Origin: a virus | Lineage: Duplodnaviria; Heunggongvirae; Uroviricota; Caudoviricetes | Reading direction: 5' to 3' (one strand) | Virus record (IMG/VR): IMGVR_UViG_2534682222_000015 | Location: 1-20,866 of that record | DNA length: 20,866 nt | Part shown: piece after piece, positions 1 to 20,866 of the stretch | Position numbering within the stretch: position 1 is the stretch's first letter | Layout of the letters: each line of letters begins with the position of its first letter | Made by a program: the position numbers and the translations under genes | The notes under the pieces: generated by a model | Databases searched by the model: none | The model's input: the letters and a program-made list of their open reading frames with translations, nothing else | What the model was told of the DNA's origin: nothing

Positions 1-1284
1 TTACTTCTTCGCCTCTGCAACCACTTTACTACCCACGCCGCGGTTATTGTATTCCCACATGCGGTTGTAGTTAGTGTCATTCAGATTGCGCTGTATTTCG
101 TCGTTATCATCTACGCTGCCGGTATTACCCGCAAACGGACGATTAGAGATCACCGCATCGGCCCACGGTTTAGCCGTGTTAAAACCTTCGTTGATGGCGC
201 TATCACGGATCACCACCTGACCGTTGGTATTGGCATCAACATCCAGCGAGCGGCCCAGTTGCGCCACACCATCACCGAAAGCATTGAAACGGCTGTTTAC
301 GGCGAGGAAACCGTAGTAAATGTTGGACAGCGTAGCCGGTGCAAACACATACGCTTCTTGCTGAGTACGTGAGTTCACCACGCGGAATTCGGTGTTATCG
401 AACACCACTGCGCCGCGACCAGAAACGATATCCACATCCCCTTCAATGTAGCTGTTGGTCACCAGCGTACGCGGCTGACGATTCGTTTCCAGACGGTTCT
501 GCACACCGCTGTTGGTGACAAAGAAGGTGTTCTGACGACCGAGAATGTTAACGTTGTTAATCTGTACCTGGTCACCATCAGTACGCAGTGCCACCGCCGG
601 ATGGTTACCTGCATCTACGCTATCGCCCAGCGTGTTTTCGATGGTCAGATTTTGCAGTTGCAGGCCATTGTTTTGTGACCAGAAGACCGCAGAGCAGAGA
701 ACACCGATACTGTCGCTGCGTTTGCTCTGGCAGCTATCGTACATATACCACGCTGGTTTACCTGGCATATATTTGCCGCGCGGGTTGACGTCGTGACGCC
801 AGTCGGCAGGGCTCATGCCACCATCAAGGGAAAGCCCAATCTTCACATCAATCGGTTTTTCACCTGTACCGTACAGAGTAATTCCACCCGGAGCGGCAGG
901 GACATATACCGTTCCCTGATACTCACCAGGCATCACGGCAATATACTGGCGCTTGTTGGTACGCTTGATAATTGCCGCATCTACCGCCGCCTGAATCGTG
1001 GTATGCGTTACACCTTGAGTGCCCGCCGGGCCGACAACAAAGTCAGGTTGCGCAGGCAGGGTAATCGGGGAAGGATTCCACGCTGCAGCACCTGGTGTCA
1101 GGGATGCAAAATAGTGTTGAGCATCGAAATTCTGCGCTTCTTTTGCCGACAGAATCGGGCGAGAAGAGGTACCAGGCGCGGTTTGATCAGAAGGACGTTG
1201 ATCGGGCGGGGTTGAGCTACAGGCGGTCAGCGTCACGCCAAAAGCCAATGCCAGCGCCAGACGGGAAACTGAAAATGTGTTCAC
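1..1284 (-). CDS. ybhC: Host outer-membrane lipoprotein YbhC (pectinesterase-like acyl-CoA thioesterase), complete, GTG start
   Basis: 427-aa ORF with lipoprotein signal (…LTACSS); recognised from memory as E. coli YbhC, the gene flanking attB-lambda on the gal side; position immediately outside attL core. Confidence 0.85.
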   Translation of the reverse strand: MNTFSVSRLALALAFGVTLTACSSTPPDQRPSDQTAPGTSSRPILSAKEAQNFDAQHYFASLTPGAAAWNPSPITLPAQPDFVVGPAGTQGVTHTTIQAAVDAAIIKRTNKRQYIAVMPGEYQGTVYVPAAPGGITLYGTGEKPIDVKIGLSLDGGMSPADWRHDVNPRGKYMPGKPAWYMYDSCQSKRSDSIGVLCSAVFWSQNNGLQLQNLTIENTLGDSVDAGNHPAVALRTDGDQVQINNVNILGRQNTFFVTNSGVQNRLETNRQPRTLVTNSYIEGDVDIVSGRGAVVFDNTEFRVVNSRTQQEAYVFAPATLSNIYYGFLAVNSRFNAFGDGVAQLGRSLDVDANTNGQVVIRDSAINEGFNTAKPWADAVISNRPFAGNTGSVDDNDEIQRNLNDTNYNRMWEYNNRGVGSKVVAEAKK

Positions 1285-1320
1285 AGGTTGCTCCGGGCTA
1301 TGAAATAGAAAAATGAATCC

Positions 1321-1418
1321 GTTGAAGCCTGCTTTTTTATACTAAGTTGGCCTTATAAAAAAGCATTGCTTATCAATTTGTTGCAACGAACAGGTCACTA
1401 TCAGTCAAAATAAAATCA
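1321..1418. mobile_element. attL: Prophage left attachment site attL (B-O-P'); lambda core GCTTTTTTATACTAA at 1331-1345, P' arm with Int arm-type sites (AGGTCACTAT / CAGTCAAAAT around 1391-1415)
   Basis: Exact lambda 15-bp core preceded by host B-arm sequence (TGAAGCCT) and followed by sequence I recognise as lambda P' arm leading into int. Confidence 0.85.
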
Positions 1419-2489
1419 TTATTTGATTTCAATTTTGTCCCACTCCCTGCCTCTGTCATCACGATACTGTGATGCCATGGTGTCCGACTTATGCCCGAGA
1501 AGATGTTGAGCAAACTTATCGCTTATCTGCTTCTCATAGAGTCTTGCAGACAAACTGCGCAACTCGTGAAAGGTAGGCGGATCCCCTTCGAAGGAAAGAC
1601 CTGATGCTTTTCGTGCGCGCATAAAATACCTTGATACTGTGCCGGATGAAAGCGGTTCACGACGAGTAGATGCAATTATGGTTTCTCCGCCAAGAATCTC
1701 TTTGCATTTATCAAGTGTTTCCTTCATTGATATCCCGAGAGCATCAACATGCAATGCTGTTGGGATGGCAATTTTTACGCCTGTTTTGCTTTGCTCGACA
1801 TAAAGATATCCATCTACGATATCAGACCACTTCATTTCGCATAAATCACCAACTCGTTGCCCGGTAACAACAGCCAGTTCCATTGCAAGTCTGAGCCAAC
1901 ATGGTGATGATTCTGCTGCTTGATAAATTTTCAGGTATTCGTCAGCTGTAAGTCTTGATCTCCTTACCTCTGATTTTGCTGCGCGAGTGGCAGCGACCGG
2001 GTTTGTTGTTATATGGCCTTCAGCTATTGCCTCTCGGAATGCATCGCTCAGTGTTGATCTGATTAACTTGGCTGACGCCGCCTTGCCATCGTCTATGTAT
2101 CCATTGAGCATTGCCGCAATTTCTTTTGTGGTGATGTTTTCAAGTGGAGCATCAGGCAGACCCCTCCTTATTGCTTTAATTTTGCTCATGTAATTTATGA
2201 GTGTCTTCTGCTTGATTCCTCTGCTGGCGAGGATTTTTTCGTAGCGATCAAGCCATGAATGTAACGTAACAGAATTATCACTGTTGATTCTTGCTGTCAG
2301 AGGCTTGTGTTTGGGTCCTGAGAATAACTCAATGTTGGCCTGTATAGCTTCAGTGATTGCTATCCTTCTGTCTCTGCCTAATCCGAACTCTTTACCCGTC
2401 CTTGGGTCCCTGTAGCAGTAATATCCATTGTTTCTTATATAAAGGTTAGGGGGTAAATCCCGGCGCTCATGACTTCGCCTTCTTCCCAT
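1419..2489 (-). CDS. int: Tyrosine integrase, lambda Int type (356 aa)
   Basis: 356-aa ORF starting MGRRRSHERRDLPPNLYIRNNGYYCYRDPRTGKEF…, essentially the lambda Int sequence as I recall it; adjacent to attL. Confidence 0.95.
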   Translation of the reverse strand: MGRRRSHERRDLPPNLYIRNNGYYCYRDPRTGKEFGLGRDRRIAITEAIQANIELFSGPKHKPLTARINSDNSVTLHSWLDRYEKILASRGIKQKTLINYMSKIKAIRRGLPDAPLENITTKEIAAMLNGYIDDGKAASAKLIRSTLSDAFREAIAEGHITTNPVAATRAAKSEVRRSRLTADEYLKIYQAAESSPCWLRLAMELAVVTGQRVGDLCEMKWSDIVDGYLYVEQSKTGVKIAIPTALHVDALGISMKETLDKCKEILGGETIIASTRREPLSSGTVSRYFMRARKASGLSFEGDPPTFHELRSLSARLYEKQISDKFAQHLLGHKSDTMASQYRDDRGREWDKIEIK

Positions 2490-2685
2490 TTCTGATCCTC
2501 TTCAAAAGGCTACCTGTTATTGGTCGATTTAAGTCAACCTTTACCGCTGATTCGTGGAACAGATACTCTCTTCCATCCTTAACCGGAGGAGGGAATATCC
2601 TGCACTCGCGTACCCATCGACGAACTGTTTCAAGGCTTCTTGGGCGTCGCTGGCGTGCGTTCCACTCCTGAAGTGTCAAGTACAT
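2467..2685 (-). CDS. xis: Excisionase, lambda Xis type (72 aa)
   Basis: MYLTLQEWNARQRRPRSLETVRRWVRECRIFPPP… matches lambda Xis from memory; overlaps int start as in lambda. Confidence 0.95.
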   Translation of the reverse strand: MYLTLQEWNARQRRPRSLETVRRWVRECRIFPPPVKDGREYLFHESAVKVDLNRPITGSLLKRIRNGKKAKS

Positions 2686-2711
2686 CGCAAAGTCTCCGCA
2701 ATTACACGCAA
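2686..2711 (-). promoter_or_regulatory. PI promoter region with CII recognition repeat TTGC-N6-TTGC (minus-strand TTGCGTGTAATTGC) just upstream of xis ATG
   Basis: Minus-strand sequence CTTGCGTGTAATTGCGGAGACTTTGCGATG; TTGC-N6-TTGC is the established lambda CII site; arrangement as in lambda PI. Confidence 0.6.
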
Positions 2712-2712
2712 G

Positions 2713-2734
2713 AAAAAACCGCCATCAGGCGGTT
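2713..2734 (-). terminator. Intrinsic terminator hairpin (AACCGCC-loop-GGCGGTT) followed by U-run on minus strand, at the 3' end of the 55-aa gene
   Basis: Inverted repeat aaccgcc/ggcggtt with A6 on plus strand (U-run on minus-strand transcript). Confidence 0.55.
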
Positions 2735-2892
2735 TTGTGTTCTTTCAGTTCTTCAATTCGAATATTGGTTACGTCTGCATGTGCTATCTGCGCCCATATC
2801 ATCAAGTGGTCATAGCAGTCGTTGAAGTCCTCTGCTTCGATAACCCTGTTGAATGGTTCTCCATTCCATTCACCTGTGACTCGAAAGTGCAT
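2725..2892 (-). CDS. Hypothetical small protein (55 aa; MHFRVTGEWNGEPFNRV…), not in supplied ORF track
   Basis: ATG with GGAGATGA RBS 6 nt upstream, ORF ends in terminator loop; found by manual translation of minus strand. Confidence 0.45.
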   Translation of the reverse strand: MHFRVTGEWNGEPFNRVIEAEDFNDCYDHLMIWAQIAHADVTNIRIEELKEHKTA

Positions 2893-2992
2893 TTATCATC
2901 TCCATAAAGCAAAACTCGCCGTAGCGAGTTCAGATAAAAGAAATCCCCGCGAGTGCGAGGATTGTTATTCACCTTTGACGGCAAGTTGCAGG

Positions 2993-3391
2993 TTAGCCAT
3001 GGTTAACCTCCTGCTCAATATTTTTAAGGTCATTTTCCGCATACAGTATTGCAGTCCTTGCTGCTCGCAACCGTGCTTTGGTGTTCTTTTCTTCGCGCTC
3101 AAGGTTGGCTACAGACTCGCGCAACTCATCACGGCGACGATGGAGTTGCTCAATCTCAGTGACGATATGCTCACCATCAGTAGCTACCTGCAGGATGTGC
3201 TCGAAGGGGTCAATAACGCAGCCGCACTTTGTGCAACGAACAACGCGATCAGTTTCACAAACCTCGATAGCCCGATGCTTACAGCTATGTTGTATGTAGT
3301 TTTTTCTGTCAGTTACAGTGATGTTCAGCAGTTTCTCTTCATTGCGCTTTGGCTGCACCAGAGAGATGACGTTGTCGCTTTCATTTTCCAT
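2993..3391 (-). CDS. Hypothetical protein with Cys-rich zinc-ribbon-like segment (C…C…CxxCxC) and C-terminal coiled-coil
   Basis: 132-aa ORF, GGAGG RBS, start overlaps stop of upstream gene (translational coupling). Confidence 0.6.
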   Translation of the reverse strand: MENESDNVISLVQPKRNEEKLLNITVTDRKNYIQHSCKHRAIEVCETDRVVRCTKCGCVIDPFEHILQVATDGEHIVTEIEQLHRRRDELRESVANLEREEKNTKARLRAARTAILYAENDLKNIEQEVNHG

Positions 3392-4179
3392 TACTTCGCC
3401 TCCAGCGGAGGTTCTGGTAGCGGCATCCAGTGAGTTGCTTGCTCAATACCATTACCCGGCTTAATCGTTGCATCTCCGCGCCGAAAGGTGCTTCCGGTAT
3501 AGCGTGCGGAGCATATTAGCGGTTCAACCAGAGAGCTATCGAAATTCACCGAAATAAGCACGTTCTGGCCCTTTTCAGGCATTCGCTCACTACAGCTTAT
3601 CCAACTATCCGAAATTACCGGAGAGTTGCCAGGCTTCACATATCCACTGTGTGCGTCGGCATCGTATTCAAGAATGTCCGGCTCCTCTGACAATTCACCA
3701 ATCAAATGGCGCATGCGGTCAGATTTGTAGCGAACGCGGTCAGGATGCTCGGAACGCTCGATTGTGATGCCTTCCCATGGGTGCTGGCCTTTTCGATGCA
3801 GCATTGCGGTCCAGTTTGTTTTGCCGTTCGTTTCAGGCATTGATCCGTACCAGACTGTTAGTTCTGGCTTGCCATCGGCACCCTGAAGCATGGCGGCGCG
3901 GCAGGCTTCAAATACCGCATTGTTAAACCTCACACCTTCAAAAAAGATTTTCCCATTATGCTCAAACCAGAACTCGGACTTCTCAACATCGGGTAAGAGG
4001 CTTTTAAGCACGCCCTCAGACACTGATAACACCGCTGGCTGCGGTAACTGTGGTGCTGTGCTAGTGAGCATGGACATCAACGCGCAGATGGTGTCCTCGC
4101 TGATTTCAAACATACCACTGGCGTTCTGCGTCGAGGCTTTCAGGTCTTCGATAATGCTCTGTTTCGTAAATTCAGCCAT
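3391..4179 (-). CDS. Hypothetical phage protein (262 aa), Trp-rich C-terminal region
   Basis: Long ORF in operon orientation, tightly packed with neighbours; no confident family assignment. Confidence 0.6.
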   Translation of the reverse strand: MAEFTKQSIIEDLKASTQNASGMFEISEDTICALMSMLTSTAPQLPQPAVLSVSEGVLKSLLPDVEKSEFWFEHNGKIFFEGVRFNNAVFEACRAAMLQGADGKPELTVWYGSMPETNGKTNWTAMLHRKGQHPWEGITIERSEHPDRVRYKSDRMRHLIGELSEEPDILEYDADAHSGYVKPGNSPVISDSWISCSERMPEKGQNVLISVNFDSSLVEPLICSARYTGSTFRRGDATIKPGNGIEQATHWMPLPEPPLEAK

Positions 4180-4182
4180 ACC

Positions 4183-4587
4183 CTACCCCCCCACCTTAGT
4201 GATGATACCATCGGCGATTTTTTTCGGGCTATATGCTGCTATGCATTGCTCATATCTAGCCTGGTCGTTTGTCTGTCCGTAGCTAAAACCATGCTGAAGG
4301 CCATGGCGAAACGCGCTATCCTGCAATTTGTCAGTGGCTTGGAGTTTCGCCTCCAGCTCAGCGTTGCGCCTGTCTTTGGATTCCAGCTCATCCAGCAGCG
4401 CCAGCACGGTAGTGGGGTTTGCTGCGGAGTTCAGCGCGTTCAAGGCAGTGATATCTGCATCAAGCTGAGTTCCTTCTGCCAGTGAGATATCGAAAATGTC
4501 ATCAGGCGGCATAACACTAAGGCGCTCATGTGCGCCAACTGCTGCCGCTGCGATTTCACGCAGCGCCTGTTTGTCGATGTTGCTCAT
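4183..4587 (-). CDS. Hypothetical phage protein (134 aa from MSNIDKQ…; ORF track shows longer 152-aa frame)
   Basis: AGGAGG RBS 7 nt upstream of internal ATG at 4587; ATGA overlap with stop of upstream gene. Confidence 0.55.
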   Translation of the reverse strand: MSNIDKQALREIAAAAVGAHERLSVMPPDDIFDISLAEGTQLDADITALNALNSAANPTTVLALLDELESKDRRNAELEAKLQATDKLQDSAFRHGLQHGFSYGQTNDQARYEQCIAAYSPKKIADGIITKVGG

Positions 4588-5240
4588 TGGGCTGCCTCCT
4601 GGCGAAGTTGGGCGGCGCGAATTGCTTTCCACTGCGACCACATTCCGTTGTAATCAGTACCGGAAAGAGTTGAGTTGCGGTAGCCGTCATCAGTGCGCAA
4701 ACCTTCTAGCGTGGTCTTAGAGATGAATATCTTCTCCATTACCCATTCTTCGAATAAATCACGCTCCGTCGCTTCATCTGGAATAGCACTTGCCCGTACT
4801 TCAGCCAGGAAAGCGTCGGTGGCCGGGGTGTTGATTTCTGGCTTGGCATATACCGGCCAGCAATCAGTACCGTCGGAATTCTTGTGGCCAGCATCATCGT
4901 GAACATCAAGATACTCACCGCACGGGAGAGGGTCTTCCCATGTTGGCGGGATAGTGTGCCAGGATAGATAGGCTTGAGGCTTGTCAAACGCAGCCTTCAG
5001 CCCAGCATTCTCCGCCGCCAGCACTGAAAACTTCTCGTGTGCCAACTTAACAGCCGAATCAGCCTGCTTAATTGACTCAATCGCTTTCTGGTGGTCTTCG
5101 GACAGAGCCGAAATCTTAGCCTCCGCTTCAGCAAATTTACGCACCAGATATTCAGCGTTTGTTTCGTTAACCTTTAAATCTCGTGGGATGCATTTACCTT
5201 TCAGAAATCCATCCATCTCAATTAGTGACATTTGTTTCAT
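4584..5240 (-). CDS. Hypothetical phage protein (about 218 aa; start chosen at MKQMS… by ATGA coupling with upstream stop)
   Basis: ORF 4584..5258 in track; upstream gene stop overlaps ATG at 5240. Confidence 0.55.
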
Positions 5241-5419
5241 TTCTTCCCACTCCGCCATATCGCATTCAGATATTTGTTTTGATTTACTGATGGAAAAGAA
5301 TTTCTCTTAAGCAATTCCTCTCTCGATGGCATTGGCTTTACGCGTTGGCGAATAATCATTTCTGCCGGAAGAATGCCGGGATTGTATGCAAGTCCTCTCA
5401 TGGTAAATTCCTCAGTCAT
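5237..5419 (-). CDS. Hypothetical small protein (60 aa; [15 protein letters not shown]…)
   Basis: Internal start of track ORF 5237..5554 overlapping the stop of the 98-aa upstream gene; remainder of the longer frame overlaps that gene. Confidence 0.4.
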
Positions 5420-5708
5420 TACTGATAGCGCCATAGCGTGAGCGGTAATTACGCAGGCGCGGGTCGATATATTCAGGGAAGTGGGTATATGTGGCTTTGC
5501 GGAATGGTCGGATTGATGTCTGGTAAATTCGCTCTCGTTCTTCTTTCTCTGCAAGCCATATACAGTGGCGAAATTCCTTTTCCTCTTTCGTTTCCTGCGG
5601 TAGAGACATTATCCGGTCGTAGTTTTTCCTGAATTTATCCAGCACCTCCGATACGGAATTGCCGGAACAGCGGCGCGCGTCGTCCGCACCATACAGAGGC
5701 GCTGGCAT
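5412..5708 (-). CDS. Hypothetical protein (98 aa)
   Basis: AAGGA RBS upstream of ATG at 5708; operon context. Confidence 0.5.
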
Positions 5709-5731
5709 AATGGAATCCTTATGTTGCTACT

Positions 5732-6115
5732 TTAGAAGGGAATTGAATCGTCGTATTCAGGATGATTTTGATGATTGCTACTTTGCTGCTGTTGGCTGTT
5801 TCCTGAGGTTGCAAATCCAATCTTTGCATTCAGTAATTCAAGAGTGATTGATTGACCATTTTGCCCCTGATAAACATCAACCCTGATGTTTTCTCCGGTA
5901 ATTTCCACAATGCCACCTTCAACAAGAACGCTACGGTAGTAATCCGCTTGCGCTCCCGGCTTGGCAAATACAACGGCGCTGTAGTTTGTCCATTCTTTCT
6001 TTTTTGTCTGGCGATCGTAATACTGAACGCCAGCACGGATGTTGAATCCGATATTTTCCCCGGCCTGAAACTCTCTTGCGGGCTTGTTTAGTCTTACAGT
6101 AATCGAATGTGCCAT
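5732..6115 (-). CDS. ssb: Single-stranded DNA-binding protein (phage SSB; acidic C-terminal tip …EYDDSIPF)
   Basis: 127-aa ORF ending in the DD(S/D)IPF tail characteristic of bacterial/phage SSB; directly downstream of erf. Confidence 0.7.
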   Translation of the reverse strand: MAHSITVRLNKPAREFQAGENIGFNIRAGVQYYDRQTKKKEWTNYSAVVFAKPGAQADYYRSVLVEGGIVEITGENIRVDVYQGQNGQSITLELLNAKIGFATSGNSQQQQSSNHQNHPEYDDSIPF

Positions 6116-6720
6116 TAAGCAGCCGCTCCTTCTAATTCATCTCGTCTGATGTTGTAAACGTCCTGCGCTTTGTGCTGCTCCGGTGTGCCTTCGAGCATCT
6201 TCCACGCTTTGGCGAACGCCTGTTTAAGCTCTTCTACGGTGTTTTTCTGCATTGCTGCGTCAGTGAATGCTTTTAGAACCTGTTCAGGTGTAGGTGATGG
6301 TTTTGATTGCTTTGCTGCTGCGTTCTGCTGATGTTTATGCTCGTCTGTATCTGCATCTTTCGCATCATCAATGCCGAACAAACCATTGAGGCAATACTTG
6401 CGCGCATAAGAACTTGTAGCTCCAGTAACTTGTGCAGAATCCATTCCTTTCTTGCTTTCTTCCTCTCGTGCAAGAGCGGTTGCCGTATGACTGTTTTCGC
6501 CATCGGTAATAGTTGCCGTAGCTTTCACGTAATACCGATCACCAATCAACACAACTTCATCGCTGATTGATAAAAACAGGCCATTCAGTAACGGCTTAAC
6601 GCCTTCAAGAATGTCTTCGCAGCTTCTGTATTTATATTTGCCGAATGAGTTGTACTGATTCTTTGGCGCGTTCAGATTCTCCTGAATAGCTGCCAGTCTT
6701 GCGTAAAATTCTTTGCTCAT
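6115..6720 (-). CDS. erf: Erf-family single-strand annealing recombinase (P22 Erf-like); start at MSKEFYARL…
   Basis: Sequence MSKEFYARLAAIQENLNAPKNQYNSFGKYKYRSCEDILEGVKPLL… closely resembles P22 Erf as I recall it; track ORF extends 10 codons upstream to a TTG. Confidence 0.8.
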   Translation of the reverse strand: MSKEFYARLAAIQENLNAPKNQYNSFGKYKYRSCEDILEGVKPLLNGLFLSISDEVVLIGDRYYVKATATITDGENSHTATALAREEESKKGMDSAQVTGATSSYARKYCLNGLFGIDDAKDADTDEHKHQQNAAAKQSKPSPTPEQVLKAFTDAAMQKNTVEELKQAFAKAWKMLEGTPEQHKAQDVYNIRRDELEGAAA

Positions 6721-6821
6721 ATGATTGTTCTCAGAATGGACACGGCCCAAGGAAATAACGCTGATTTAATACTTCGACTCGGGACAAATTAAGGCATACC
6801 CGCATTCCTTCGCGGTCGCCA

Positions 6822-6980
6822 TTATGGCGATACCAGAGAGCTTTCTGCGTGTACATGCGTCTCTGTAACTTGCTCTCCTTCACTGTGGTTGCAAGTGACA
6901 TGAATATCTCCTTCGTTACCGATTAATTCTTTCATCTGACGAATGAATTCTTCGTCTGACCAGTTATCTGTAAAACTCAT
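6822..6980 (-). CDS. Hypothetical small protein (52 aa; MSFTDNWSDEEFIRQM…), possibly Arf-like accessory recombination gene
   Basis: Manual translation; ATGA overlap with kil stop; position between kil and erf as P22 arf. Not in ORF track (<60 aa). Confidence 0.35.
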   Translation of the reverse strand: MSFTDNWSDEEFIRQMKELIGNEGDIHVTCNHSEGEQVTETHVHAESSLVSP

Positions 6981-7129
6981 TTCCTGCGATACCACGGAAG
7001 GTTGATAGCTGATTTCATCGCTTTATTTGCTTCAAGCCACATTTTTGAATCACCAATAAATCTGGCTATTACTGCTTTGTTCTGTGCAGCACGAAGCATC
7101 TGGTGATTGATGGCTATTTCATTGCGCAT
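6977..7129 (-). CDS. kil: Kil-like host-killing (FtsZ-inhibiting) small protein (50 aa)
   Basis: Manual translation MRNEIAINHQMLRAAQNKAVIARFIGDSKMWLEANKAM…; FIGDxKM motif and position immediately downstream of cIII as in lambda. Not in ORF track. Confidence 0.5.
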   Translation of the reverse strand: MRNEIAINHQMLRAAQNKAVIARFIGDSKMWLEANKAMKSAINLPWYRRK

Positions 7130-7245
7130 AATAAGACCTCAACTCTTTTCCATCCGTCACGTAATTTACGGGTGATTCGTTCAAGTAAAGATTCATTTAA
7201 TTGGAAGGCACCCATGCGAGCGCCTCCCGCGATTGCGTAAATCAT
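7114..7245 (-). CDS. cIII: CIII (FtsH/HflB inhibitor) homologue (43 aa)
   Basis: Manual translation MIYAIAGGARMGAFQLNESLLERITRKLRDGWKRVEVLL…; the ESLLERITRKLRDGWKR core matches lambda CIII from memory; AAGGA RBS. Confidence 0.7.
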   Translation of the reverse strand: MIYAIAGGARMGAFQLNESLLERITRKLRDGWKRVEVLLCAMK

Positions 7246-7269
7246 GGGTGGTTCCTTATGTTGGTTTTA

Positions 7270-8238
7270 TTAGTAGGTTATTTTTGTTGCGAATACTTCG
7301 CCTTTTACGATGGCTGTTATGATATTTTTAGCAACATCTTCTGATGCGCCAACCTTGATAAGGTCAGCAAGTATTTTGTTATTTACTTCTTTCCGGTGAG
7401 CTTTATCCTTTGCTCTACACTCTTCCTCTTCCTTGATTCTTTTTTCTTCTGCTATTCTGGCTTGCTCTTTTGCTTCAGCCTCGCGCCGGATTCGTTCAGC
7501 CTCCTCCTGTGCTTTTCGGCGTTCTGCTTCAATTGCCGCCTGCTTTTCTCTTTCAGCTCGTTCTGCTGCCTCTTTTGCTTCGCGCTGTGCTCGTTGCTCG
7601 GCTTCAATGCGTTCACGCTCTGCACGTTCCGCTGCGGCCTTAGCTTCTGCTTCTCGCCTTGCTGCTGCTTCAATTTCGGCTTTTGCCTTTGCTTCGGCTT
7701 CTGCTCTGGCTTTCTCTTCAGCTTCTCTTTTTAAGCGTTCTTCATGCTCTCGCTTTTCCTGCTCCGCTTTGAGTCTTGCCTCTTCTCTTTGGCGGTCAAA
7801 TTCGCGATCCATCAAAATAGCTATTTCATGGTCAGACTCAATTTGCTTTGCGAGAGCTTCAGCTGCTGCCTTAGCTTCTTCTTCGGCTTTAATCCGTGCC
7901 TGTTCCTCCTCATAATCAGTAAGAGGCTGGCGTGCCTTGGATTTCAGCTCATCAAGGCGATCACGCACTGTCTTGCGGTTGGCATCAATTAGCTTTGGAA
8001 TTTCCTTCAGTTCAGCAACAAGGTCTTTTCCAAGACCATCGAGATATGTTTTCGTCTGCGCAACTTTATACGCCAGAGAAGCGATCTCCTTTCTGCCCTT
8101 TGCCGTTGTGATATCAGGCACAAAGGACATAACTTCACGTTCAACCCTTTGAAGGATTTCTTCAATCTGGTCGGCAGACTGAAATACAGTCATTGCATTT
8201 GCTTTTTCAATAACAACTAAATCTGTTACTTCACTCAT
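7270..8238 (-). CDS. Hypothetical protein with long E/R/K/A-rich predicted single alpha-helix / coiled-coil core (322 aa)
   Basis: GGAGGA RBS; central about 140 residues are almost exclusively E, A, K, R, Q; globular N- and C-terminal ends. Confidence 0.65.
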   Translation of the reverse strand: MSEVTDLVVIEKANAMTVFQSADQIEEILQRVEREVMSFVPDITTAKGRKEIASLAYKVAQTKTYLDGLGKDLVAELKEIPKLIDANRKTVRDRLDELKSKARQPLTDYEEEQARIKAEEEAKAAAEALAKQIESDHEIAILMDREFDRQREEARLKAEQEKREHEERLKREAEEKARAEAEAKAKAEIEAAARREAEAKAAAERAERERIEAEQRAQREAKEAAERAEREKQAAIEAERRKAQEEAERIRREAEAKEQARIAEEKRIKEEEECRAKDKAHRKEVNNKILADLIKVGASEDVAKNIITAIVKGEVFATKITY

Positions 8239-8250
8239 ATATCCTCCGTC

Positions 8251-8276
8251 AAAAAATTGCCCTCACACTGGAGGGC
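8251..8276 (-). terminator. Intrinsic terminator (GCCCTC-loop-GAGGGC + U-run on minus strand) between the 156-aa gene and the 322-aa gene
   Basis: Inverted repeat gccctcacactggagggc at 8259-8276 with A-run 8251-8258 on plus strand. Confidence 0.5.
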
Positions 8277-8380
8277 AAAGAAGATTTCCAATAATCAGAA
8301 CAAGTCGGCTCCTGTTTAGTTACGAGCGACATTGCTCCGTGTATTCACTCGTTGGAATGAATACACAGTGCTTATTCGTA

Positions 8381-8851
8381 CTAATAAAATACCCAATTTT
8401 CTGTTTCTTGGTTGTGTCCAAAGTTATATTCAATATCTGGTGTTGATGTATCAATATTTTTCATCCCATCAACAAGAGTTGATACAACAGCCAAATCTTG
8501 TTTTATTCTCATTAAATGGTATTTCTTCCGGCGCAATAAACTTTCAATAGCAAGTTTCTTCGTTGGGAATGCAAAAGATCTTTCTGCATTTTTTGCTACT
8601 TTCTTAATTGCATATCTATTTCTCTTTTGTTTCCATTCCTGTAACCACTGATTTGGTGCTGGTTTAAAATTAACAATCCAATGCGCAGGAACCAACCATG
8701 CATAATGCTCTGTTTGATGAAAAGCTATATATTGAAGTGCGAATATTTTGATTCCATCTTCTTCAACTGTCGACTGGAATCTCCAGAAAACAGGCATTCC
8801 ATCATGTTCAGTTTCTGATTCAGGAAAAGGTACGCTCCATGATTTTGTCAT
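8381..8851 (-). CDS. Hypothetical protein (156 aa), AT-rich gene flanked by two terminator-like hairpins (moron-like)
   Basis: GAGGTGA RBS 5 nt upstream of ATG; visibly AT-rich relative to neighbouring phage genes. Confidence 0.6.
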   Translation of the reverse strand: MTKSWSVPFPESETEHDGMPVFWRFQSTVEEDGIKIFALQYIAFHQTEHYAWLVPAHWIVNFKPAPNQWLQEWKQKRNRYAIKKVAKNAERSFAFPTKKLAIESLLRRKKYHLMRIKQDLAVVSTLVDGMKNIDTSTPDIEYNFGHNQETENWVFY

Positions 8852-8896
8852 ATCTCACCTCAAATAATTCAGTACAGTGTTTATTCTCTTGTTTAT

Positions 8897-8924
8897 GCCA
8901 AAAATAAAGGCCGACTATGCGGCC
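8897..8924 (-). terminator. Intrinsic terminator-like hairpin (GGCCG-loop-CGGCC + U-run) overlapping the stop of the 207-aa gene
   Basis: Inverted repeat 8909-8924 with A-run 8901-8908 on plus strand. Confidence 0.4.
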
Positions 8925-9538
8925 TCGGAAGGAAGTCCAATCATCTTATTCAAATCTTCTACCCGTAAAGCAGGAAGTGCTGTACTTGCTTTATCTGCTT
9001 CTTTTGGTAGCAACTCTTTGCTTTCAGGCCAAACTTCAATAAGTCGCTTAACTGTTGTGACTGAGTTCAAAGCAGCCCATACATTTGATTCGATATCCTT
9101 TTTCTTGGCTTCAAGTTTTTGTTGCAATGCGCAGATTTCATCAAACCTTTTTGTTATTTCGTGTTCTGCGCTAAACATGCATTTATCTTCGTTCGGAGCA
9201 GGGAGCAATATATCTTCGCCGTTGCCGTCTTTCCCATATGAAAGCCATCCAACCCTTCTGCCAGATACAGTCAGATAAATTGAAGTAGAACGAACATCGT
9301 ATGAGTAAAATGAACATCCCATCTTTCCAAGTTCTTCACTTATAGCTACCAACTTGGATGATAACTGATCCACTTCCTCAGTTTTCTTTTTACCGCCAAA
9401 CGCAATAACTCTGGCGTCAAGTGCAAGCTGGTTCTTTAACTTTGTTACTTCTTCAAGTTCAGTGAAAACCCCAGACTTAATTAAAGCGTTACGAGCGATT
9501 ATCTCTTTCATTCTCGTAGTTAAGCGGATTGATGACAT
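8915..9538 (-). CDS. Hypothetical protein (207 aa from MSSIRLTTRMKEII…), translationally coupled to N; occupies the sieB-like slot
   Basis: GAGAGGA RBS; only 11 nt after N stop; AT-rich; track ORF extends 20 codons further upstream into N. Confidence 0.6.
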   Translation of the reverse strand: MSSIRLTTRMKEIIARNALIKSGVFTELEEVTKLKNQLALDARVIAFGGKKKTEEVDQLSSKLVAISEELGKMGCSFYSYDVRSTSIYLTVSGRRVGWLSYGKDGNGEDILLPAPNEDKCMFSAEHEITKRFDEICALQQKLEAKKKDIESNVWAALNSVTTVKRLIEVWPESKELLPKEADKASTALPALRVEDLNKMIGLPSEAA

Positions 9539-9549
9539 ATTAATTCCTC

Positions 9550-9876
9550 TCAAATAAGTGGTTTGCTGCCTAATTTCATTTTCTGGCGACCAACACAAGT
9601 CACCCCCATTTCACTGCGTGGCTTGCTGTACCATGTGCGCTGATTCTTGCGCTCAATACGTTGCAGGTTGCTTTCAATCTGTTCGTGGTATTCAGCCAGC
9701 ACCGTAAGGTCTATCTGATTCAGTGCGCTTTCTACTCGTGATTTCGGTTTGCGATTCAGCGAGAGAATAGGGCGGTTAACTGGTTTTGCGCTTACCCCAA
9801 CCAACAGGGGATTTGCTGCTTTCCATTGAGCCTGTTTCTCTGCGCGACGTTCGCGGCGGCGTGCTTGTGCATCCAT
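9550..9876 (-). CDS. N: Antitermination protein N (lambda-like, 108 aa)
   Basis: MDAQARRRERRAEKQAQWKAANPLLVGVSAKPVNRPILSLNRKPKSRVESALN… matches lambda N from memory; AGGAG RBS; nutL upstream. Confidence 0.9.
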   Translation of the reverse strand: MDAQARRRERRAEKQAQWKAANPLLVGVSAKPVNRPILSLNRKPKSRVESALNQIDLTVLAEYHEQIESNLQRIERKNQRTWYSKPRSEMGVTCVGRQKMKLGSKPLI

Positions 9877-10048
9877 CTTGATTCTCCTGTCAGTTAGCTT
9901 TGGTGGTGTGGTAGGTGGGAGACCCATTTCGACCTGCTTCGGCCGACTTCAATTCGGCAATAGTTCCGCAGGCCTCGCCGCTTTACGTGCGACATATTCC
10001 CATCCATGAACCCTTCACCACACCCCAAAGCCTTCTGCTTTGAATGCT

Positions 10049-10078
10049 GCGCTTTTTCAGCGCCAGATTTTTAAGAGC
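10049..10078 (-). promoter_or_regulatory. nutL: nutL: boxB hairpin (minus-strand GCGCTGAAAAAGCGC, 10049-10063) and boxA-like GCTCTTAAA (about 10070-10078)
   Basis: Read directly; boxB differs from lambda nutL boxB (GCCCTGAAGAAGGGC) at the stem but keeps the GAAAAA loop. Confidence 0.65.
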
Positions 10079-10118
10079 TTCACCGTCCTGGTGAGTAGTG
10101 CGTCCTGCTGATGGAGCA

Positions 10119-10187
10119 ATATTCACGTATTGTGATTTAAATGTCAATCACGATATGTGTATAATTTATTTATCACACGATATGTGT
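10119..10187 (-). promoter_or_regulatory. PL promoter (-35 TTGACA at 10143-10148, -10 GAATAT at 10119-10124, minus strand) with three OL operator sites of form TCAC-N5-GTG(A/T) at 10123-10135, 10148-10160, 10175-10187
   Basis: Three similar 13-bp dyads spaced about 25 bp apart; same dyad family recurs in OR. Confidence 0.6.
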
Positions 10188-10258
10188 ATGTTTTTAGTGG
10201 GGTAAATAATTTCAAAAAAACGTGATATGCTCAGAAAAACATCAAAGAGGGCATTGTT

Positions 10259-10483
10259 ATGGGGCTGGGAATGGATATGGGTAGGGATGAACTGCTGGAA
10301 GACCGCGCAGCTTTCATCGCTGGCGAGATTGGCGGCGCGGTTGTTGAGTTGATTATCGGAGGGGTGGTGATTAATAGGGATGCGATTGTGGATAGCTTGG
10401 AGACCAAGAGGAGGGCGGTGGGTAATGTTATTCACAAGGGATTGCTGAGGGATGCTGCGGAGTTCGTGAGGAAAGGACAGTAA
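10259..10483 (+). CDS. Questionable small ORF (74 aa) in G-rich, C-poor spacer between OL and the rex-slot gene terminator
   Basis: AAAGAGGG RBS-like sequence 7 nt upstream of ATG; strongly skewed composition; may be non-coding. Confidence 0.2.
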   Translation: MGLGMDMGRDELLEDRAAFIAGEIGGAVVELIIGGVVINRDAIVDSLETKRRAVGNVIHKGLLRDAAEFVRKGQ

Positions 10484-10504
10484 AAACCCGGCGCGATGGC
10501 CGGG
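10482..10504 (-). terminator. Intrinsic terminator of the cI / rex-slot operon (CCCGGC-loop-GCCGGG + U5 on minus strand)
   Basis: Hairpin 10487-10504 immediately after the stop at 10511-10513, A-run 10482-10486 on plus strand. Confidence 0.6.
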
Positions 10505-10510
10505 TCACTA

Positions 10511-11353
10511 TTAAGGCTTCTTCTTATCGTGCTTTACTAGTGCTTTGTGTGTTTTCTTGATACTGCTTCTAACTTTTTGAATTTTATCTTGAGACAACTT
10601 AATACTCTCAGGTGCCGTTCCTGTGTTGGCAATCATTACATTTCTAACAGATCTTCCAACTGTTTCAGCGGCATTTTCAAGTTGCACCTGCCCCTTAAGA
10701 TTCTGGTTTCTTATTCTTGCTTCTGTTTGTGTTATTCGGAAAATGTTAGCAGCAAGTTCTTCGCTGCCCATAAAATCAAGCATTGTTCCATCTTTTTTAG
10801 TTAGTCCTTTGCGGGCTTTCAATTGCGTGAGATTCATGTTGTACATCCCGCGATATCCTGCATTTTGAAAAAGACCATAGTCTACTACGCCATGCTTATG
10901 TGCCACGTGGCTAAGAGTCTTTTCTCTTGAAGTGATTTCACCACGCAAATAAACTCGGTTAACTGCATCATGGTTATGATACGCCGCTTGAATTTCTGCT
11001 GCCAGACCAGCAAAGTATGCCTGAGCATTTGCAACTTTCTGATTGCTAATATCGCCATTCATTACAGTTAAATAGCAAGCAAATCGAGTTAATTTAAAGT
11101 CATTTTGCGCATTCTCAGAAGGCATCTGAATGAAGTTGTCGTAGACGGGGATATCAAGGTTAACGCATACAGACGTTGCCTTGTTGATGGCTTTTAGTAT
11201 CTGGTCCATACCATTATACCCAAGCATCATCGCCAGATCAGATGCGAACCAATAGGTAACACCATTCTCCCTGGCGAAATCATCAAATGTTAACTGTGAT
11301 GCGTCATCGAAAACGGTAATTTGCCTACTCATATCACACCCAAACTTACTCAT
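10511..11353 (-). CDS. Bro-N/KilA-N-like N-terminal domain protein, possibly DinD/RhuM-family (280 aa), in the position lambda uses for rexAB
   Basis: N-terminal motif …TYWFASDLAMMLGY… typical of Bro-N type domains; C-terminal segments (RFACYLTVMNGD, FQNAGYRGMY, MLDFMGSEELAANIFRITQTE) resemble, from memory only, E. coli DinD-like proteins; AAGGGA RBS. Confidence 0.7.
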   Translation of the reverse strand: MSKFGCDMSRQITVFDDASQLTFDDFARENGVTYWFASDLAMMLGYNGMDQILKAINKATSVCVNLDIPVYDNFIQMPSENAQNDFKLTRFACYLTVMNGDISNQKVANAQAYFAGLAAEIQAAYHNHDAVNRVYLRGEITSREKTLSHVAHKHGVVDYGLFQNAGYRGMYNMNLTQLKARKGLTKKDGTMLDFMGSEELAANIFRITQTEARIRNQNLKGQVQLENAAETVGRSVRNVMIANTGTAPESIKLSQDKIQKVRSSIKKTHKALVKHDKKKP

Positions 11354-11425
11354 TGAACATCCCTTATTTTAATATAAATTAGAAAAATTGTCCGTTGATT
11401 ATCGCAAGCCATTAGAGCTTGACCT

Positions 11426-11454
11426 CTCATCACCCAAACGTCTCATCAGGCCAC
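11426..11454. repeat. Direct repeat copy 1 (degenerate duplicate of the last about 30-45 bp of cI), 87 bp downstream of cI
   Basis: ctcatcacccaaacgtctcatcaggccac vs copy 2 cttatcacccaaacgtctcttcaggccac (27/29 identical), with further shared gcaacaacc nearby. Confidence 0.7.
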
Positions 11455-11512
11455 CATAAGCACGATCGCAACAACCGAGAGCAAAGTAACCACGCCTACT
11501 ATCAGATATTCT

Positions 11513-11541
11513 CTTATCACCCAAACGTCTCTTCAGGCCAC
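11513..11541. repeat. Direct repeat copy 2, spanning the cI stop codon and last 7 codons
   Basis: See copy 1. Confidence 0.7.
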
Positions 11542-12164
11542 TGTGACGCAACAACCTTACCAACAACCCGACAGTGCTCATTACACGGCATCATGGGGAA
11601 TTGAGGATTCAATGGCTGGAGAAATATCTGCCCGCTGTCCTTGATCAGTTTCTTAAACGTGAATTCATCGCCACCTAATCTGGCGATACAGAAATCACCA
11701 GGGTCAACCGGTTCATCTGGATCTACAAGAATTAGCATTCCTTCAGGGAAGCTAGGCTTTGAACCAGCAGGAGCCGTCATGGAATGGCCTTCAACCTCAA
11801 GCCAGAATGCATTGTCGCTGGCTTTCTTTGTCGTGCTTACCCATCTCTCTGCATCACGTTCGGTGAATGTGCGAAATTCAGGTGAGAACATACCAGCTTG
11901 TACATGCGAGAAAACCGGGTACTCAAATTTCTGGAATACTGGCCCATTGTCTTCGCCAAAAAGAATAAGCGAAGGAGACACCTTAAGAACCTCAGCAAGC
12001 GTTAACGCATCATCAGCGCTAACTTTTCGCGTGCCAAGCTCATAATTCCCCAGTCGTGAAGGCGCAGCCCAGCCGCAAAGGTTGGCTAACTTTGCTTGGC
12101 TGAGTCCTTTAGCTTCGCGAAGGGACTTTATCCTCTCGCCGATAATTTCATGCATAGTTTTCAT
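11517..12164 (-). CDS. cI: CI-type prophage repressor (N-terminal HTH, C-terminal LexA/S24-like autocleavage domain with GHSM Ser and FKK Lys); non-lambda immunity
   Basis: 215 aa; C-terminal domain resembles P22 C2 (GDSMTAPAG…PEGM.ILVDP…ATFKKL…PLNPQ.P); located divergent from cro across operators. Confidence 0.85.
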
Positions 12165-12171
12165 GCCTCAA

Positions 12172-12243
12172 TAATATCACGCCATGTGATTGTGGTATCT
12201 ACACAATATGGTGTTGACAGTTAATCACATATCGTGAATAATT
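12172..12243. promoter_or_regulatory. OR/PR/PRM region: operator dyads TCAC-N5-GTGA at 12177-12189 and 12225-12237 plus weaker ACAC-N5-GGTG at 12201-12213; PR -35 TTGACA 12214-12219, -10 ATAATT 12238-12243
   Basis: Read directly; same dyad family as OL; classical three-operator divergent arrangement between cI and cro. Confidence 0.6.
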
Positions 12244-12269
12244 AATTCATCTAACCACTGGAGGTTGAT

Positions 12270-12485
12270 ATGAACAACATTGCAGAGCAGCGAAAAAAAA
12301 TTGGGATTTCGCAAGCCGCTCTGGCTTCTGCCATAGGCTGGGGGCAGTCGCGAATTGCCAATTATGAGCTTGATATCCGCACCCCTGGTCTGCCGGAAAG
12401 TCGCCTTATTGTCGAGGGCCTGAACCGTCTCGGTTGCAATTGCTCCCTTGATGACGTTTTCCCACCAACTACCAGCGCAGCCTAA
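12270..12485 (+). CDS. cro: Cro-like HTH repressor (71 aa)
   Basis: Small HTH (…IGISQAALASAIGWGQSRIANYE…) first gene of PR operon, opposite cI. Confidence 0.75.
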   Translation: MNNIAEQRKKIGISQAALASAIGWGQSRIANYELDIRTPGLPESRLIVEGLNRLGCNCSLDDVFPPTTSAA

Positions 12486-12493
12486 GTAACACC

Positions 12494-12526
12494 CGCTCTT
12501 ATCACATCTAAGCCCTGAAAAAGGGC
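12494..12526 (+). promoter_or_regulatory. nutR: nutR: boxA CGCTCTTA (12494-12501) and boxB GCCCTGAAAAAGGGC (12512-12526)
   Basis: Exact lambda nutR boxA/boxB sequences between cro and cII. Confidence 0.85.
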
Positions 12527-12605
12527 ATCAAATTAAACCACACCTATGGTGTATGCATTTATTTGCATACATTCAATCAATTGTTATCTAAGGAAATACT
12601 TACAT

Positions 12606-12884
12606 ATGCAACTTACAAGTACTCGCAAGAAAGCGAATGCAATTACAAGCAACATCCTGAATCGAATTGCTGTACGTGGTCAGCGAAAGGTTGCCGACGC
12701 GTTAGGGATTAATGAATCGCAAATTTCGCGATGGAAAGACAGCTTTATCCCAAAGATGGCCATGCTTCTGGCTGTTCTTGAATGGGGAGTTGTTGATGAT
12801 GAGATGGCGAGACTTGCTCAGCAGGTGGCATCGATTCTCACAAAAGAAAAACGCCCAGCTGTTGGTAGCAGTCTGGACGCTTAA
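12606..12884 (+). CDS. cII: CII transcriptional activator (lambda-like; 92 aa from MQLTSTRKK…)
   Basis: …GINESQISRWKDSFIPKMAMLLAVLEWGVVDDEMARLAQQVASILTKEKRPA… matches lambda CII from memory; AAGGAAA RBS; track ORF begins 20 codons upstream. Confidence 0.85.
   Translation: MQLTSTRKKANAITSNILNRIAVRGQRKVADALGINESQISRWKDSFIPKMAMLLAVLEWGVVDDEMARLAQQVASILTKEKRPAVGSSLDA
12639..12652 (-). promoter_or_regulatory. Candidate CII site (minus-strand TTGCTTGTAATTGC = TTGC-N6-TTGC) inside the 5' end of cII, possible PRE -35 region
   Basis: Exact TTGC-N6-TTGC consensus on the antisense strand; spacing to the conserved ATATGTAAGTATTTCC region differs from lambda, so function uncertain. Confidence 0.3.
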
Positions 12885-12910
12885 GCACACTGTGTTACGC
12901 CAAGTAACAG
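12842..12910 (-). ncRNA. oop: Candidate OOP-like antisense RNA overlapping the 3' end of cII (minus-strand -10 CATAAT at 12916-12921, terminator hairpin 12852-12879 + U-run 12842-12851)
   Basis: Hairpin CGTCCAG…CTGGGCG followed by TTTTTCTTTT on minus strand; promoter-like CATAAT about 70 nt upstream; architecture as lambda OOP. Confidence 0.35.
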
Positions 12911-12918
12911 GAGTAATT

Positions 12919-13323
12919 ATGCCAGGACAAACCAAGCAAGTAAACACCGGCATAAAGGCCGGTGACAAGTTCGAAACCGTATATCCATTTATCTTCGTAT
13001 GCACAGATTATCAGTCTTATGACGGCAACGTGCATACCGATGAGCGCTGGATTGGCGGTTGTCACAAAAATTATGAGCCAGCCGATTGTGGTTATGGTGA
13101 TCAGTGTTTTTACACCGCTGATGCTGAAGGAAAGAGAATTCTTGAGGTTCTGGCAGTGGTGGAAATGCCAGGCAACTGGCAGCGCAGAATCATTTATTCG
13201 TGCCACCTCATAGAGCCTGAAGGCAAGGAGAGGAAAGGAAGGAAGGCTTACACAGTCACCGAATCAAGGTTTTTAAAAATGTCTACTGGTTACTTCGCTG
13301 ATTACGAAGTAGAGGAGGCTTAA
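12919..13323 (+). CDS. Hypothetical Cys-rich protein (134 aa) between cII and the replication initiator
   Basis: AGGAG RBS; starts right after cII; 7 Cys residues; track ORF 12712..13323 overlaps cII upstream of this start. Confidence 0.55.
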
Positions 13324-13469
13324 TGACAAAACCACTCAGTCCTTACCAGGACAAAATTCACAAACACATACTACGTGATCGCTTCCTGTCCAGCTTCAAG
13401 CAGCCTGGTCGATTCCGGGCTGAGTTGGAAAAAGTGAAGCTGATGCAGAAGGAGAAAGGTCATGAGTAA
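13323..13469 (+). CDS. Hypothetical small protein (48 aa; [21 protein letters not shown]…)
   Basis: GAGGAGG RBS; TAATG overlap with upstream stop and 8-nt overlap with O-like start. Not in ORF track. Confidence 0.35.
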
Positions 13470-14322
13470 TCTTGCAACCGTAACACATTTAAGGCCTTCA
13501 CAACGGCCTGTGGAGCGTCGTGTGGCAGAAGTTGAAGATGGTTATACCCGTCTTGCAAATGCCCTGTATGAAGAGCTTATCGGCGCAGATTTAACGAAAA
13601 ATCAGAGCAAGGTTGCCCACGCCATATGCCGTAAAACATACGGCTACGGTAAAAAGATGGATCGCATCTCTGATAGTCAGTTAGCTCAAATTACCAGGCT
13701 GCCAAGACAGAAGGTAAACAAGGCCAAGAATGAGCTTATCGCGATGAAGGTTATCCTTCGCGAAGGCCAGCAAATCGGGCCTAACAAGAACATCGAGGAA
13801 TGGCAAATAGAAGGGTGTCACTACTCTGGTGATAATGTCACTGCATTGGTGACAAAAAGTGTCACCAAAACGGTGACAGCGCTGTCACCAAAACAGGGAC
13901 ACACAAAAGAAACTATTACAAAAGAAAAAAGAAATAATAAAAACACTATGTCCGAAAGTGTTCGGACGGAGTGTGAAAAATCACATGACCGTCACGAAGA
14001 AACCGACAAGGCATTCGAGGAAATATTCTGGTGTGCAGGCATGCGGAAAGCCGGGAAGAAAAACGCAGCTTCGGCATTCAGAACACAGTTCAGGGAATGG
14101 CGTAAAACTACCAGGGGTACGGCAAGCGAGTTTGCCACGATGCTGGCAGAAGACATCGCATGCAGGAATGGTAAGCAGTTCGGATTCGACAGGTTGTTAC
14201 CATCGAGCTACCTGAACGGTCAGCGCTGGAACGACGAAAAGCCAGAAACCATTCAACCACAATCCAAACCATCATCCGCAATCACCGTATCGAAAACTGG
14301 CTACGTGTTTTTCGACAGGTGA
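13462..14322 (+). CDS. O: Replication initiator, lambda O-like N-terminal domain (286 aa)
   Basis: …[58 protein letters not shown]…GPNKNIEEW… parallels lambda O N-terminus from memory; contains iterons internally. Confidence 0.8.
13815..13950. repeat. ori: Putative replication origin: GGTGACA / TGTCACC iteron dyads (13828-13841, 13848-13866, 13872-13889) followed by A/T-rich tract (13905-13950), inside the O-like gene
   Basis: Repeated ggtgaca…tgtcacc units seen directly; lambda-type ori organisation (iterons + AT-rich) within the initiator gene. Confidence 0.65.
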
Positions 14323-14325
14323 ACC

Positions 14326-14433
14326 ATGAAATCAAAAATCAAATCGCTACTGGTCGCTGGTTATAACCACGGCTGGTTAAGTATTTCGTTTGTCGATTTC
14401 TGGTTTAAAAATCTCAATCTGAGGGAATCATGA
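14326..14433 (+). CDS. Questionable small ORF (35 aa; MKSKIKSLLVAGYNHGW…) between O-like gene and HNH gene
   Basis: AGGTGA 5 nt upstream of ATG; hydrophobic; low confidence. Confidence 0.2.
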   Translation: MKSKIKSLLVAGYNHGWLSISFVDFWFKNLNLRES

Positions 14434-14924
14434 TGAGCCTTGAAGTTGGAGAATATATACCTGGTTATGAGGGTAAATACTCTGTAACCAAAGACGGTCG
14501 TGTTTATTCACATTTAAGAGGCAGGTTTTTGAATCCATCTCCGGATAACAATGGTTATCTAAGAGTCACTTTGTGTTCCGATGGGATTCAGAAGACGTTA
14601 AAAGTTCATCGTCTTGTAGCTCAATTATTTATCCCAAATCCGTATTGCAAGCCAGAAGTAAATCATATCAACGGCGACAAATCGGATAACGCCATTTGGA
14701 ACTTGGAATGGTGTACCTGCTCAGAGAATTTAAAACATGCTTTTAGCATCGGACTGAAAAGCGCAAAGGGAGTTTTTAATGGTAGGGCAAAACTATCTGA
14801 AACTGATGTGATTGATATCAGGAATTCTGTTGGTATGAAACTAAGCGAACTATCCACTAAATACGGAGTGAGTGAAATGCAAATTTCCACAATCCGCAGA
14901 GGAAACGCATGGAGGCACCTTTGA
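14430..14924 (+). CDS. Free-standing HNH homing endonuclease (NUMOD4-like N-terminus GYEGKYSV…, HNH motif …VNHINGDKSDNAIWNLEW…)
   Basis: 164-aa ORF with the classical HNH_3-type motif; AT-rich; inserted between initiator and helicase genes, overlapping the helicase start by 16 nt. Confidence 0.8.
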   Translation: MMSLEVGEYIPGYEGKYSVTKDGRVYSHLRGRFLNPSPDNNGYLRVTLCSDGIQKTLKVHRLVAQLFIPNPYCKPEVNHINGDKSDNAIWNLEWCTCSENLKHAFSIGLKSAKGVFNGRAKLSETDVIDIRNSVGMKLSELSTKYGVSEMQISTIRRGNAWRHL

Positions 14925-16801
14925 GTCCATCAGAACTTAGCGACCTGCTTTGGGCGCAGGTTGACAGGGTGGCTCCGCACCTGTTGCCAAACGGCAAGAA
15001 AGAGGGGCATGAGTGGGTTGCCGGTAACGTCAACGGTGACAAGGGAAACAGCCTTAAGGTCAACCTTAGCGGCAATAAAAAATGGGCTGATTTCGCTGAG
15101 GGAGACGGCGGTGACATACTTGATTTGTGGATGTCATGTCGTGGAATTAACCTGCATCAGGCTATGCAGGAAGCGAAAGCATTTCTCGGTATCAAGGATG
15201 ACGATCACCATTTCGATGCCAAACGTGAGAAGAAATTCTCCAGACCTGATCGCAAGAAAATCGCCCGCTACGTTACCAGAACAGAATCCCATCTTGAGTA
15301 CCTGCAATCGCGTGGCATATCGCCAGAAGTCGTAAAGCGCTACGAGGTTGTCAGCGGCAAGGTGTGGAATGGAGAGCGGGAACTGGATGCTCTGGTGATT
15401 CCGTACAAACGCGATGGTGAGTTGTTGCAGGTCAAGCGAATCAGCACTGAGCGCCCGGACGGGAAGAAAGTCATTATGGCAGAAGGTGATTGCGAACCTT
15501 GTCTGTTCGGATGGCAGGCTCTGGACGCTGGCGTGAGGGCGGTTGTACTTTGCGAAGGCGAAATTGATTGTATGAGCTATGCGCAATACGGCATCTCGGC
15601 GTTATCCGTGCCGTTTGGTGGCGGGAAAGGCGCTAAGCAGCAGTGGATTGAGTTTGAGTATCACAATCTCGACAGGTTTGAGGAAATATTCATCTCGATG
15701 GACGTTGATGATGTTGGTCGTGAAGCCGCAAGGGAAATCGCAAGCCGACTCGGTGAACATCGTTGCCGTCTTGTTACTCTGCCGTACAAAGACATCAACG
15801 AATGCCTGATGAACGGTGTTACCGAGGATGAAATCTGGCAGTACATCGGCACGGCATCCTACTTCGATCCTGAAGAACTCTACAGTGCGCGAGAGTTTTA
15901 CCAGGACACTATCAACGCTTTCTACGGCAAGCAGCAGTATCTGTTTAATCCACCGTGGGAATCTCTGGCAGATAAATTCCAGTTCCGTGAGGCAGAGTTG
16001 ACGTTGGTCAATGGTGTGAACGGTCACGGAAAAACGGAGGTTGTCGGGCATATGGCACTTGAGGCAATGCGTCAGGGTGTGAAGACGTGCATCGCGTCAC
16101 TTGAGCTGAAGCCTGGTATTCTCCTTAAGCGCCTTACCCGTCAGGCGACGTGCTGCAAGATTCCGCCAGTGCTGGAAATTGACTCTGCATTTAAATTTTA
16201 TGACGAAAGACTTTGGGTGTTTGGCCTGACCGGAACGGCGAAAGCCGACAGGCTGATCGAAATATTCGACTACGCTCGCCGCCGATACGGCATCCAGTTA
16301 TTCATCATCGACAGCCTGATGAAATGCGGCATAGGTGACGATGACTATAACGGGCAGAAAGCATTTGTTGACTCGATTTGTGACTTCAAAAACAAAACAA
16401 ACTCCCACGTCATTCTCGTTACTCACTCCAGAAAAGGAGACAGCGAAGAAAAACCAACCGGGAAAATGGACGTAAAAGGCTCTGGAGCGATAACAGACCT
16501 GACAGACAACCTTTTTATCATCTGGCGTAACAAGGCTCGCGAGAGAGCGTTACAGAGAGTTCAGAGTGGTGAAAGGATGTCAGAGAAGGACGAACAGCTA
16601 CTGGCATCTCCGGCATCTGTTTTGATGCTTGAAAAGCAACGTAACGGCGAAGGTTGGGAAGGTGGTGTCCCGTTGTTCCTTGACGAGCAATCGCACCAGT
16701 TCCTGCAACTTGAATCAGGATCGCCATATAGCTACATCGCCAATATGCCGAAATCGGAATATGACGAGGCGTGGCGACAGGAAAACGTGACGGAGTATTA
16801 A
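14909..16801 (+). CDS. Fused primase (Toprim) - DnaB/RecA-type helicase (630 aa)
   Basis: Toprim-like acidic motifs (…VLCEGEIDCMS…, …SMDVDDVG…) in N-terminal half; Walker A GVNGHGKTE and Walker B LFIIDSL in C-terminal half. Confidence 0.75.
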   Translation: MEAPLSPSELSDLLWAQVDRVAPHLLPNGKKEGHEWVAGNVNGDKGNSLKVNLSGNKKWADFAEGDGGDILDLWMSCRGINLHQAMQEAKAFLGIKDDDHHFDAKREKKFSRPDRKKIARYVTRTESHLEYLQSRGISPEVVKRYEVVSGKVWNGERELDALVIPYKRDGELLQVKRISTERPDGKKVIMAEGDCEPCLFGWQALDAGVRAVVLCEGEIDCMSYAQYGISALSVPFGGGKGAKQQWIEFEYHNLDRFEEIFISMDVDDVGREAAREIASRLGEHRCRLVTLPYKDINECLMNGVTEDEIWQYIGTASYFDPEELYSAREFYQDTINAFYGKQQYLFNPPWESLADKFQFREAELTLVNGVNGHGKTEVVGHMALEAMRQGVKTCIASLELKPGILLKRLTRQATCCKIPPVLEIDSAFKFYDERLWVFGLTGTAKADRLIEIFDYARRRYGIQLFIIDSLMKCGIGDDDYNGQKAFVDSICDFKNKTNSHVILVTHSRKGDSEEKPTGKMDVKGSGAITDLTDNLFIIWRNKARERALQRVQSGERMSEKDEQLLASPASVLMLEKQRNGEGWEGGVPLFLDEQSHQFLQLESGSPYSYIANMPKSEYDEAWRQENVTEY

Positions 16802-16831
16802 ATGACCATCTACATCACTGAGCTTGTAACA

Positions 16832-16861
16832 GGGGCTATTTACACAGTAGCCCTTTTTTAT
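16832..16861 (+). terminator. Intrinsic terminator after primase-helicase gene (GGGCTA-loop-TAGCCC + T6)
   Basis: Hairpin 16833-16853 followed by ttttttat. Confidence 0.6.
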
Positions 16862-16886
16862 TGGATTAAGAACGAGGGGGATCCTG

Positions 16887-17099
16887 ATGGACACCGTTAA
16901 CGGAATGTGTTCAGACGCACCGCGTGCCAAAAAATGTAAATGCGGAAAATCACCGACAATATTCAACATGGAGAACGTGTGCCAAATCTACTGCGCTAAC
17001 CACGCCGCTGTGGCGGCCGCGAATTATCGCAGTGCGGTAACGGAGTGGAATAACCTGAAATCTGTTAGAGAGGGAAGTCATGAAAAAACTAACCTTTGA
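16887..17099 (+). CDS. Hypothetical small Cys-containing protein (70 aa)
   Basis: GAGGGGG RBS; first ORF after terminator, precedes ninB. Confidence 0.4.
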   Translation: MDTVNGMCSDAPRAKKCKCGKSPTIFNMENVCQIYCANHAAVAAANYRSAVTEWNNLKSVREGSHEKTNL

Positions 17100-17520
17100 A
17101 ATTCGATCTCCAGCACATCAGCAAAACGCTATTCACGCAGTACAGCAAATCCTTCCAGACCCAACCAAACCAATCGTAGTAACCATTCAGGAACGCAACC
17201 GCAGCTTAGACCAAAACAGGAAGCTATGGGCCTGCTTAGGTGACGTCTCTCGTCAGGTTGAATGGCATGGTCGCTGGCTGGATGCAGAAAGCTGGAAGTG
17301 TGTGTTTACCGCAGCATTAAAGCAGCAGGATGTTGTTCCTAACCTTGCCGGGAATGGCTTTGTGGTAATAGGCCAGTCAACCAGCAGGATGCGTGTAAGC
17401 GAATTTGCGGAGTTATTAGAGCTTATACAGGCATTCGGTACAGAGCGTGGCGTTAAGTGGTCAGACGAAGCGCGACTGGCTCTGGAGTGGAAAGCAAGAT
17501 GGGGAGACCGGGCAGCATGA
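17080..17520 (+). CDS. ninB: NinB (Orf-family recombination mediator), lambda-like
   Basis: [56 protein letters not shown]… matches lambda NinB from memory. Confidence 0.9.
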
Positions 17521-17690
17521 TGCGATGTTATCGGTGCGGTGAATGCAAAGAAGATAACCGCTTCCGACCAAATCAACCTTACTGGAATCGATGGTGTCTC
17601 CGGTGTGAGAGAACACCAACAGGGGTGTTACCACTACCGCAGGAAAAGGAGGACGTGTGGCGATACAGCGACGAAGCATTACTCAAATAG
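17517..17690 (+). CDS. ninD: NinD (57 aa), lambda-like
   Basis: [34 protein letters not shown]…; ATGA overlap with ninB stop. Confidence 0.75.
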
Positions 17691-17833
17691 CGTTAGACAA
17701 CCTGATTTTTACTCCTACCAAACGCACCAGATCCCGCAAGAAACCAATCCCCACAGAAAGCCAGGTAAAGACATTCGATTATGTCTACGGGCTGTTACAG
17801 GCCAAATGGAACCGCATGAGGAAAACAAGGTGA
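17657..17833 (+). CDS. ninE: NinE-like (58 aa, GTG start)
   Basis: Manual translation (M)[41 protein letters not shown]…; AGGAGGA upstream of GTG; resembles lambda NinE from memory. Confidence 0.5.
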
Positions 17834-18000
17834 TTGACCCAAATCGAAGTTACGAACAAGAAAGCGTCGAGCGAGCTTTAACGTGCGCTAACTGCGGTCA
17901 GAAGCTGCATGTGCTGGAAGTTCACGTGTGTGAGCACTGCTGCGCAGAACTGATGAGCGATTCGAATAGCTCGATGCACGAGGAAGAAGATGATGAATGA
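17806..18000 (+). CDS. ninF: NinF-like (about 57-64 aa; start ATG 17806 or GTG 17829)
   Basis: C-terminal …[43 protein letters not shown]…EEEDDE matches lambda NinF from memory. Confidence 0.6.
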   Translation: MEPHEENKVIDPNRSYEQESVERALTCANCGQKLHVLEVHVCEHCCAELMSDSNSSMHEEEDDE

Positions 18001-18718
18001 GTTAATAAATGGCAATGCCATCAAAATGACAAGCATTGAAATCGCTGAGTTGGTAGAAAGCCGCCATAGCAATGTAAAAGTATCCATAGATAGATTGGTG
18101 AAACGTGGCGTTATCAAGCCTCCTGCATTGCAGCACACTAACATAATCAATGATTTAGGTGTTATTACCGGGAAGCGTTATTTCTACGTCTTCGAAGGCG
18201 AACAAGGTAAGCGAGATAGTATTGTTGTTGTTGCCCAGTTGTCGCCAGAGTTCACCGCTCGCCTTGTTGACCGTTGGCGAGAGCTTGAAGAAGCTGCGGT
18301 TAATATCCCCAAAACGCTACCGGAAGCGTTGCGCCTTGCTGCTGACCTTGCTGAGCAGAAAATGCAACTGGAAAACCAGCTCGCAATTGCCGCACCTAAA
18401 GTTGAGTTTGCCGATCGAGTTGGCGAGGCCAGCGGAATTTTGATTGGAAACTTTGCAAAGGTTGTTGGAATTGGTCCAAACAAACTGTTTGCGTGGATGC
18501 GCGATCACAAAATCCTTATTGCTTCAGGTTCCCGGCGCAATGTGCCAATGCAGGAATATATGGATCGCGGCTATTTCACAGTGAAAGAAACAGCGGTCAA
18601 TACAAATCACGGAATACAGATATCGTTCACCACAAAAATCACCGGGCGTGGCCAACAGTGGCTGACCAGAAAGCTGCTCGATAACGGAATGCTGAAAGTA
18701 ACAGGGGAGGCTGCTTAA
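17990..18718 (+). CDS. Phage regulatory protein with Rha-like N-terminus and KilA-C/Ant-like C-terminal domain (Roi-like), 242 aa
   Basis: N-terminal …MTSIEIAELVESRHSNVKVSIDRLVKRGVI… (Rha-type); C-terminal …NKLFAWMRDHKILIASGSRRNVPMQEYMDRGYFTVKE… (KilAC/Ant-type). Confidence 0.65.
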   Translation: MMNELINGNAIKMTSIEIAELVESRHSNVKVSIDRLVKRGVIKPPALQHTNIINDLGVITGKRYFYVFEGEQGKRDSIVVVAQLSPEFTARLVDRWRELEEAAVNIPKTLPEALRLAADLAEQKMQLENQLAIAAPKVEFADRVGEASGILIGNFAKVVGIGPNKLFAWMRDHKILIASGSRRNVPMQEYMDRGYFTVKETAVNTNHGIQISFTTKITGRGQQWLTRKLLDNGMLKVTGEAA

Positions 18719-19008
18719 TGGCTAACCTACGCAAAGAAGCGCGCGGCAGAGAATGCCAGGTACGTATTTACGGCGTATGCAATGGTAATCCTGAAACTAC
18801 AGTTCTGGCACATTACCGGATGGCTGTAATTTGCGGAACTGGAATGAAGCCTGACGACCTGATCGGCGCATGGGCTTGTAGTGACTGCCACGCGGAGATC
18901 GACCGACGCACAATGATTCTCGACAACAAAGACGCCAGACTTTACCACCTCGAAGGCGTGATCAGGACGCAGGCGATACTGCTGAAGGAGGGGAAGATTA
19001 AGTCATGA
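18718..19008 (+). CDS. YbcO-like small Cys/His metal-binding protein (DUF1364-type, putative nuclease), 96 aa
   Basis: …RGRECQVRIYGVCNGNPETTVLAH…CSDCHAEIDRR… resembles DLP12 YbcO from memory; precedes rusA as in DLP12. Confidence 0.5.
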   Translation: MANLRKEARGRECQVRIYGVCNGNPETTVLAHYRMAVICGTGMKPDDLIGAWACSDCHAEIDRRTMILDNKDARLYHLEGVIRTQAILLKEGKIKS

Positions 19009-19400
19009 AAACCTACCGAATAAAATTGCCGTGGCCTCCTTCAAACAACCGATATTGGCGACACTCAAGAGGGATCCACTACATCAGCGACTGGGGGAAG
19101 AGATACCGAAAAGAAGTAATCGAAATAATCCAGCAACAACAGCTAGACATCAAAATCACACCTCGCATCAGAATAACCATCCACGCAGCACCTCCCGATA
19201 ACCGCAAACGAGATTTGGACAATCTGCCCAAAGCCGTTTTTGACGCACTCACCAGTGCGGGCTTCTGGCTGGATGACGGTCAGATAGACGATATGCGCAT
19301 CAAGCGCTATCAGGCGATTAAAGGTGGAATGCTTGTGTTGGTTGTGACTGAAACATGCGGGAGTTTGCCAATGATTACAGAGCTACTGGAGGCCGCATGA
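19005..19400 (+). CDS. rusA: RusA-family Holliday junction resolvase (131 aa)
   Basis: …IKLPWPPSNNRYWRH…RDLDNLPKAVFDALTSAGFWLDDGQIDD… matches RusA family hallmark residues. Confidence 0.8.
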   Translation: MKTYRIKLPWPPSNNRYWRHSRGIHYISDWGKRYRKEVIEIIQQQQLDIKITPRIRITIHAAPPDNRKRDLDNLPKAVFDALTSAGFWLDDGQIDDMRIKRYQAIKGGMLVLVVTETCGSLPMITELLEAA

Positions 19401-19603
19401 CGTTCTCAGTAAAAACCATTCCAGACATGCTCGTTGAAGCATACGGAAACCAGACAGAAGTAGCACGCAGACTGAAATGTAGTCGCGGTACGGTCAGAAA
19501 ATACGTTGATGATAAAGACGGGAAAATGCACGCCATCGTCAACGACGTTCTTATGGTTCATCGCGGATGGAGTGAAAGAGATGCGCTATTACGAAAGAAT
19601 TGA
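19397..19603 (+). CDS. ninH: NinH (68 aa), lambda-like
   Basis: [68 protein letters not shown] matches lambda NinH from memory. Confidence 0.85.
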
Positions 19604-20246
19604 TGGCAGCAAATACCGAAATATTTGGGTAGTTGGCGATCTGCACGGATGCTACACGAACCTGATGAAAAAACTGGAGACAATTGGATTCGACACCAAA
19701 AAAGACCTGCTTATCTCGGTTGGCGATTTGGTCGATCGCGGTACAGAGAACGTCGAATGCCTGGAATTAATCACATTCCCCTGGTTCAGAGCTGTACGTG
19801 GAAACCATGAGCAAATGATGATTGATGGCTTATCAGAGCGCGGAAACGTCAATCACTGGATGCTTAATGGCGGTGGCTGGTTCTTTAATCTCGATTACGA
19901 CAAAGAAATTCTGGCTAAAGCTCTTGCCCATAAAGCAGATGAACTTCCGTTAATCATCGAACTGGTGAGTAAAGGAAAAAAATATGTCATCTGCCACGCC
20001 GATTATCCTTGTGATAAATACGAGTTTGGAAAGCCAGTTGATCATCAGCAGGTAATCTGGAACCGCGAACGAATCAGCAACTCACAAGACGGGATCGTGA
20101 AAGAAATCAAAGGCGCGGACACGTTCATCTTTGGTCATACGCCAGCAGTGAAACCACTCAAGTTTGCCAACCAGGTGTATATCGATACCGGCGCAGTGTT
20201 CTGCGGAAACCTCACATTGATTCAGGTACAGGGAGAAGGCGCATGA
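19581..20246 (+). CDS. ninI: NinI Ser/Thr protein phosphatase (lambda PPase, 221 aa from MRYYERIDG…)
   Basis: GDLHG…GDLVDRG…GNHE metallophosphatase motifs; matches lambda NinI from memory. Confidence 0.9.
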
Positions 20247-20866
20247 GACTCGAAAGCGTAGCTAAATTTCATTCGCCAAAAAGCCCGATGATGAGCGACT
20301 CACCACGGGCTACTGCTTCTGACTCTCTTTCCGGTACTGATGTGATGGCTGCTATGGGGATGGCGCAATCGCAAGCCGGATTCGGAATGGCTGCATTCTG
20401 CGGTAAGCATGAACTCAGCCAGAACGACAAACAAAAGGCTATCAACTATCTGATGCAATTTGCACACAAGGTATCGGGGAAATACCGTGGCGTGGCAAAG
20501 CTTGAAGGAAATACTAAGGCAAAGGTACTGCAAGTGCTCGCAACATTCGCTTATGCGGATTATTGCCGTAGTGCCGCGACGCCGGGAGCAAGGTGCAGAG
20601 ATTGCCACGGTACAGGCCGTGCGGTTGATATATCAAAAACAGAGCTGTGGGGGAGAGTTGTTGAGAAAGAATGCGGAAGATGCAAAGGTGTCGGCTATTC
20701 AAGAATGCCAGCAAGCGCCGCATATCGCGCTGTGACGATGCTAATACCCAACCTTACCCAACCAACCTGGTCACGCACTGTTAAGCCGCTGTATGACGCT
20801 CTGGTGGTGCAATGCCACAAGGAAGAGTCAATCGCAGACAACATTTTGAATGCGGTCACACGTTAG
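20243..20866 (+). CDS. Q: Late gene antiterminator Q (lambda-type, 207 aa), complete
   Basis: [39 protein letters not shown]… matches lambda Q from memory; stop TAG at window end. Confidence 0.9.

Follow-up and report, generated by a model that had tools for sequence, protein, structure and literature searches.

We found that the seven genes at positions 2725-5708 of the analysed window (the whole 20,866-nucleotide stretch of IMG/VR record IMGVR_UViG_2534682222_000015) form an ordinary, catalogued accessory ea/exo-xis region of a lambda/P22-type E. coli prophage. The block is a new mosaic of known families, and comparison with phage and bacterial records showed it to be an array of independently exchangeable cassettes, not one system. 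We regard an accessory ea region built of such cassettes as the probable best explanation overall. Our results are mostly a clarification: this is a familiar P22-type ea region and the counterpart of the lambda exo-xis region, not a new system. The features that we refer to are as follows.

2715..2736, no strand assigned: GC-rich hairpin of 9 bp, flanked on each side by U/A tracts; it overlaps the stop codon of orf55 (terminator scan, fold)
2725..2892, minus: orf55, orthologue of lambda lambdap35, 55 aa (PHROG 676, lambda identity, xis neighbour)
2893..2992, minus: spacer of 100 nt; terminator-like hairpins at 2942-2963 and 2912-2931 (terminator scan, RNA fold)
2993..3391, minus: predicted zinc-ribbon and long-helix protein, 132 aa (PHROG 1621, motif, AlphaFold)
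3391..4179, minus: EaA-like protein with modules N, M and DUF551, 262 aa (Pfam PF04448, module comparisons)
4183..4587, minus: Ead/Ea22-like protein, 134 aa (Pfam PF13935, match to the P22 EaD C-terminus)
4584..5240, minus: EaE/Oad2-family protein, 218 aa (PHROG 614, Oad2 homology, locus position)
5237..5401, minus: DUF2737 small protein, P22 orf56 homologue, 54 aa (Pfam PF10930, PHROG 1117, source call)
5412..5708, minus: abc2, anti-RecBCD protein 2, 98 aa (Pfam PF11043, PHROG 656, PDB match)

The seven genes and their families

The seven ORFs are all on the minus strand, and the gene calls of the source contig (E. coli 541-15, AJWQ01000172.1), which were made independently, give products of 98, 54, 218, 134, 262, 132 and 55 aa. 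Each of the seven matches a PHROG family over its full length or much of it. Thus, they are genuine conserved genes and no chance ORFs. The seven genes that the first-pass annotation of this DNA had listed are real and lie at the coordinates it gave. Six of its sizes agree with the source calls, but its ‘60-aa’ ORF is probably 54 aa long. The 60-aa form starts at 5419 and a second ATG lies at 5401. We prefer the second start because the DUF2737 Pfam model (PF10930; 5e-32, 109.9 bits, model positions 1-53 of 53) begins there, because a GAGGA motif lies upstream of that ATG, and because the length of the 54-aa form is also that of P22 orf56 and of the homologues in HK446 and HK75; the annotation of phage HF4s carries the 60-aa form. 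The 54-aa protein also matches PHROG 1117. A literature search on DUF2737 found no paper.

Judged by homology, the 98-aa protein is Abc2, a part of the Erf/SSB/Abc2 recombination module. It matches PF11043 (Anti-RecBCD_p2) at 4e-61 (203.6 bits against a cut-off of 25, model positions 1-97 of 97), PHROG 656 (‘abc2 anti-RecBCD’) and a chain of PDB 8b1t/8b1u (E=2e-55). erf lies at 6115-6720, and an SSB-like gene sits between erf and abc2. The ORF had been taken as uncharacterised and as lying outside the recombination module; Abc2 belongs inside it. P22 Abc2 binds to RecC and changes how RecBCD responds to Chi, and its Pro68 is the PpiB-site residue (PMC9836394). Compared with the P22 Abc2-RecBCD complex (PDB 8B1T/8B1U; PMC9836394), the 98-aa protein matches over its full length, its translation retains Pro68, and erf and the SSB-like gene are nearby. 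It differs in about 8% of residues and has a one-residue insertion near the C-terminus, and its binding to E. coli RecC is predicted from homology. We propose that, like the studied P22 protein, this Abc2 would bind RecC, so that RecBCD, otherwise a nuclease that degrades the phage, would assist Erf recombination.

The 134-aa protein combines an Ea22-type N-terminus and a central coiled coil with a C-terminal tail like that of P22 EaD. PF13935 (Ead_Ea22) matches residues 2-106 at 1.7e-20, and the P22 EaD C-terminus is 57% identical to it. The match to lambda Ea22 is weak (23% identity) and covers only the first ~100 residues of lambda Ea22, where the alignment stops; the dimeric C-terminal domain of the lambda type is absent. 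Ea22 proteins of lambda and Stx phages are pro-lysogenic and tetrameric (PMC7093339, PMC10834534), and the 134-aa protein has the N-terminus and coiled coil of these oligomeric proteins.

The 262-aa protein is built of three modules: N (residues 1-100), M (about 100-180, without a Pfam model) and DUF551 (192-258; PF04448, 1e-21, 77.8 bits). The C-terminus of P22 EaA is 37% identical to it, with BLAST aligning residues 184-259 only; outside DUF551 BLAST found no similarity to P22 EaA, and N and M belong to other shuffling groups. The modules match separate partner proteins independently, and elsewhere they occur in fusions with domains of the MazZ-like dNTP pyrophosphohydrolase, Lar or Ead_Ea22 type. 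The M domain is of interest in its own right, as these ~80 highly conserved residues are present in 916 representative clusters. We considered an AP2/ERF-like DNA-binding fold, in which a helix backs a three-stranded sheet, as a candidate for M. In the AlphaFold model (mean pLDDT 62), M and DUF551 reach ~80, and the N-terminal 100 residues fall below 50 and are unreliable.

The 132-aa protein (PHROG 1621, 1e-52) has 127 homologues, all annotated as hypothetical, and among the matches with a named source they come from Enterobacteriaceae only. C37, H39, C53 and C56 (C-x-H...C-x2-C) are invariant in 29 sequences, and the C-terminal helix is nearly invariant. AlphaFold (mean pLDDT 80) placed two beta-hairpins at 42-53 (42-45, 50-53) and a 70-residue helix at 62-131. 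A zinc ribbon followed by a single long helix is thus supported as a prediction, in keeping with the zinc ribbon, read from a Cys cluster, and the coiled coil of the first-pass annotation. A Foldseek search of the PDB with this model gave nothing at E<=0.001; its top match was a weak one to a TFIIB zinc ribbon (E=0.41). The gene occupies the position of lambda ea8.5, which encodes a homeodomain/zinc-finger hybrid. We rejected the 132-aa protein as an analogue of Ea8.5: BLAST with lambda Ea8.5 was null, and the model shows a ribbon and helix with no homeodomain.

Lastly, the 55-aa protein is 91% identical to lambda orf55 (NP_597778) over 55/55 residues and matches PHROG 676 at 3e-37; its gene adjoins xis as in lambda.

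Other searches of the seven proteins were less informative. NCBIfam had no match for any of them, and PADLOC gave no credible match; the exceptions were two weak LmuB matches (E~1e-3) to the 132-aa protein, which are of the coiled-coil type and fall on its coiled coil. PDB sequence searches matched a solved structure for Abc2 alone, and with the 218-, 134-, 262- and 132-aa proteins returned chance-level matches only (aldehyde decarbonylase, de novo TIM barrel, Rcf1). Foldseek against BFVD gave mostly DUF551 and uncharacterised proteins, with informative functional annotation absent, and RNA families of Rfam were absent across the entire window. The profile and structure searches that had been recommended delivered Pfam and PHROG families, but no credible PADLOC or NCBIfam matches. 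The description of seven uncharacterised genes, most with no assignable features, does not hold: Pfam gives DUF2737, Ead_Ea22 and DUF551, Abc2 has cryo-EM structures and biochemistry, the 55-aa ORF is lambda orf55, and phenotypes have been published for the Ead/Ea22 and EaE/Oad2 relatives.

Relation to P22 and lambda, and piecemeal inheritance

The ea region of P22 runs abc2-orf56-eaE-orf45-eaF-eaD-eaI-eaA-eaG-eaC-xis. As in P22, the block lies on the same strand between the erf/abc recombination genes and xis, and homologues follow in the same order: abc2 (92% identical), orf56/DUF2737 (77%), and EaE-like, EaD-like and, through DUF551, EaA-like proteins. The window differs from P22 in that eaF, orf45, eaI, eaG and eaC are missing, and P22 EaE, EaD and EaA resemble their relatives over partial lengths only, at 37-57% identity. 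P22 in turn is without the 132-aa gene and orf55, and the int-xis end of the window is of the lambda type.

The lambda exo-xis region (orf60a, orf63, orf61, ea22, ea8.5, orf55) is non-essential and lies in the pL operon next to xis (PMC10695390). The window shares with it the orf55 orthologue, the hairpins in the spacer and the putative orf55-xis terminator, with ~93% DNA identity in the DNA flanking orf55, and an Ea22-type N-terminus and coiled coil. Homologues of orf60a, orf61, orf63 and ea8.5 are missing from the window; the 132-aa protein that stands at the ea8.5 position has no sequence similarity to Ea8.5 and a different predicted architecture, and the recombination module is Erf/SSB/Abc2, whereas lambda has Exo/Bet/Gam. 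Synteny with both phages bears out the earlier view of the block as a dispensable set of accessory genes in the leftward early operon. The lambda b region, which had also been named as a counterpart, lies on the other side of att; the true counterpart is the exo-xis region with ea22, ea8.5 and orf55.

At least 80% of the block is present in no phage record and in none of 5426 complete E. coli genomes, although parts of it occur in 3379 of these genomes; the best coverage is 36% for a phage record and 57% for an E. coli genome. In relatives, other genes are interleaved (ASCH, HNH, DUF4752 and dNTP pyrophosphohydrolase), and the 132-aa gene is also found in the nin-like, rightward region of Salmonella and Klebsiella prophages. 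We read the block as a cassette array because no record has at least 80% of it and because genes and domains recombine independently. Thus, the presence/absence comparison that had been suggested revealed piecemeal inheritance. The region is a mosaic reservoir of small early proteins.

The close packing of the genes could be taken to mean that the seven are subunits of a single multi-protein system, and their description as a tightly coupled block hinted at one functional unit. From the abc2 side to the orf55 side, the gaps at the junctions are +10, -4, -4, +3, -1 and +100 nt. Stop and start codons overlap at three of the six junctions (ATGA twice, TAATG once) and five of the six gaps are of 10 nt or less; the 55-aa gene, behind its 100-nt spacer, is uncoupled, so the overlapping packing that had been reported applies to part of the block. 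We infer that the overlaps translationally couple most neighbouring genes. This packing favours a single system, as does the consistent linkage of the DUF551 gene to the 132-aa gene. However, we rejected the block as one co-inherited system because coverage is below 80% in every phage record and complete E. coli genome, foreign genes interrupt it in relatives, domains are shuffled inside single genes, and family members turn up in the nin-like region elsewhere. We therefore consider a single seven-subunit system very unlikely.

At most, unit-like behaviour is limited to the DUF551 and 132-aa pair, a well-defined linkage of two genes. The TAATG overlap joins them, and for all 37 full-length E. 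coli matches sampled for the 132-aa gene, the gene overlapping its start is annotated as DUF551 domain-containing or ead/Ea22-like. The type example of the latter, the Ea22-like protein of Stx phage 933W, itself ends in DUF551. Outside E. coli, the 132-aa gene lacks a DUF551 gene next to it at two of six loci. In 933W, the homologue of the 132-aa protein (NP_049537; gene at L0139/L0140) is 76% identical and its gene start overlaps the end of the DUF551-terminating protein (NP_049538), whose DUF551 end is 47% identical to that of the 262-aa protein. The two loci differ in that 933W carries the Ead/Ea22 N-terminus and DUF551 in one protein, whereas the window has two adjacent genes (134 and 262 aa), and in that the 933W pair is followed by hok/sok and the window pair by orf55 and xis. 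The DUF551 protein and its zinc-ribbon/coiled-coil neighbour may function together as a pair.

Proposed counter-defence and lysis-lysogeny roles

The genes of the block had been expected to serve host takeover or anti-defence. For Abc2, such a role is established, as it hijacks RecBCD. For the 218-aa protein it is supported by family membership. The expectation fits these two proteins; the PADLOC search lends it no credible match. We propose that each cassette probably encodes a small protein that binds a host protein stoichiometrically, and DUF2737 and orf55 may be small modulators.

The 218-aa protein is, by its sequence, a full-length member of the EaE family, the same family as Oad2. Its N-terminus is conserved, its inserts are variable, and it also carries a coiled coil, a 13-residue motif and a QLRxx tail; in the family alignment the motif and coiled-coil residues are invariant. 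It matches PHROG 614 at 6e-50, is 56% identical to HF4s EaE, and aligns with HK446 gp27 (Oad2) at 43% identity over 157 aa (E=8e-34). Its gene directly follows the DUF2737 gene with an ATGA overlap, near abc2. Our literature search on EaA, EaD and EaE found a single report, a preprint on OLD. According to this preprint (bioRxiv 10.64898/2026.07.10.737580), P2 OLD is a tetrameric abortive-infection tRNase, Oad2 is HK446 gp27, is related to P22 EaE, and binds and directly blocks OLD, and an HK75 homologue that is 54% identical to Oad2 is inactive against OLD. We reproduced the 54% identity between HK446 gp27 and HK75 gp28, which confirmed the gene assignment of Oad2.

Oad2 and the 218-aa protein share a locus position, with the DUF2737 gene immediately before them and abc2 upstream, a close N-terminus (few substitutions in ~45 residues), a coiled coil, the motif and the QLR tail. 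They differ in length (175 against 218 aa), and the segments from coiled coil to motif and past the motif are unrelated. As the HK75 homologue is inactive at 54% identity, OLD inhibition is not transferable to a homologue at 43%. The divergent inserts are the same segments in which active Oad2 and the inactive HK75 homologue differ, and through them the 218-aa protein might neutralize an OLD-type or related defence protein. As a divergent member of a family that includes a newly reported inhibitor of a defence nuclease, it is of interest. A bolder version of this proposal is that the 218-aa protein is a new EaE/Oad2 specificity variant directed, through its unique inserts, against another OLD-family or related ABC-ATPase/TOPRIM defence system (for example of the Gabija, PARIS, Septu or Lamassu class), and that its neighbours, the M-domain DUF551 protein and an obligate zinc-ribbon/coiled-coil partner, are counter-defence modules too. 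We consider this rather improbable. If true, domain shuffling would have made the abc2-xis region of lambdoid prophages into a combinatorial anti-defence island.

Another possibility is that the block mainly modulates the lysis-lysogeny decision, like the exo-xis region of lambda and Phi24B, and has no counter-defence role: the Ea22-like proteins would push towards lysogeny, and induction and host physiology would be adjusted by the small ORFs. Deletion and over-expression of Ea22 in lambda and Stx phages have such phenotypes (PMC7093339, PMC3824215), and the published phenotypes of lambda Ea22 and the exo-xis region concern the lysis-lysogeny balance, not defence (PMC7093339, PMC3824215, PMC10834534). 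The 134-aa protein carries the Ead_Ea22 signature, 933W Ea22 and the 262-aa protein have a DUF551 end in common, and DUF551 is present in the V2 variant of Stx-phage Ea22 and in YfdS, a protein with a reported link to oxidative-stress tolerance (PMC10834534). However, Abc2 and Oad2 put counter-defence functions in the same neighbourhood, the 134-aa protein is without the lambda C-terminal domain, and the homologues of orf60a, orf61, orf63 and ea8.5 are missing. We think it possible but unlikely that this is the main function of the block. This reading and our preferred explanation, an accessory region of exchangeable cassettes, are not mutually exclusive.

Predicted expression of the block

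The prophage is integrated next to ybhC, and in the source assembly N, cIII, kil and erf lie upstream on the same strand, co-directional with the block genes. Our model is that the block is the ea region of a lambdoid prophage that joins an early-left arm of the HK022/HK97/P22 type to an int-xis-orf55 end of the lambda type. The leftward operon would then read N, Nmad5 protein, cIII, kil, gp33-like, erf, ssb-like, abc2, block, xis, int. This synteny suggests that the block is transcribed from pL with N-dependent readthrough. By analogy with lambda and P22, it would be silent in the lysogen, and expression would set in within minutes of infection or induction, when N allows RNA polymerase to pass the internal hairpins.

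Promoter-like sites are sparse, with one in 5 kb against 6.2 expected, and this single site lies outside the block. Their absence inside the block speaks against the notion that these genes are host-beneficial morons, that is, defence or superinfection-exclusion genes that shield the lysogen, rather than early functions of the phage. Prophage accessory regions often carry defence genes, and a strong match to the defence candidate PDC-S13 (6e-85) lies elsewhere in this prophage, at 10511-11353; both could be counted in favour of such a role. The genes of the block, however, lie between erf and xis within the repressed pL operon, the seven proteins gave PADLOC nothing beyond the weak LmuB matches, and the characterized relatives, Abc2 and Oad2, work for the phage and against the host. 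Shielding of the lysogen is thus a highly improbable role.

The 100-nt spacer upstream of orf55 has a fold energy of -32.8 kcal/mol. Homology to lambda starts at ~2967 and continues at 93% identity onward. The strong hairpin at 2715..2736 (-16.5 kcal/mol) differs from that of lambda at one stem position and resembles an intrinsic terminator that would work in both directions between orf55 and xis.

We rejected the ORF at 6731-6901 as a homologue of Gp33, to which it has no similarity. The true homologue of Gp33, a reported trigger of OLD, lies in the same operon at 6822-6980.

Layout and predicted expression of the block

The source assembly of the window (E. coli 541-15, GCA_000264115.1, contig AJWQ01000172.1) calls seven genes in the block, encoding 98, 54, 218, 134, 262, 132 and 55 aa. 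These calls, the measured junctions, and a purine-rich Shine-Dalgarno-like motif before every start in the block support the first-pass annotation, which had described seven ORFs here. Six of its ORF sizes match the assembly calls, and its 60-aa ORF is probably 54 aa. The surrounding genes are as follows.

Genes flanking the block
1-1284, minus strand: ybhC, at the start of the window
1419-2489, minus strand: lambda-type integrase
2467-2685, minus strand: excisionase (xis)
5732-6115, minus strand: SSB-like gene, 127 aa, beyond the block, between erf and abc2
6115-6720, minus strand: erf

Beyond erf lie, in order, a gp33-like small ORF, kil, cIII, a gene for a 322-aa charged coiled-coil protein, a 156-aa ORF, a gene for an Nmad5 protein, and N. 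The junctions within the block are listed here.

Junctions between block genes (negative values are overlaps)
abc2 to DUF2737 gene: +10 nt
DUF2737 gene to 218-aa gene: -4 nt, ATGA
218-aa gene to 134-aa gene: -4 nt, ATGA
134-aa gene to 262-aa gene: +3 nt
262-aa gene to 132-aa gene: -1 nt, TAATG
132-aa gene to orf55: +100 nt

The genes had been described as tightly coupled. This holds for five junctions, where the gaps run from +10 to -4 nt, but orf55 is uncoupled by its 100-nt spacer. Two terminator-like hairpins at 2912-2963 lie within this spacer, 5' of orf55, and the orf55 stop codon is overlapped by a nine-base-pair hairpin at 2715-2736 with flanking A and U tracts. The stretch 2300-7300 contains a single promoter-like site, where 6.2 would be expected, and this site falls outside the block. 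By analogy with lambda and P22, we propose that pL would drive the block, that readthrough of the hairpins would depend on N, and that the block would be silent in the lysogen. The block genes would also be dispensable, since the lambda exo-xis genes were non-essential in CRISPRi mapping, which left out orf55 (PMC10695390).

Known gene families in a mosaic arrangement

All seven proteins were searched against Pfam, PHROGs, NCBIfam and PADLOC. Pfam names four of them.

Pfam assignments in the block
98-aa protein: Anti-RecBCD_p2, 4e-61
54-aa protein: DUF2737, 5e-32
134-aa protein: Ead_Ea22, 2e-20
262-aa protein, C-terminus: DUF551, 1e-21

All seven fall into existing PHROGs families of phage proteins, of which only the abc2 family has a named function; NCBIfam and PADLOC added nothing for the seven. 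The block is syntenic with the ea region of P22, which reads abc2, orf56, eaE, orf45, eaF, eaD, eaI, eaA, eaG, eaC, xis. The 98-aa protein is 92% identical to P22 Abc2 and the 54-aa protein 77% identical to P22 orf56. The 218-aa protein matches P22 EaE in part and HF4s EaE at 56%, the 134-aa protein matches the C-terminus of P22 EaD at 57%, and the 262-aa protein matches the DUF551 end of P22 EaA at 37%. The 55-aa ORF shares 91% identity with lambdap35 (orf55), the neighbour of xis in lambda. The genes thus belong to the Abc2, DUF2737, EaE/Oad2, Ead/Ea22, DUF551 and orf55 families, and the block is an ordinary, already catalogued region. The claim that all seven genes are uncharacterised therefore fails: Pfam names four, PHROGs places all seven, and Abc2 is characterised.

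Among solved structures, the 98-aa protein hits the Abc2 chain of PDB 8B1T/8B1U (E=2e-55). It keeps Pro68, which those structures place at the active site of PpiB. Abc2 is thought to hijack RecBCD for Erf-dependent recombination, not merely to block it (PMC9836394), and by analogy the protein encoded here would redirect RecBCD. This gene is a characterised one that groups with erf, although it had been placed outside the recombination module. The neighbouring SSB-like protein (5732-6115, minus strand) is 99% identical to HK446 gp31 and ends in an acidic DDSIPF tail, as in bacterial SSB; it matches a phage SSB PHROG only, with no match in Pfam.

The mosaic structure of the block is visible at the DNA level. 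Homology to lambda, at about 93%, starts sharply at about 2967 (minus strand), and no lambda homology was found upstream of this junction. Both hairpins of the spacer fall within the lambda-like stretch, as do orf55, the terminator and the beginning of xis, where the compared stretch ended. Taken together with the P22-like gene matches, this homology identifies the prophage, as judged by sequence, as a hybrid of an HK022/HK97/P22-type early-left arm and a lambda-type int-xis-orf55 end. A megablast search matched parts of the block to 579 phage records and to 3379 of the 5426 complete E. coli genomes. The best coverage was 36% in a phage and 57% in a genome (strain ABWA45), and no record among the phages and the 5426 genomes reached at least 80%. 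In relatives, the slots are interleaved with other cassettes (ASCH, HNH, DUF4752 and dATP/dGTP pyrophosphohydrolase). Such interleaving and partial coverage are standard behaviour for lambdoid accessory regions, and the block is a new mosaic combination of known cassette families. This mosaicism argues against a single seven-gene system. The first-pass interpretation was partly right in general terms, but wrong in calling every gene uncharacterised and in hinting that the seven form one unit.

The EaE/Oad2, Ea22-like and DUF551 proteins

HK446 gp27 (Oad2) is reported to relieve the toxicity of OLD in cells deficient in recB and to eliminate defence by OLD (10.64898/2026.07.10.737580, July 2026 preprint). 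When we compared gp27 with its HK75 homologue, gp28, we obtained 54% identity; this equals the figure in the preprint and confirms the gp27 gene assignment. Oad2 is 43% identical to the 218-aa protein over 157 residues (E=8e-34), and the first ~45 residues are closely similar, with few substitutions only. An alignment of six family sequences has invariant coiled-coil residues, an invariant 13-residue motif and a common QLR tail; the segments between these conserved parts are unrelated. Moreover, oad2 occupies the same slot as the 218-aa gene, overlapping the stop codon of the DUF2737 gene. On the sequence match, the shared motifs and the shared gene position, we regard membership of the EaE/Oad2 family as established. 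OLD activity of the 218-aa protein is not established, because HK75 gp28 is reported not to inhibit OLD (10.64898/2026.07.10.737580). The variable segments are likely to be specificity determinants, and some phages carry Oad2 fused to HNH or EaD/Ea22 modules (10.64898/2026.07.10.737580). We propose that the 218-aa protein would bind and neutralise an OLD-type or similar defence protein.

The early-left operon also encodes a homologue of HK446 Gp33, a 52-aa ORF at 6822-6980 (minus strand), just after kil, with 88% identity. An overlapping ORF at 6731-6901 was ruled out as the homologue because it has no similarity. Gp33 is a reported trigger of the P2 OLD abortive-infection nuclease and a putative RecBCD manipulator (10.64898/2026.07.10.737580). 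It would therefore be biologically sensible for a cognate inhibitor to be encoded close by.

The 134-aa protein has an Ea22-type N-terminus, in which a 16-residue segment aligns to lambda's MSEINSQALREAAEQA, followed by a coiled coil. It lacks the C-terminal domain of lambda Ea22, and its tail resembles that of P22 EaD. The Ea22 proteins of lambda and Stx phages are tetrameric and favour lysogeny (PMC7093339, PMC10834534); by analogy, the 134-aa protein would bias the lysis-lysogeny decision.

The 262-aa protein has one identical sequence, from E. coli 541-15, and partial counterparts in more than 6000 proteins of the database. BLAST coverage maps resolve three independently occurring modules: N (1-100), M (about 90-194) and DUF551 (185-262). 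No Pfam model covers M, which bears a weak resemblance to AP2 domains. When residues 95-185 were searched against the whole library, M was placed in 916 representative clusters, 773 of them at an E of 1e-10 or better. It keeps 63-100% identity at varying positions in proteins of ~90-500 aa. DUF551 is present in only 15 of 133 sampled M-domain carriers, and a few carry Lar, Ead_Ea22, MazZ-like pyrophosphohydrolase or ASCH-type domains.

The 132-aa gene, its linkage to DUF551, and other genes of the window

The 132-aa protein has 127 homologues of ~131 aa, annotated hypothetical; those with a named source are from Enterobacteriaceae only. C37, H39, C53 and C56 never vary, and there is almost no variation in the C-terminal helix, LEREEKNAKARLR...AENDLKN. 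The AlphaFold model (mean pLDDT 80) has a disordered N-terminus, two short ligand-bearing hairpins and a single helix at 62-131. It has no significant match among solved structures, the best being a TFIIB zinc ribbon at E=0.41. The invariant ligands and the model support, as a prediction, the zinc ribbon and coiled coil that had been suggested for this protein.

Family members with 76% identity occur in Stx phages, 933W and VT2-Sakai among them; in 933W the homologue follows an Ea22-like protein ending in DUF551. In all 37 sampled full-length E. coli matches, the gene overlapping the start is annotated as DUF551-containing or as the 933W Ea22 type. This overlap with the stop codon of a DUF551-ending gene (2993-3625, minus strand, in the window; also at loci L011, L012-L014 and L015) is almost always present, and in the 37 E. 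coli matches it held regardless of the other domains of the upstream protein. Salmonella and Klebsiella prophages carry the gene in their rightward nin-like region, after a DUF551 gene at four of six loci and often before hok/sok or dinI; the two lacking a DUF551 neighbour, L009 and L010, are both from Salmonella. The E. coli overlaps and these four loci indicate that the DUF551 end and the 132-aa gene tend to travel together; nothing else in the block hints at a multi-gene unit. At the Salmonella and Klebsiella loci (L009-L014), Ead_Ea22, DUF551, 131-aa gene and DUF4752 cassettes lie between the replication genes and Q/RusA, adjoining hok/sok or dinI. As ea-type cassettes thus occur in the nin-like region of other genera, one cassette pool serves both lambdoid accessory regions.

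For the DUF2737, orf55, DUF551 and zinc-ribbon proteins, our best guess is a role as small binders that act stoichiometrically on host factors. The EaE/Oad2 paralogue may have a new counter-defence function, and so may the DUF551/zinc-ribbon pair.

Elsewhere in the window, a gene for a 280-aa Bro-N-domain protein (10511-11353, minus strand) follows the cI-like repressor gene (11517-12164) immediately downstream, in the position that rexAB has in lambda. The protein matches the PADLOC defence candidate PDC-S13 (6e-85). Given this match and position, the gene may be one that the prophage expresses in the lysogen for defence. The early-left operon encodes, directly after N, a 207-aa protein (8915-9538, minus strand) with a full-length Nmad5 domain, 'nucleotide modification associated domain 5' (PF18757, 1e-70). 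The 322-aa protein (7270-8238, minus strand) matches nothing in Pfam or PADLOC and contains a long region of helical repeats that is extremely rich in E, K, R and A; the apparent HF4s counterpart, likened by position alone, is annotated 'similar to phi80 Agt, Gam antitoxin'. Finally, the GC skew spikes locally to +0.27 at 10001-10500, against about -0.1 on either side, within the apparently non-coding stretch from N to the Bro-N gene, the expected place of pL and nutL.

Follow-up and report, generated by a model that had tools for sequence, protein, structure and literature searches.

A lambda-like prophage with two independent single-gene accessory cassettes in tandem between N and the ral-ea10 spacer

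Introduction

Which genes follow the antiterminator gene N in this lambda-like prophage, and do they belong together? The question is raised by two open reading frames at positions 8381-9538 of the stretch of DNA analysed here (20,866 nucleotides; hereafter, the window), which the initial annotation described as an AT-rich, moron-like two-gene cassette in a ral/sieB-type position, with no recognisable family, and put forward as a candidate novel exclusion or anti-defence module.

Results

A pL operon of lambda type

The host gene next to the integrated prophage belongs to the pectinesterase family and is probably ybhC. Its pL-like promoter (10118-10147, minus strand; TTGACA, 18 nt, AATATT; 10 of 12 consensus matches) lies amid repeated operator-like motifs (TATCGTGATTGACA / ACACATATCGTG), at a position that agrees with pL of HK542. 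It is followed by a boxA-like sequence, GCTCTTAAAAA, and a nutL boxB-like hairpin, GCGCTGAAAAAGCGC (10049-10063, minus strand), and the exact lambda nutR boxB is present at 12512-12526 on the plus strand; two matches were obtained in 0 of 100 shuffles. Next comes the lambda-type N gene (9550-9876, minus strand; Pfam N36, E 5e-25; PHROG 271), which starts with MDAQARRRERRAEKQAQWK and ends with a stop codon at 9552-9550. Beyond the interval under study, the operon continues with a 322-aa Glu/Ala/Lys-rich coiled-coil protein (7270-8238, minus strand; PHROG 1376 and 21365), followed by cIII (7114-7245; PHROG 550) and kil (6977-7129; PHROG 2055).

No terminator-like hairpin was predicted on the minus strand from pL (10147-10118) down to 8926; the scan sees intrinsic hairpins and Rho-dependent terminators escape it, so that the timing of expression discussed below is what we infer from the anatomy of the operon. 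A consensus scan, to which weak or non-consensus promoters are invisible, revealed no sigma-70-like site upstream of either gene, the sole minus-strand site of this type in the area (8773-8745) being located within the shorter ORF. The rex position of the prophage (10511-11353) holds a candidate lysogen-expressed defence gene.

Composition and selection

The interval 8381-9538 has a G+C content of 37.7%, versus 46.9% for the window; only 0.5% of segments of equal length reach so low a value, and the minimum is found in the one starting at 8355. The gene encoding a 156-aa protein has 34.6% G+C (GC3 24.8%) and that encoding a 207-aa protein 40.5% (GC3 34.6%), the mean of the remaining genes being 47.9% (sd 3.8). 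Both ORFs are under selection. The pooled pN/pS of the 156-aa gene is 0.11 (19 alleles), that is, strong purifying selection, and that of the 207-aa gene is 0.40 (10 alleles); the latter evolves faster, by relaxed or diversifying evolution. When distant homologues were compared, synonymous sites were saturated and the proteins were still alignable. The AT-richness, the reality of both ORFs, their limits, their ribosome-binding sites and the hairpins behind them are thus as the initial annotation had them. Its statement that neither gene has a recognisable family does not hold, and its claim of novelty falls with the 97-99% identity of these genes to others in HK542, HK244, H-19B, 933W and phi24B, and with the membership of one of them in a named Pfam family, as detailed next.

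The first gene after N encodes an Nmad5-family protein

The 207-aa gene (8915-9538, minus strand) starts with an ATG at 9538, 11 nt past the N stop codon, is preceded by the ribosome-binding site GAGAGGA and stands in the place of ral in lambda. Its product matches Pfam PF18757, Nmad5, over the full length of the profile (residues 4-203 on positions 1-206 of 206; E 1.4e-70; 238 bits, the curated cut-off being 27), belongs to PHROG 1965, is 97-98% identical to the proteins of HK542 (gp33) and HK244, and is labelled "Nmad5 family putative nucleotide modification protein" in RefSeq. An alignment of 14 sequences with identities down to 23% left ten invariant residues (G93, L166, W170, P171, E172, P178, L196, N197, G201 and P203), which bear little resemblance to a set of catalytic residues. 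A C-terminal signature, L..WPE..EL.P...LN..G.P, is common to the window protein and to the Vibrio, N4-like, Dhillonvirus and YuA members. The AF2 model (pLDDT 85.5) revealed no enzyme-like fold, and a Foldseek search against BFVD retrieved only Nmad5 or unnamed phage proteins. Searches by sequence against solved structures gave nothing under E 0.1 for either the 207-aa or the 156-aa protein, NCBIfam gave no significant family for either, and neither has a predicted transmembrane segment, both being hydrophilic (GRAVY -0.28 and -0.60 for the two).

The family occurs across lytic and temperate phages, and its gene neighbourhoods differ. In YuA, the neighbours of Nmad5 (gp15) are a putative dU hydroxymethylase and a putative kinase, together with genes whose annotations read threonine dehydratase and DNA repair photolyase; M6-like phages carry the same cassette (PMC9476957). 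An N4-like phage has it between ThyX and a PD-(D/E)XK nuclease, adjoining the primase, and in two Vibrio phages it lies directly upstream of the replication-initiator gene. The Vibrio and N4-like members are, as here, single-domain proteins of about 207 aa; those of YuA, M6/SN1 and the Dhillonviruses share with ours the full-length domain and the C-terminal signature. The window copy differs from these in having no modification genes around it and in lying directly after the antiterminator gene of a temperate phage; the Dhillonvirus protein differs in length (254 aa in SECphi18), is encoded on the opposite strand within the head module and is about 33% identical over the C-terminal half. The literature we found demonstrates no activity for any Nmad5 member, and our searches on Nmad5, mEp235 and a lambdoid anti-defence hotspot found no study of a lambdoid one. 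The Dhillonvirus gene resisted cloning, apparently through toxicity, and is dispensable, its deletion being viable; a single Lys-to-Glu change in its product allows the phage to escape the Tmn defence system (PMC11846954).

The second gene encodes a basic protein of PHROG 1636

Behind the ribosome-binding site GAGGTGA, the 156-aa gene (8381-8851, minus strand) encodes a protein of PHROG 1636 (E 1.7e-111), a family of unknown function, and is followed by a terminator-like hairpin at 8278-8257. The protein is 98-99% identical to L0079 of 933W, vb_24B_11c of phi24B and an unannotated ORF of H-19B; literature searches on L0079 and vb_24B_11c found no study of either. Pfam and NCBIfam hold no family for it. 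The only match returned by PADLOC for the two proteins, with none for Nmad5, was Cas1_II against the 156-aa protein (13 bits, E 0.01, over 46 residues), which we took as chance and rejected as an identity. A profile search of 1.84 billion representatives yielded 88 relatives of about 130-155 aa, none with a Pfam domain; the PHROGs concerned (1636, 13631 and 25384) are all "unknown". The protein has a pI of 9.05 and a basic central segment with a net charge of +7 per 30 residues. Its model is poor (pLDDT 63.6), which makes a weak basis for the "basic helix" referred to below.

Each gene is a cassette with shared junction sequences

Short shared sequences delimit both genes. The last bases of N, TTATTTGAG (9557-9549), reappear ahead of the 156-aa gene, so that this sequence precedes both ORFs, and GAATAA(A/G)CACTGT lies downstream of both, its second copy at 8377-8365. 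At the junction between the two genes (8859-8886, minus strand), GAATAAACACTGT (8886-8874) is followed by TTATTTGAG (8867-8859). The Nmad5 gene itself ends in an intrinsic terminator-like hairpin, GAGGCCGCATAGTCGGCCTT with a T-run (8899-8926, minus strand), whose stem-loop (8926-8907) has the TAG stop codon of Nmad5 in its loop. This hairpin, or its variant AAGGCTGCCTGATGGTGGCCTT, also closes unrelated genes found in the same interval of other phages, namely Ral, PHROG 1372, 2471 and 3054, and the 156-aa gene at locus L041; lambda ral ends in the variant AAGGCTGCCTGATGGTGGCCTT, and the bases following the Nmad5 stop codon are those following the ral stop codon. On the other side, the 156-aa gene is followed by a conserved non-coding element (8251-8371, minus strand), which corresponds, with 99.2% identity, to the 121-nt ral-ea10 spacer of lambda (33925-34045). 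The shared junction sequence is TTATTTGAG at the upstream end of a cassette; at the downstream end it consists of the terminator hairpin and GAATAARCACTGT. The Nmad5 cassette holds exactly the place of lambda ral, with N 11 nt upstream and no predicted terminator between, and the 156-aa cassette sits between the Nmad5 terminator and the spacer's own terminator.

Comparison with relatives shows the two units apart. HK542 lacks the 156-aa gene, that is, the stretch between the duplicated GAATAARCACTGT repeats, and in H-19B N is joined directly to the 156-aa gene, without Nmad5. Exchange at the shared boundaries looks more like allelic cassette replacement than like insertion between two genes.

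The two genes are distributed independently

After N, HK542 and mEp235 carry Nmad5 only, and H-19B, 933W and phi24B the 156-aa gene only; lambda itself and many close relatives that grow normally have neither. Among 5426 complete E. coli genomes, Nmad5 is present in 211 (gene-only query) and the 156-aa gene in 598, and the two are adjacent in 48. They share the slot in one of the 106 viral-contig slots listed, the 156-aa gene follows Nmad5 at only 6 of 80 Nmad5 loci (close relatives only), and a search of 50,697 phage records did not find the tandem once. In Cronobacter, Pectobacterium and a metagenome, the 156-aa gene has homologues with no Nmad5 nearby. Distant homologues of both do occur in one early operon, two genes apart, in Vibrio phage vB_Vp_PvVp04_M, where that of the 156-aa gene is the second gene; the related Vibrio phage Athena1 has Nmad5 and an unrelated gene at the other position.

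The ral slot and its occupants

The interval that holds both cassettes is bounded by N on one side and by the ral-ea10 spacer on the other, and lambda sieB lies in it too. We surveyed it in 106 viral contigs among the matches listed, related contigs being counted individually. It proved hypervariable, with 42 ORF families in mixed combinations; Ral is the commonest occupant (29 contigs, against 22 for the 156-aa gene and 12 for Nmad5) and alone has a function attached to its name; of the 41 remaining families, most are uncharacterised. Among these contigs, Ral, the 156-aa gene, Nmad5, PHROG 1372 and PHROG 2471 are each found ahead of the same gene pair, PHROG 1273 and 10407. The membrane-protein family PHROG 3054 is another of the occupants. 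No slot contains both Ral and the 156-aa gene, where about 6 such cases would be expected (Fisher p = 3e-4, uncorrected for contig kinship). Nmad5, however, is not simply a substitute for Ral, because Ral precedes it at about 10 of the 80 Nmad5 loci (about 12%). Neither of our proteins matched PHROG 1055 or any other Ral model, which a true Ral from the slot did match.

Discussion

Between N and the ral-ea10 spacer, the prophage carries two accessory cassettes of one gene each, one behind the other, and we are highly confident that they are independent, already known cassettes of the ral slot. The position proposed by the initial annotation is borne out by the slot comparison and by the near-identity of the spacer to that of lambda; the two-gene module is contradicted by the separate distribution of its members. 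The moron-like character was correct in part. Lambdoid morons, as defined in HK97 and HK022, are extra genes of atypical composition with their own promoter and terminator; the genes described here agree with them in their patchy occurrence among relatives with precise boundaries, their lower G+C content and their 3' terminators, but differ in having no promoter of their own that a consensus scan detects; they would be read with the operon and not independently in the lysogen.

The closest parallel is lambda itself. Its N-ral-ea10 interval is the same slot at the nucleotide level: N comes first, a hairpin of the same terminator type closes the gene and the 121-nt spacer is shared. Ral and the window genes replace one another ahead of identical downstream genes. 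Like them, Ral is a non-essential early pL-operon gene present in some relatives only. Ral differs in its size (66 aa versus 207 and 156 aa), with no sequence or fold similarity to either protein. In addition, lambda has the terminator tL1 between N and ral, whereas none is predicted here between N and Nmad5.

Both genes are probably expressed from pL in the lytic phase. From the anatomy of the operon, they would be silent in the lysogen and transcribed from pL upon induction or infection; Nmad5 would be made along with N, ahead of any need for antitermination, and the 156-aa gene after N-modified polymerase has passed the first terminator. Given this position and the features of the proteins, both products might exert their effect during the first minutes of lytic growth, through binding rather than catalysis: the invariant C-terminal WPE...LN..G.P module of Nmad5 could contact a host protein or a DNA-associated factor, and the basic helix of the 156-aa protein could contact nucleic acid or an acidic partner. 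They would thereby disable a host barrier or seize a host function, as Ral does against type I restriction from the same slot. Since Ral is the most frequent and the only named occupant, an early counter-defence role is a reasonable hypothesis. By this analogy, a role in counter-defence or host takeover comes close to an even chance for Nmad5, and may be suggested more tentatively for the 156-aa protein. The apparent toxicity of the Dhillonvirus Nmad5 and its link to Tmn escape (PMC11846954), as well as the higher pN/pS of Nmad5, count in favour of this reading. For the complete chain (cassettes, pL-driven lytic expression, and counter-defence or host takeover) we estimate a probability of roughly 0.5. 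Several points weigh against its last step. First, slot sharing with Ral is guilt by location, and Ral is found ahead of Nmad5 at some loci. In addition, Nmad5 also occurs in replication modules (N4-like, Vibrio) and in the thymidine-hypermodification cluster of YuA, so that a general role in DNA metabolism fits equally. Besides, the basic helix comes from the poor model of the 156-aa protein.

In the strongest alternative, the genes would be accessories of phage physiology, Nmad5 being a DNA- or replisome-associated factor that aids early replication or recombination, and the 156-aa protein a small nucleic-acid-binding regulator of early expression. The neighbours of Nmad5 in the N4-like and Vibrio phages, its occurrence in lytic and temperate phages alike, the early operon that holds a distant homologue of the 156-aa gene in one of these Vibrio phages, and the purifying selection and basic core of the latter protein are in agreement with it. 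We nevertheless consider it doubtful, as both genes are missing from lambda and from many relatives that grow normally, both are swapped with Ral as cassettes in a hypervariable slot, the Dhillonvirus deletion is viable (PMC11846954), and the pN/pS of Nmad5 is relaxed or diversifying.

Two further functions are disfavoured. Participation of Nmad5 in base or nucleotide modification, shielding phage DNA from restriction, would suit the ral slot and the name of the family, which was given from gene neighbourhoods; YuA gp15 lies in one of this kind, and M6-like phages carry the same cassette (PMC9476957). It is nevertheless quite improbable here, where the 20.9-kb window encodes no hydroxymethylase, DNA kinase, aGPT-pyrophosphorylase, radical-SAM or PLP enzyme, and where Nmad5 has neither an enzyme-like fold nor an invariant catalytic set; the label "nucleotide modification protein" finds no support in the lambdoid context. 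Lambda-like phages with Nmad5 (HK542, mEp235, Stx phages) are, to our knowledge, not known to have modified bases.

Superinfection exclusion or defence of the SieB/Rex type, with expression in the lysogen against other phages, develops one of the functions first suggested, and the presence of sieB and of PHROG 3054 in the slot, together with a low G+C content as in many morons, would favour it. It fits poorly and is very unlikely: both genes are sense-oriented in the repressed pL operon and the consensus scan shows no promoter-like site ahead of either, neither product has a transmembrane segment or a significant PADLOC model, Pfam and NCBIfam assign neither to SieB or to another exclusion family, and the rex position already has its candidate lysogen-expressed gene. 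Least probable of all is a functional pair, for instance an effector and its partner, since adjacency in 48 E. coli genomes and one shared early operon in vB_Vp_PvVp04_M stand against the far greater frequency of each gene alone, the scarcity of shared slots and tandems, the terminator and duplicated junction sequences between the genes, and the unrelated neighbour in Athena1.

Returning to counter-defence or host takeover by independent cassettes, the locus resembles known anti-defence clusters, such as the T7-like early region with Ocr, in being a hypervariable early locus with conserved bounds, filled with stacked small unrelated ORFs, one of which (Ral) is a proven restriction inhibitor. 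It differs from them in that Ral is the sole occupant of known function, and "anti-defence island" is here a hypothesis. It is tempting to speculate, although as a whole this is unlikely, that the N-to-spacer interval is an immediate-early counter-defence island of 40-odd cassettes, each disarming a different host barrier, where Nmad5 would be a binding protein rather than a modification enzyme and would interfere with, or be detected by, a factor of host immunity or DNA maintenance (e.g. the KAP-NTPase Tmn), and the 933W L0079 family a second, unrelated inhibitor. As sequences, both genes are ordinary, since textbook phages and hundreds of E. coli genomes contain near-identical copies. What is of use is the map, in which the lambda ral position is a cassette-exchange site with fixed junctions and dozens of unrelated early genes. 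It narrows the search for counter-defence or host-takeover functions to a small, clearly delimited set of candidates, among them the gene that directly follows N in the main Shiga-toxin phages.

The conserved spacer merits a final comment. Two hairpins, one of them with a perfect 12-bp stem (8366-8339), and the terminator at 8278-8257 lie within it, and its predicted RNA fold is unusually stable (-46.4 kcal/mol; z = -4.78). Rfam gave no match on the whole window, nor at a permissive threshold on 8100-10200. We considered the element as a possible small RNA and dropped this candidate, the element being the lambda ral-ea10 spacer with its terminators, which may still have a role as RNA; at its place, the phage 21 record has an annotated bidirectional terminator.

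Results

Two genes follow N in the pL operon

Both open reading frames downstream of N are real genes. N itself (9550-9876, minus strand) lies behind a pL-like promoter (10147-10118, minus strand) and a nutL-like boxA/boxB (boxB at 10063-10049, minus strand), and an exact lambda nutR boxB at 12512-12526 marks this N system as lambda-type. After the N stop codon (9552-9550), the 207-aa gene (8915-9538, minus strand), hereafter Nmad5, begins at the ATG at 9538, preceded by GAGAGGA; the 156-aa gene (8381-8851, minus strand) starts at 8851 behind GAGGTGA. A longer, 227-aa call for Nmad5, from a TTG within N, was rejected as the true start because every homologue begins at the MSS(I/V)RLT methionine. 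Two terminator-like hairpins are present, one at 8926-8907, whose loop contains the Nmad5 stop codon, and one at 8278-8257, so that the 156-aa gene is bracketed by predicted terminators on both sides. No terminator was predicted on the minus strand from pL to 8926, hence none between N and Nmad5, and no promoter-like site precedes either gene. The stretch 8381-9538 has 37.7% G+C, compared with 46.9% in the window as a whole, and is essentially the lowest segment of its length (156-aa gene, 34.6%; Nmad5, 40.5%; other genes, 47.9 ± 3.8%). The coordinates, starts, ribosome-binding sites, paired hairpins and AT-richness reported in the initial annotation were thus correct, the last by windowed calculation.

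Across genera, at identities of 55-98%, 40 columns of the 156-aa family are invariant; its pooled pN/pS is 0.11 (19 alleles) versus 0.40 for Nmad5 (10 alleles). Amino-acid changes are far more numerous among close Nmad5 alleles (loci L019-L126) than in the 156-aa gene; within Nmad5 they cluster between residues 58 and 150, and the C-terminal 55 residues are constant. Changes private to the allele in the window occur at 114-123, one of them being Ala in place of a nearly invariant Thr114.

Families and predicted structures

The absence of any recognisable family, as initially claimed, does not hold for the 207-aa protein, which gives a full-length match to Pfam PF18757 (Nmad5; E 1.4e-70) as well as a match to PHROG 1965, and is labelled "Nmad5 family putative nucleotide modification protein" in RefSeq. 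The claim is half right for the 156-aa protein, for which Pfam, NCBIfam and PADLOC gave no family and which belongs to PHROG 1636, annotated as function unknown. Its gene is 933W L0079, phi24B vb_24B_11c and an unannotated H-19B ORF (98-99% identity); both genes being common and catalogued, neither can be called novel. When 1.84 billion representative proteins were searched with a profile, the 156-aa family grew to 88 proteins of approximately 130-155 aa, among which no Pfam domain was found and all PHROGs were "unknown".

The AlphaFold model of Nmad5 is good (pLDDT 85.5): three long helices come first, then a beta-hairpin and a fourth long helix, and a small helical module forms the C-terminus; in BFVD it matched solely other Nmad5 or unnamed phage proteins. 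The residues invariant across Vibrio, N4-like, Dhillonvirus and YuA homologues (G93, L166, W170, P171, E172, P178, L196, N197, G201 and P203) look like the signature of a binding module, with no obvious active site. The protein is neutral (pI 6.65) and so no Ocr-type DNA mimic. The model of the 156-aa protein is poor (pLDDT 63.6) and its structural comparison gave no significant match; the ends of this protein are acidic and its centre is strongly basic, with a conserved RRKKYHLMR(L/I)KQD helix.

A cassette-exchanging ral slot

The proposal that these genes occupy the N-proximal position held by ral in lambda was borne out. Lambda ral ends in a hairpin followed by GGCCTTTATTTTTGGCATAAATAACAGAATAAACACTG, and the identical bases stand 3' of the Nmad5 stop in the window, which places Nmad5 exactly in the ral position. 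Downstream, a 121-nt non-coding element (8251-8371, minus strand) is 99.2% identical to the lambda ral-ea10 spacer (33925-34045). Folding gives three hairpins (z = -4.78), the last being the terminator at 8278-8257; the element has no Rfam family and occurs in 327 phage records independently of the preceding gene. A bidirectional terminator is annotated at its site in the phage 21 record, and in the lambda literature the tL2 terminator cluster begins here. The element sets the constant right-hand boundary of a variable slot, and may also function as a processed RNA. Many unrelated slot genes are closed by the terminator hairpin GGCCGCATAGTCGGCC, or its lambda-ral variant GGCTGCCTGATGGTGGCC; in several of them it overlaps the stop codon (8899-8926 in the window; slot loci L015, L038, L041, L058, L077 and L109). 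Since the stem encodes the C-terminus, Ral, PHROG 2471 and Nmad5 all end in KAA or EAA, and the hairpin appears to double as a recombination junction.

The slot was surveyed by an exact search of IMG/VR for the 28-nt hairpin of the spacer, which gave at least 120 loci; among those listed, the 106 with a lambda-type or H-19B-type N upstream were analysed, without de-replication, so that counts describe this sample and not natural frequencies. Between N and the hairpin, these 106 slots hold at least 42 families of ORFs. Counting all architectures, Ral was the most frequent occupant (29), followed by the 156-aa gene (22) and Nmad5 (12); others were a two-segment membrane protein, PHROG 3054 (at least 11 loci), a 293-aa protein (at least 6 loci) and several small proteins. 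Ral was the sole occupant among the matches listed to belong to a family of named function. Ral, the 156-aa gene, Nmad5, PHROG 1372 and PHROG 2471 were each found 5' of the same pair, PHROG 1273 followed by PHROG 10407, a pattern of allelic cassette replacement. Ral and the 156-aa gene never shared one of the 106 listed slots (approximately 6 expected, p = 3e-4, related contigs included); Ral and Nmad5 did so in one of them, and in about 10 of 80 Nmad5 loci. The comparison is chiefly of value for delimiting the ral slot as a site of cassette exchange from which testable candidates can be drawn.

Independence of the two genes

Two independent cassettes, and not the two-gene module of the initial annotation, occupy the slot in the window. 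Among 5426 complete E. coli genomes, 211 carried Nmad5 and 598 the 156-aa gene, with both adjacent in 48; the tandem was found in none of 50,697 phage records, and among close Nmad5 loci in IMG/VR, 6 of 80 had the 156-aa gene 3' of Nmad5. N is followed by Nmad5 and then directly by the spacer in HK542, mEp235, HK244 and many Stx1a phages, and immediately by the 156-aa gene in H-19B, 933W and phi24B. Homologues of the latter also follow N, without Nmad5, in a prophage of Cronobacter and in a phage from a metagenome, and a Pectobacterium homologue adjoins xis/int. The origin of the tandem can be read from its junctions: TTATTTGAG, with which N ends (9557-9549), recurs directly 5' of the 156-aa gene (8867-8859), and GAATAA(A/G)CACTGT stands 3' of both genes (8886-8874 and 8377-8365), these junctions being single around Nmad5 in HK542 and around the 156-aa gene in H-19B. 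A contrary observation comes from Vibrio phage vB_Vp_PvVp04_M, in which a distant 156-aa homologue (3992-4441; hhalign probability 97.7%) and Nmad5 (5439-6071; 38% identity) lie two genes apart in one early operon; its relative Athena1 has Nmad5 but an unrelated gene in place of the 156-aa homologue. We tentatively read this co-occurrence as two early-operon accessory genes meeting anew, not as linkage.

Discussion

From their place in the operon, we infer that both genes would be silent in the lysogen and made within the first minutes of the lytic cycle: Nmad5 alongside N and already before antitermination, the 156-aa gene once N has acted. Less firmly than this timing, the slot's sole characterised tenant, the cassette turnover, low G+C and dispensability, the link to Tmn and the faster evolution of Nmad5 point towards proteins that may work by binding rather than catalysis, serving counter-defence or host takeover; we put this tentatively at roughly 45% for Nmad5, and consider it somewhat less probable for the 156-aa protein. 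In the one experimental paper on Nmad5 that we found (PMC11846954), a Dhillonvirus Nmad5 resisted cloning, being apparently toxic, and was dispensable; a single Lys-to-Glu change in it gave escape from Tmn defence, and deletion did not.

The main rival, an ordinary function in the DNA metabolism of the phage or in early regulation, seems to us less probable; Nmad5 lies between ThyX and a PD-(D/E)XK nuclease in an N4-like phage, and immediately 5' of the replication initiator in Vibrio phages. In Dhillonvirus it stands by itself among the head genes, on the opposite strand. DNA modification is suggested by YuA, where Nmad5 belongs to a thymidine-hypermodification cluster, the source of the family name (PMC9476957), but is improbable here, as the window holds no candidate partner enzyme for base modification. 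Superinfection exclusion, initially proposed for these genes that would be silent in the lysogen, is less probable still, and an obligate pair, despite the 48 adjacent occurrences, is highly improbable given how often each gene stands alone.

Other genes of the early region

The window covers the early region of a lambda-like prophage; the integrase and excisionase are of the lambda type, and a pectinesterase-family host gene, probably ybhC, adjoins the region. Upstream of pL on the minus strand is a cI-like repressor gene (11517-12164), and directly 3' of it, in the position of lambda rexAB, lies a 280-aa DinD/Bro-N-like gene (10511-11353; G+C 40.5%) followed by a terminator (10506-10485). 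Its product strongly matches the PADLOC candidate-system model PDC-S13 (E 6e-85), and it is a better candidate for a lysogen-expressed defence gene than Nmad5 or the 156-aa gene. Between it and pL, a convergent 74-aa ORF (10259-10483, plus strand; PHROG 3975, E 2e-36, annotated as function unknown) shares a bidirectional terminator with it, in a region of strongly positive GC skew (+0.36). Beyond the spacer, a 322-aa coiled-coil protein (7270-8238, minus strand), called "TolA-like" in other annotations, consists mostly of Glu/Ala/Lys/Arg repeats and matches PHROG 1376 and PHROG 21365, both without assigned function; gene 17 or ea10 replaces it in some relatives. The minus strand continues with cIII, kil, erf, ssb-like, abc2, Ea22-like and DUF551 genes, xis and int. 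On the plus strand, an HNH/NUMOD4 homing-endonuclease-like ORF (14430-14924; G+C 39.8%) is inserted between the initiator O and primase-helicase genes.

Follow-up and report, generated by a model that had tools for sequence, protein, structure and literature searches.

Which role, if any, is played by the G-rich, C-poor DNA that lies between the left operator OL and the terminator of the cI operon in this lambdoid phage? The window, the whole 20,866-nt stretch of DNA analyzed here, comes from IMG/VR virus record IMGVR_UViG_2534682222_000015 (Caudoviricetes). A first-pass annotation of its sequence had treated positions 10190-10486 as a strand-skewed spacer, and had offered a Rho utilization (rut) site, a small Gly-rich protein and G-quadruplexes as possible readings. 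Our analysis indicates that the interval is occupied by a conserved gene. The fuller reading that we prefer, to which we assign a probability of about 0.55, is that of an accessory-gene cassette, complete in itself, within a conserved lambdoid slot, with an AriR-like product and a position-linked poverty in C that may act as a Rho backstop.

Base composition and flanks of the interval

On the plus strand, the interval 10190-10486 contains 107 G, 35 C, 82 A and 73 T, giving a GC skew of +0.507. Scanned in every 297-nt window, the 20.9-kb sequence had a mean skew of 0.00 and a standard deviation of 0.128, which places the interval at about 4 SD. Skews equal to or above its value were found in 0.07% of these windows, all beginning at 10177-10190, and the peak of 0.52 belonged to the one beginning at 10179. 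The interval also contains 11 runs of GGG or longer, with GGGGCTGGGAATGGATATGGGTAGGG at 10261-10286. The strong G-rich, C-poor skew of the plus strand that had been claimed (sliding-window skew +0.51, the maximum of the window) and the cluster of G-tracts were thus both confirmed.

The context claimed for the interval, with OL on one side and the cI-operon terminator on the other, was borne out when the operators, PL and the hairpin were located (Table 1). The OL operators are of the TCACGATATGTG type, and the repeats recur at OR (12177-12240). At the other end, the tIMM-type hairpin has an 8-bp stem with 6 GC pairs, and folding of the 51 nt that include it yields -17.6 kcal/mol on the minus strand (z -3.35). 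The U-run of this minus-strand terminator overlaps the stop codon of the small gene described below; on the plus strand of the window, no U-tract follows the 10485-10506 hairpin. The sequence AAAACCCGGCGC...GGCCGGG is kept in lambda, phi80, HK225 and HK639, and in many of the other loci.

Table 1. Features in and around the interval between OL and the cI-operon terminator (positions in the window).
Feature	Position	Strand	Basis or remark
Lambda-type N	9550-9927	-	
OL, three operators overlapping PL	~10120-10137, 10147-10164, 10173-10190		left cassette boundary
PL	-35 TTGACA 10148-10143	-	TTGACA-N18-AATATT, from promoter scan
Junction TGTATGTTTTT directly right of OL3	10184-10195		common to lambda and homologous locus L009 (alignments)
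Candidate Rho-loading (rut-like) stretch	10190-10484	-	C 36%, G 12%; leftward read-through RNA
Predicted extended -10 promoter TGATATGCT of the small gene	10223-10231	+	TGnTATGCT conservation
Conserved leader AAAAACATCA	10235-10244	+	cross-locus consensus cAaAAAAACAnCA
Shine-Dalgarno AGAGGG	10246-10251	+	purine-rich Shine-Dalgarno after cAaAAAAACAnCA across loci
74-aa protein gene	10259-10483	+	PHROG 3975 member, predicted AriR/YmgB-like three-helix fold
G-tract cluster, relaxed G4 motif	10261-10286	+	loops 2, 9, 2; G4Hunter 1.72
tIMM-type intrinsic terminator of the cI operon	10485-10506	-	GC-rich hairpin, then UUUUUAC
280-aa gene	10511-11353	-	
cI	11517-12164	-	

A conserved small gene

The label "spacer" given by the first-pass annotation proved wrong, since a conserved protein-coding gene fills about 75% of the interval. 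The RBS-preceded 74-aa ORF was recovered as described, with AGAGGG 7 nt upstream of the ATG. Translation could also begin in the same frame at 10271 or 10277, and the conserved core comprises the 68 aa encoded from 10277. The stretch 10261-10286, which holds these alternative start codons, encodes a clade-specific N-terminal extension, MGLGMDMGR. The PHROG 3975 HMM matched the window protein with an E-value of 2.1e-36, residues 7-74 corresponding to profile positions 1-68 of 68. Homologues of the small protein form 585 clusters at 90% identity, spread across Enterobacterales, and the family comprises 69 clusters at 50% identity. The identity of its members ranges over 40-99% while their length stays fixed at 65-74 aa, and the dN/dS of the gene is 0.03-0.14 (12 pairs, with dS up to saturation). 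The small Gly-rich plus-strand protein suggested earlier therefore stands as a protein, by its PHROG membership, 585 homologues, dN/dS and fixed synteny, while the glycine content was overstated (10 Gly in 74 residues). Judged by its conservation, the small gene between OL and the cI-operon terminator is real.

Nucleotide searches gave a narrower picture, and homologues surfaced at the protein level only. Megablast of 10100-10520 against phage GenBank records returned no match, and against 5,426 complete E. coli genomes the nutL/PL side alone was matched and the small gene never. Pfam and NCBIfam contained no match to the small protein of the window, PADLOC returned no defence-family match to it, and Rfam (E up to 1) gave no RNA family in 9400-11000. 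Two antisense ORFs of 89 and 58 aa were rejected as genes, such frames being expected in pyrimidine-rich RNA and being interrupted in many homologues. The immunity regions of wild lambda-immunity phages were reportedly treated by Degnan et al. in 2007, and the small ORF may already have been described there.

Predicted expression signals

The predicted extended -10 promoter TGATATGCT, of the sigma-70 pattern TGnTAnnnT, ends 27 nt upstream of the first ATG. Among 25 loci that were located by their protein sequence only, 17 carry a perfect TGnTATGCT and 23 match it in at least 8 of 9 positions. The 19-nt promoter motif is unique in the window, where 0 occurrences are expected, and 67 of its 120 matches in IMG/VR have an ORF of the family directly downstream. 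The anchored consensus of the 25 loci also revealed, in most relatives, a ATTTATTTTT box located some 12 nt before the TG of the -10. The -10 hexamer, TATGCT, would fit the TAYRCT form of sigma-S promoters. The TGATATGCT site was not listed by the generic promoter scan, in which a -35 match is obligatory. From the conservation of the motif we infer that TGATATGCT has promoter activity, and rightward transcription of the small gene would start near 10238. The predicted order is the extended -10 TGATATGCT, a short A-rich leader, the Shine-Dalgarno and the 68-74-aa ORF, whose end would fall within the A-run of the tIMM-type hairpin. Transcription of the small cassette would proceed rightward, diverging from that of PL and converging with that of cI.

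Two other interpretations of the conserved upstream elements were discarded. If the conserved ATGCT marked an upstream start codon, it should share the reading frame of the ORF; it does so in about 8 of 25 loci, close to the chance level of one-third. The AT box has reportedly been read as an IHF site by Giladi et al.; its by-eye fit to the IHF consensus is poor.

Fold and relationship to AriR/YmgB

The AF2 model of the small protein has a pLDDT of 89. Its top Foldseek match, and the sole match with E < 1, is 2OXL (TM 0.86), on which the model superposes at 0.6-1.4 A. A search of PDB sequences with the family profile A3 (hmmsearch) retrieved 2OXL alone, with an E-value of 7.5e-5, and hhalign of A3 against an AriR alignment gave a probability of 84-86%, not above 95%, and E-values of 5e-6 to 8e-6, a moderate significance. 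The profile similarity covers 48 columns and includes the G-x-A-V...L...G..(I/V)N..(I) core. Pfam PF10798 (YmgB) did not match the window protein at E up to 0.1 and matched 2 of 27 family members weakly (best E 0.016, compared with 6.8e-26 for the E. coli AriR control), and a BFVD fold search with the small protein found nothing below E 0.35. Taken together, the model and the profiles argue, with moderate confidence, that the product is a soluble three-helix protein and a remote relative of AriR/YmgB.

As a small "connector", E. coli AriR/YmgB activates the Rcs system and binds to SpoT. Its residue R74 is needed for SpoT binding (PMC10704370). In the ungapped hhalign register (23-70 vs 33-80), AriR R74 falls on R64 of the small protein, which is invariant in alignment A1; the A3 consensus reads RDAAE. 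By this alignment, R64 may be the counterpart of the SpoT-binding Arg of AriR. By analogy, the phage small protein might bind a host regulator in the lysogen. Among the matches listed in a literature search on AriR/YmgB and prophages, no AriR-like prophage gene was described.

A fixed slot with several occupants

Related loci were searched for with an 8-sequence alignment of the small gene. HK225 gp41, an unannotated ORF of phi80 and HK639_46 are each found immediately to the right of PL, on the other strand. Of 24 further loci, 22 have a convergent cI-like repressor on the right, at a distance of 29-2157 nt. The repressors beside the small gene resemble four different reference repressors. 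Across the loci compared, its place is fixed, with OL/PL on one side and the 3' end of the cI operon on the other, in at least four repressor types.

The slot is also held by other genes, and in some phages by none. The slot genes of family B have a skew of 0.28-0.40 (four-fold sites G 199 vs C 22), and those encoding DUF2767 proteins have a skew of 0.32-0.45. Gene-less spacers from several immunity types contain 9-16 C per 150 nt. In lambda, the non-coding OL3-tIMM spacer (153 nt; G 40, C 11, T 65, A 37) has a skew of 0.57, the maximum of the lambda locus. This spacer, between OL3 and rexB, resembles the window in its hairpin, in its left junction TGTATGTTTTT...ATTTATTTTT and in its strand skew, whereas the promoter and most of the ORF are lost and only GGGCATTGTT and ATCGTGAGGcAAAG are left as relics. 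Such alignments suggest that the 170-bp OL3-rexB spacer of lambda is a remnant of the small-gene cassette. Since homology links the gene-less lambda-type spacers with each other and they derive in part from the gene, their C-poor composition may be inherited.

Sources of the strand skew

From the protein sequence and background codon usage, the skew expected for the small gene is 0.25 +/- 0.06, compared with the 0.51 observed (p < 0.0005). The same codon test gave p < 0.05 in 19 of 25 homologues, counts across the family not being independent because its members are related. At four-fold sites, family A has G 304, T 193, C 133 and A 112, while the flanking genes have G 3768 vs C 4078. The share of AGG among Arg codons is 26% in the family vs 9% in the flanking genes; in the small gene of the window, AGG is used at 6 of 7 Arg, and G-ending codons are favoured. 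In-frame 207-nt pieces of long genes never exceeded a skew of 0.315. Thus, about half of the skew comes from amino-acid composition (GNN codons plus Arg and Lys) and the remainder from synonymous choice. Because five homologues (L009-L012 and L014) have little or no synonymous skew, the synonymous constraint is not universal. The skew goes with position, since the other gene families of the slot and the gene-less spacer of lambda are C-poor too.

A candidate Rho-loading stretch on the leftward RNA

A rut site is expected to offer at least about 80 nt of C-rich, G-poor RNA with little secondary structure. In the minus-strand RNA, the 78-nt window 10346-10423 has 35 C and 6 G, and its C/G ratio of 5.8 is the highest among 78-nt windows on either strand. 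The leftward RNA of the interval has a minimum free energy of -33.5 kcal/mol over 295 nt and is the least structured, ranking 1st of 1030 windows (mean -77.8, sd 12.4). The candidate rut position is downstream of the last stop codon and of the terminator of the cI operon. Antisense open frames exist there, and they are not consistently open in homologues. Composition and low structure would thus fit a rut site on the leftward RNA, and these results suggest that the small-protein gene and a rut-like layer coexist rather than being alternatives.

Under our preferred reading, the likeliest explanation of the C-poor slot is its effect on leftward RNA. A leftward transcript escaping the cI-operon terminator would be C-rich, G-poor, unstructured and untranslated, that is, a substrate for Rho loading. 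Rho would load on the escaped transcript, and read-through would therefore stop short of PL/nutL. Such insulation would prevent the expression of N and kil from the prophage. As far as sequence features can indicate, Rho may act at the slot. It is also seen that a good intrinsic terminator already precedes the region, a counterpoint to a Rho backstop.

A stronger version, which we regard as tentative and somewhat short of even odds, is that the slot is selected, whatever its occupant, for read-through RNA that loads Rho. The rightward small gene would therefore be dual-coded, antisense termination having shaped its synonymous sites and also some of its amino-acid composition, and the lambda spacer would be a gene-less remnant in which only this function survives.

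Alternative explanations

The minus-strand composition is rut-like and long open frames are common here on both strands, as would be expected if the interval were a non-coding spacer with a rut role only and the 74-aa ORF a chance frame in purine-rich DNA. A chance frame would not be expected to show the low dN/dS, the constant length of 65-74 aa at 40-99% identity, the conserved Shine-Dalgarno and the confident fold prediction found for this ORF, and homologues do not consistently keep the antisense frames open. By these signs of conservation the chance-frame explanation is already refuted, and we give it almost no weight. G-quadruplexes, another proposal of the first-pass annotation, would form from the G-tracts in DNA or mRNA and regulate PL, OL looping or translation. 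G4Hunter peaks at 1.72, the maximum of the window, on the relaxed motif, but the central loop of this motif is 9 nt long and a canonical motif (four G3+ tracts, loops <=7) is absent from the window. Among 24 homologous loci, the canonical motif occurs in 0 and the relaxed motif in 1, and the tracts sit in the clade-specific N-terminal extension. A G-quadruplex was rejected because the motif is not conserved, and such a role appears extremely improbable.

The skew might instead be a by-product of the encoded protein and its codon habits with no role for RNA or DNA, the lambda-type spacers being recent relics of the gene. This is rather unlikely in our view, although the amino-acid sequence alone gives about half of the skew and the synonymous part is missing in five homologues. 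Of 25 homologues, 19 show a significant synonymous excess, clades that are mutually saturated at synonymous sites among them, and the same bias appears in family B and in DUF2767, the latter without significant profile similarity. The gene ends are recognizable in the spacer of lambda and the gene-less spacers resemble one another; however, the middle of the lambda spacer aligns unconvincingly with the gene, and yet the whole spacer has 11 C in 153 nt. We consider a mutational origin, in which frequent rightward transcription leads to C-to-T deamination on the exposed plus (non-template) strand, to be distinctly improbable. It is undermined by the lambda-type spacers, which are C-poor though they are without TGnTATGCT, by family B, in which T is close to A (66 vs 69) despite the strongest G:C ratio (9:1), and by the slot gene of phage BTP1, which is only moderately expressed (TPM 17-53). 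In its favor, the promoter motif is strongly conserved and G exceeds C at the four-fold sites of family A and DUF2767; T also exceeds A at these sites (families A and C) and in the lambda spacer (T 65 vs A 37), which is the pattern expected of cytosine deamination on the non-template strand.

Significance

Under the preferred reading, that of an accessory-gene cassette with a Rho backstop, a widespread "hypothetical" prophage protein gains a fold and a biochemical lead, namely the possible binding of a host regulator (SpoT or an Rcs component), as in AriR. Although its position is constant and the regulatory region around it is among the most intensively studied in biology, the small gene has no annotation in phi80. 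The rut idea is sharpened into a position-linked avoidance of C that is common to different genes and to non-coding DNA. If true, this would be a clear case of codon choice in a protein gene constrained by antisense transcription termination, and lysogenic and lytic transcription units would be insulated from each other at a second level.

Comparison with known systems

AriR/YmgB (2OXL; PF10798; paralogues YmgA and YcgZ) is, like the predicted small protein, a small cytoplasmic three-helix protein. The identity between them is about 20-25%. The small protein scores below the Pfam gathering threshold and is without the N-terminal extension of about 28 residues found in AriR. AriR belongs to the bluRF-regulated ycgZ-ymgABC operon, whereas the small protein is encoded in a prophage immunity region.

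STMMW_03522 of phage BTP1, a DUF2767 gene (NCBI name "fumarate hydratase FumD"), occupies the identical slot and shares its AT box; the leader is related, and the terminator there is of the tIMM type. DUF2767 proteins are similar in size to the small protein and their coding strand is C-poor too. However, they show no significant profile similarity to the small-gene family (hhalign E 0.056), and the -10 of the STMMW_03522 promoter has diverged. In the lysogen, STMMW_03522 is expressed at TPM 17-53 in all 17 conditions (supplement of PMC7067206); these values describe a different family with a diverged promoter, not the small-gene family. A literature search for STMMW_03522 found no paper naming it.

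The rac prophage has a Rho-dependent terminator, trac, which halts PRM-racR transcripts before kil (PMC4150792). It concerns the same insulation problem as the rut reading of our interval, that is, transcription from the repressor promoter vs the lethal kil of the left operon. Unlike trac, which has been proven by experiment and is situated within racR, the candidate rut comes after an intrinsic terminator, and a convergent protein gene overlaps it.

Prophage accessory genes between cI and N are expressed in lysogens (PMC7067206). Lambda rexAB and BTP1 bstA, "moron" genes of the cI-N interval, belong to the same mosaic region as the small gene. The small-gene cassette appears to carry its own promoter and terminator. 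While rexAB and bstA are co-transcribed leftward with cI, the small gene is on the opposite strand, past their terminator and beside OL. Unlike rexAB and bstA, it keeps its place whatever the cargo of the cI operon, and even where that operon carries no cargo.

Strand Skew and the Immunity Region

The region 10190-10486 contains 107 G and 35 C residues on the plus strand, giving a GC skew of +0.507, compared with a mean of 0.00 (sd 0.128) over all 297-nt windows. This value was reached by only 0.07% of the windows, all of them here, and the highest-skew window begins at 10179. The sliding-window calculation thus bears out the strand skew reported in the first-pass annotation. The G-tract clusters that it described were plentiful, with a G4Hunter peak at 10261, and the ribosome-binding site that it placed before the ORF was found as an AGAGGG Shine-Dalgarno sequence. 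Its suggestion of G-quadruplex formation was rejected. The window holds a single relaxed motif, whose loops measure 2, 9 and 2 nt; of 24 homologous loci, one had a relaxed motif and no locus had the canonical one.

The window is an immunity region of the lambdoid type, and the skewed region is bordered by OL3 on one side and the terminator hairpin on the other. For the 280-aa gene, PADLOC gives a match to PDC-S13, a candidate defence family (E 6e-85); the gene also has a BRO-N domain and is similar to E. coli DinD (194 bits in NCBIfam, under the 242-bit cutoff). Its likely role is anti-phage defence by the prophage, with expression from PRM. At the 3' end of the repressor gene lies a 31-nt direct repeat (copies 94% identical and 87 nt apart) whose appearance suggests a scar left by recombination. 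The skewed region has a mirror image in the rightward RNA that spans the junction of cI and the 280-aa gene. This RNA has 29% C, 13% G and the lowest GC skew of the window (-0.33). It is the second least structured in the window (-39.5 kcal/mol per 295 nt), and might load Rho onto rightward transcripts that head, antisense, towards cI. Further left, the 322-aa protein has a long, highly charged E/A/K/R repeat region that causes spurious long ORFs on the opposite strand. Its gene gives the most extreme AT skew of the window (-0.75 at 7501-7800), and no match to it is on record in Pfam or PADLOC.

Features of the immunity region and of compared loci
Feature	Position	Strand	Remarks
322-aa protein gene	7270-8238	-	
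Nmad5-domain gene	8915-9598	-	Nucleotide modification associated domain 5 (E 2e-70); directly downstream of N in the early left operon
Lambda-type N gene	9550-9927	-	Pfam N36
OL	about 10120-10190		Three TCACGATATGTG-type operators; copies again at OR, 12177-12240
PL		-	TTGACA-N18-AATATT; overlaps OL operators
Promoter-like site	10136-10165	+	Inside OL1/OL2, back to back with PL; TTTAAA-N18-TATAAT (10/12 matches)
Conserved block 1			ATTTATTTTT box; abuts OL3
Conserved block 2			TGnTATGCT, about 12 nt beyond ATTTATTTTT box; reads as extended -10
Conserved block 3			cAaAAAAACAnCA, between TGnTATGCT and Shine-Dalgarno sequence
Conserved block 4			Shine-Dalgarno sequence, after cAaAAAAACAnCA
Small gene	10259-10483	+	
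Conserved block 5			AAAACCCGGCGC-N3-GGCCGGG, beyond stop codon
Hairpin	10485-10506		U-run on minus strand; terminator of cI operon
280-aa gene	10511-11353	-	Co-oriented with cI; rexAB/bstA position
C-rich rightward RNA	11241-11575	+	Junction of cI and 280-aa gene
Direct repeat, downstream copy	11424-11454		Another cI 3' end, differing slightly (WPDETFG, then stop)
Direct repeat, cI copy	11511-11541		Last residues of cI (WPEETFG, then stop)
cI repressor	11517-12164	-	HTH and S24 peptidase domains
cro	12270-12485	+	
cII		+	
phi80 small gene	L002 (NC_021190) 2998-3207; record 33348-33557		Intact, unannotated, 69 aa; between OL3 and gene 40A
Lambda OL3-rexB spacer	L034 (NC_001416) 653-825		Relic matches to cassette
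Family B (MSNEDEFFAEMHPQIAQVIG...)	Same slot		Related to PHROG 3975 family (hhalign probability 90%)
DUF2767 proteins	Same slot; BTP1 (L155) 2531-2701; IMG/VR loci L090, L123, L129, L146, L147		NCBI name 'FumD'
Fourth small family	Same slot		

A Conserved Small Gene Next to OL

The ORF 10259-10483 is a real protein-coding gene, a reading to which we assign a probability of about 95%. It matches PHROG 3975 (E 2e-36), has 585 homologues at E <= 1e-3 in a collection of 5.8 billion proteins, all named hypothetical, and shows dN/dS values of 0.03-0.14 in 12 pairs (Nei-Gojobori; dS from 0.27 up to saturation). The region is therefore not the spacer that it was first taken for, and the small plus-strand protein, then offered as an alternative, becomes the primary explanation. 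Clustering the homologues at 50% identity leaves 69 representatives, and almost all of these have 60-75 aa. The third in-frame ATG (10277) marks the start of the conserved core, and the MGLGMD extension, which bears the G tracts, is specific to the clade of the window protein.

The position of the gene is also conserved. By tblastn it was present in HK225 (gp41), phi80, HK639 (HK639_46), Salmonella phage SW-37 and Enterobacter phages. In the HK225, phi80 and HK639 records it directly adjoins PL/OL on the right, is encoded on the other strand from PL, and is convergent with whatever follows cI, be it HK97-like gp48/49, phi80 40A or three HK639 genes. In the phi80 copy the TGATATGCT element is perfect and the Shine-Dalgarno sequence is GGAG. 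Among 24 further loci (three phage records and 21 of 22 bacterial loci), a convergent cI-like repressor was found 29-2157 nt right of the gene in 22, usually with cII next, and in three the gene adjoins cI with nothing between. Between them, these repressors are similar to four different reference repressors. The exact window protein occurs in both P22-like and lambda-like prophages, which share the block from N to cII and have mosaic flanks.

Five conserved non-coding blocks were read from the DNA alignment across immunity types. In loci found via the protein alone, TGnTATGCT was perfect in 17 of 25. The 19-nt motif is single-copy in the window, where none would be expected by chance, and of the 120 loci that an exact-pattern scan found in IMG/VR, 67 have the family ORF directly downstream. 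These sequence patterns indicate that the small gene probably has its own promoter. The promoter-like site inside OL1/OL2, if active, would be a second, repressor-controlled promoter towards it. On the plus strand (10485-10530), the shared hairpin is followed by CACTATTAAGG with no T-run, at a place where the tails of HK225, lambda and another compared locus (L009) are T-rich, so that small-gene transcripts in this phage may read on, antisense, into the 280-aa gene.

Many motif loci lacking the family ORF hold other small ORFs in the same slot. In BTP1, the DUF2767 gene STMMW_03522 occupies this very slot, flanked by N and bstA, and has a diverged -10 element. Its transcripts were reported at TPM 17-53 in all 17 conditions, and it was classed as accessory (D23580 RNA-seq; supplement of PMC7067206), which points indirectly to transcription of slot genes in lysogens. 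NCBIfam and RefSeq call the DUF2767 slot genes 'fumarate hydratase FumD', an enzymatic name that seems doubtful for a helical protein of roughly 57-69 aa from a prophage immunity region.

A Probable Relation to AriR/YmgB

The small protein is likely to have an AriR-like fold and to be a remote homologue of AriR/YmgB. AlphaFold2, run on a 27-sequence alignment, predicted helices at residues 5-33, 40-53 and 57-72 (pLDDT 89), and Foldseek gave a sole match with E < 1 (TM 0.86). The family profile found the AriR structure 2OXL alone among 177,635 PDB sequences (E 7.5e-5), and hhalign, with 48 columns aligned without gaps, gave 84-86% probability against AriR or an AriR alignment (E 5e-6 to 8e-6); YcgZ and YmgA aligned in the same register, but weakly. 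The window protein was below threshold for the Pfam YmgB model, and we therefore class it as a remote relative with the same fold rather than as a Pfam member. AriR/YmgB binds SpoT directly and drives ppGpp accumulation, and its R74G variant loses the SpoT effect with Rcs activation intact (PMC10704370). R74 aligns onto the conserved R64 of the phage protein. A connector-type function on a host regulator is a speculative suggestion, the target being one that we infer. A phage-borne branch of the fold fits the suggestion of Tschowri et al. that the bluRF-ycgZ-ymgAB region was acquired by way of phages (PMC3509220).

Sources of the Strand Skew

The skew within the gene has both amino-acid and synonymous components. 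By codon position it is 0.71, 0.31 and 0.43 in the 68-codon core, and in the full 74-codon ORF G occupies 39/75 first and 34/75 third positions and AGG accounts for six of the seven Arg codons. Synonymous resampling that kept the protein sequence and used the codon usage of 128 flanking long ORFs gave an expected skew of 0.25 +/- 0.06 versus 0.51 observed (p < 0.0005); in ordinary genes, amino-acid composition gives 0.04 +/- 0.05. Skew exceeded expectation (p < 0.05) in 19 of 25 family members (mean z 2.4). Four-fold sites of the family carry 304 G versus 133 C (background 3768 versus 4078), and AGG makes up 26% of its Arg codons versus 9% in the background. In-frame 207-nt pieces of long genes have a skew of 0.05 +/- 0.10, none above 0.315, and the family ranges from 0.27 to 0.51.

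Other occupants of the slot are skewed as well: family B by 0.28-0.40 (four-fold G 199 versus C 22), DUF2767 genes by 0.32-0.45 (73 versus 25) and the fourth family by 0.16-0.36. The gene-less 153 nt between OL3 and tIMM in lambda contain 40 G and 11 C, a skew of +0.57 that is the maximum of the lambda immunity locus. This spacer retains the left junction TGTATGTTTTT...GAATTTATTTTTT, a counterpart of the Shine-Dalgarno-to-start region (GGGCATTGTT), and ATCGTGAGGcAAAG with the tIMM hairpin, corresponding to the last codons of the small gene; it is without the -10 element and the ORF body. Its retained sequence suggests a relic of the cassette. A scan with the terminator sequence found gene-less spacers of the lambda type behind several different operator sets, all C-poor (C 9-16, G 39-49 per 150 nt), which are homologous to one another and therefore not independent samples. 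Elsewhere, flanks of the same terminator sequence have a skew mostly near zero (range -0.37 to +0.6). On balance, we favor a nucleotide constraint linked to the position.

The skew could instead be inherited composition without function; the synonymous bias is kept in clades that are mutually saturated at synonymous sites, and five members (loci L009-L012 and L014) are without it. Another possible source is the deamination of cytosine on the non-template strand where a gene is transcribed, in agreement with the excess of T over A at four-fold sites of the PHROG 3975 and DUF2767 families and in the non-coding spacer of lambda. However, family B, in which T and A are roughly equal, and the lambda relics, which lack the promoter, fit deamination less well. 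Rho is a possible, still tentative cause of the position-linked constraint. A leftward RNA across the region would have 36% C and 12% G, and would include the 78-nt window with the top C/G ratio on either strand (5.8, at 10346-10423). At -33.5 kcal/mol over 295 nt, its predicted fold ranks as the least structured among 1030 windows (mean -77.8, sd 12.4), compared with -85.2 kcal/mol for the sense mRNA.

This RNA would come from a stretch that follows both the final stop codon and the intrinsic terminator of the cI operon and that precedes PL and nutL. Without a further stop, transcription that got past the hairpin would pass through PL in the same direction and reach N and kil. Given this placement, together with the composition, the fold, the comparative data and the precedent of the rac prophage, the Rho utilisation site proposed in the first-pass annotation is a plausible second layer overlapping the small gene. 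In the rac prophage, the Rho-dependent terminator trac, whose failure is lethal, blocks such run-through (PMC4150792), and thus solves the same read-through problem as the candidate stretch would here.

Follow-up and report, generated by a model that had tools for sequence, protein, structure and literature searches.

Lambdoid prophages store genes that protect the lysogen, such as rexAB and bstA, in the interval between the repressor gene cI and the leftward operators OL. In phage lambda, rexA and rexB lie in this interval, are cotranscribed with cI, end at a terminator before OL and have an extra internal promoter. BstA of the Salmonella prophage BTP1 acts by abortive infection, in which phage DNA replication is blocked, and has a self-immunity element, aba, that overlaps the start of its gene. 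The slot between cI and N is a known hotspot housing both rexAB and bstA; lysogens express BstA at a high level, and many prophages of Gram-negative bacteria encode it behind their repressors (PMC8585504). Two further systems, DinD and DdrC, bear on the locus described here. Kenyon and Walker discovered dinD among the din genes in 1980 (cited in PMC2577331), and a type I restriction-modification (R-M) operon containing a dinD/RhuM gene has been described (PMC9881135). DdrC binds paired nicks or double-strand ends and circularises and compacts DNA (PMC11347143; PMC5436757), which it also guards from nucleases (PMC5436757), and two papers on its structure, including PMC9303277, state that homologues outside Deinococcus are lacking. 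Here, we analyse a stretch of 20,866 nucleotides from a lambda-like E. coli prophage (the window), in which the cI-OL interval holds a gene of the DinD family, a kind of cargo of which we found no description for this interval in the literature searched.

The gene, which encodes a protein of 280 aa, lies between cI and OL/PL on the same strand as cI, and thus, as the original prediction had it, in the place that rexAB takes in lambda (Table 1). The operator pattern TCACGATATGTGA occurs three times at OL (10123-10187) and again at OR (12177-12237), giving five matches against 0.4 expected. The claim that a single gene fills the slot did not hold, as a second, convergent ORF of 74 aa is also present, preceded by a promoter-like site on the plus strand (10136-10165) that overlaps the OL operators. 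This small ORF has no Pfam or PADLOC match and is unrelated to the small ORF after bstA. By tblastn it is present in the related loci L005-L009 and L011, frameshifted in L004, found at 45% in L010 and absent beside the allele in strain E2348/69, and phi80 has a relative at 44% that adjoins OL alongside a different cargo gene. It was rejected as an obligate partner or antitoxin because it is missing beside the E2348/69 allele, reaches only 45% in L010 and accompanies other cargo in phi80; it is evidently linked to OL and not to the DinD-like gene.

Table 1. Features of the immunity region, with coordinates in the window
Feature	Position	Strand	Details
N	9550-9927		N36 domain
PL-like promoter	10147-10118	-	TTGACA-18-AATATT; overlapped by OL operators
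OL operators	10123-10135, 10148-10160, 10175-10187		right-hand limit of slot
74-aa ORF	10259-10483	+	convergent; PHROG 3975, E 2e-36; between terminator and OL
Intrinsic terminator	10485-10506	-	GACCCGGC-CATCGC-GCCGGGTT + TTTAC; 8-bp G+C stem, 6-nt loop, T-run; -14.4 kcal/mol; ends transcription unit
280-aa DinD-family gene	10511-11353	-	ATG-initiated ORF; between cI and OL/PL
cI-gene spacer	11354-11516	-	163 nt; without terminator
Shine-Dalgarno sequence	11360-11365	-	AAGGGA; 6 nt 5' of ATG; kept as AAGGA/AAGGGA in homologues
Promoter-like element	11366-11394	-	-35 CGGACA (11394-11389), 17-nt spacer, -10 TAAAAT (11371-11366)
Relic of last 31 nt of cI	11424-11454	-	GTGGCCTGATGAGACGTTTGGGTGATGAGAG; functional copy at 11511-11541
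cI repressor	11517-12164	-	215 aa; HTH_3 + Peptidase_S24; upstream of DinD-like gene, same orientation
Cro	12270-12485		divergent from cI
CII	12546-12884		divergent from cI

The 280-aa protein begins with an acidic Bro-N domain (approximately residues 23-121), which a short linker joins to a basic helical C-terminal domain (residues 128-250), the most conserved portion of the protein, and it ends in a lysine-rich tail, with pI values of 4.3 for residues 1-121, 9.75 for residues 128-250 and 10.6 for residues 251-280; it contains no recognisable effector domain. A Bro-N-type N-terminus had been proposed, and Pfam Bro-N (PF02498) indeed matches residues 29-110 (33 bits, with a gathering cut-off of 25.6; E 9.6e-8), a stretch that includes the motif WFASDLAMMLGY (residues 35-46). 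RhuM and KilA-N, named as further families to be searched, gave no Pfam match at E < 0.1 and were dropped. Kinship with DinD had been suspected from C-terminal segments; it is significant and spans the full length of the protein, with the NCBIfam DinD model NF008573 matching residues 22-278 (E 4.5e-57) and BLASTP aligning 258 aa with K-12 DinD at 34% identity (E 2e-44). The protein is evidently a full-length homologue of E. coli DinD, though not a DinD equivalog, its 193.6 bits falling short of the equivalog cut-off of NF008573 (242 bits). It also matches PHROG 8036 and three PADLOC models of the system PDC-S13, namely the main model PDLC04919 (E 6.1e-85, residues 18-279), PDLC04918 (E 1.3e-32) and PDLC04920 (E 3.5e-8); the main model is matched better by E. 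coli dinD (E 2e-121 vs 6.1e-85). The 145 PADLOC PDC systems are defence candidates proposed because their genes were found inside BREX, DISARM or type I R-M systems, and the PADLOC HsdS model PDLC03083 matches DinD over the N-terminal ~280 positions. The term PDC-S13 was absent from the literature searched and from supplementary files of the PADLOC preprint on embedding, and DefensePredictor makes no mention of DinD or Bro-N.

The structure prediction and fold comparison that had been suggested as a check gave an AF2 model (pLDDT 89.8, pTM 0.82), for which the top Foldseek matches were all six DdrC chains (E 5e-5 to 3e-2 over ~230 columns), the remaining matches having E > 0.5. The model has the two-domain fold of DdrC, with a beta-hairpin and winged helix in the N-terminal domain and a helical bundle in the C-terminal domain; owing to a different arrangement of the domains, TM-scores reach only 0.3-0.47, and the structural alignments have 15-20% identity. 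DdrC (PDB 7QVB, 7UDI, 8U0G) combines an acidic N-terminal domain, thought not to contact DNA, with basic surfaces elsewhere (PMC9303277), and the 280-aa protein is alike by pI. DdrC is a domain-swapped asymmetric dimer. Sequence searches that used the family profile, the 280-aa protein or E. coli DinD as query yielded no solved structure, DdrC included, at E <= 10, so that a relationship at the sequence level was rejected and the likeness is one of fold only; our literature search found no text that names DdrC and DinD together in this context.

The same data bear on the idea that the protein is a regulator of the Bro/Ant type, that is, an antirepressor or transcription factor acting on other prophages or on genes of its own phage. 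It would agree with the name 'BRO family protein' given by PGAP to the E2348/69 copy, with the use of Bro-N as an interchangeable N-terminal domain in AriS-like regulators (PMC9043618) and with fold matches in BFVD (E 2e-3 to 7e-2), among them KilA-N proteins and others labelled 'regulatory' or 'repressor domain'. However, the most conserved portion of the protein is its C-terminal domain, which is not ANT/KilAC (no Pfam match), the Bro-N domain is acidic as is its counterpart in DdrC, and an identity of ~50% between the 280-aa protein and those of Zixibacteria and Leptospiraceae is ill-suited to a phage-specific regulator. We consider such a role very improbable.

With regard to transcription, the original prediction saw no terminator between cI and the gene, a clean intrinsic terminator after it and probable expression in the lysogen from PRM. 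The first two statements are confirmed: no terminator-like hairpin or stable RNA structure was found in the 163-nt spacer (folding z-score 0.67), and the 8-pair terminator behind the gene has an equivalent 3' of the gene in nine of ten loci from E. coli, Yersinia, Pasteurella and Neisseria. The third is upheld in part, as the layout would permit read-through from PRM but does not require dependence on it, a promoter-like element preceding the gene. The Shine-Dalgarno sequence should be usable by read-through transcripts starting at the cI promoter or promoters. The -10 of the promoter-like element ends 12 nt 5' of the ATG, so that the leader of its transcript would be just ~5-7 nt long and would exclude the Shine-Dalgarno sequence. 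Among 30 unique regions preceding homologues, 23 have a -10 placed 11-14 nt before the ATG, compared with 3 of 322 control ORFs taken from elsewhere in these loci (Fisher p 7e-27); 15 of these elements have a TG extension and others a TTGACT -35, and the -10, with either a TG extension or a -35, is conserved across genera. The conserved -10 with one or the other accessory element argues for an additional, dedicated constitutive promoter, so that the gene would not simply be a passenger of PRM. An upstream mini-ORF (ATG ATA AAA TAA) as the cause of the conserved motif was discarded, since neither the E. coli alleles nor promoters of the TTGACT type contain its ATG. No LexA box with up to 3 mismatches was found across the whole window, nor a CTGT-N8-ACAG sequence near the gene, which excludes SOS control through such a box, and the spacer contains no cI operator. 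The promoter-gene-terminator architecture fits that of a prophage moron, a gene dispensable for lytic growth that has a promoter and terminator of its own and is expressed while the prophage is repressed; expression in the lysogen is accordingly predicted.

Comparison with other genomes points to a gene that is both constrained and mobile. The E2348/69 allele shares 95% amino-acid and 83% nucleotide identity with the gene, at a dS of ~1.9 and a dN/dS of 0.014; the gene is thus under extreme purifying selection, and a hitch-hiking or decaying gene is excluded. The first 60 nt are 95% conserved between the two alleles, compared with the gene average of 83%. Among 5426 complete E. coli genomes, a related allele occurs in 10 and the allele of the window in none, and 'DinD' proteins of distant phyla, at ~50% identity, are closer to the 280-aa protein than is E. 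coli DinD. An identical protein follows S24 repressors of 215, 219, 234 and 237 aa that are accompanied by different Cro and N types, and the order of repressor and gene is repeated in E2348/69, Yersinia, Pasteurella and Neisseria. Of 74 IMG/VR contigs, 53 have HTH_3 and 47 have Peptidase_S24 in the ORF that precedes the gene on its own strand, and these repressors are 11-73% identical to one another; non-S24 repressors also precede some copies. The gene evidently behaves as a mobile cassette that follows numerous unrelated repressors in prophages of E. coli, Yersinia, Pasteurella and Neisseria, a linkage that spans at least four bacterial families. The relic of the cI end in the spacer marks the left recombination joint of this cassette: L004 and L011 have one copy of the 31-nt end and a spacer of 76 nt, and phi80 shares 113 bp at 98% at the joint and then continues with a different cargo gene. 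Phage phi80 and the prophages of L004-L011 are among the relatives that differ in cargo or repressor.

A benefit to the host is one way of reading a moron of this kind: by holding broken or nicked host DNA as DdrC does, the protein would improve survival of the lysogen and have no anti-phage role. The fold match, the promoter-gene-terminator layout, the SOS-induced dinD within the family and the UV sensitivity of a ddrC mutant (PMC5436757) are in line with lysogenic conversion to damage tolerance. On the other hand, E. coli already has dinD, for which no report of a UV phenotype was found in the literature searched (PMC2577331), and neither the linkage to repressors across genera nor the embedding of the family in R-M loci is predicted by it, which makes this reading quite unlikely.

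The association with RecA-cleavable S24 repressors (47 of 74 loci) would also suit a factor for prophage stability, which would damp RecA or hide DNA breaks in the lysogen and in this way reduce the amount of activated RecA and spontaneous or low-dose SOS induction. Against this stands the presence of non-S24 repressors before other copies, and DinD reportedly (Uranga, 2011) leaves unaffected the filaments of RecA on ssDNA, which act as co-protease and so bring about the cleavage of repressors. The embedding in R-M loci is also left without account. DinD is nevertheless listed among the proteins that dismantle RecA filaments, and passages in two citing papers give disassembly of RecA filaments on duplex DNA, or inhibition of strand exchange, as the activity reported for the E. 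coli protein, bearing out the action on RecA stated in the original prediction (PMC4786428; PMC4457935). Furthermore, a dinD::Mud fusion shows delayed SOS induction and the cold sensitivity of pcsA68 requires recA (PMC2577331), a DNA-protecting binder of ends and nicks such as DdrC could limit processing by RecBCD (PMC5436757), and AriS provides a precedent for a phage regulator that lowers the SOS response (PMC9043618), whereas joint deletion of the regulatory genes and a dinD-like gene of a pneumococcal island caused no large change in RecA-dependent transformation (PMC10602874). Overall, we regard a stability factor as unlikely.

The reading that we favour, tentatively and with a probability of roughly 0.45, is that the gene is a lysogen-expressed moron cassette, consisting of promoter, gene and terminator, in the cI-OL slot, which excludes or defends against other phages. 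The fold match to the DNA-break sensor DdrC makes phage exclusion or DNA guarding a candidate function, and the most likely targets of the protein are DNA ends, nicks or recombination intermediates, its probable purpose being to keep out other phages. Superinfection exclusion is plausible, and of the two functional ideas put forward originally, the tuning of SOS induction is the weaker and exclusion the likelier. In the proposed model, the lysogen would produce the protein continuously, from transcripts that start at the repressor promoter and read through as well as from the gene's own promoter, and the protein would bind DNA discontinuities or recombination intermediates, its activity being aimed at foreign phage DNA that enters the cell or replicates in it. 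Such DNA would then be kept from circularising, from replicating by way of recombination or from forming concatemers, whereas an excising prophage, which begins as a circle, would be less exposed. A defensive role is in line with the hotspot character of the slot, the match to PDC-S13, the match of the HsdS model to DinD, the dinD/RhuM gene of the type I R-M operon (PMC9881135) and a 54%-identical homologue flanked by genes for a ResIII helicase and a DNA methylase (N6_N4_Mtase). Points against the model are the lack of a recognisable effector domain, the rarity of the gene in E. coli, the restriction of the DdrC link to the fold and the missing Shine-Dalgarno sequence in a transcript of the proposed promoter. 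Moreover, the homologues of Riemerella phage RAP44 and Bacteroides phage BF1-TP2 lie amid early recombination and replication genes (Erf, NinB, RusA, NinG), which suggests a function in the phage's own DNA metabolism and argues against exclusion, as do the plain chromosomal homologues of E. coli (dinD) and Zixibacteria. A broader and, in our view, doubtful proposal would make DinD and DdrC one ancient superfamily that senses DNA ends, nicks and joint molecules and has its primary niche in mobile-element conflict, with the prophage copy as a constitutive immune effector that traps ends or intermediates of incoming genomes, and E. coli dinD and ddrC as chromosomal, damage-regulated offshoots. 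If the fold link did reflect homology, the trapping of nicks and ends by DdrC would become a testable model for the whole DinD/PDC-S13 family. The gene thus offers a handle on two old puzzles, the role of DinD in vivo and the relatives of DdrC beyond Deinococcus, and its unusual constraint and its travel with many repressors across at least four families strongly recommend it as a single gene to be challenged with phage panels.

Among the known occupants of the slot, rexA-rexB is a pair of a sensor and a membrane protein, whereas here there is one predicted cytoplasmic protein of DNA-binding type, which has no sequence relation to rexA-rexB and no Rex model among its PADLOC matches. The closest parallel in layout is the BstA unit, in which cI and a short spacer are likewise followed by the gene of a two-domain protein of ~300 aa whose N-terminus is of the KilA-N/Bro-N type, and then by an intrinsic terminator, a convergent small ORF and N. 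Membership of the BstA family was nonetheless rejected, as hhalign gave a probability of 0.65% (E 0.089) over the N-terminal 65 columns only, the PADLOC BstA model hits BstA (E 1.9e-124) and not the 280-aa protein, and tblastn to BTP1 gave no match. In contrast to PDC-S13 candidates, which lie inside BREX, DISARM or type I R-M systems, the gene of the window lies in the immunity region, between cI and OL. AriS-like regulators (AntA/Bro-N/pRha + ANT/KilAC) are also phage-encoded two-domain proteins, some with Bro-N, and have been proposed as RecA inhibitors (PMC9043618), but the SOS-inhibiting portion of AriS is ANT/KilAC, absent from the 280-aa protein (no Pfam match), and AriS belongs to the early lytic module and not to a position behind the repressor. 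E. coli DinD itself (PcsA, b3645) has the same two-domain build and also matches PDC-S13. The upstream region of K-12 dinD carries a LexA box, CTGTATATAAATACAG, whereas its prophage-borne relative lacks one, sits behind cI and has a constitutive-looking promoter, a combination that suggests a regulation opposite to SOS induction.

In the window, the DinD-like gene is located exactly in the interval between cI and OL, the place of rexAB in lambda, as follows from the arrangement around it of cI, Cro, CII, N, the operators (five sites, versus 0.4 expected by chance) and a boxB-like hairpin. This agrees with the original prediction, and the terminator it described after the gene is real; the slot, which was thought to hold a lone gene, also contains a convergent 74-aa ORF. 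Since the ybhC copy in the window is 100% identical to that of E. coli, the host must be E. coli or Shigella, with the prophage integrated beside ybhC. The integrase region that follows is common to HK97 (match from 1331 onward, with features including int), and the prophage modules match Sf101, mEp043 and HK97 at 97-98%. The Nmad5 gene is also found at the equivalent place in one of the comparison loci (L009).

Features of the window in and around the slot between cI and OL
Feature	Position	Strand	Details
ybhC	1-1284	minus	left end of window
Nmad5 gene	8915-9598	minus	nucleotide modification associated domain 5, E 2e-70; directly downstream of N, PL operon
N protein	9550-9927		carries lambda N36 peptide
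boxB-like hairpin	10049-10063		GCGCTGAAAAAGCGC
13-bp operator motif	10123-10187; 12177-12237		TCACGATATGTGA; three sites in the first interval, overlapping PL-like promoter
Promoter-like site ahead of 74-aa ORF	10136-10165	plus	TTTAAA-18-TATAAT
74-aa ORF	10259-10483	plus	PHROG 3975; converges on DinD-like gene
Intrinsic terminator after DinD-like gene	10506-10485	minus	8-bp stem, 6 G-C pairs, T-run
DinD-like gene	10511-11353	minus	280-aa ORF, ATG start, Shine-Dalgarno AAGGGA
Promoter-like element of DinD-like gene	11394-11366	minus	CGGACA-17-TAAAAT
cI 3'-end copy, non-coding relic	11424-11454	minus	31 nt; 87 nt downstream of functional copy
cI 3'-end copy, functional	11511-11541	minus	31 nt; encodes ...WPEETFG-stop
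Repressor cI	11517-12164	minus	215 aa, HTH_3 + Peptidase_S24; upstream of DinD-like gene
Cro	12270-12485		divergent from cI
CII	12546-12884		divergent from cI

The protein belongs to the DinD family, as originally suggested, and the likeness is not confined to its C-terminal part: the NCBIfam model for DNA damage-inducible protein D matches residues 22-278 (E 4.5e-57), and K-12 DinD is 34% identical over 258 residues (BLASTP, E 2e-44). The NCBIfam score of 193.6 bits lies under the equivalog cut-off of 242, and the window copy is a DinD paralogue, not an orthologue. E. coli DinD is LexA-regulated and the K-12 dinD upstream region shows a LexA box, whereas none is present in or near the spacer between cI and the gene in the window, which is therefore without the hallmark regulation of DinD. 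PHROG 8036 (function unknown) matches the protein end to end, and the family is widespread, with 2227 matches at E <= 1e-5 and homologues of ~50% identity extending to Zixibacteria, Leptospiraceae and Magnetococcales. The predicted Bro-N domain is found at residues 29-110, where it exceeds the Pfam gathering score; a Bro-type regulator would make use of this domain, and we regard such a role as very improbable. PADLOC models for the defence candidate PDC-S13 match the DinD-like protein (E 6e-85) and, more strongly, K-12 DinD (E 2e-121); such entries are candidates only, chosen by embedding in BREX, DISARM or type I restriction-modification (R-M) loci (PADLOC), and a type I R-M operon with a dinD/RhuM gene among its members is listed in an independent survey (PMC9881135). 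K-12 dinD (L003 5761-6585) also matches a type I specificity-subunit model (E 3e-114), over the N-terminal ~260 of its 717 positions. Because chromosomal dinD matches both, PADLOC-based surveys will score it as a defence candidate in every dinD-carrying genome.

The exact window allele is absent from 5426 complete RefSeq E. coli genomes, ten of which (the prophage of E2348/69 and nine others) carry a second allele. The E2348/69 copy, at the equivalent position behind a different LexA-family repressor, shares 95% protein identity but only 83% DNA identity with that of the window; synonymous sites are near saturation (pS 0.69, dS about 1.9) and dN/dS is 0.014, which shows the gene to be functional and strongly constrained. 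Across 61 homologues the C-terminal domain is the most conserved part, with blocks including FQNAGYRGMYN and LDFMGxEELAANxFRITQTE. Between the two E. coli alleles identity is 95% over the first 60 nt of the gene, compared with 75-90% in the remainder, which could reflect a constraint on translation initiation or an embedded DNA element like aba in bstA.

In nine of ten loci (four genera) the upstream gene and the DinD-like gene are not separated by a terminator, and in nine of ten a strong intrinsic terminator lies directly 3' of the latter, a pattern that fits read-through from the repressor promoter(s). The 163-nt spacer of the window likewise contains no terminator, and nothing unusual in RNA structure; this is compatible with the co-transcription with cI proposed originally, to which a separate promoter-like element now has to be added. 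A conserved -10 hexamer (TAAAAT, TAGAAT, TATAAT or TACAAT), ending 11-14 nt upstream of the ATG, is shared by 23 of the 30 unique regions upstream of homologues, 15 of them with a TG extension and others with a canonical TTGACT -35 at 17 nt; among other ORF starts in those loci it occurs at 3 of 322, none with TG (Fisher p 7e-27, which overstates independence, the upstream sequences being related). The spacer sequence flanking the hexamer is not conserved, and the alternation of TG and -35 resembles the behaviour of real promoters. We infer that, besides read-through, a promoter of its own serves the gene and is probably constitutive; no cI operator overlaps the element of the window. The predicted transcript would have a leader of only ~5-7 nt without a Shine-Dalgarno sequence, which is unusual.

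The identical protein is found on many contigs, behind an S24 repressor in all eight places listed, and these repressors vary (215, 219, 234 or 237 aa), as do the partners (Cro of the HTH_3, lambda-Cro or YdaS type) and the N proteins. The same order of repressor and gene is seen in Yersinia (84% identity), Pasteurella multocida (68%), Neisseria (66%) and an unassigned element (57%). Among 74 viral contigs of IMG/VR, the nearest ORF upstream of the gene on its strand has HTH_3 in 53 cases and Peptidase_S24 in 47; set against the first of them, these upstream proteins show identities of just 11-73%. DNA comparison places the left joint at 31 nt that repeat the conserved cI 3' end, a sequence present once in two other loci (L004 and L011); across this joint phi80 has 113 bp in common at 98%, after which its cargo gene, 40A, is a different one. 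This conserved end of cI resembles a recombination linker for swapping cargo genes, the right joint is variable (10483 to about 9897), and the DinD-like gene travels as a mobile cassette linked to repressors. In phi80, 40A (L002 3115-3981) encodes Pfam DUF7946 and DUF7947 and has a weak PADLOC PDC-S42 match (E 1e-5). In the P. multocida prophage (L015 5866-9900), the DinD-like gene is followed by a convergent Gp49/HI1420-type toxin-antitoxin pair, an HTH protein and then a 322-aa reverse-transcriptase-domain protein, an arrangement suggestive of a hotspot in which accessory or defence genes are stacked. One distant homologue lies between ResIII helicase and DNA methylase genes, and others belong to the lysogeny module of streptococcal satellites, accompany early recombination genes in phages of Riemerella and Bacteroides, or have ordinary chromosomal neighbourhoods.

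An AlphaFold2 model built on a 61-sequence alignment (pLDDT 89.8, pTM 0.82) shows two domains, alpha/beta at the N-terminus and helical at the C-terminus, joined by a short linker (123-125) of low confidence. Among solved structures, the top Foldseek matches are all six chains of DdrC, a DNA-end/nick-binding protein of Deinococcus radiodurans (E 5e-5 to 3e-2, probability 0.97-1.0, about 230 aligned columns), with all others at E > 0.5; TM-scores to DdrC, a domain-swapped dimer, are no more than 0.3-0.47, low values that a different arrangement of the domains would lead one to expect. The N-terminal domain is acidic (pI 4.3), the C-terminal domain (pI 9.75) and tail (pI 10.6) are basic, and the charge pattern of DdrC is alike, with a negative wHTH domain and DNA binding attributed to surfaces elsewhere on the protein (PMC9303277). 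Both single- and double-stranded DNA are bound by DdrC, which shields them from nucleases, brings about their condensation and circularisation, and captures nicks or ends in pairs (PMC5436757, PMC11347143). Sequence-based searches gave no connection between the two proteins, the literature searched contained none between DdrC and DinD, and both structure papers (one being PMC9303277) describe DdrC as without homologues outside Deinococcus; the modelled fold is a strong lead towards kinship, not proven homology. DdrC-like damage tolerance of benefit to the host would draw on this fold-level likeness, and we consider it distinctly unlikely.

According to PMC4786428 and PMC4457935, which relate the work of Uranga 2011, E. 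coli DinD takes RecA filaments apart once synapsis has occurred; dinD phenotypes include a cold sensitivity of pcsA68 that depends on recA, and a fusion with delayed SOS induction (PMC2577331). Joint deletion of regulatory genes and a dinD-like gene from a pneumococcal island had no large effect on transformation (PMC10602874). Dampening of RecA and SOS, which would stabilise the prophage, is an unlikely role for the gene. The abstract of the 2011 study reportedly has DinD without effect on RecA-ssDNA filaments. The identity of the gene, the constraint on it, the architecture of the unit, its mobility and the fold are shown; building on them, we favour, at a probability of roughly 45%, a moron that would be expressed in the lysogen and whose product would bind DNA or RecA, at DNA discontinuities or recombination intermediates, and interfere with the DNA of foreign phages as it enters or replicates, with an anti-phage outcome. 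Defence is not weighted higher mainly because in other phages homologues lie within early modules for recombination.

The 74-aa ORF has no match in Pfam or PADLOC; it would be cI-repressed, since its promoter-like site overlaps the OL operators, and would be switched on at induction, antisense towards the DinD-like gene. An unannotated, 44%-identical homologue is also found beside OL in phi80 (L002 2878-3066), and Salmonella prophage BTP1 has a small convergent 56-aa ORF, annotated FumD and unrelated in sequence, between bstA and N (L109 3489-3659); small convergent genes may recur beside OL in this slot.

Already known are the DinD family, its flagging by PADLOC, the slot and the concept of a moron; new are DinD-family cargo in this slot, its linkage to repressors across genera, the conserved start-proximal promoter and the fold match to DdrC. 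The cI-N interval is documented as a hotspot, and BstA, a two-domain protein of KilA-N type by which phage DNA replication is blocked, as a passenger that sits behind repressors throughout its family (PMC8585504). Because the DinD-like protein is not homologous to BstA, membership of that family was rejected and we view it as a parallel, found in a slot laid out like that of BTP1, small convergent ORF included.

Follow-up and report, generated by a model that had tools for sequence, protein, structure and literature searches.

The direct repeat behind the prophage repressor gene in the DNA analysed here (the window, i.e. the whole stretch of 20,866 nt) delimits a short unit that recurs in many other genomes, and it is close to certain that this unit is a conserved cassette and a joint for the exchange of cargo genes, whatever the fate of the reading frame inside it. 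The whole conserved cassette covers about 115 bp (11428..11542) and consists of repeat copy 1, a small open reading frame (ORF) and repeat copy 2. The combined explanation that we consider probable, on the basis of the comparisons described below, is that the repeats bound a cassette with a hydrophobic micro-ORF, and that copy 1 serves as the homology patch at which the cargo is exchanged.

The duplicated repressor terminus

The window is a segment of a lambdoid prophage or phage, with a mosaic match to its closest phage records, Sf101, mEp043 and HK97. Its immunity region contains a cI-type prophage repressor gene on the minus strand (11517..12164; 215 aa, C-terminus ...QWPEETFG-stop), a PR-like promoter (12214-12242), and cro on the plus strand (12270-12485). 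The repressor combines a helix-turn-helix (HTH) domain (HTH_3 of Pfam) with a Peptidase_S24 domain (Pfam, 1e-26), and according to tblastn it shares 86% amino acid identity with the cI of Salmonella phage S107 and 64% with lambda cI. The rex slot downstream of cI is occupied by a cargo gene on the minus strand (10511..11353), which encodes a 280-aa BRO-N/DinD-like protein. This protein matches Bro-N of Pfam, DinD of NCBIfam with 4.5e-57, which is below the curated cut-off, phrog_8036, and, with 6e-85, PDC-S13 of PADLOC, which is a candidate defence family. A terminator-like stem-loop lies 3' of the cargo gene (10485..10506, minus strand), and no terminator-like site is predicted between cI and the cargo gene, which is consistent with one transcript that covers cI, the small ORF and the cargo. 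In E. coli E2348/69, a gene with 84% identity to the cargo gene of the window also follows a lambda-like cI, there with only one repeat copy.

The two copies were localized by a repeat search to 11424-11454 (CTCTCATCACCCAAACGTCTCATCAGGCCAC) and 11511-11541 (CTCTTATCACCCAAACGTCTCTTCAGGCCAC). They are 31 nt long with 2 mismatches (94% identity), and the spacing from start to start is 87 nt. The original prediction had described a 29-bp repeat of the cI 3' end with 2 mismatches, and this repeat is real and extends 2 nt further to the left; at up to 3 mismatches, the window contains exactly two occurrences of the 29-mer, and 100 dinucleotide-preserving shuffles contain none. Likewise, the further similarity that had been noticed past the 29-mer (gcaacaacc) is real and corresponds to the 10-mer CGCAACAACC, which is found at 11467-11476 and, within cI, at 11547-11556, and which is read as VVA in the small ORF as well as in cI. 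Its offset is 80 nt as opposed to the 87 nt of the main block, and the 10-mer is therefore reached via a 7-nt indel; once it is added, the duplicated tract comes to about 47 nt. Taken alone, the 10-mer is modestly significant (125 of 5000 shuffles, p about 0.03). When the 117 nt that follow the cI stop are aligned locally, with gaps, to the last 124 nt of cI, the score is 50 and exceeds that of all of 2000 shuffles (maximum score 38), which argues against a chance similarity.

Copy 2 (11511..11541) comprises the last 8 codons and the stop codon of cI plus 6 nt; on the minus strand, an SD-like sequence (GAAGAGACG) and the GTG with which the small ORF starts are part of it as well. Copy 1 (11424..11454) is a fossil cI terminus and contains the stop codon at which the small ORF ends. 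Read on the minus strand, it gives WPDETFG-stop in the old cI frame, in which copy 1 lies because 87 nt correspond to 29 codons. Direct reading of the cI frame between the cI stop and copy 1 reveals a succession of stops (TGA, TAA, TGA, TAG, TAG), so that copy 1 has ceased to be translated in the frame from which it derives. We considered a simple 87-bp tandem duplication of the cI end and rejected it, as the sequence that follows copy 1 is unlike the sequence that follows copy 2, and as the similarity to cI ends about 47 nt from the stop. A target-site duplication by a transposon was dismissed in view of the length of the duplicated tract (31-47 nt).

Distribution and boundaries of the cassette

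A megablast search with 11250-11700 against phage records resulted in a 113-bp match to phage phi80 with 98% identity, which includes both copies and the spacer. In phi80, the cassette lies between the cI stop and gene 40A, where no feature is annotated, and as it is located in the gap after the cI stop, copy 2 is there a non-coding fossil, which begins 5 nt beyond the stop of a repressor with an unrelated C-terminus; the GTG/ATG start of the small ORF corresponds to 34562-34567 of phi80 (NC_021190). Of 5426 complete E. coli genomes, 66 carry the cassette, and these are mostly phi80-derived lab strains (DH5alpha, DH10B, TOP10); it is also found in NEB 5-alpha, XL10-Gold, JM83 and similar strains, with the coordinates 1359467-1359579 in DH10B (NC_010473). 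The cloning strains show the same 113-bp match with 98.2% identity as phi80 and therefore presumably acquired the cassette via the phi80 remnant. Natural E. coli isolates have the cassette as well. In KL53, G3/10 and NCTC 13148, it is 100% identical to that of the window, and in these strains and in CB7286 (99-100% identity in the four) it lies behind a phi80-type or another S24 repressor and before a DUF6932 gene. Pattern scans recovered it from 54 IMG/VR contigs, 38 metagenome contigs and two Enterobacter species representatives. One of the IMG/VR contigs (L012) has 2.5 kb in common with the window at 99.8% identity, and in the gut-metagenome contig L095 the flanks of the window are present on both sides of the cassette. 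With a wobble-degenerate DNA pattern, one extra synonymous variant was detected in IMG/VR, and in GTDB species representatives the same pattern gave mostly chance matches, plus the two Enterobacter genomes.

In the 56 loci with a readable upstream ORF of at least 60 aa, the upstream gene is a co-directional HTH/S24 repressor. The repressors upstream of the cassette fall into 5 clusters at 50% identity, and the first genes downstream fall into 24 clusters, among which matches to defence profiles are found, namely to BstA (8e-124), to PDC-M63A, and to PDC-S13 (6e-85, the cargo of the window itself). For a conservation profile, 59 cassette instances were aligned, which reduce to 42 distinct contexts. 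The non-consensus fraction is 0.51 upstream of copy 2, drops to 0.16 in the copy 2 core and to 0.013 in the 72 nt between the copies, i.e. in the ORF, and rises again, first to 0.15 in the distal portion of copy 1 and then, past copy 1, to 0.58. At both flanks, the similarity thus breaks off abruptly at the cassette edges.

On the cargo side, similarity in the 42 contexts ends at the outer end of copy 1 or no more than about 12 nt away from it. In Salmonella phage S107, the stop of a true lambda-type cI leads directly into the leader and the BstA-type cargo that follow copy 1 in the contigs L007 and L021, and in Escherichia phage PhiR5_2, a true lambda-type cI end is likewise joined to the leader and KilA-N-like cargo behind copy 1 of L008. 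As copy 1 takes the place of the true cI end before the same cargo, it can be regarded as a fossil cI terminus and as a homology patch, and the latter would explain the position of the cargo-side breakpoints at its outer edge. Lambda-type cI termini are common to hundreds of phage records. The alleles of copy 1 can be read as intact cI ends (WPDETFG-stop, WPDELFG-stop, WPDEVFG-stop), and one variant has only synonymous changes and another stop codon. In lambda-type contexts (the window, L009, L012, L014, L015 and L038), the live cI end is formed by copy 2. Elsewhere copy 2 is a non-coding fossil, located 0-25 nt after the stops of other repressor ends, of which there are at least six, and its part from ..GGCCTGA through to the start codon is retained in every case.

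The comparison with prophages that carry other cargo, which had been proposed for this junction, hence favours a conserved breakpoint (42 contexts, S107 and PhiR5_2). The original prediction had interpreted the repeat as a recombination scar, and this idea holds insofar as copy 1 is homologous to the cI 3' end and lies at a conserved breakpoint. It does not hold as far as a one-off scar of the cargo acquisition by this particular phage is concerned, since a bounded cassette with 98-100% identity is present in phi80 and about 100 other loci, in combination with 5 repressor and 24 cargo clusters. We infer that the repeats act as recombination joints, and recombination in the repeats could alone set the cargo-side junctions, without any selection on the ORF.

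Some details of the flanks deserve mention. In the window, the 11 nt just past the fossil stop (TGAGAGGTCAA; 11419..11429, minus strand) are still shared with L015, and the junction to the window's own cargo therefore lies near 11418. The shared ...GAGAGGTC continues into an intrinsic terminator in L009 (where 1 nt is inserted), in L050, and, after an 18-nt insertion, in L013 and L019. This terminator, GGTCGCAGAGATGCGGCC with a T-run, is located directly 3' of the cassette in L009 and L050 and about 20 nt later in L013 and L019; in these four contigs, the repressor operon ends with the micro-ORF, and the window keeps only the first ~11 nt of this flank. A search for a pre-insertion state, in which a cI end would lead straight into the GGTCGCAGAGATGCGGCC terminator, returned only L050, which has the cassette. 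On the minus strand of the window, 11350-11433 harbour a 27-aa ORF (VMRGQALMACDNQRTIFLIYIKIRDVQ-stop) that starts with the GTG of copy 1 and whose TGA overlaps the ATG of the cargo gene (ATGA), and a coupling chain from cI via the micro-ORF and the 27-aa ORF to the cargo is conceivable. As only the first 11 nt of the flank are shared with L015, the 27-aa ORF is not kept there and is probably fortuitous. Fossil repressor C-termini are stacked around the cassette: GKVFWSAHSW-stop follows copy 1 in the flank with the DUF6932 cargo (L003-L006, i.e. KL53, CB7286, G3/10 and NCTC 13148), in CB7286 a ..HSW-stop fragment lies between the repressor stop and copy 2, and ETKLRLV-stop follows copy 1 in many contigs (L026-L028, L035, L037 and others).

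The small ORF between the copies

The ORFs that had been called over the repeat on both strands were regarded as artefacts in the original prediction, and this assessment is borne out by the polymorphisms, of which 1/6 is synonymous in the 60-aa frame of the minus strand and 0/6 in the 61-aa frame of the plus strand. What had been overlooked is a hydrophobic ORF of 24 codons in the third frame between the copies (11446..11520, minus strand), which starts in copy 2 and stops in copy 1. Its GTG overlaps the cI stop as GTGA. The peptide has a GRAVY of 2.26, and its best 19-residue window averages 3.01 on the Kyte-Doolittle scale, which is consistent with one transmembrane helix.

This ORF is unbroken in every complete instance among about 100 loci, and no truncated or interrupted cassettes were detected in scans by N-terminal, central or N-plus-C-terminal patterns. 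A GTG or ATG start codon is kept in every instance; about 60% have ATG as codon 2, and in L068 the GTG is lost and the ATG is kept. This latter locus (L068, 11736-12020) is a metagenomic phi80-like copy with four clustered N-terminal changes (MWEYMIVGVV...), in which the frame is still open. About half of the contexts have a GAGGTG at a distance of 5 nt upstream from the GTG, and the window has a GAGACG that was judged by eye to be weaker. The variable sites of the ORF comprise four synonymous ones (TAT/TAC, GCG/GCT, GTG/GTT, GCC/GCT) and three I/M/L exchanges. As the ORF is near-invariant in nucleotides across the ~100 loci, these 7 variable sites are all there is, and purifying selection cannot be rigorously demonstrated from them; the near-clonality may reflect recent spread rather than constraint. 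An antisense frame that shares the wobble positions has the same polymorphism score as the small ORF; within the cassette, this frame lacks a start codon, and in the paralog described below it is interrupted by a stop.

A diverged tandem paralog of the ORF, MMRDYLIVGTVTVLTATVIFLIVA-stop, exists in L013. Equal in length to the small ORF, it has an SD and an ATG of its own and ends with the same VA-stop inside a repeat copy, and it differs from the small ORF by 21 nt, which are distributed 7:4:10 over the codon positions. In a metagenome scan with a free centre of 31-49 nt, no further paralogs were found, and the near-invariant allele alone was recovered. No Pfam, NCBIfam or PHROG model matched the small peptide or its paralog, five variants of the peptide are absent by exact look-up from a collection of 15 billion proteins, the peptide sequence string was not found in the literature searched, and a tblastn search of the phage collection gave phi80 as the only match. 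A concatenated two-peptide query of the protein collection returned two singleton variants only, P0001 and P0002. The former is a stop-loss form of 36 aa that reads into the ETKLRLV fossil, and the latter is a form with a 1-nt deletion that ends with ...AIVLWWPEETFG, so that copy 1 is read in the old cI frame (WPEETFG). A programmed frameshift that would fuse cI to the peptide was considered as well and discarded: no slippery heptamer was seen, and going upstream from the GTG, the frame of the peptide is already closed after 5 codons. We infer that the PRM transcript would serve for the translation of the small ORF, coupled to the termination of cI, and that the product would be an inner-membrane peptide.

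What alternatives exist for a functional ORF? In principle, copy 1 could be a decaying fossil of a replaced cI, the spacer could be junk and the ORF a chance frame, all of this in a cassette that is nothing but a neutral scar and that would be widespread solely because it is young and hitch-hikes between two modules with heavy exchange. Such a history would agree with the fossil repressor termini that are common at the junction (GKVFWSAHSW-stop, ETKLRLV-stop, MPQTYRKHG-stop) and with the near-invariance of the ORF including its synonymous sites, which fits recent common ancestry, and the breakpoints at the repeat edge on the cargo side follow from homology alone. However, junk should be truncated or deleted in some of the ~100 loci with their more than 40 distinct flank pairs, and this is the case in none of them. 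Moreover, the junctions with at least 6 non-lambda repressor ends all lie within ~25 nt upstream of the start, with the ribosome-binding region being kept, the start codon is kept in all instances, and the L013 paralog keeps the frame, the length, the hydrophobicity and the start and stop at a nucleotide divergence of 29%. We therefore consider a purely neutral scar unlikely.

Another possibility is that the constraint lies in the nucleic acid and not in the peptide. The repeats had alternatively been thought to be protein-binding sites or part of a regulatory RNA, and the whole unit could also be a regulatory or processing RNA within the cI transcript. The 72-nt core is indeed invariant in its nucleotides, wobble positions included, and between the two units of L013 the 31-nt junction is far more conserved than the bodies of the ORFs. 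On the other hand, no Rfam family matches anywhere in the window at gathering thresholds, the fold of 11400-11560 is no better than that of shuffles (z = +0.31 for sense and -1.18 for antisense), and neither a dyad symmetry in the repeat nor, by the repeat search, an inverted repeat inside the unit was detected. The paralog alters 21 of the 72 nt and yet keeps the reading frame, and the coding constraint of cI already accounts for the repeat sequence. A cis-acting nucleic-acid element thus appears very unlikely.

In size and hydrophobicity, the small peptide resembles toxins of the Ibs, TisB or ShoB type, and it could therefore be the membrane toxin of a type I toxin-antitoxin system that is held in check by an antisense RNA. 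As is the case with such toxins, including Hok, a small hydrophobic peptide is encoded on a mobile element, and the strict nucleotide conservation could mirror RNA-RNA pairing. However, there is no sigma-70-like promoter on the antisense strand within the cassette, and as both cassette flanks vary, a conserved antisense gene is not possible outside of it; unlike the type I systems, the cassette thus has no conserved antisense RNA locus. It also differs by lacking any HMM match: no antitoxin RNA of Rfam was recognized, and no toxin model of Pfam or NCBIfam matched at E <= 1 except for noise. Furthermore, a constitutively expressed repressor operon would be an odd place for an unrestrained toxin. 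This explanation seems to us very improbable.

Proposed mechanism and relation to known systems

We thus return to the combined explanation. The two copies are the boundaries of a ~115-bp cassette that lies directly behind the repressor gene in many lambdoid prophages and that would encode, on the cI strand, a hydrophobic peptide of 24 residues with a single helix. Copy 2 would provide the ribosome-binding region as well as the GTG start that overlaps the cI stop (GTGA), and with a start at this position, the peptide would be made from the PRM transcript in lysogens, be it by re-initiation or with the help of its own SD. Copy 1, as fossil lambda-type cI terminus, would provide the stop codon of the peptide. 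As many lambdoid cI genes share the same ~31-nt end, copy 1 would also be a short homology patch, and a recombination between copy 1 and the cI end of another phage would join the cargo of that phage, often a defence gene, to the cassette. With respect to the role of the peptide, our guess is that a lysogeny-expressed inner-membrane micro-protein might modulate a membrane function of the host or block superinfection.

A more far-reaching reading, which we regard as tentative and put forward as a possibility that may well fail, is that lysogens really express the peptide as a membrane micro-protein, that its C-terminal codons and stop derive, in a shifted frame, from a fossil of the 3' end of the repressor itself, and that lambdoid phages would generally build arrays of micro-genes in their repressor operons, which are bracketed by duplicated repressor termini as portable patches for swaps of defence cargo. 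Two independent cases of such bracketed micro-genes were found, namely the 24-aa ORF with lambda-type cI ends and a 39-aa ORF with 29-nt repeats of a '...MPQTYRKHG-stop' end.

Junctions at gene boundaries of lambdoid phages were reportedly already discussed by Juhala et al. in 2000 and by Clark et al. in 2001. The cassette shares with the known mosaic-junction fossils of these phages that a stretch with homology to a gene end lies exactly where the neighbouring modules differ among relatives, and that other phages carry the same cargo behind a true cI end. It differs in that a conserved ORF is enclosed by a direct repeat made up of the fossil and the live gene end, and in that the whole unit, and not the patch alone, is kept behind five repressor clusters. 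Mosaics of lambdoid phages are made by relaxed homologous recombination that is catalysed by phage Rad52-like recombinases of the Red-beta/RecT type (De Paepe et al. 2014, PMC3945230), and this, in combination with the wide occurrence of the lambda-type cI terminus, supports the view of copy 1 as a short homology patch. Mosaicism is known to be concentrated in the interval from cI to N, where rexAB and bstA are found (Owen et al. 2021, PMC8585504, citing Degnan et al. 2007), and the genes in this interval are presumed to share the repressor promoter (PMC8585504). Like lambda rexAB and BstA of BTP1, the ORF of the cassette is found at this position and on this strand and presumably shares the repressor promoter, but the micro-ORF is the constant element between the repressor and the variable cargo, and nothing ties it to abortive infection.

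Bacterial small membrane proteins, such as KdpF, MgtS and AcrZ, are a further point of reference. In common with this group, which includes the 32-aa YoaK family, the cassette has a very short hydrophobic ORF with a single helix that was overlooked by gene callers, and a prophage gene of the YoaK family is present in the same slot in some contigs. In contrast to most of these proteins, the peptide has only 24 aa, it lacks similarity to modelled families, and it is known from sequence alone. Fossil gene ends in lambdoid phages, mosaics flanked by homology, small membrane proteins, and the defence slot behind cI are thus already known. What appears to be new is the micro-ORF family, which is unannotated even in phi80, and the position of a small transmembrane ORF within repeats of a repressor terminus as a recurring layout.

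If the peptide is made, phi80 and, via its remnant, DH5alpha, DH10B and TOP10 carry an unannotated gene for a membrane micro-protein, and this gene would be part of the most strongly expressed prophage operon and adjoin the anti-phage defence slot. Irrespective of its translation, the cassette is a clean and well-replicated case of a gene terminus of ~31 nt that serves as a joint for the reassortment of repressors and defence cargo between heteroimmune lambdoid phages, and the small ORF between duplicated repressor ends offers a concrete and testable picture of how such junctions are built. Transcriptome and ribosome-profiling data that already exist for cloning strains could be used to test the expression of the cassette.

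The post-repressor slot appears to be enriched in tiny membrane ORFs. The above-mentioned 39-aa transmembrane ORF, MSDLIIPILITLLIIGLVGIVLRLDKVFFKRKDERDDFK, lies between the live '...GSMPQTYRKHG-stop' end of an S24 repressor and a perfect 29-nt direct repeat of this end, which is the repeat architecture of the window with another repressor type and another ORF. It is present in L022 (at about -240 to -30 relative to the small ORF) and also in L041, L046, L050, L055 and L056, and its only annotation in Klebsiella, Salmonella and E. coli is 'hypothetical'. Downstream of the cassette, L024, L029, L036 and L045 have a 32-aa ORF (MRIGIAFP..GGYATPG.), with that of L029 being named 'YoaK family small membrane protein' at NCBI, and in L025 a 26-aa ORF, MRKYLAIIIAAALAALIVWQWVLDVG, is located at the same place downstream of the cassette.

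Follow-up and report, generated by a model that had tools for sequence, protein, structure and literature searches.

Lambdoid phages carry no polymerase of their own. Lambda also borrows the host helicase DnaB, and its two-domain initiator O has the origin inside its gene. In some other lambdoid phages P is replaced. For example, P22 (gene 18/gene 12) and HK97 (gp54/gp55) pair an O-type initiator with a replicative helicase of their own, which is of the DnaB type and has no primase domain. A further arrangement is found in Salmonella phage ES18, where the annotation of genes 59-60-61 (GenBank AY736146, 2005) reads 'similar to lambda gpO', 'rep_origin similar to lambda ori' and 'putative primase/helicase; similar to phage T7 gene 4'. 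The Eru5 replication region of Stx phages has been described by Fagerlund et al. 2022 (PMC8951638), and this kind of module has also been described in P22-like typing phages (PMC10307801). In Stx phages, the stability of lysogens and the output of Shiga toxin have been associated with the type of replication module (PMC8044961, PMC8951638). A literature search found no experiment on this replication-module family.

Here we analyse a 20,866-nucleotide stretch of DNA, the IMG/VR virus record IMGVR_UViG_2534682222_000015, which we call the window. It hosts the early-right replication module of an E. coli/Shigella lambdoid phage or prophage, spanning 13323-16801 with its DUF2740 neighbour. The module is of a known kind, in which a lambda-style origin and an O-type initiator are paired with a T7-like primase-helicase and P is replaced. 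Since such modules have already been annotated (ES18) and described (Eru5; P22-like typing phages), it is not new; it is an ordinary module and no part of it would surprise a phage specialist.

Organization of the locus

A preliminary description of the window had proposed a lambda-O-like initiator N-terminus, origin iterons and, in place of P, a 630-aa fusion of a Toprim primase and a helicase. The main features are indeed found where it had placed them. The initiator N-terminus matches the Phage_rep_O family (E 1.1e-37), and aa 1-150 share 49-50% identity with lambda O. The domain searches that had been proposed as a check identify both halves of the partner protein, with Toprim_2 covering aa 213-300 (E 3e-12) and AAA_25 covering aa 361-511. 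The gene content had been incomplete, as a 35-aa ORF and a NUMOD4/HNH gene were overlooked. The genes of the locus are as follows:

13323..13469, plus strand: DUF2740 small gene, 48 aa (Pfam DUF2740, E 9e-29), given as module context, not a proven part
13462..14322, plus strand: replication initiator, 286 aa, with a lambda-O-type N-domain, an origin-encoded linker and a partner-specific C-domain
14326..14433, plus strand: conserved 35-aa ORF, homologue of ES18 gp60 (phrog_21848, E 4e-26)
14430..14924, plus strand: free-standing HNH homing endonuclease, 164 aa (NUMOD4, E 2e-11; HNH_3, E 2e-9; phrog_59, E 7e-57)
14909..16801, plus strand: T7 gp4/Twinkle-like bifunctional primase-helicase, 630 aa (phrog_239, E 5e-171; Pfam; fold matches)

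No homologue of lambda P or of a DnaB-type helicase is present anywhere in the window, and an Rfam search of the window returned zero RNA families. The stop codon of the DUF2740 gene overlaps the initiator start, and a gene also fills this position in Sf101, ES18 (gp58) and HK97 (gp53). The stop codon of the 35-aa ORF overlaps the next start codon (ATGA). This ORF is retained in phage 24B at 84% DNA identity, with many changes at third codon positions.

The order of initiator, 35-aa ORF and primase-helicase is that of ES18, and all three products are homologous. The initiator C-domain is 92% and the primase-helicase 93% identical. Unlike the window, ES18 has lambda's own N-domain and ATCCCTC iterons. 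The same module is also found in Sf101, mEp043 and SEN22; the viable phages Sf101 and mEp043 carry all of it at 98-99% identity. The HNH insertion occurs in none of these three phages, nor in ES18. The Eru5 Stx phages (Stx2a_F403, 24B, Min27) show 95% identity in the initiator C-domain and 97-98% in the primase-helicase. However, an Eru5 region has an HTH_36 protein followed by this primase next to cI, with GGGGCAGGAGCTGCCC-type repeats, whereas the N-domain of the window initiator is Phage_rep_O. The Eru5 primase-helicase gene also differs by an in-frame insert of 342 aa that falls within the P-loop.

A lambda-type origin with an altered half-site

Four dyad iterons lie in the middle of the initiator gene and are followed by an AT-rich tract:

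13816..13901, unstranded: four 19-bp dyad iterons, TGTCACC-N5-GGTGACA, at 13816-13834, 13836-13854, 13860-13878 and 13883-13901 (pattern search; spacing as in lambda and Proteus phage V3)
13902..13950, unstranded: A-rich, AT-rich tract, GC about 20% (composition), the presumed DNA-unwinding element

A search of the whole window for TGTCAC-N7-GTGACA, allowing up to two mismatches, gave the four clustered matches and one stray, where 0.71 matches were expected; none of 100 shuffled sequences gave five matches. The iterons of the preliminary description are therefore real and above chance, but its coordinates (13828-13889) have to be replaced by those above. Its reading of the repeat as GGTGACA...TGTCACC joins half-sites of adjacent iterons, and the conserved unit is TGTCACC-AAAAC-GGTGACA. 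We reject the GGTGACA-N-TGTCACC register because four copies of TGTCACC-N5-GGTGACA reproduce the exact lambda spacing, both here and in Proteus phage V3.

The resemblance to the lambda origin is extensive. Both have four 19-bp dyads with an AAAAC spacer, start-to-start distances of 20, 24 and 23 bp, and a near-identical AT-rich tract; the half-site is TGTCACC in the window and ATCCCTC in lambda. Judged by its sequence, the origin is lambda-type and homologous to ori-lambda. The terms 'non-lambda' and 'different iteron family' thus overstated the difference, which is confined to the half-site. The C-modules of the initiators diverge directly after the AT-rich tract, which these alignments mark as the point where N- and C-modules have been joined by recombination.

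Domain exchange in the initiator

The initiator can be divided into three parts outside the origin:

13519..13803, plus strand: Phage_rep_O winged-helix domain, aa 20-114 (Pfam, E 1.1e-37)
13972..14247, plus strand: helical core of the C-domain, aa 171-262 (92-95% identity in ES18 and 24B)
14281..14319, plus strand: extreme C-terminal tail, 13 residues, a candidate docking peptide for the primase-helicase

The initiator also matches the NCBIfam model phage_O_Nterm (E 1.6e-30), and its N-domain is 50% identical to that of lambda O, 72% to that of Proteus phage V3 O and 100% to that of PhiR12_1 O. The window shares with lambda the N-domain family, the origin inside the gene and the two-domain logic of the initiator; the C-domain is unrelated. 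The best local alignment to the C-terminal half of lambda O covers 12/43 residues (28% over 43 aa, score 36), and a profile of the C-core does not match lambda O. The initiator C-domain of P22 and HK97 comes from another family again. Pfam at E-values up to 10 returned nothing for the C-domain, and a PDB sequence search with the initiator returned nothing meaningful. A word-index protein search with the C-domain gave matches that were nearly all incomplete proteins with 60% identity or more, so the alignment is shallow. An AlphaFold2 model of the whole initiator, built from a 16-row alignment, has a pLDDT of 50.8, which is too poor for an interface, and it was not used for fold searches; the model suggests no more than a winged helix followed by a disordered linker (aa 114-177), then three helices and a beta tail.

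The preliminary description had suggested that the diverged C-terminus forms a distinct interface with the helicase, and natural hybrids support this idea. The C-domain is found behind three unrelated origin-binding domains, always with the primase-helicase downstream. It is 92-95% identical in ES18 gp59, whose N-domain is of the lambda type and whose iterons are lambda's, and in the 'O' of 24B, which has an unrelated HTH_36 N-domain and different repeats yet the same C-domain as the window. The converse exchange is seen in PhiR12_1, where O combines the N-domain of the window (100%), together with its iterons, with the lambda C-domain (100%) and is accompanied by lambda P. A literature search found no paper on the PhiR12 phages, and these hybrids may be natural or laboratory recombinants. 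In Proteus phage V3 a 72%-identical N-domain and the same iterons occur with a DnaB-type helicase. Among the IMG/VR loci with room downstream, the C-domain is followed by the primase-helicase in 79/79, and by P or a DnaB-type helicase in none. The C-domain is therefore the partner-specific part of the initiator.

This relationship extends, in part, to more distant loci. The C-core profile matches the initiator at 19 of 32 loci that have a distant homologue of the primase-helicase downstream, and it matches 0/4 controls and 0/48 background ORFs. The other 13/32 loci lack the C-core, which is consequently not the sole means of recruiting this family of helicases. All six diverse loci with a primase-helicase at least 71% identical carry the tail motif, and two of these loci are without the helical core. 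Other helicase clades have other tail classes, so that tail class tracks helicase clade. We infer from this that the last 13 residues of the initiator may dock the primase-helicase.

A more general proposal can be made tentatively, although we consider it somewhat less probable than its failure. The C-region of about 130 aa, and especially its last 13 residues, could be a portable adaptor by which a zinc-free gp4-like primase-helicase is joined to an origin-binding domain of any kind, whether Phage_rep_O, HTH_36, DUF1376 or another. Together with the 35-aa protein this would make a two- or three-protein start at a defined origin, handed to the host Pol III without DnaA, DnaB, DnaC or DnaG.

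Proposed mechanism

We regard the following account of an O-type initiator working with the phage's own primase-helicase as probable in its entirety, mechanistic steps included. The winged-helix N-domain of the initiator would bind the four TGTCACC-N5-GGTGACA iterons inside its own gene, and this binding would open the adjoining A-rich tract. The C-domain, probably by its last 13 residues, would then recruit the phage's own gp4-like hexameric helicase, where lambda employs a P-DnaB complex. Once loaded on the opened DNA, the helicase would unwind it while the built-in Toprim primase makes primers, and DNA synthesis would be carried out by the host DNA polymerase III. The 35-aa protein is presumably co-translated between the initiator and primase-helicase genes. 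Independence of the host DnaB is a reasonable expectation, and the account would dispense with DnaC as well. We are less sure of independence from DnaG, because the zinc ribbon lacks cysteines across the family.

The primase-helicase

Three domains can be recognized in the 630-aa protein:

14981..15193, plus strand: N-terminal ribbon-like domain, aa 25-95 (NCBIfam dnaG model aligned to aa 30-147)
15545..15808, plus strand: Toprim catalytic core, aa 213-300 (Toprim_2, E 3e-12; E216/E218/D220, D265/D267, D295)
15926..16708, plus strand: SF4 (DnaB/gp4-type) helicase domain, aa 340-600 (motifs and fold matches)

Sequence searches align the protein with T7 gp4 chains (E 4e-23) and with Twinkle. The AlphaFold2 model has a pLDDT of 94.4, and its best fold matches in the PDB are T7 gp4 and Twinkle (E 6e-27), with DnaB also matched. 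As in these enzymes, a ribbon is followed by a Toprim RNA-polymerase domain and an SF4 helicase, and the catalytic motifs are retained; the identity to T7 gp4 and Twinkle is only about 20%. The helicase motifs are a Walker A of GVNGHGKT (K375), a Walker B aspartate (D468), H506/K509, G524 and a candidate arginine finger, R578. We scored residue conservation in 82 diverse homologues of 34-59% identity: no variation is seen at K375, D468, H506, K509 or G524, R578 is retained in 79/82, and each of the Toprim residues E216, E218, D220, D265, D267 and D295 in 74-81. The window protein also appears to differ from T7 gp4 and Twinkle in being recruited by an origin-binding initiator, and it belongs to a phage that, as a lambdoid, brings no polymerase.

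A further difference lies in the ribbon, which has no Cys4 zinc site. The zinc ribbon of T7 gp4 and DnaG is required for template-directed priming. The AlphaFold2 model places beta strands at aa 30-68, a predicted ribbon-like beta fold, but aa 1-100 contain a single cysteine. No column of aa 1-110 exceeds 34% cysteine among the 82 homologues, and none of the cysteines is conserved. Pfam searches of aa 1-205 at E-values up to 10 returned nothing, including no zinc-finger model. Given the role of this domain in template-directed priming, the family-wide absence of zinc ligands means that the primase function is not assured. The primase part could be inactive or structural, as in animal Twinkle, with priming by the host DnaG and replication that is DnaB-independent and DnaG-dependent. 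P22 gene 12 offers a precedent, as the title of Wickner 1984, cited in PMC8022706, reports it to be DnaB-independent and DnaG-dependent. We nevertheless consider an inactive primase unlikely. The Toprim acidic residues are retained in nearly all homologues. Conservation of the N-domain, despite its lack of cysteines, equals that of the catalytic cores, which suggests that selection has maintained an active primase. Furthermore, to judge from its gp4/Twinkle fold matches, the protein lacks the DnaB-type N-terminal domain where DnaG docks.

Another reading would make the primase-helicase an accessory enzyme, e.g. for late or recombination-dependent replication, while host DnaB, recruited in some other way, initiates at the origin. 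Nothing points to this directly. However, 34/314 lambdoid phages encode an O homologue only, with neither helicase nor loader (PMC12315714), and an O-type initiator can apparently work without a phage-encoded partner. An accessory role is very improbable given the strict co-inheritance of C-domain and primase-helicase (79/79), the tracking of helicase clade by tail class, and the location of the gene in the exact place of P or the DnaB-like helicase of other lambdoid phages.

Annotation and genetic use

The practical value of these results is in the naming of genes. We suggest 'origin-binding initiator (O-type N-domain, primase-helicase-type C-domain)' and 'gp4-like primase-helicase'. The names 'O' and 'P', as used in the 24B and Min27 records, are unsuitable, as is 'tail protein' for the DUF2740 neighbour. 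The natural domain swaps are also a ready-made genetic system for mapping the interface of initiator and helicase, and for asking how a T7-type helicase-primase that has no zinc site cooperates with a host polymerase. Natural near-isogenic pairs exist, e.g. mEp043/Sf101 and PhiR12_1.

An HNH gene at the start of the primase-helicase gene

Inserted between the initiator and primase-helicase genes, the HNH gene adds about 491 bp net; it is missing from Sf101 and ES18 at exactly the insertion point. It takes over the start codon of the primase-helicase, and its 3' end provides a new ribosome-binding site (AGAGGA, 5 nt upstream of the new ATG) and start. The primase-helicase thus begins with MEAPLS where Sf101 has MT, and differs by a further eight substitutions. 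Although the insertion lies at the 5' end of the primase-helicase gene, it has left that gene uninterrupted and apparently active. Nucleotide differences are scattered along the gene, unclustered, and there is no co-conversion tract beside the insertion.

The element is optional and rare. It is found in no phage record, in 5/292 E. coli genomes that carry the module and in 5/79 IMG/VR loci, on several flanking haplotypes. Its product has the NUMOD4 and HNH_3 architecture of the free-standing phage HNH endonucleases of the I-HmuI type, and it resembles them in its presence/absence polymorphism and its precise site beside an essential replication gene. No phage homologue reaches 50% identity to it, and cleavage and homing are putative.

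That the module is a decaying prophage remnant, its primase-helicase gene disabled by the HNH insertion, is scarcely credible: the original start codon and ribosome-binding-site context are removed, and the primase-helicase gene of one related locus (L034) is broken by an IS3-family element, but here all ORFs are intact, the element supplies AGAGGA and a new ATG for a little-altered product, and the same arrangement recurs in the five E. coli genomes and five IMG/VR loci on several haplotypes. The 1.25-kb insertion in L034 had been considered as a second intein; its translation is that of an IS3-family insertion sequence and the reading frame is broken.

Architecture of the module

The preliminary description of 13462-16801 as a lambda-O-like initiator paired with a fused primase-helicase is confirmed with corrections. 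Of its interpretation, part is supported, namely the architecture and the partner-specific C-terminus of the initiator. The window is a portion of a lambdoid (pro)phage, with E. coli or Shigella as host, whose top overall matches are Sf101 and mEp043 (97.5-98% identity). The replication module belongs to the early-right operon; cI (11517-12164, minus strand), cro and cII all lie upstream of it. Both of the genes originally described are borne out, but the span holds four closely packed plus-strand genes rather than two, and a fifth small gene abuts it upstream.

Genes in and abutting the replication module
13323-13469, + strand: DUF2740 gene, 48 aa; its stop overlaps the initiator start
13462-14322, + strand: initiator, 286 aa; Phage_rep_O match
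14326-14433, + strand: small ORF, 35 aa
14430-14924, + strand: NUMOD4/HNH endonuclease, 164 aa
14909-16801, + strand: primase-helicase, 630 aa

The partner protein is, as had been suggested, a fusion of a Toprim primase and a helicase. Pfam places Toprim_2 at residues 213-300 (E 3e-12) and AAA_25 at 361-511, with DnaB_C sub-threshold, and the protein belongs to PHROG 239, 'DNA primase/helicase' (E 5e-171). Among the sequences of solved structures, residues 195-543 align with T7 gp4 (E 4e-23) and Twinkle. AlphaFold2, given 82 homologues, yielded a very confident model (pLDDT 94.4, pTM 0.83) whose top PDB fold match is T7 gp4 (E 6e-27; TM at most 0.73 on the target), followed in order by Twinkle, DnaB and Aquifex DnaG. 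No homologue of lambda P or of a DnaB-type helicase was found elsewhere in the window.

The primase-helicase family has 852 representatives of 50%-identity clusters at E <=1e-30. In an alignment of 82 members that are 34-59% identical, the Toprim residues E216, E218, D220, D265, D267 and D295, the Walker A K375, the Walker B D468, as well as H506, K509, G524 and a candidate arginine finger, R578, are invariant or nearly so. The N-terminal domain (residues 25-95), a predicted small beta ribbon, is conserved to the same degree as the catalytic cores; across the same alignment it has no conserved cysteines. Gp4 and DnaG are defined in part by an N-terminal zinc site, which this family lacks.

A lambda-type origin with an altered half-site

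Residues 20-114 of the initiator match Phage_rep_O (Pfam, E 1.1e-37) and phage_O_Nterm (NCBIfam, E 1.6e-30), in agreement with the lambda-O-like N-terminus first noticed. Inside the gene are four 19-bp dyads, TGTCACC-N5-GGTGACA, starting at 13816, 13836, 13860 and 13883. Allowing at most two mismatches, this pattern has the four sites and one stray match in the window, compared with 0.71 expected over its whole length, and none of 100 shuffles reached five matches. The 50 bp that follow the iterons (approximately 13902-13950) are 20% G+C with a strong A skew. The GGTGACA...TGTCACC register proposed earlier combines half-sites of adjacent iterons; the conserved register is TGTCACC-N5-GGTGACA.

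The origin had been taken for a non-lambda one, a view that comparison with the annotated lambda iterons does not bear out. The start-to-start spacing of 20/24/23 bp is the same in both, the AAAAC iteron centre is common to both and the stretch CAAAACAGGG..ACACAAAAGA.ACTATTACAAAAGAAAAAAGAAA is near-identical, whereas the half-site is ATCCCTC in lambda and TGTCACC in the window. Judged by these shared features, the origin is of the lambda type with a change of half-site from ATCCCTC to TGTCACC, not another kind of origin. The Proteus phage V3, whose initiator N-domain is 72% identical to that of the window, has four copies of TGTCACC-N5-GTGACA, also with 20/24/23 spacing.

The initiator C-terminus follows the helicase

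Natural domain swaps and co-occurrence both lend good support to the suggestion that the diverged C-terminus of the initiator forms the interface with the partner. In every hybrid initiator compared, the joint between the N- and C-domains is a common AT-rich tract.

Natural combinations of initiator domains and partner proteins
Window: N-domain and iterons of the TGTCACC type; C-domain of this type; partner primase-helicase
ES18 gp59: lambda N-domain (94%, ATCCCTC iterons); window-type C-domain (92%); primase-helicase (93%)
Stx phage 24B 'O': unrelated HTH_36 domain with GGGGCAGGAGCTGCCC-type repeats; window-type C-domain (95%); primase-helicase (98%)
PhiR12_1: N-domain of the window (100%), same iterons; lambda C-domain (100%); lambda P (97%)
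Proteus phage V3: window-type N-domain (72%), same iteron type; HK97-type C-domain; DnaB-type helicase

We sampled 80 IMG/VR loci that encode the window-type C-domain, 79 of which have room downstream. The primase-helicase adjoins the C-domain in all 79, and P or a DnaB-type helicase in none. A more diverse sample consisted of 32 loci in which a primase-helicase homologue (30-98% identity) has a sizeable ORF immediately before it. An approximately 70-aa helical core of the C-domain was found in 19 of these 32 (profile E up to 5e-23), and in none of four control initiators or 48 other ORFs. At least three Pfam N-domains (HTH_36, DUF1376 and Phage_rep_O) occur among the 27 initiators scanned upstream of primase-helicase homologues.

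The last dozen residues of the initiator track the helicase clade. All six sampled loci with a primase-helicase at least 71% identical, two of them without the helical core, share the motif (V/I)x(V/I)(S/G)xxG(Y/L)V(F/Y). Tails of other types, particular to each, occur in the 60% and 40% helicase clades. Because the class of tail covaries with the helicase clade, we propose that the 13-residue C-terminal tail (14281-14319) may serve as a docking peptide for the primase-helicase.

An HNH insertion between the replication genes

While its two replication genes stand, the span as first described overlooked an HNH insertion. In Sf101 and ES18 the 35-aa ORF terminates in ATGA, whose ATG is the start of the primase-helicase (MTPSELS...); the Sf101 junction at the insertion point is GAGGGAATCATGACGCCAAGTGAACTT. 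In the window the equivalent start codon opens the HNH gene. About 491 bp downstream, the 3' end of this gene supplies AGAGGA 5 nt before a new ATG at 14909, and the primase-helicase N-terminus becomes MEAPLSPSELS... The element is contained in no phage-collection record, in 5 of 292 complete E. coli genomes with the module junction and in 5/79 IMG/VR loci, and the flanking haplotypes vary among its carriers. The encoded protein shares under 50% identity with other phage HNH endonucleases of the I-HmuI type. These features are those of a free-standing homing endonuclease, and the element lies outside the replication mechanism.

Proposed mechanism and host factors

Once the repressor is inactivated, the operon would be transcribed. 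The initiator would then bind the four iterons and the A-rich tract would open, a step we propose because the initiator is homologous to lambda O, for which Tsurimoto and Matsubara (1981; cited in PMC8022706) demonstrated iteron binding. The C-terminal region of the initiator would recruit the gp4-like helicase, which would encircle single-stranded DNA; the Toprim domain would make primers and a host polymerase would extend them.

Replication is likely to be independent of DnaB and DnaC, because the position that P has in lambda is taken by an SF4 helicase that is complete and under strong purifying selection. In P22 and HK97 a DnaB-type helicase occupies this position. Independence from DnaG is less certain, if still slightly favoured, because the zinc site is absent although the catalytic centre is conserved. 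In T7 gp4 the zinc site is needed for template-directed priming. In the literature searched we found no experimental work on this family. The phages PhiR12_1 to PhiR12_5 (PV340549-54), in which the N-domain and iterons of the window are fused to a lambda C-domain followed by a lambda-type P, are ready controls for a comparison of host dependence. A search for publications on these phages found none; they may be natural or laboratory recombinants.

Earlier records and other copies

The module type is already known. The ES18 GenBank entry (2005) describes gp59 as lambda-O-like, with a 'rep_origin similar to lambda ori', and gp61 as 'putative primase/helicase; similar to phage T7 gene 4'; Mohammed et al. 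is also among the published records. Fagerlund et al. (2022; PMC8951638) defined the 'Eru5' type of Stx phages (HTH protein and primase) on Stx2a_F403, whose C-domain and primase-helicase are the same as those of the window (97%). The exact HNH-bearing arrangement is annotated by RefSeq in five E. coli genomes. No more than three points are mildly new: the C-terminal tail is specific to the helicase clade, the whole family has lost the zinc site, and a homing-endonuclease gene has in rare cases been inserted.

The GenBank note for ES18 gene 59 (1086-1934 of our ES18 locus) reads 'inhibition of DNA replication; similar to phage lambda gpO', where 'initiation' was almost certainly meant. In vB_EcoP_24B the primase-helicase gene is named 'P' in GenBank. 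The protein is 968 aa long in 24B (1996-4902 of that locus), Min27 and Stx2a_F403, owing to a 342-aa in-frame insert within the Walker A P-loop (GHGK/ACPL...YVATHN/TEVV); the insertion was also noted in two IMG/VR loci (L010 and L032). The insert resembles an intein carrying a LAGLIDADG-type endonuclease (GLLETDGYV), which would begin with Ala, not Cys. In an IMG/VR prophage (L034, approximately 5781-7030), an IS3-family insertion sequence splits the gene at the Toprim DxD motif and breaks the reading frame, so this copy is defective.

Neighbouring small genes

The 48-aa DUF2740 protein is labelled 'tail protein' in RefSeq records and PHROG 1913. This looks like a propagated misannotation, since the gene is always in the early region, immediately 5' of the initiator gene (Sf101, ES18 gp58, HK97 gp53). 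Between cII and the DUF2740 gene is a 134-aa gene (12919-13323, + strand; phrog_30464, E 3e-95). Neither Sf101 nor ES18 carries a gene here, and the DNA of the window gene has no near match among 50,697 phage-collection records; possibly the gene is a moron that entered immediately 5' of the replication genes. ES18, Sf101 and 24B all retain the 35-aa ORF (MKSKIKSLLVAGYNHGWLSISFVDFWFKNLNLRES), in which many third codon positions have changed, and an ORF of 35-37 aa is at the equivalent place in most sampled loci with a primase-helicase at least 59% identical. Its product might be a small factor for coupling or loading. The primase-helicase/ninA region is followed, ahead of ninB, by a 70-aa cysteine-rich ORF (16887-17099, + strand; phrog_6308), at the place where the 24B record has a Lar-like restriction-alleviation gene.

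Follow-up and report, generated by a model that had tools for sequence, protein, structure and literature searches.

A predicted free-standing HNH homing endonuclease gene at the start of the primase-helicase gene of lambdoid prophages

What is an AT-rich HNH gene doing between the replication initiator gene and the primase-helicase gene of a lambdoid prophage, and how is the helicase made when such a gene occupies its start? We analyzed a window of 20,866 nucleotides (the whole stretch of DNA, IMG/VR record IMGVR_UViG_2534682222_000015), a lambdoid prophage integrated in an E. coli-like chromosome beside ybhC, in the region of lambda attB. A preliminary description had read the gene as a free-standing homing endonuclease gene. 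That reading is supported by an intact motif, by alleles that lack the gene, by mapped boundaries and by the population pattern. We consider it probable that 14430-14924 encodes, as a free-standing gene, a homing endonuclease of the I-HmuI-like kind (NUMOD4 - HNH - helix-turn-helix), with cleavage predicted.

The HNH gene, its neighbors and its product

The replication region of the window contains these features:

Upstream of 12919, early-right operon: cro and cII-like genes (cII-like as read from the translation)
About 12919-13323, early-right operon: 134-aa gene without assigned function
13323-13469, early-right operon: DUF2740 (Pfam)
13462-14322, + strand: lambda O-like replication initiator (Pfam Phage_rep_O, E 1e-37)
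14326-14433, + strand: 35-aa ORF, ES18 gp60-like (phrog_21848, E 4e-26), which forms the left flank of the insertion
14430-14924, + strand: predicted free-standing I-HmuI-like HNH endonuclease gene, 164 aa (ORF, Pfam, PHROG, PDB match, AF2/Foldseek)
14921-16801, + strand, start possibly 14909: T7 gp4-like primase-helicase (Toprim_2 and AAA_25/DnaB_C; Pfam, PHROG)

The 164-aa HNH/NUMOD4 gene of the preliminary description is a + strand ORF that indeed ends at 14924. Its start had been put at 14326, which is wrong: the ORF starts at 14430, and 14326-14924 spans 599 nt, not a multiple of 3. Position 14326 is the ATG of the separate 35-aa ORF, so that the earlier span fused two genes. The equivalent of this small ORF is annotated as gp60 in phage ES18, its TGA stop and the start codon of the next gene overlap as ATGA, and it is present in all relatives compared, with or without the HNH gene. 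Because it sits between the two, the HNH gene does not abut the O gene. The gene had been placed exactly at the O/helicase junction; it does lie between both genes, but the contact with O does not hold. The O-like initiator is an upstream neighbor outside the mobile element. For annotators, the helicase start at this locus is uncertain and the 35-aa gene is missed.

The reported AT-richness was confirmed. GC content is 39.8% in the HNH gene, 46.8% in the O gene and 50.5% in the helicase gene, and the cassette is compositionally foreign at third codon positions (GC3 36%, against 49% in O and 56.5% in the helicase). We looked for promoter-like or terminator-like sites inside the HNH gene and found none. 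Rfam matched no family in the window, and hence no group I intron; the ORF has its own start and stop codons and is not in frame with the helicase. A group I intron or intein context was rejected on the lack of an Rfam match and the separate ORF.

In profile searches, the 164-aa product passed the Pfam gathering cut-offs for both NUMOD4 (44.1 bits against 23.4) and HNH_3 (37.2 bits against 24.8). The product also matched phrog_59 (E 7e-57) and the PADLOC model 'HEase', and PGAP already calls the gene 'NUMOD4 motif-containing HNH endonuclease'. The sole PDB sequence match was I-HmuI (1u3e, E 3.8e-14, residues 10-151). An AF2 model built on 60 homologues (pLDDT 95.5) has a beta sheet at its N terminus, followed by a beta-beta-alpha core and, at the C terminus, three helices. 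Its best Foldseek match was 1u3e_M (E 2.2e-9, prob 1.00, 167 aligned columns, TM 0.59), followed by I-PpoI, another beta-beta-alpha-metal enzyme. Model and structure search together gave the three-domain I-HmuI-like fold, which maps to the gene as follows:

14454-14573, + strand: NUMOD4 N-terminal beta-sheet DNA-binding module, aa 9-48 (PF07463; strands E17-58 in the model)
14601-14732, + strand: HNH beta-beta-alpha-metal catalytic domain, aa 58-101 (PF13392; I-HmuI alignment)
14661-14666, 14700-14702 and 14727-14729, + strand: catalytic codons N78-H79, N91 and N100
14790-14909, + strand: C-terminal three-helix, HTH-like DNA-binding domain, about aa 121-160 (helices H124-131, H138-145 and H149-156 in the model)

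The C-terminal domain gave weak HTH structural matches in Foldseek and aligns with the C-terminal region of I-HmuI. Residues N78-H79, N91 and N100 align to I-HmuI D74-H75, N87 and N96, and the catalytic His (general base), the structural Asn and the metal-binding Asn are all present. Motif decay would have spoken against a working element, as the preliminary description had noted. Of 120 homologues, 119-120 have the same residues as H79, N91 and N100, and a further alignment likewise showed these positions to be invariant. The metal ligand Asp74 of I-HmuI is replaced by Asn78, and Asn stands there in 120/120 homologues, which makes the change probably a trait of the family rather than a sign of decay. 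With its catalytic residues present and conserved, the HNH gene is intact. We assign the product by its sequence to the I-HmuI-like subgroup of HNH endonucleases (HNH_3 plus NUMOD4), with predicted nuclease activity. One substitution (14552) is private to the window's copy, which has N41 against K41 in all others.

A different kind of HNH protein, the terminase-associated HK97 gp74 type, acts in cos cleavage and packaging, and HNH genes with a packaging role are present in many phages (PMC3592412). The probability that the present gene is of that type is vanishingly small. It lies in the replication module of a window that has no terminase, and its NUMOD4 plus HNH_3 content is that of the I-HmuI-like family, with no zinc-ribbon CxxC pairs. 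We rejected this identity on position and domain content.

Insertion boundaries and the take-over of the helicase start

We mapped the boundaries of the insertion to the nucleotide from alignments with Sf101, mEp043, ES18 and nine E. coli alleles that lack the HNH segment (empty alleles). In Sf101, mEp043, SEN22, ES18 and others, the region from O to the helicase matched as two pieces, and these records are 491 nt shorter. The preliminary description had proposed a comparison with relatives in which the neighboring genes adjoin; in the empty alleles it is the 35-aa ORF and the helicase gene that are directly adjacent, with the stop of the first overlapping the start of the second. An empty allele reads ...GAGGGAATC ATG ACG / CCA AGT GAA CTT..., and the window reads ...GAGGGAATC ATG ATG (14436-14926) CCA TCA GAA CTT.... 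The empty junction in Sf101 and mEp043 carries GAGGGAATCATGACGCCAAGTGAACTTAGC. The following positions define the insertion and its edges:

14434, + strand: left-boundary substitution, T in occupied alleles and C (G in one) in empty alleles
14436-14926, + strand: 491-nt segment missing from empty alleles, between helicase codons 2 and 3
14878-14924, + strand: 3' end of the HNH gene, the new helicase initiation region (AGAGGA then ATG 14909, or GGAGG 14911-14915 then TTG 14921)
14930-14932, + strand: Ser codon TCA, close to the right edge of the insert; AGT in E. coli-type empty alleles

The C-to-T change at 14434 turns helicase codon 2 (ACG) into HNH codon 2 (ATG). At the Ser codon on the right, TCA and TCT both occur in Enterobacter-/Pantoea-like empty alleles (L036 and L039, with TCA in L036), and the TCA at 14930-14932 suggests a 6-nt co-conversion tract that may derive from the donor. 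A longer tract was not apparent, as the allele alignment had no HNH-linked flank SNP beyond 14434 and 14930-14932.

The ribosome-binding site and the ATG from which empty alleles express the helicase now belong to the HNH gene, whose 3' end offers two replacements. Initiation at ATG 14909 would overlap the HNH gene by 16 nt and give a 630-aa product, and initiation at TTG 14921 would leave a 4-nt TTGA overlap and give 626 aa, the length encoded by empty alleles. The 16-nt overlap reported earlier is thus correct for the first start and becomes 4 nt for the second, which is favored by its GGAGG and by a predicted anti-SD pairing of -9.3 kcal/mol against -6.0 kcal/mol for ATG 14909. PGAP picks the equivalent of TTG 14921 in five occupied E. 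coli genomes. The E. coli and Enterobacter variants share the terminal 47 nt of the HNH gene without a difference (100% identity), against 74% identity over the whole gene. In the Pantoea variant, the helicase has a separate AAGGAGG and ATG in place of the shared 47 nt. The element shows how an insertion can settle at no cost on the start of an essential gene, taking the old start and supplying a new one.

The cassette might further be 'addictive', since the helicase has no ribosome-binding site or start codon other than those in the 3' end of the cassette, where the 47 nt are frozen between variants, and imprecise loss would then be lethal to the phage. It might also set helicase dosage and act as a weapon against the replication module of competitors with empty alleles. 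We regard this set of extra roles as speculative and rather doubtful. The weapon role, if true, would play out against competing lambdoid phages in mixed infections or in the superinfection of lysogens.

Distribution and diversity of the insert

Occupied sites are rare. A survey of 5426 complete E. coli genomes yielded about 296 with this helicase, and five of these carry the HNH gene at the site. The same held for four of the 80 best IMG/VR contigs (76 empty) and for none of 26 species-representative Enterobacterales genomes with the helicase (26 empty), and a DNA-level search of the phage collection returned no record with the HNH insert. Empty sites, exemplified by Sf101, mEp043, ES18 and about 290 E. 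coli genomes, are therefore the great majority, which disposes of the concern, raised in the preliminary description, that all relatives might have the gene. Among the five E. coli carriers, the immunity, O and nin background is of four or more kinds. Presence or absence at a fixed site among near-identical genomes, with exact boundaries, is the pattern of a homing gene. The low occupancy (2-5%) speaks against it, being unlike the outcome of unopposed drive.

The site itself is constant over a wide range of hosts. At 99% identity to the window's protein, the cluster representative P0001 appears in 363 blocks of the protein-collection index and directly precedes a primase-helicase in 10/10 contexts inspected. 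In two of these ten, an HTH_36-type initiator replaces O while the HNH position is unchanged, which ties the element to the helicase 5' end and not to O. Homologues with 62-80% aa identity occupy the same junction in Cronobacter sakazakii, Enterobacter roggenkampii, Pantoea and metagenomic phages, and the Cronobacter, Enterobacter and Pantoea loci preserve the length, frame and ATGA overlap of the 35-aa ORF. The HNH lineage is thus old at this site and specific for the helicase 5' end. We conclude from these contexts that the element is probably specialized for the first codons of T7 gp4-like primase-helicase genes, right after the 35-aa ORF, in lambdoid phages of Enterobacterales.

The distribution also bears on whether the nuclease could be a replication accessory, a partner of O and the primase-helicase that would, for instance, start replication through a nick at the origin. 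In favor of this are the location of the gene within the replication module and its translational link to the helicase gene. We consider this role very improbable because more than 95% of near-identical, working modules, including those of Sf101, mEp043 and ES18, do without the HNH gene, and because the composition of the gene is foreign.

Within the E. coli-type allele pool, the insert is much less variable than the DNA next to it. Across 16 occupied alleles, the 499-nt HNH segment has three haplotypes (S=2, both singleton sites, pi=0.0005), against 15 haplotypes (S=74, pi=0.0123) in the adjacent 1500 nt. Given the flank density, the Poisson probability of so few variable sites in the insert is 7e-9. 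Left-flank pi was set aside because it is distorted by a 4-nt shift in one relative (L004) and by unrelated O alleles. The allele nearest to an occupied flank is usually empty, and one occupied and one empty allele (L006 and L027) have 0 differences across 1869 nt of helicase. The window's helicase is 98.7-99.2% identical to E. coli alleles, both empty and occupied. The 12 nt that follow the insert on the right occur as five haplotypes, and each of these is also present in empty alleles. This pattern indicates recent spread of the insert onto many flank haplotypes. The recent insertion supposed in the preliminary description is therefore borne out for the E. coli-type pool (insert S=2 against flank S=74), but not for the lineage as a whole, which is old at the site.

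Ancestral presence followed by repeated loss was rejected as the main account. The diversity of the insert is about 25-fold below that of the flank, and a deletion that restores the empty sequence (CG...CCAAGT) would need several exact substitutions.

Comparisons between lineages gave HNH dN/dS values of 0.09-0.18, which, together with the invariant catalytic residues, show that the protein is under purifying selection. In the comparisons of the window with L009 and L018, HNH dS is 0.64-0.85, whereas the adjacent helicase is saturated at a higher dS, and this difference points to transfer between diverged phages. Diversity, shared flanks and dS agree with horizontal spread independent of the flanking genes, as for a homing gene. 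Decay also occurs, as shown by L004, in which the HNH start is frameshifted.

Lambdoid phages recombine very often, and general lambdoid recombination could in principle move a neutral cassette without any endonuclease activity. The strong form of this idea is that the cassette is passive cargo, its endonuclease inactive or irrelevant, shuffled only by such recombination. The high mosaicism of lambdoid replication modules, the damaged start in L004 and the flank variation, which is standing variation that could be reassorted by recombination, are in keeping with it. Passive cargo would nevertheless require repeated crossovers no more than 12 nt from the insert, and it sits poorly with the selection on the protein seen in dN/dS and catalytic residues and with retention of the site in four other diverged lineages. 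We judge it quite improbable.

A model of transfer and its relation to known elements

For a homing endonuclease, our analyses predict the following route. Having no promoter of its own, the HNH gene would be transcribed from the early-right operon, and its translation would begin at the signals (ribosome-binding site and ATG) from which empty alleles make the helicase. If a phage or prophage with the HNH gene meets one without it in the same cell, the empty allele would be nicked or cut at or near the junction of the small ORF and the helicase gene. The break would be repaired by recombination with the HNH-carrying allele as template, possibly through ERF or Red-type recombinases encoded nearby; an ERF recombinase is encoded by the same prophage at 6115-6750. 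The recipient would thereby gain a copy of the 491-nt cassette together with very little co-converted flank. Its site would be split, and the 3' end of the cassette would give a new Shine-Dalgarno sequence and start codon, so that the essential helicase is still made. We infer cleavage, its form (nick or double-strand break), the target position and the repair pathway.

The closest structural relative, I-HmuI from Bacillus phage SPO1 (PDB 1U3E), shares the NUMOD4 sheet, the beta-beta-alpha-metal core and the C-terminal helical DNA-binding domain. Its catalytic His and Asn residues align with those of the window's HNH protein, at an identity of only about 26-30%. The two differ in the metal ligand (Asp74 in I-HmuI), in target gene and in type of host phage. 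I-HmuI sits inside the group I intron of a DNA polymerase gene, whereas the window's HNH gene is free-standing. I-HmuI nicks DNA, and nicking by the window's enzyme is a prediction.

As a class, free-standing HNH homing endonucleases are familiar, chiefly from virulent phages (T4, T5, SPO1-like and lactococcal). In tblastn searches, endonucleases of T5-like phages were about 43% identical to the HNH product. The T4 MobE/mob genes and T5 F-Tfl resemble the window's gene in being free-standing between co-transcribed genes with no promoter of their own, and MobE-type genes also lie beside an essential DNA-metabolism gene and vary in presence between closely related phages. The free-standing HNH gene mobE of T4, which lacks a promoter, encodes a protein that nicks the adjoining nrdB of T2, and it is inherited via gene conversion (PMC2790892). 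For MobE this conversion was shown experimentally; for the window's gene it is predicted. Unlike the mob genes, it resides in a temperate lambdoid phage, at helicase codons 2/3, and it takes the helicase start codon and supplies a replacement initiation region.

In lactococcal Skunavirus phages, I-HmuI-like HNH genes vary in presence, cluster by insertion site and cause marker exclusion (PMC12724721). The window's homologues likewise keep one site across genera, but their phages are lambdoid with Gram-negative hosts and the insertion site is another. Marker exclusion by these I-HmuI-like genes raises the question of whether the window's gene is mainly an exclusion or defense moron that cuts superinfecting relatives with empty alleles, its spread being a by-product or the result of ordinary recombination. 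Expression from the early operon of a prophage, a position beside an essential gene of competitors, the PADLOC 'HEase' match and the low occupancy would all fit. Defense in the prophage state is doubtful because early-right genes are repressed in the lysogen, and tight site fidelity with near-zero diversity on many flanks is what homing predicts. The same cut would give exclusion and homing, and the two accounts differ in emphasis more than in mechanism. On balance, we think it unlikely that exclusion is the main role.

Literature searches by RefSeq accession and by topic (lambdoid phages, HNH genes, helicases) turned up nothing on this element or site. A paper on epsilon34 mentions a different HNH fusion, in the early-left operon. 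The kind of element was already known, and what this copy adds is a natural record of transfer and the take-over of a start. For temperate lambdoid phages of E. coli, these natural data document many transfers that were independent of one another and left very short co-conversion tracts. Both the phages with an empty site (mEp043, Sf101 and ES18) and the carrier strains, among them E. coli TUM1880 and 19AR1321, are culturable, which makes the system convenient for the study of homing, marker exclusion and the mosaicism of replication modules.

The same primase-helicase gene harbors a second kind of selfish nuclease. In Stx2 / O157:H7 prophages, it carries an in-frame intein of about 330 aa (Hint plus LAGLIDADG), which is located in the Walker A loop (GHGK/T) and removed by protein splicing. 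This intein and the window's HNH gene are unrelated in nuclease family and in site, and their occurrence in one gene shows that the helicase gene is a recurrent target of selfish nucleases.

Intein and HNH genes at or near the primase-helicase gene

The primase-helicase of Stx2 / O157:H7 prophages is enlarged, with a length of about 968 aa versus 626 aa. One such copy is as follows.

L028:2833-5703, primase-helicase gene with intein, Stx2-type prophage of E. coli O157:H7 ECP19-198

The enlarged gene was also found in two further comparison loci (L052 and L053) and in the Stx2 phage matches H11-H19. The extra ~330 aa are in frame and follow GHGK of the Walker A loop. This insertion begins with Cys and ends with His-Asn, is followed by Thr, and contains Hint and LAGLIDADG matches. 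These features identify it as an intein that contains a homing endonuclease. Together with the HNH cassette, a probable homing element unrelated to it, this makes the primase-helicase gene a target of two such elements.

One occupied allele, the HNH-carrying junction of L004, differs at its left end.

L004:7990-8030, left junction of the HNH cassette, E. coli elppa4 (NZ_CP083512.1)

This junction reads ATGACGCC/TGAGCC and retains four additional bases of the empty allele (CGCC), which shift the HNH reading frame relative to its ATG. A shortened protein of 155 aa is annotated by PGAP. The L004 HNH gene is either decaying or the outcome of an insertion that was resolved differently.

Further HNH genes, of the HNH_3 / AP2 type, were identified in related prophages.

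L005:11784-12371, 13664-14230 and 16363 onward
L007:11084-11479
L004:13112-13636
L014:7603-8151
L149:5455-6066
L150:5887-6414

These genes differ from the studied HNH gene and are dispersed through the nin region, 3' of the helicase, with up to three or more per prophage. Lambdoid early-right operons seem to be frequent HNH landing sites.

Small and variable genes of the early-right operon

Two other genes of this operon were compared across relatives.

14326-14433, + strand, 35-aa ORF between initiator and helicase (phrog_21848, ES18 gp60)
about 12919-13323, + strand, 134-aa gene between cII and DUF2740 (phrog_30464, E 1e-94)

The product of the 35-aa ORF is MKSKIKSLLVAGYNHGWLSISFVDFWFKNLNLRES. 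In Escherichia, Salmonella, Cronobacter, Enterobacter, and Pantoea phages, the ORF has the same length and frame, and its stop overlaps the next start as ATGA. The location between O and the primase-helicase suggests that it encodes a small partner of this system. The ORF is frequently missed in annotations.

Pfam and PADLOC searches of the 134-aa gene returned no match. In Sf101 and mEp043 this position is no more than a short gap, and in Enterobacter relatives it is taken by an unrelated 178-aa gene. It resembles another variable 'moron' slot, the second in this operon.

Probable origin region, terminator-like hairpin, and gene with an Nmad5 match

13850-13970, clustered inverted repeats (TGTCACCG... 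/ GGTGACA) inside the O gene
16831-16865, + strand, strong terminator-like hairpin (10-bp stem, then TTTTATT)
8915-9598, - strand, gene with an Nmad5 (nucleotide modification associated domain 5) match (E 2e-70), early-left region

AT skew is very high across the repeats, and a lambda-like ori is annotated at the corresponding place in ES18; the origin's iterons probably lie in this segment. The hairpin lies directly 3' of the helicase stop and upstream of ninB, the position of lambda tR2-type terminators. The prophage of strain TUM1880 that carries the HNH gene also has an annotated member of the Nmad5 family.
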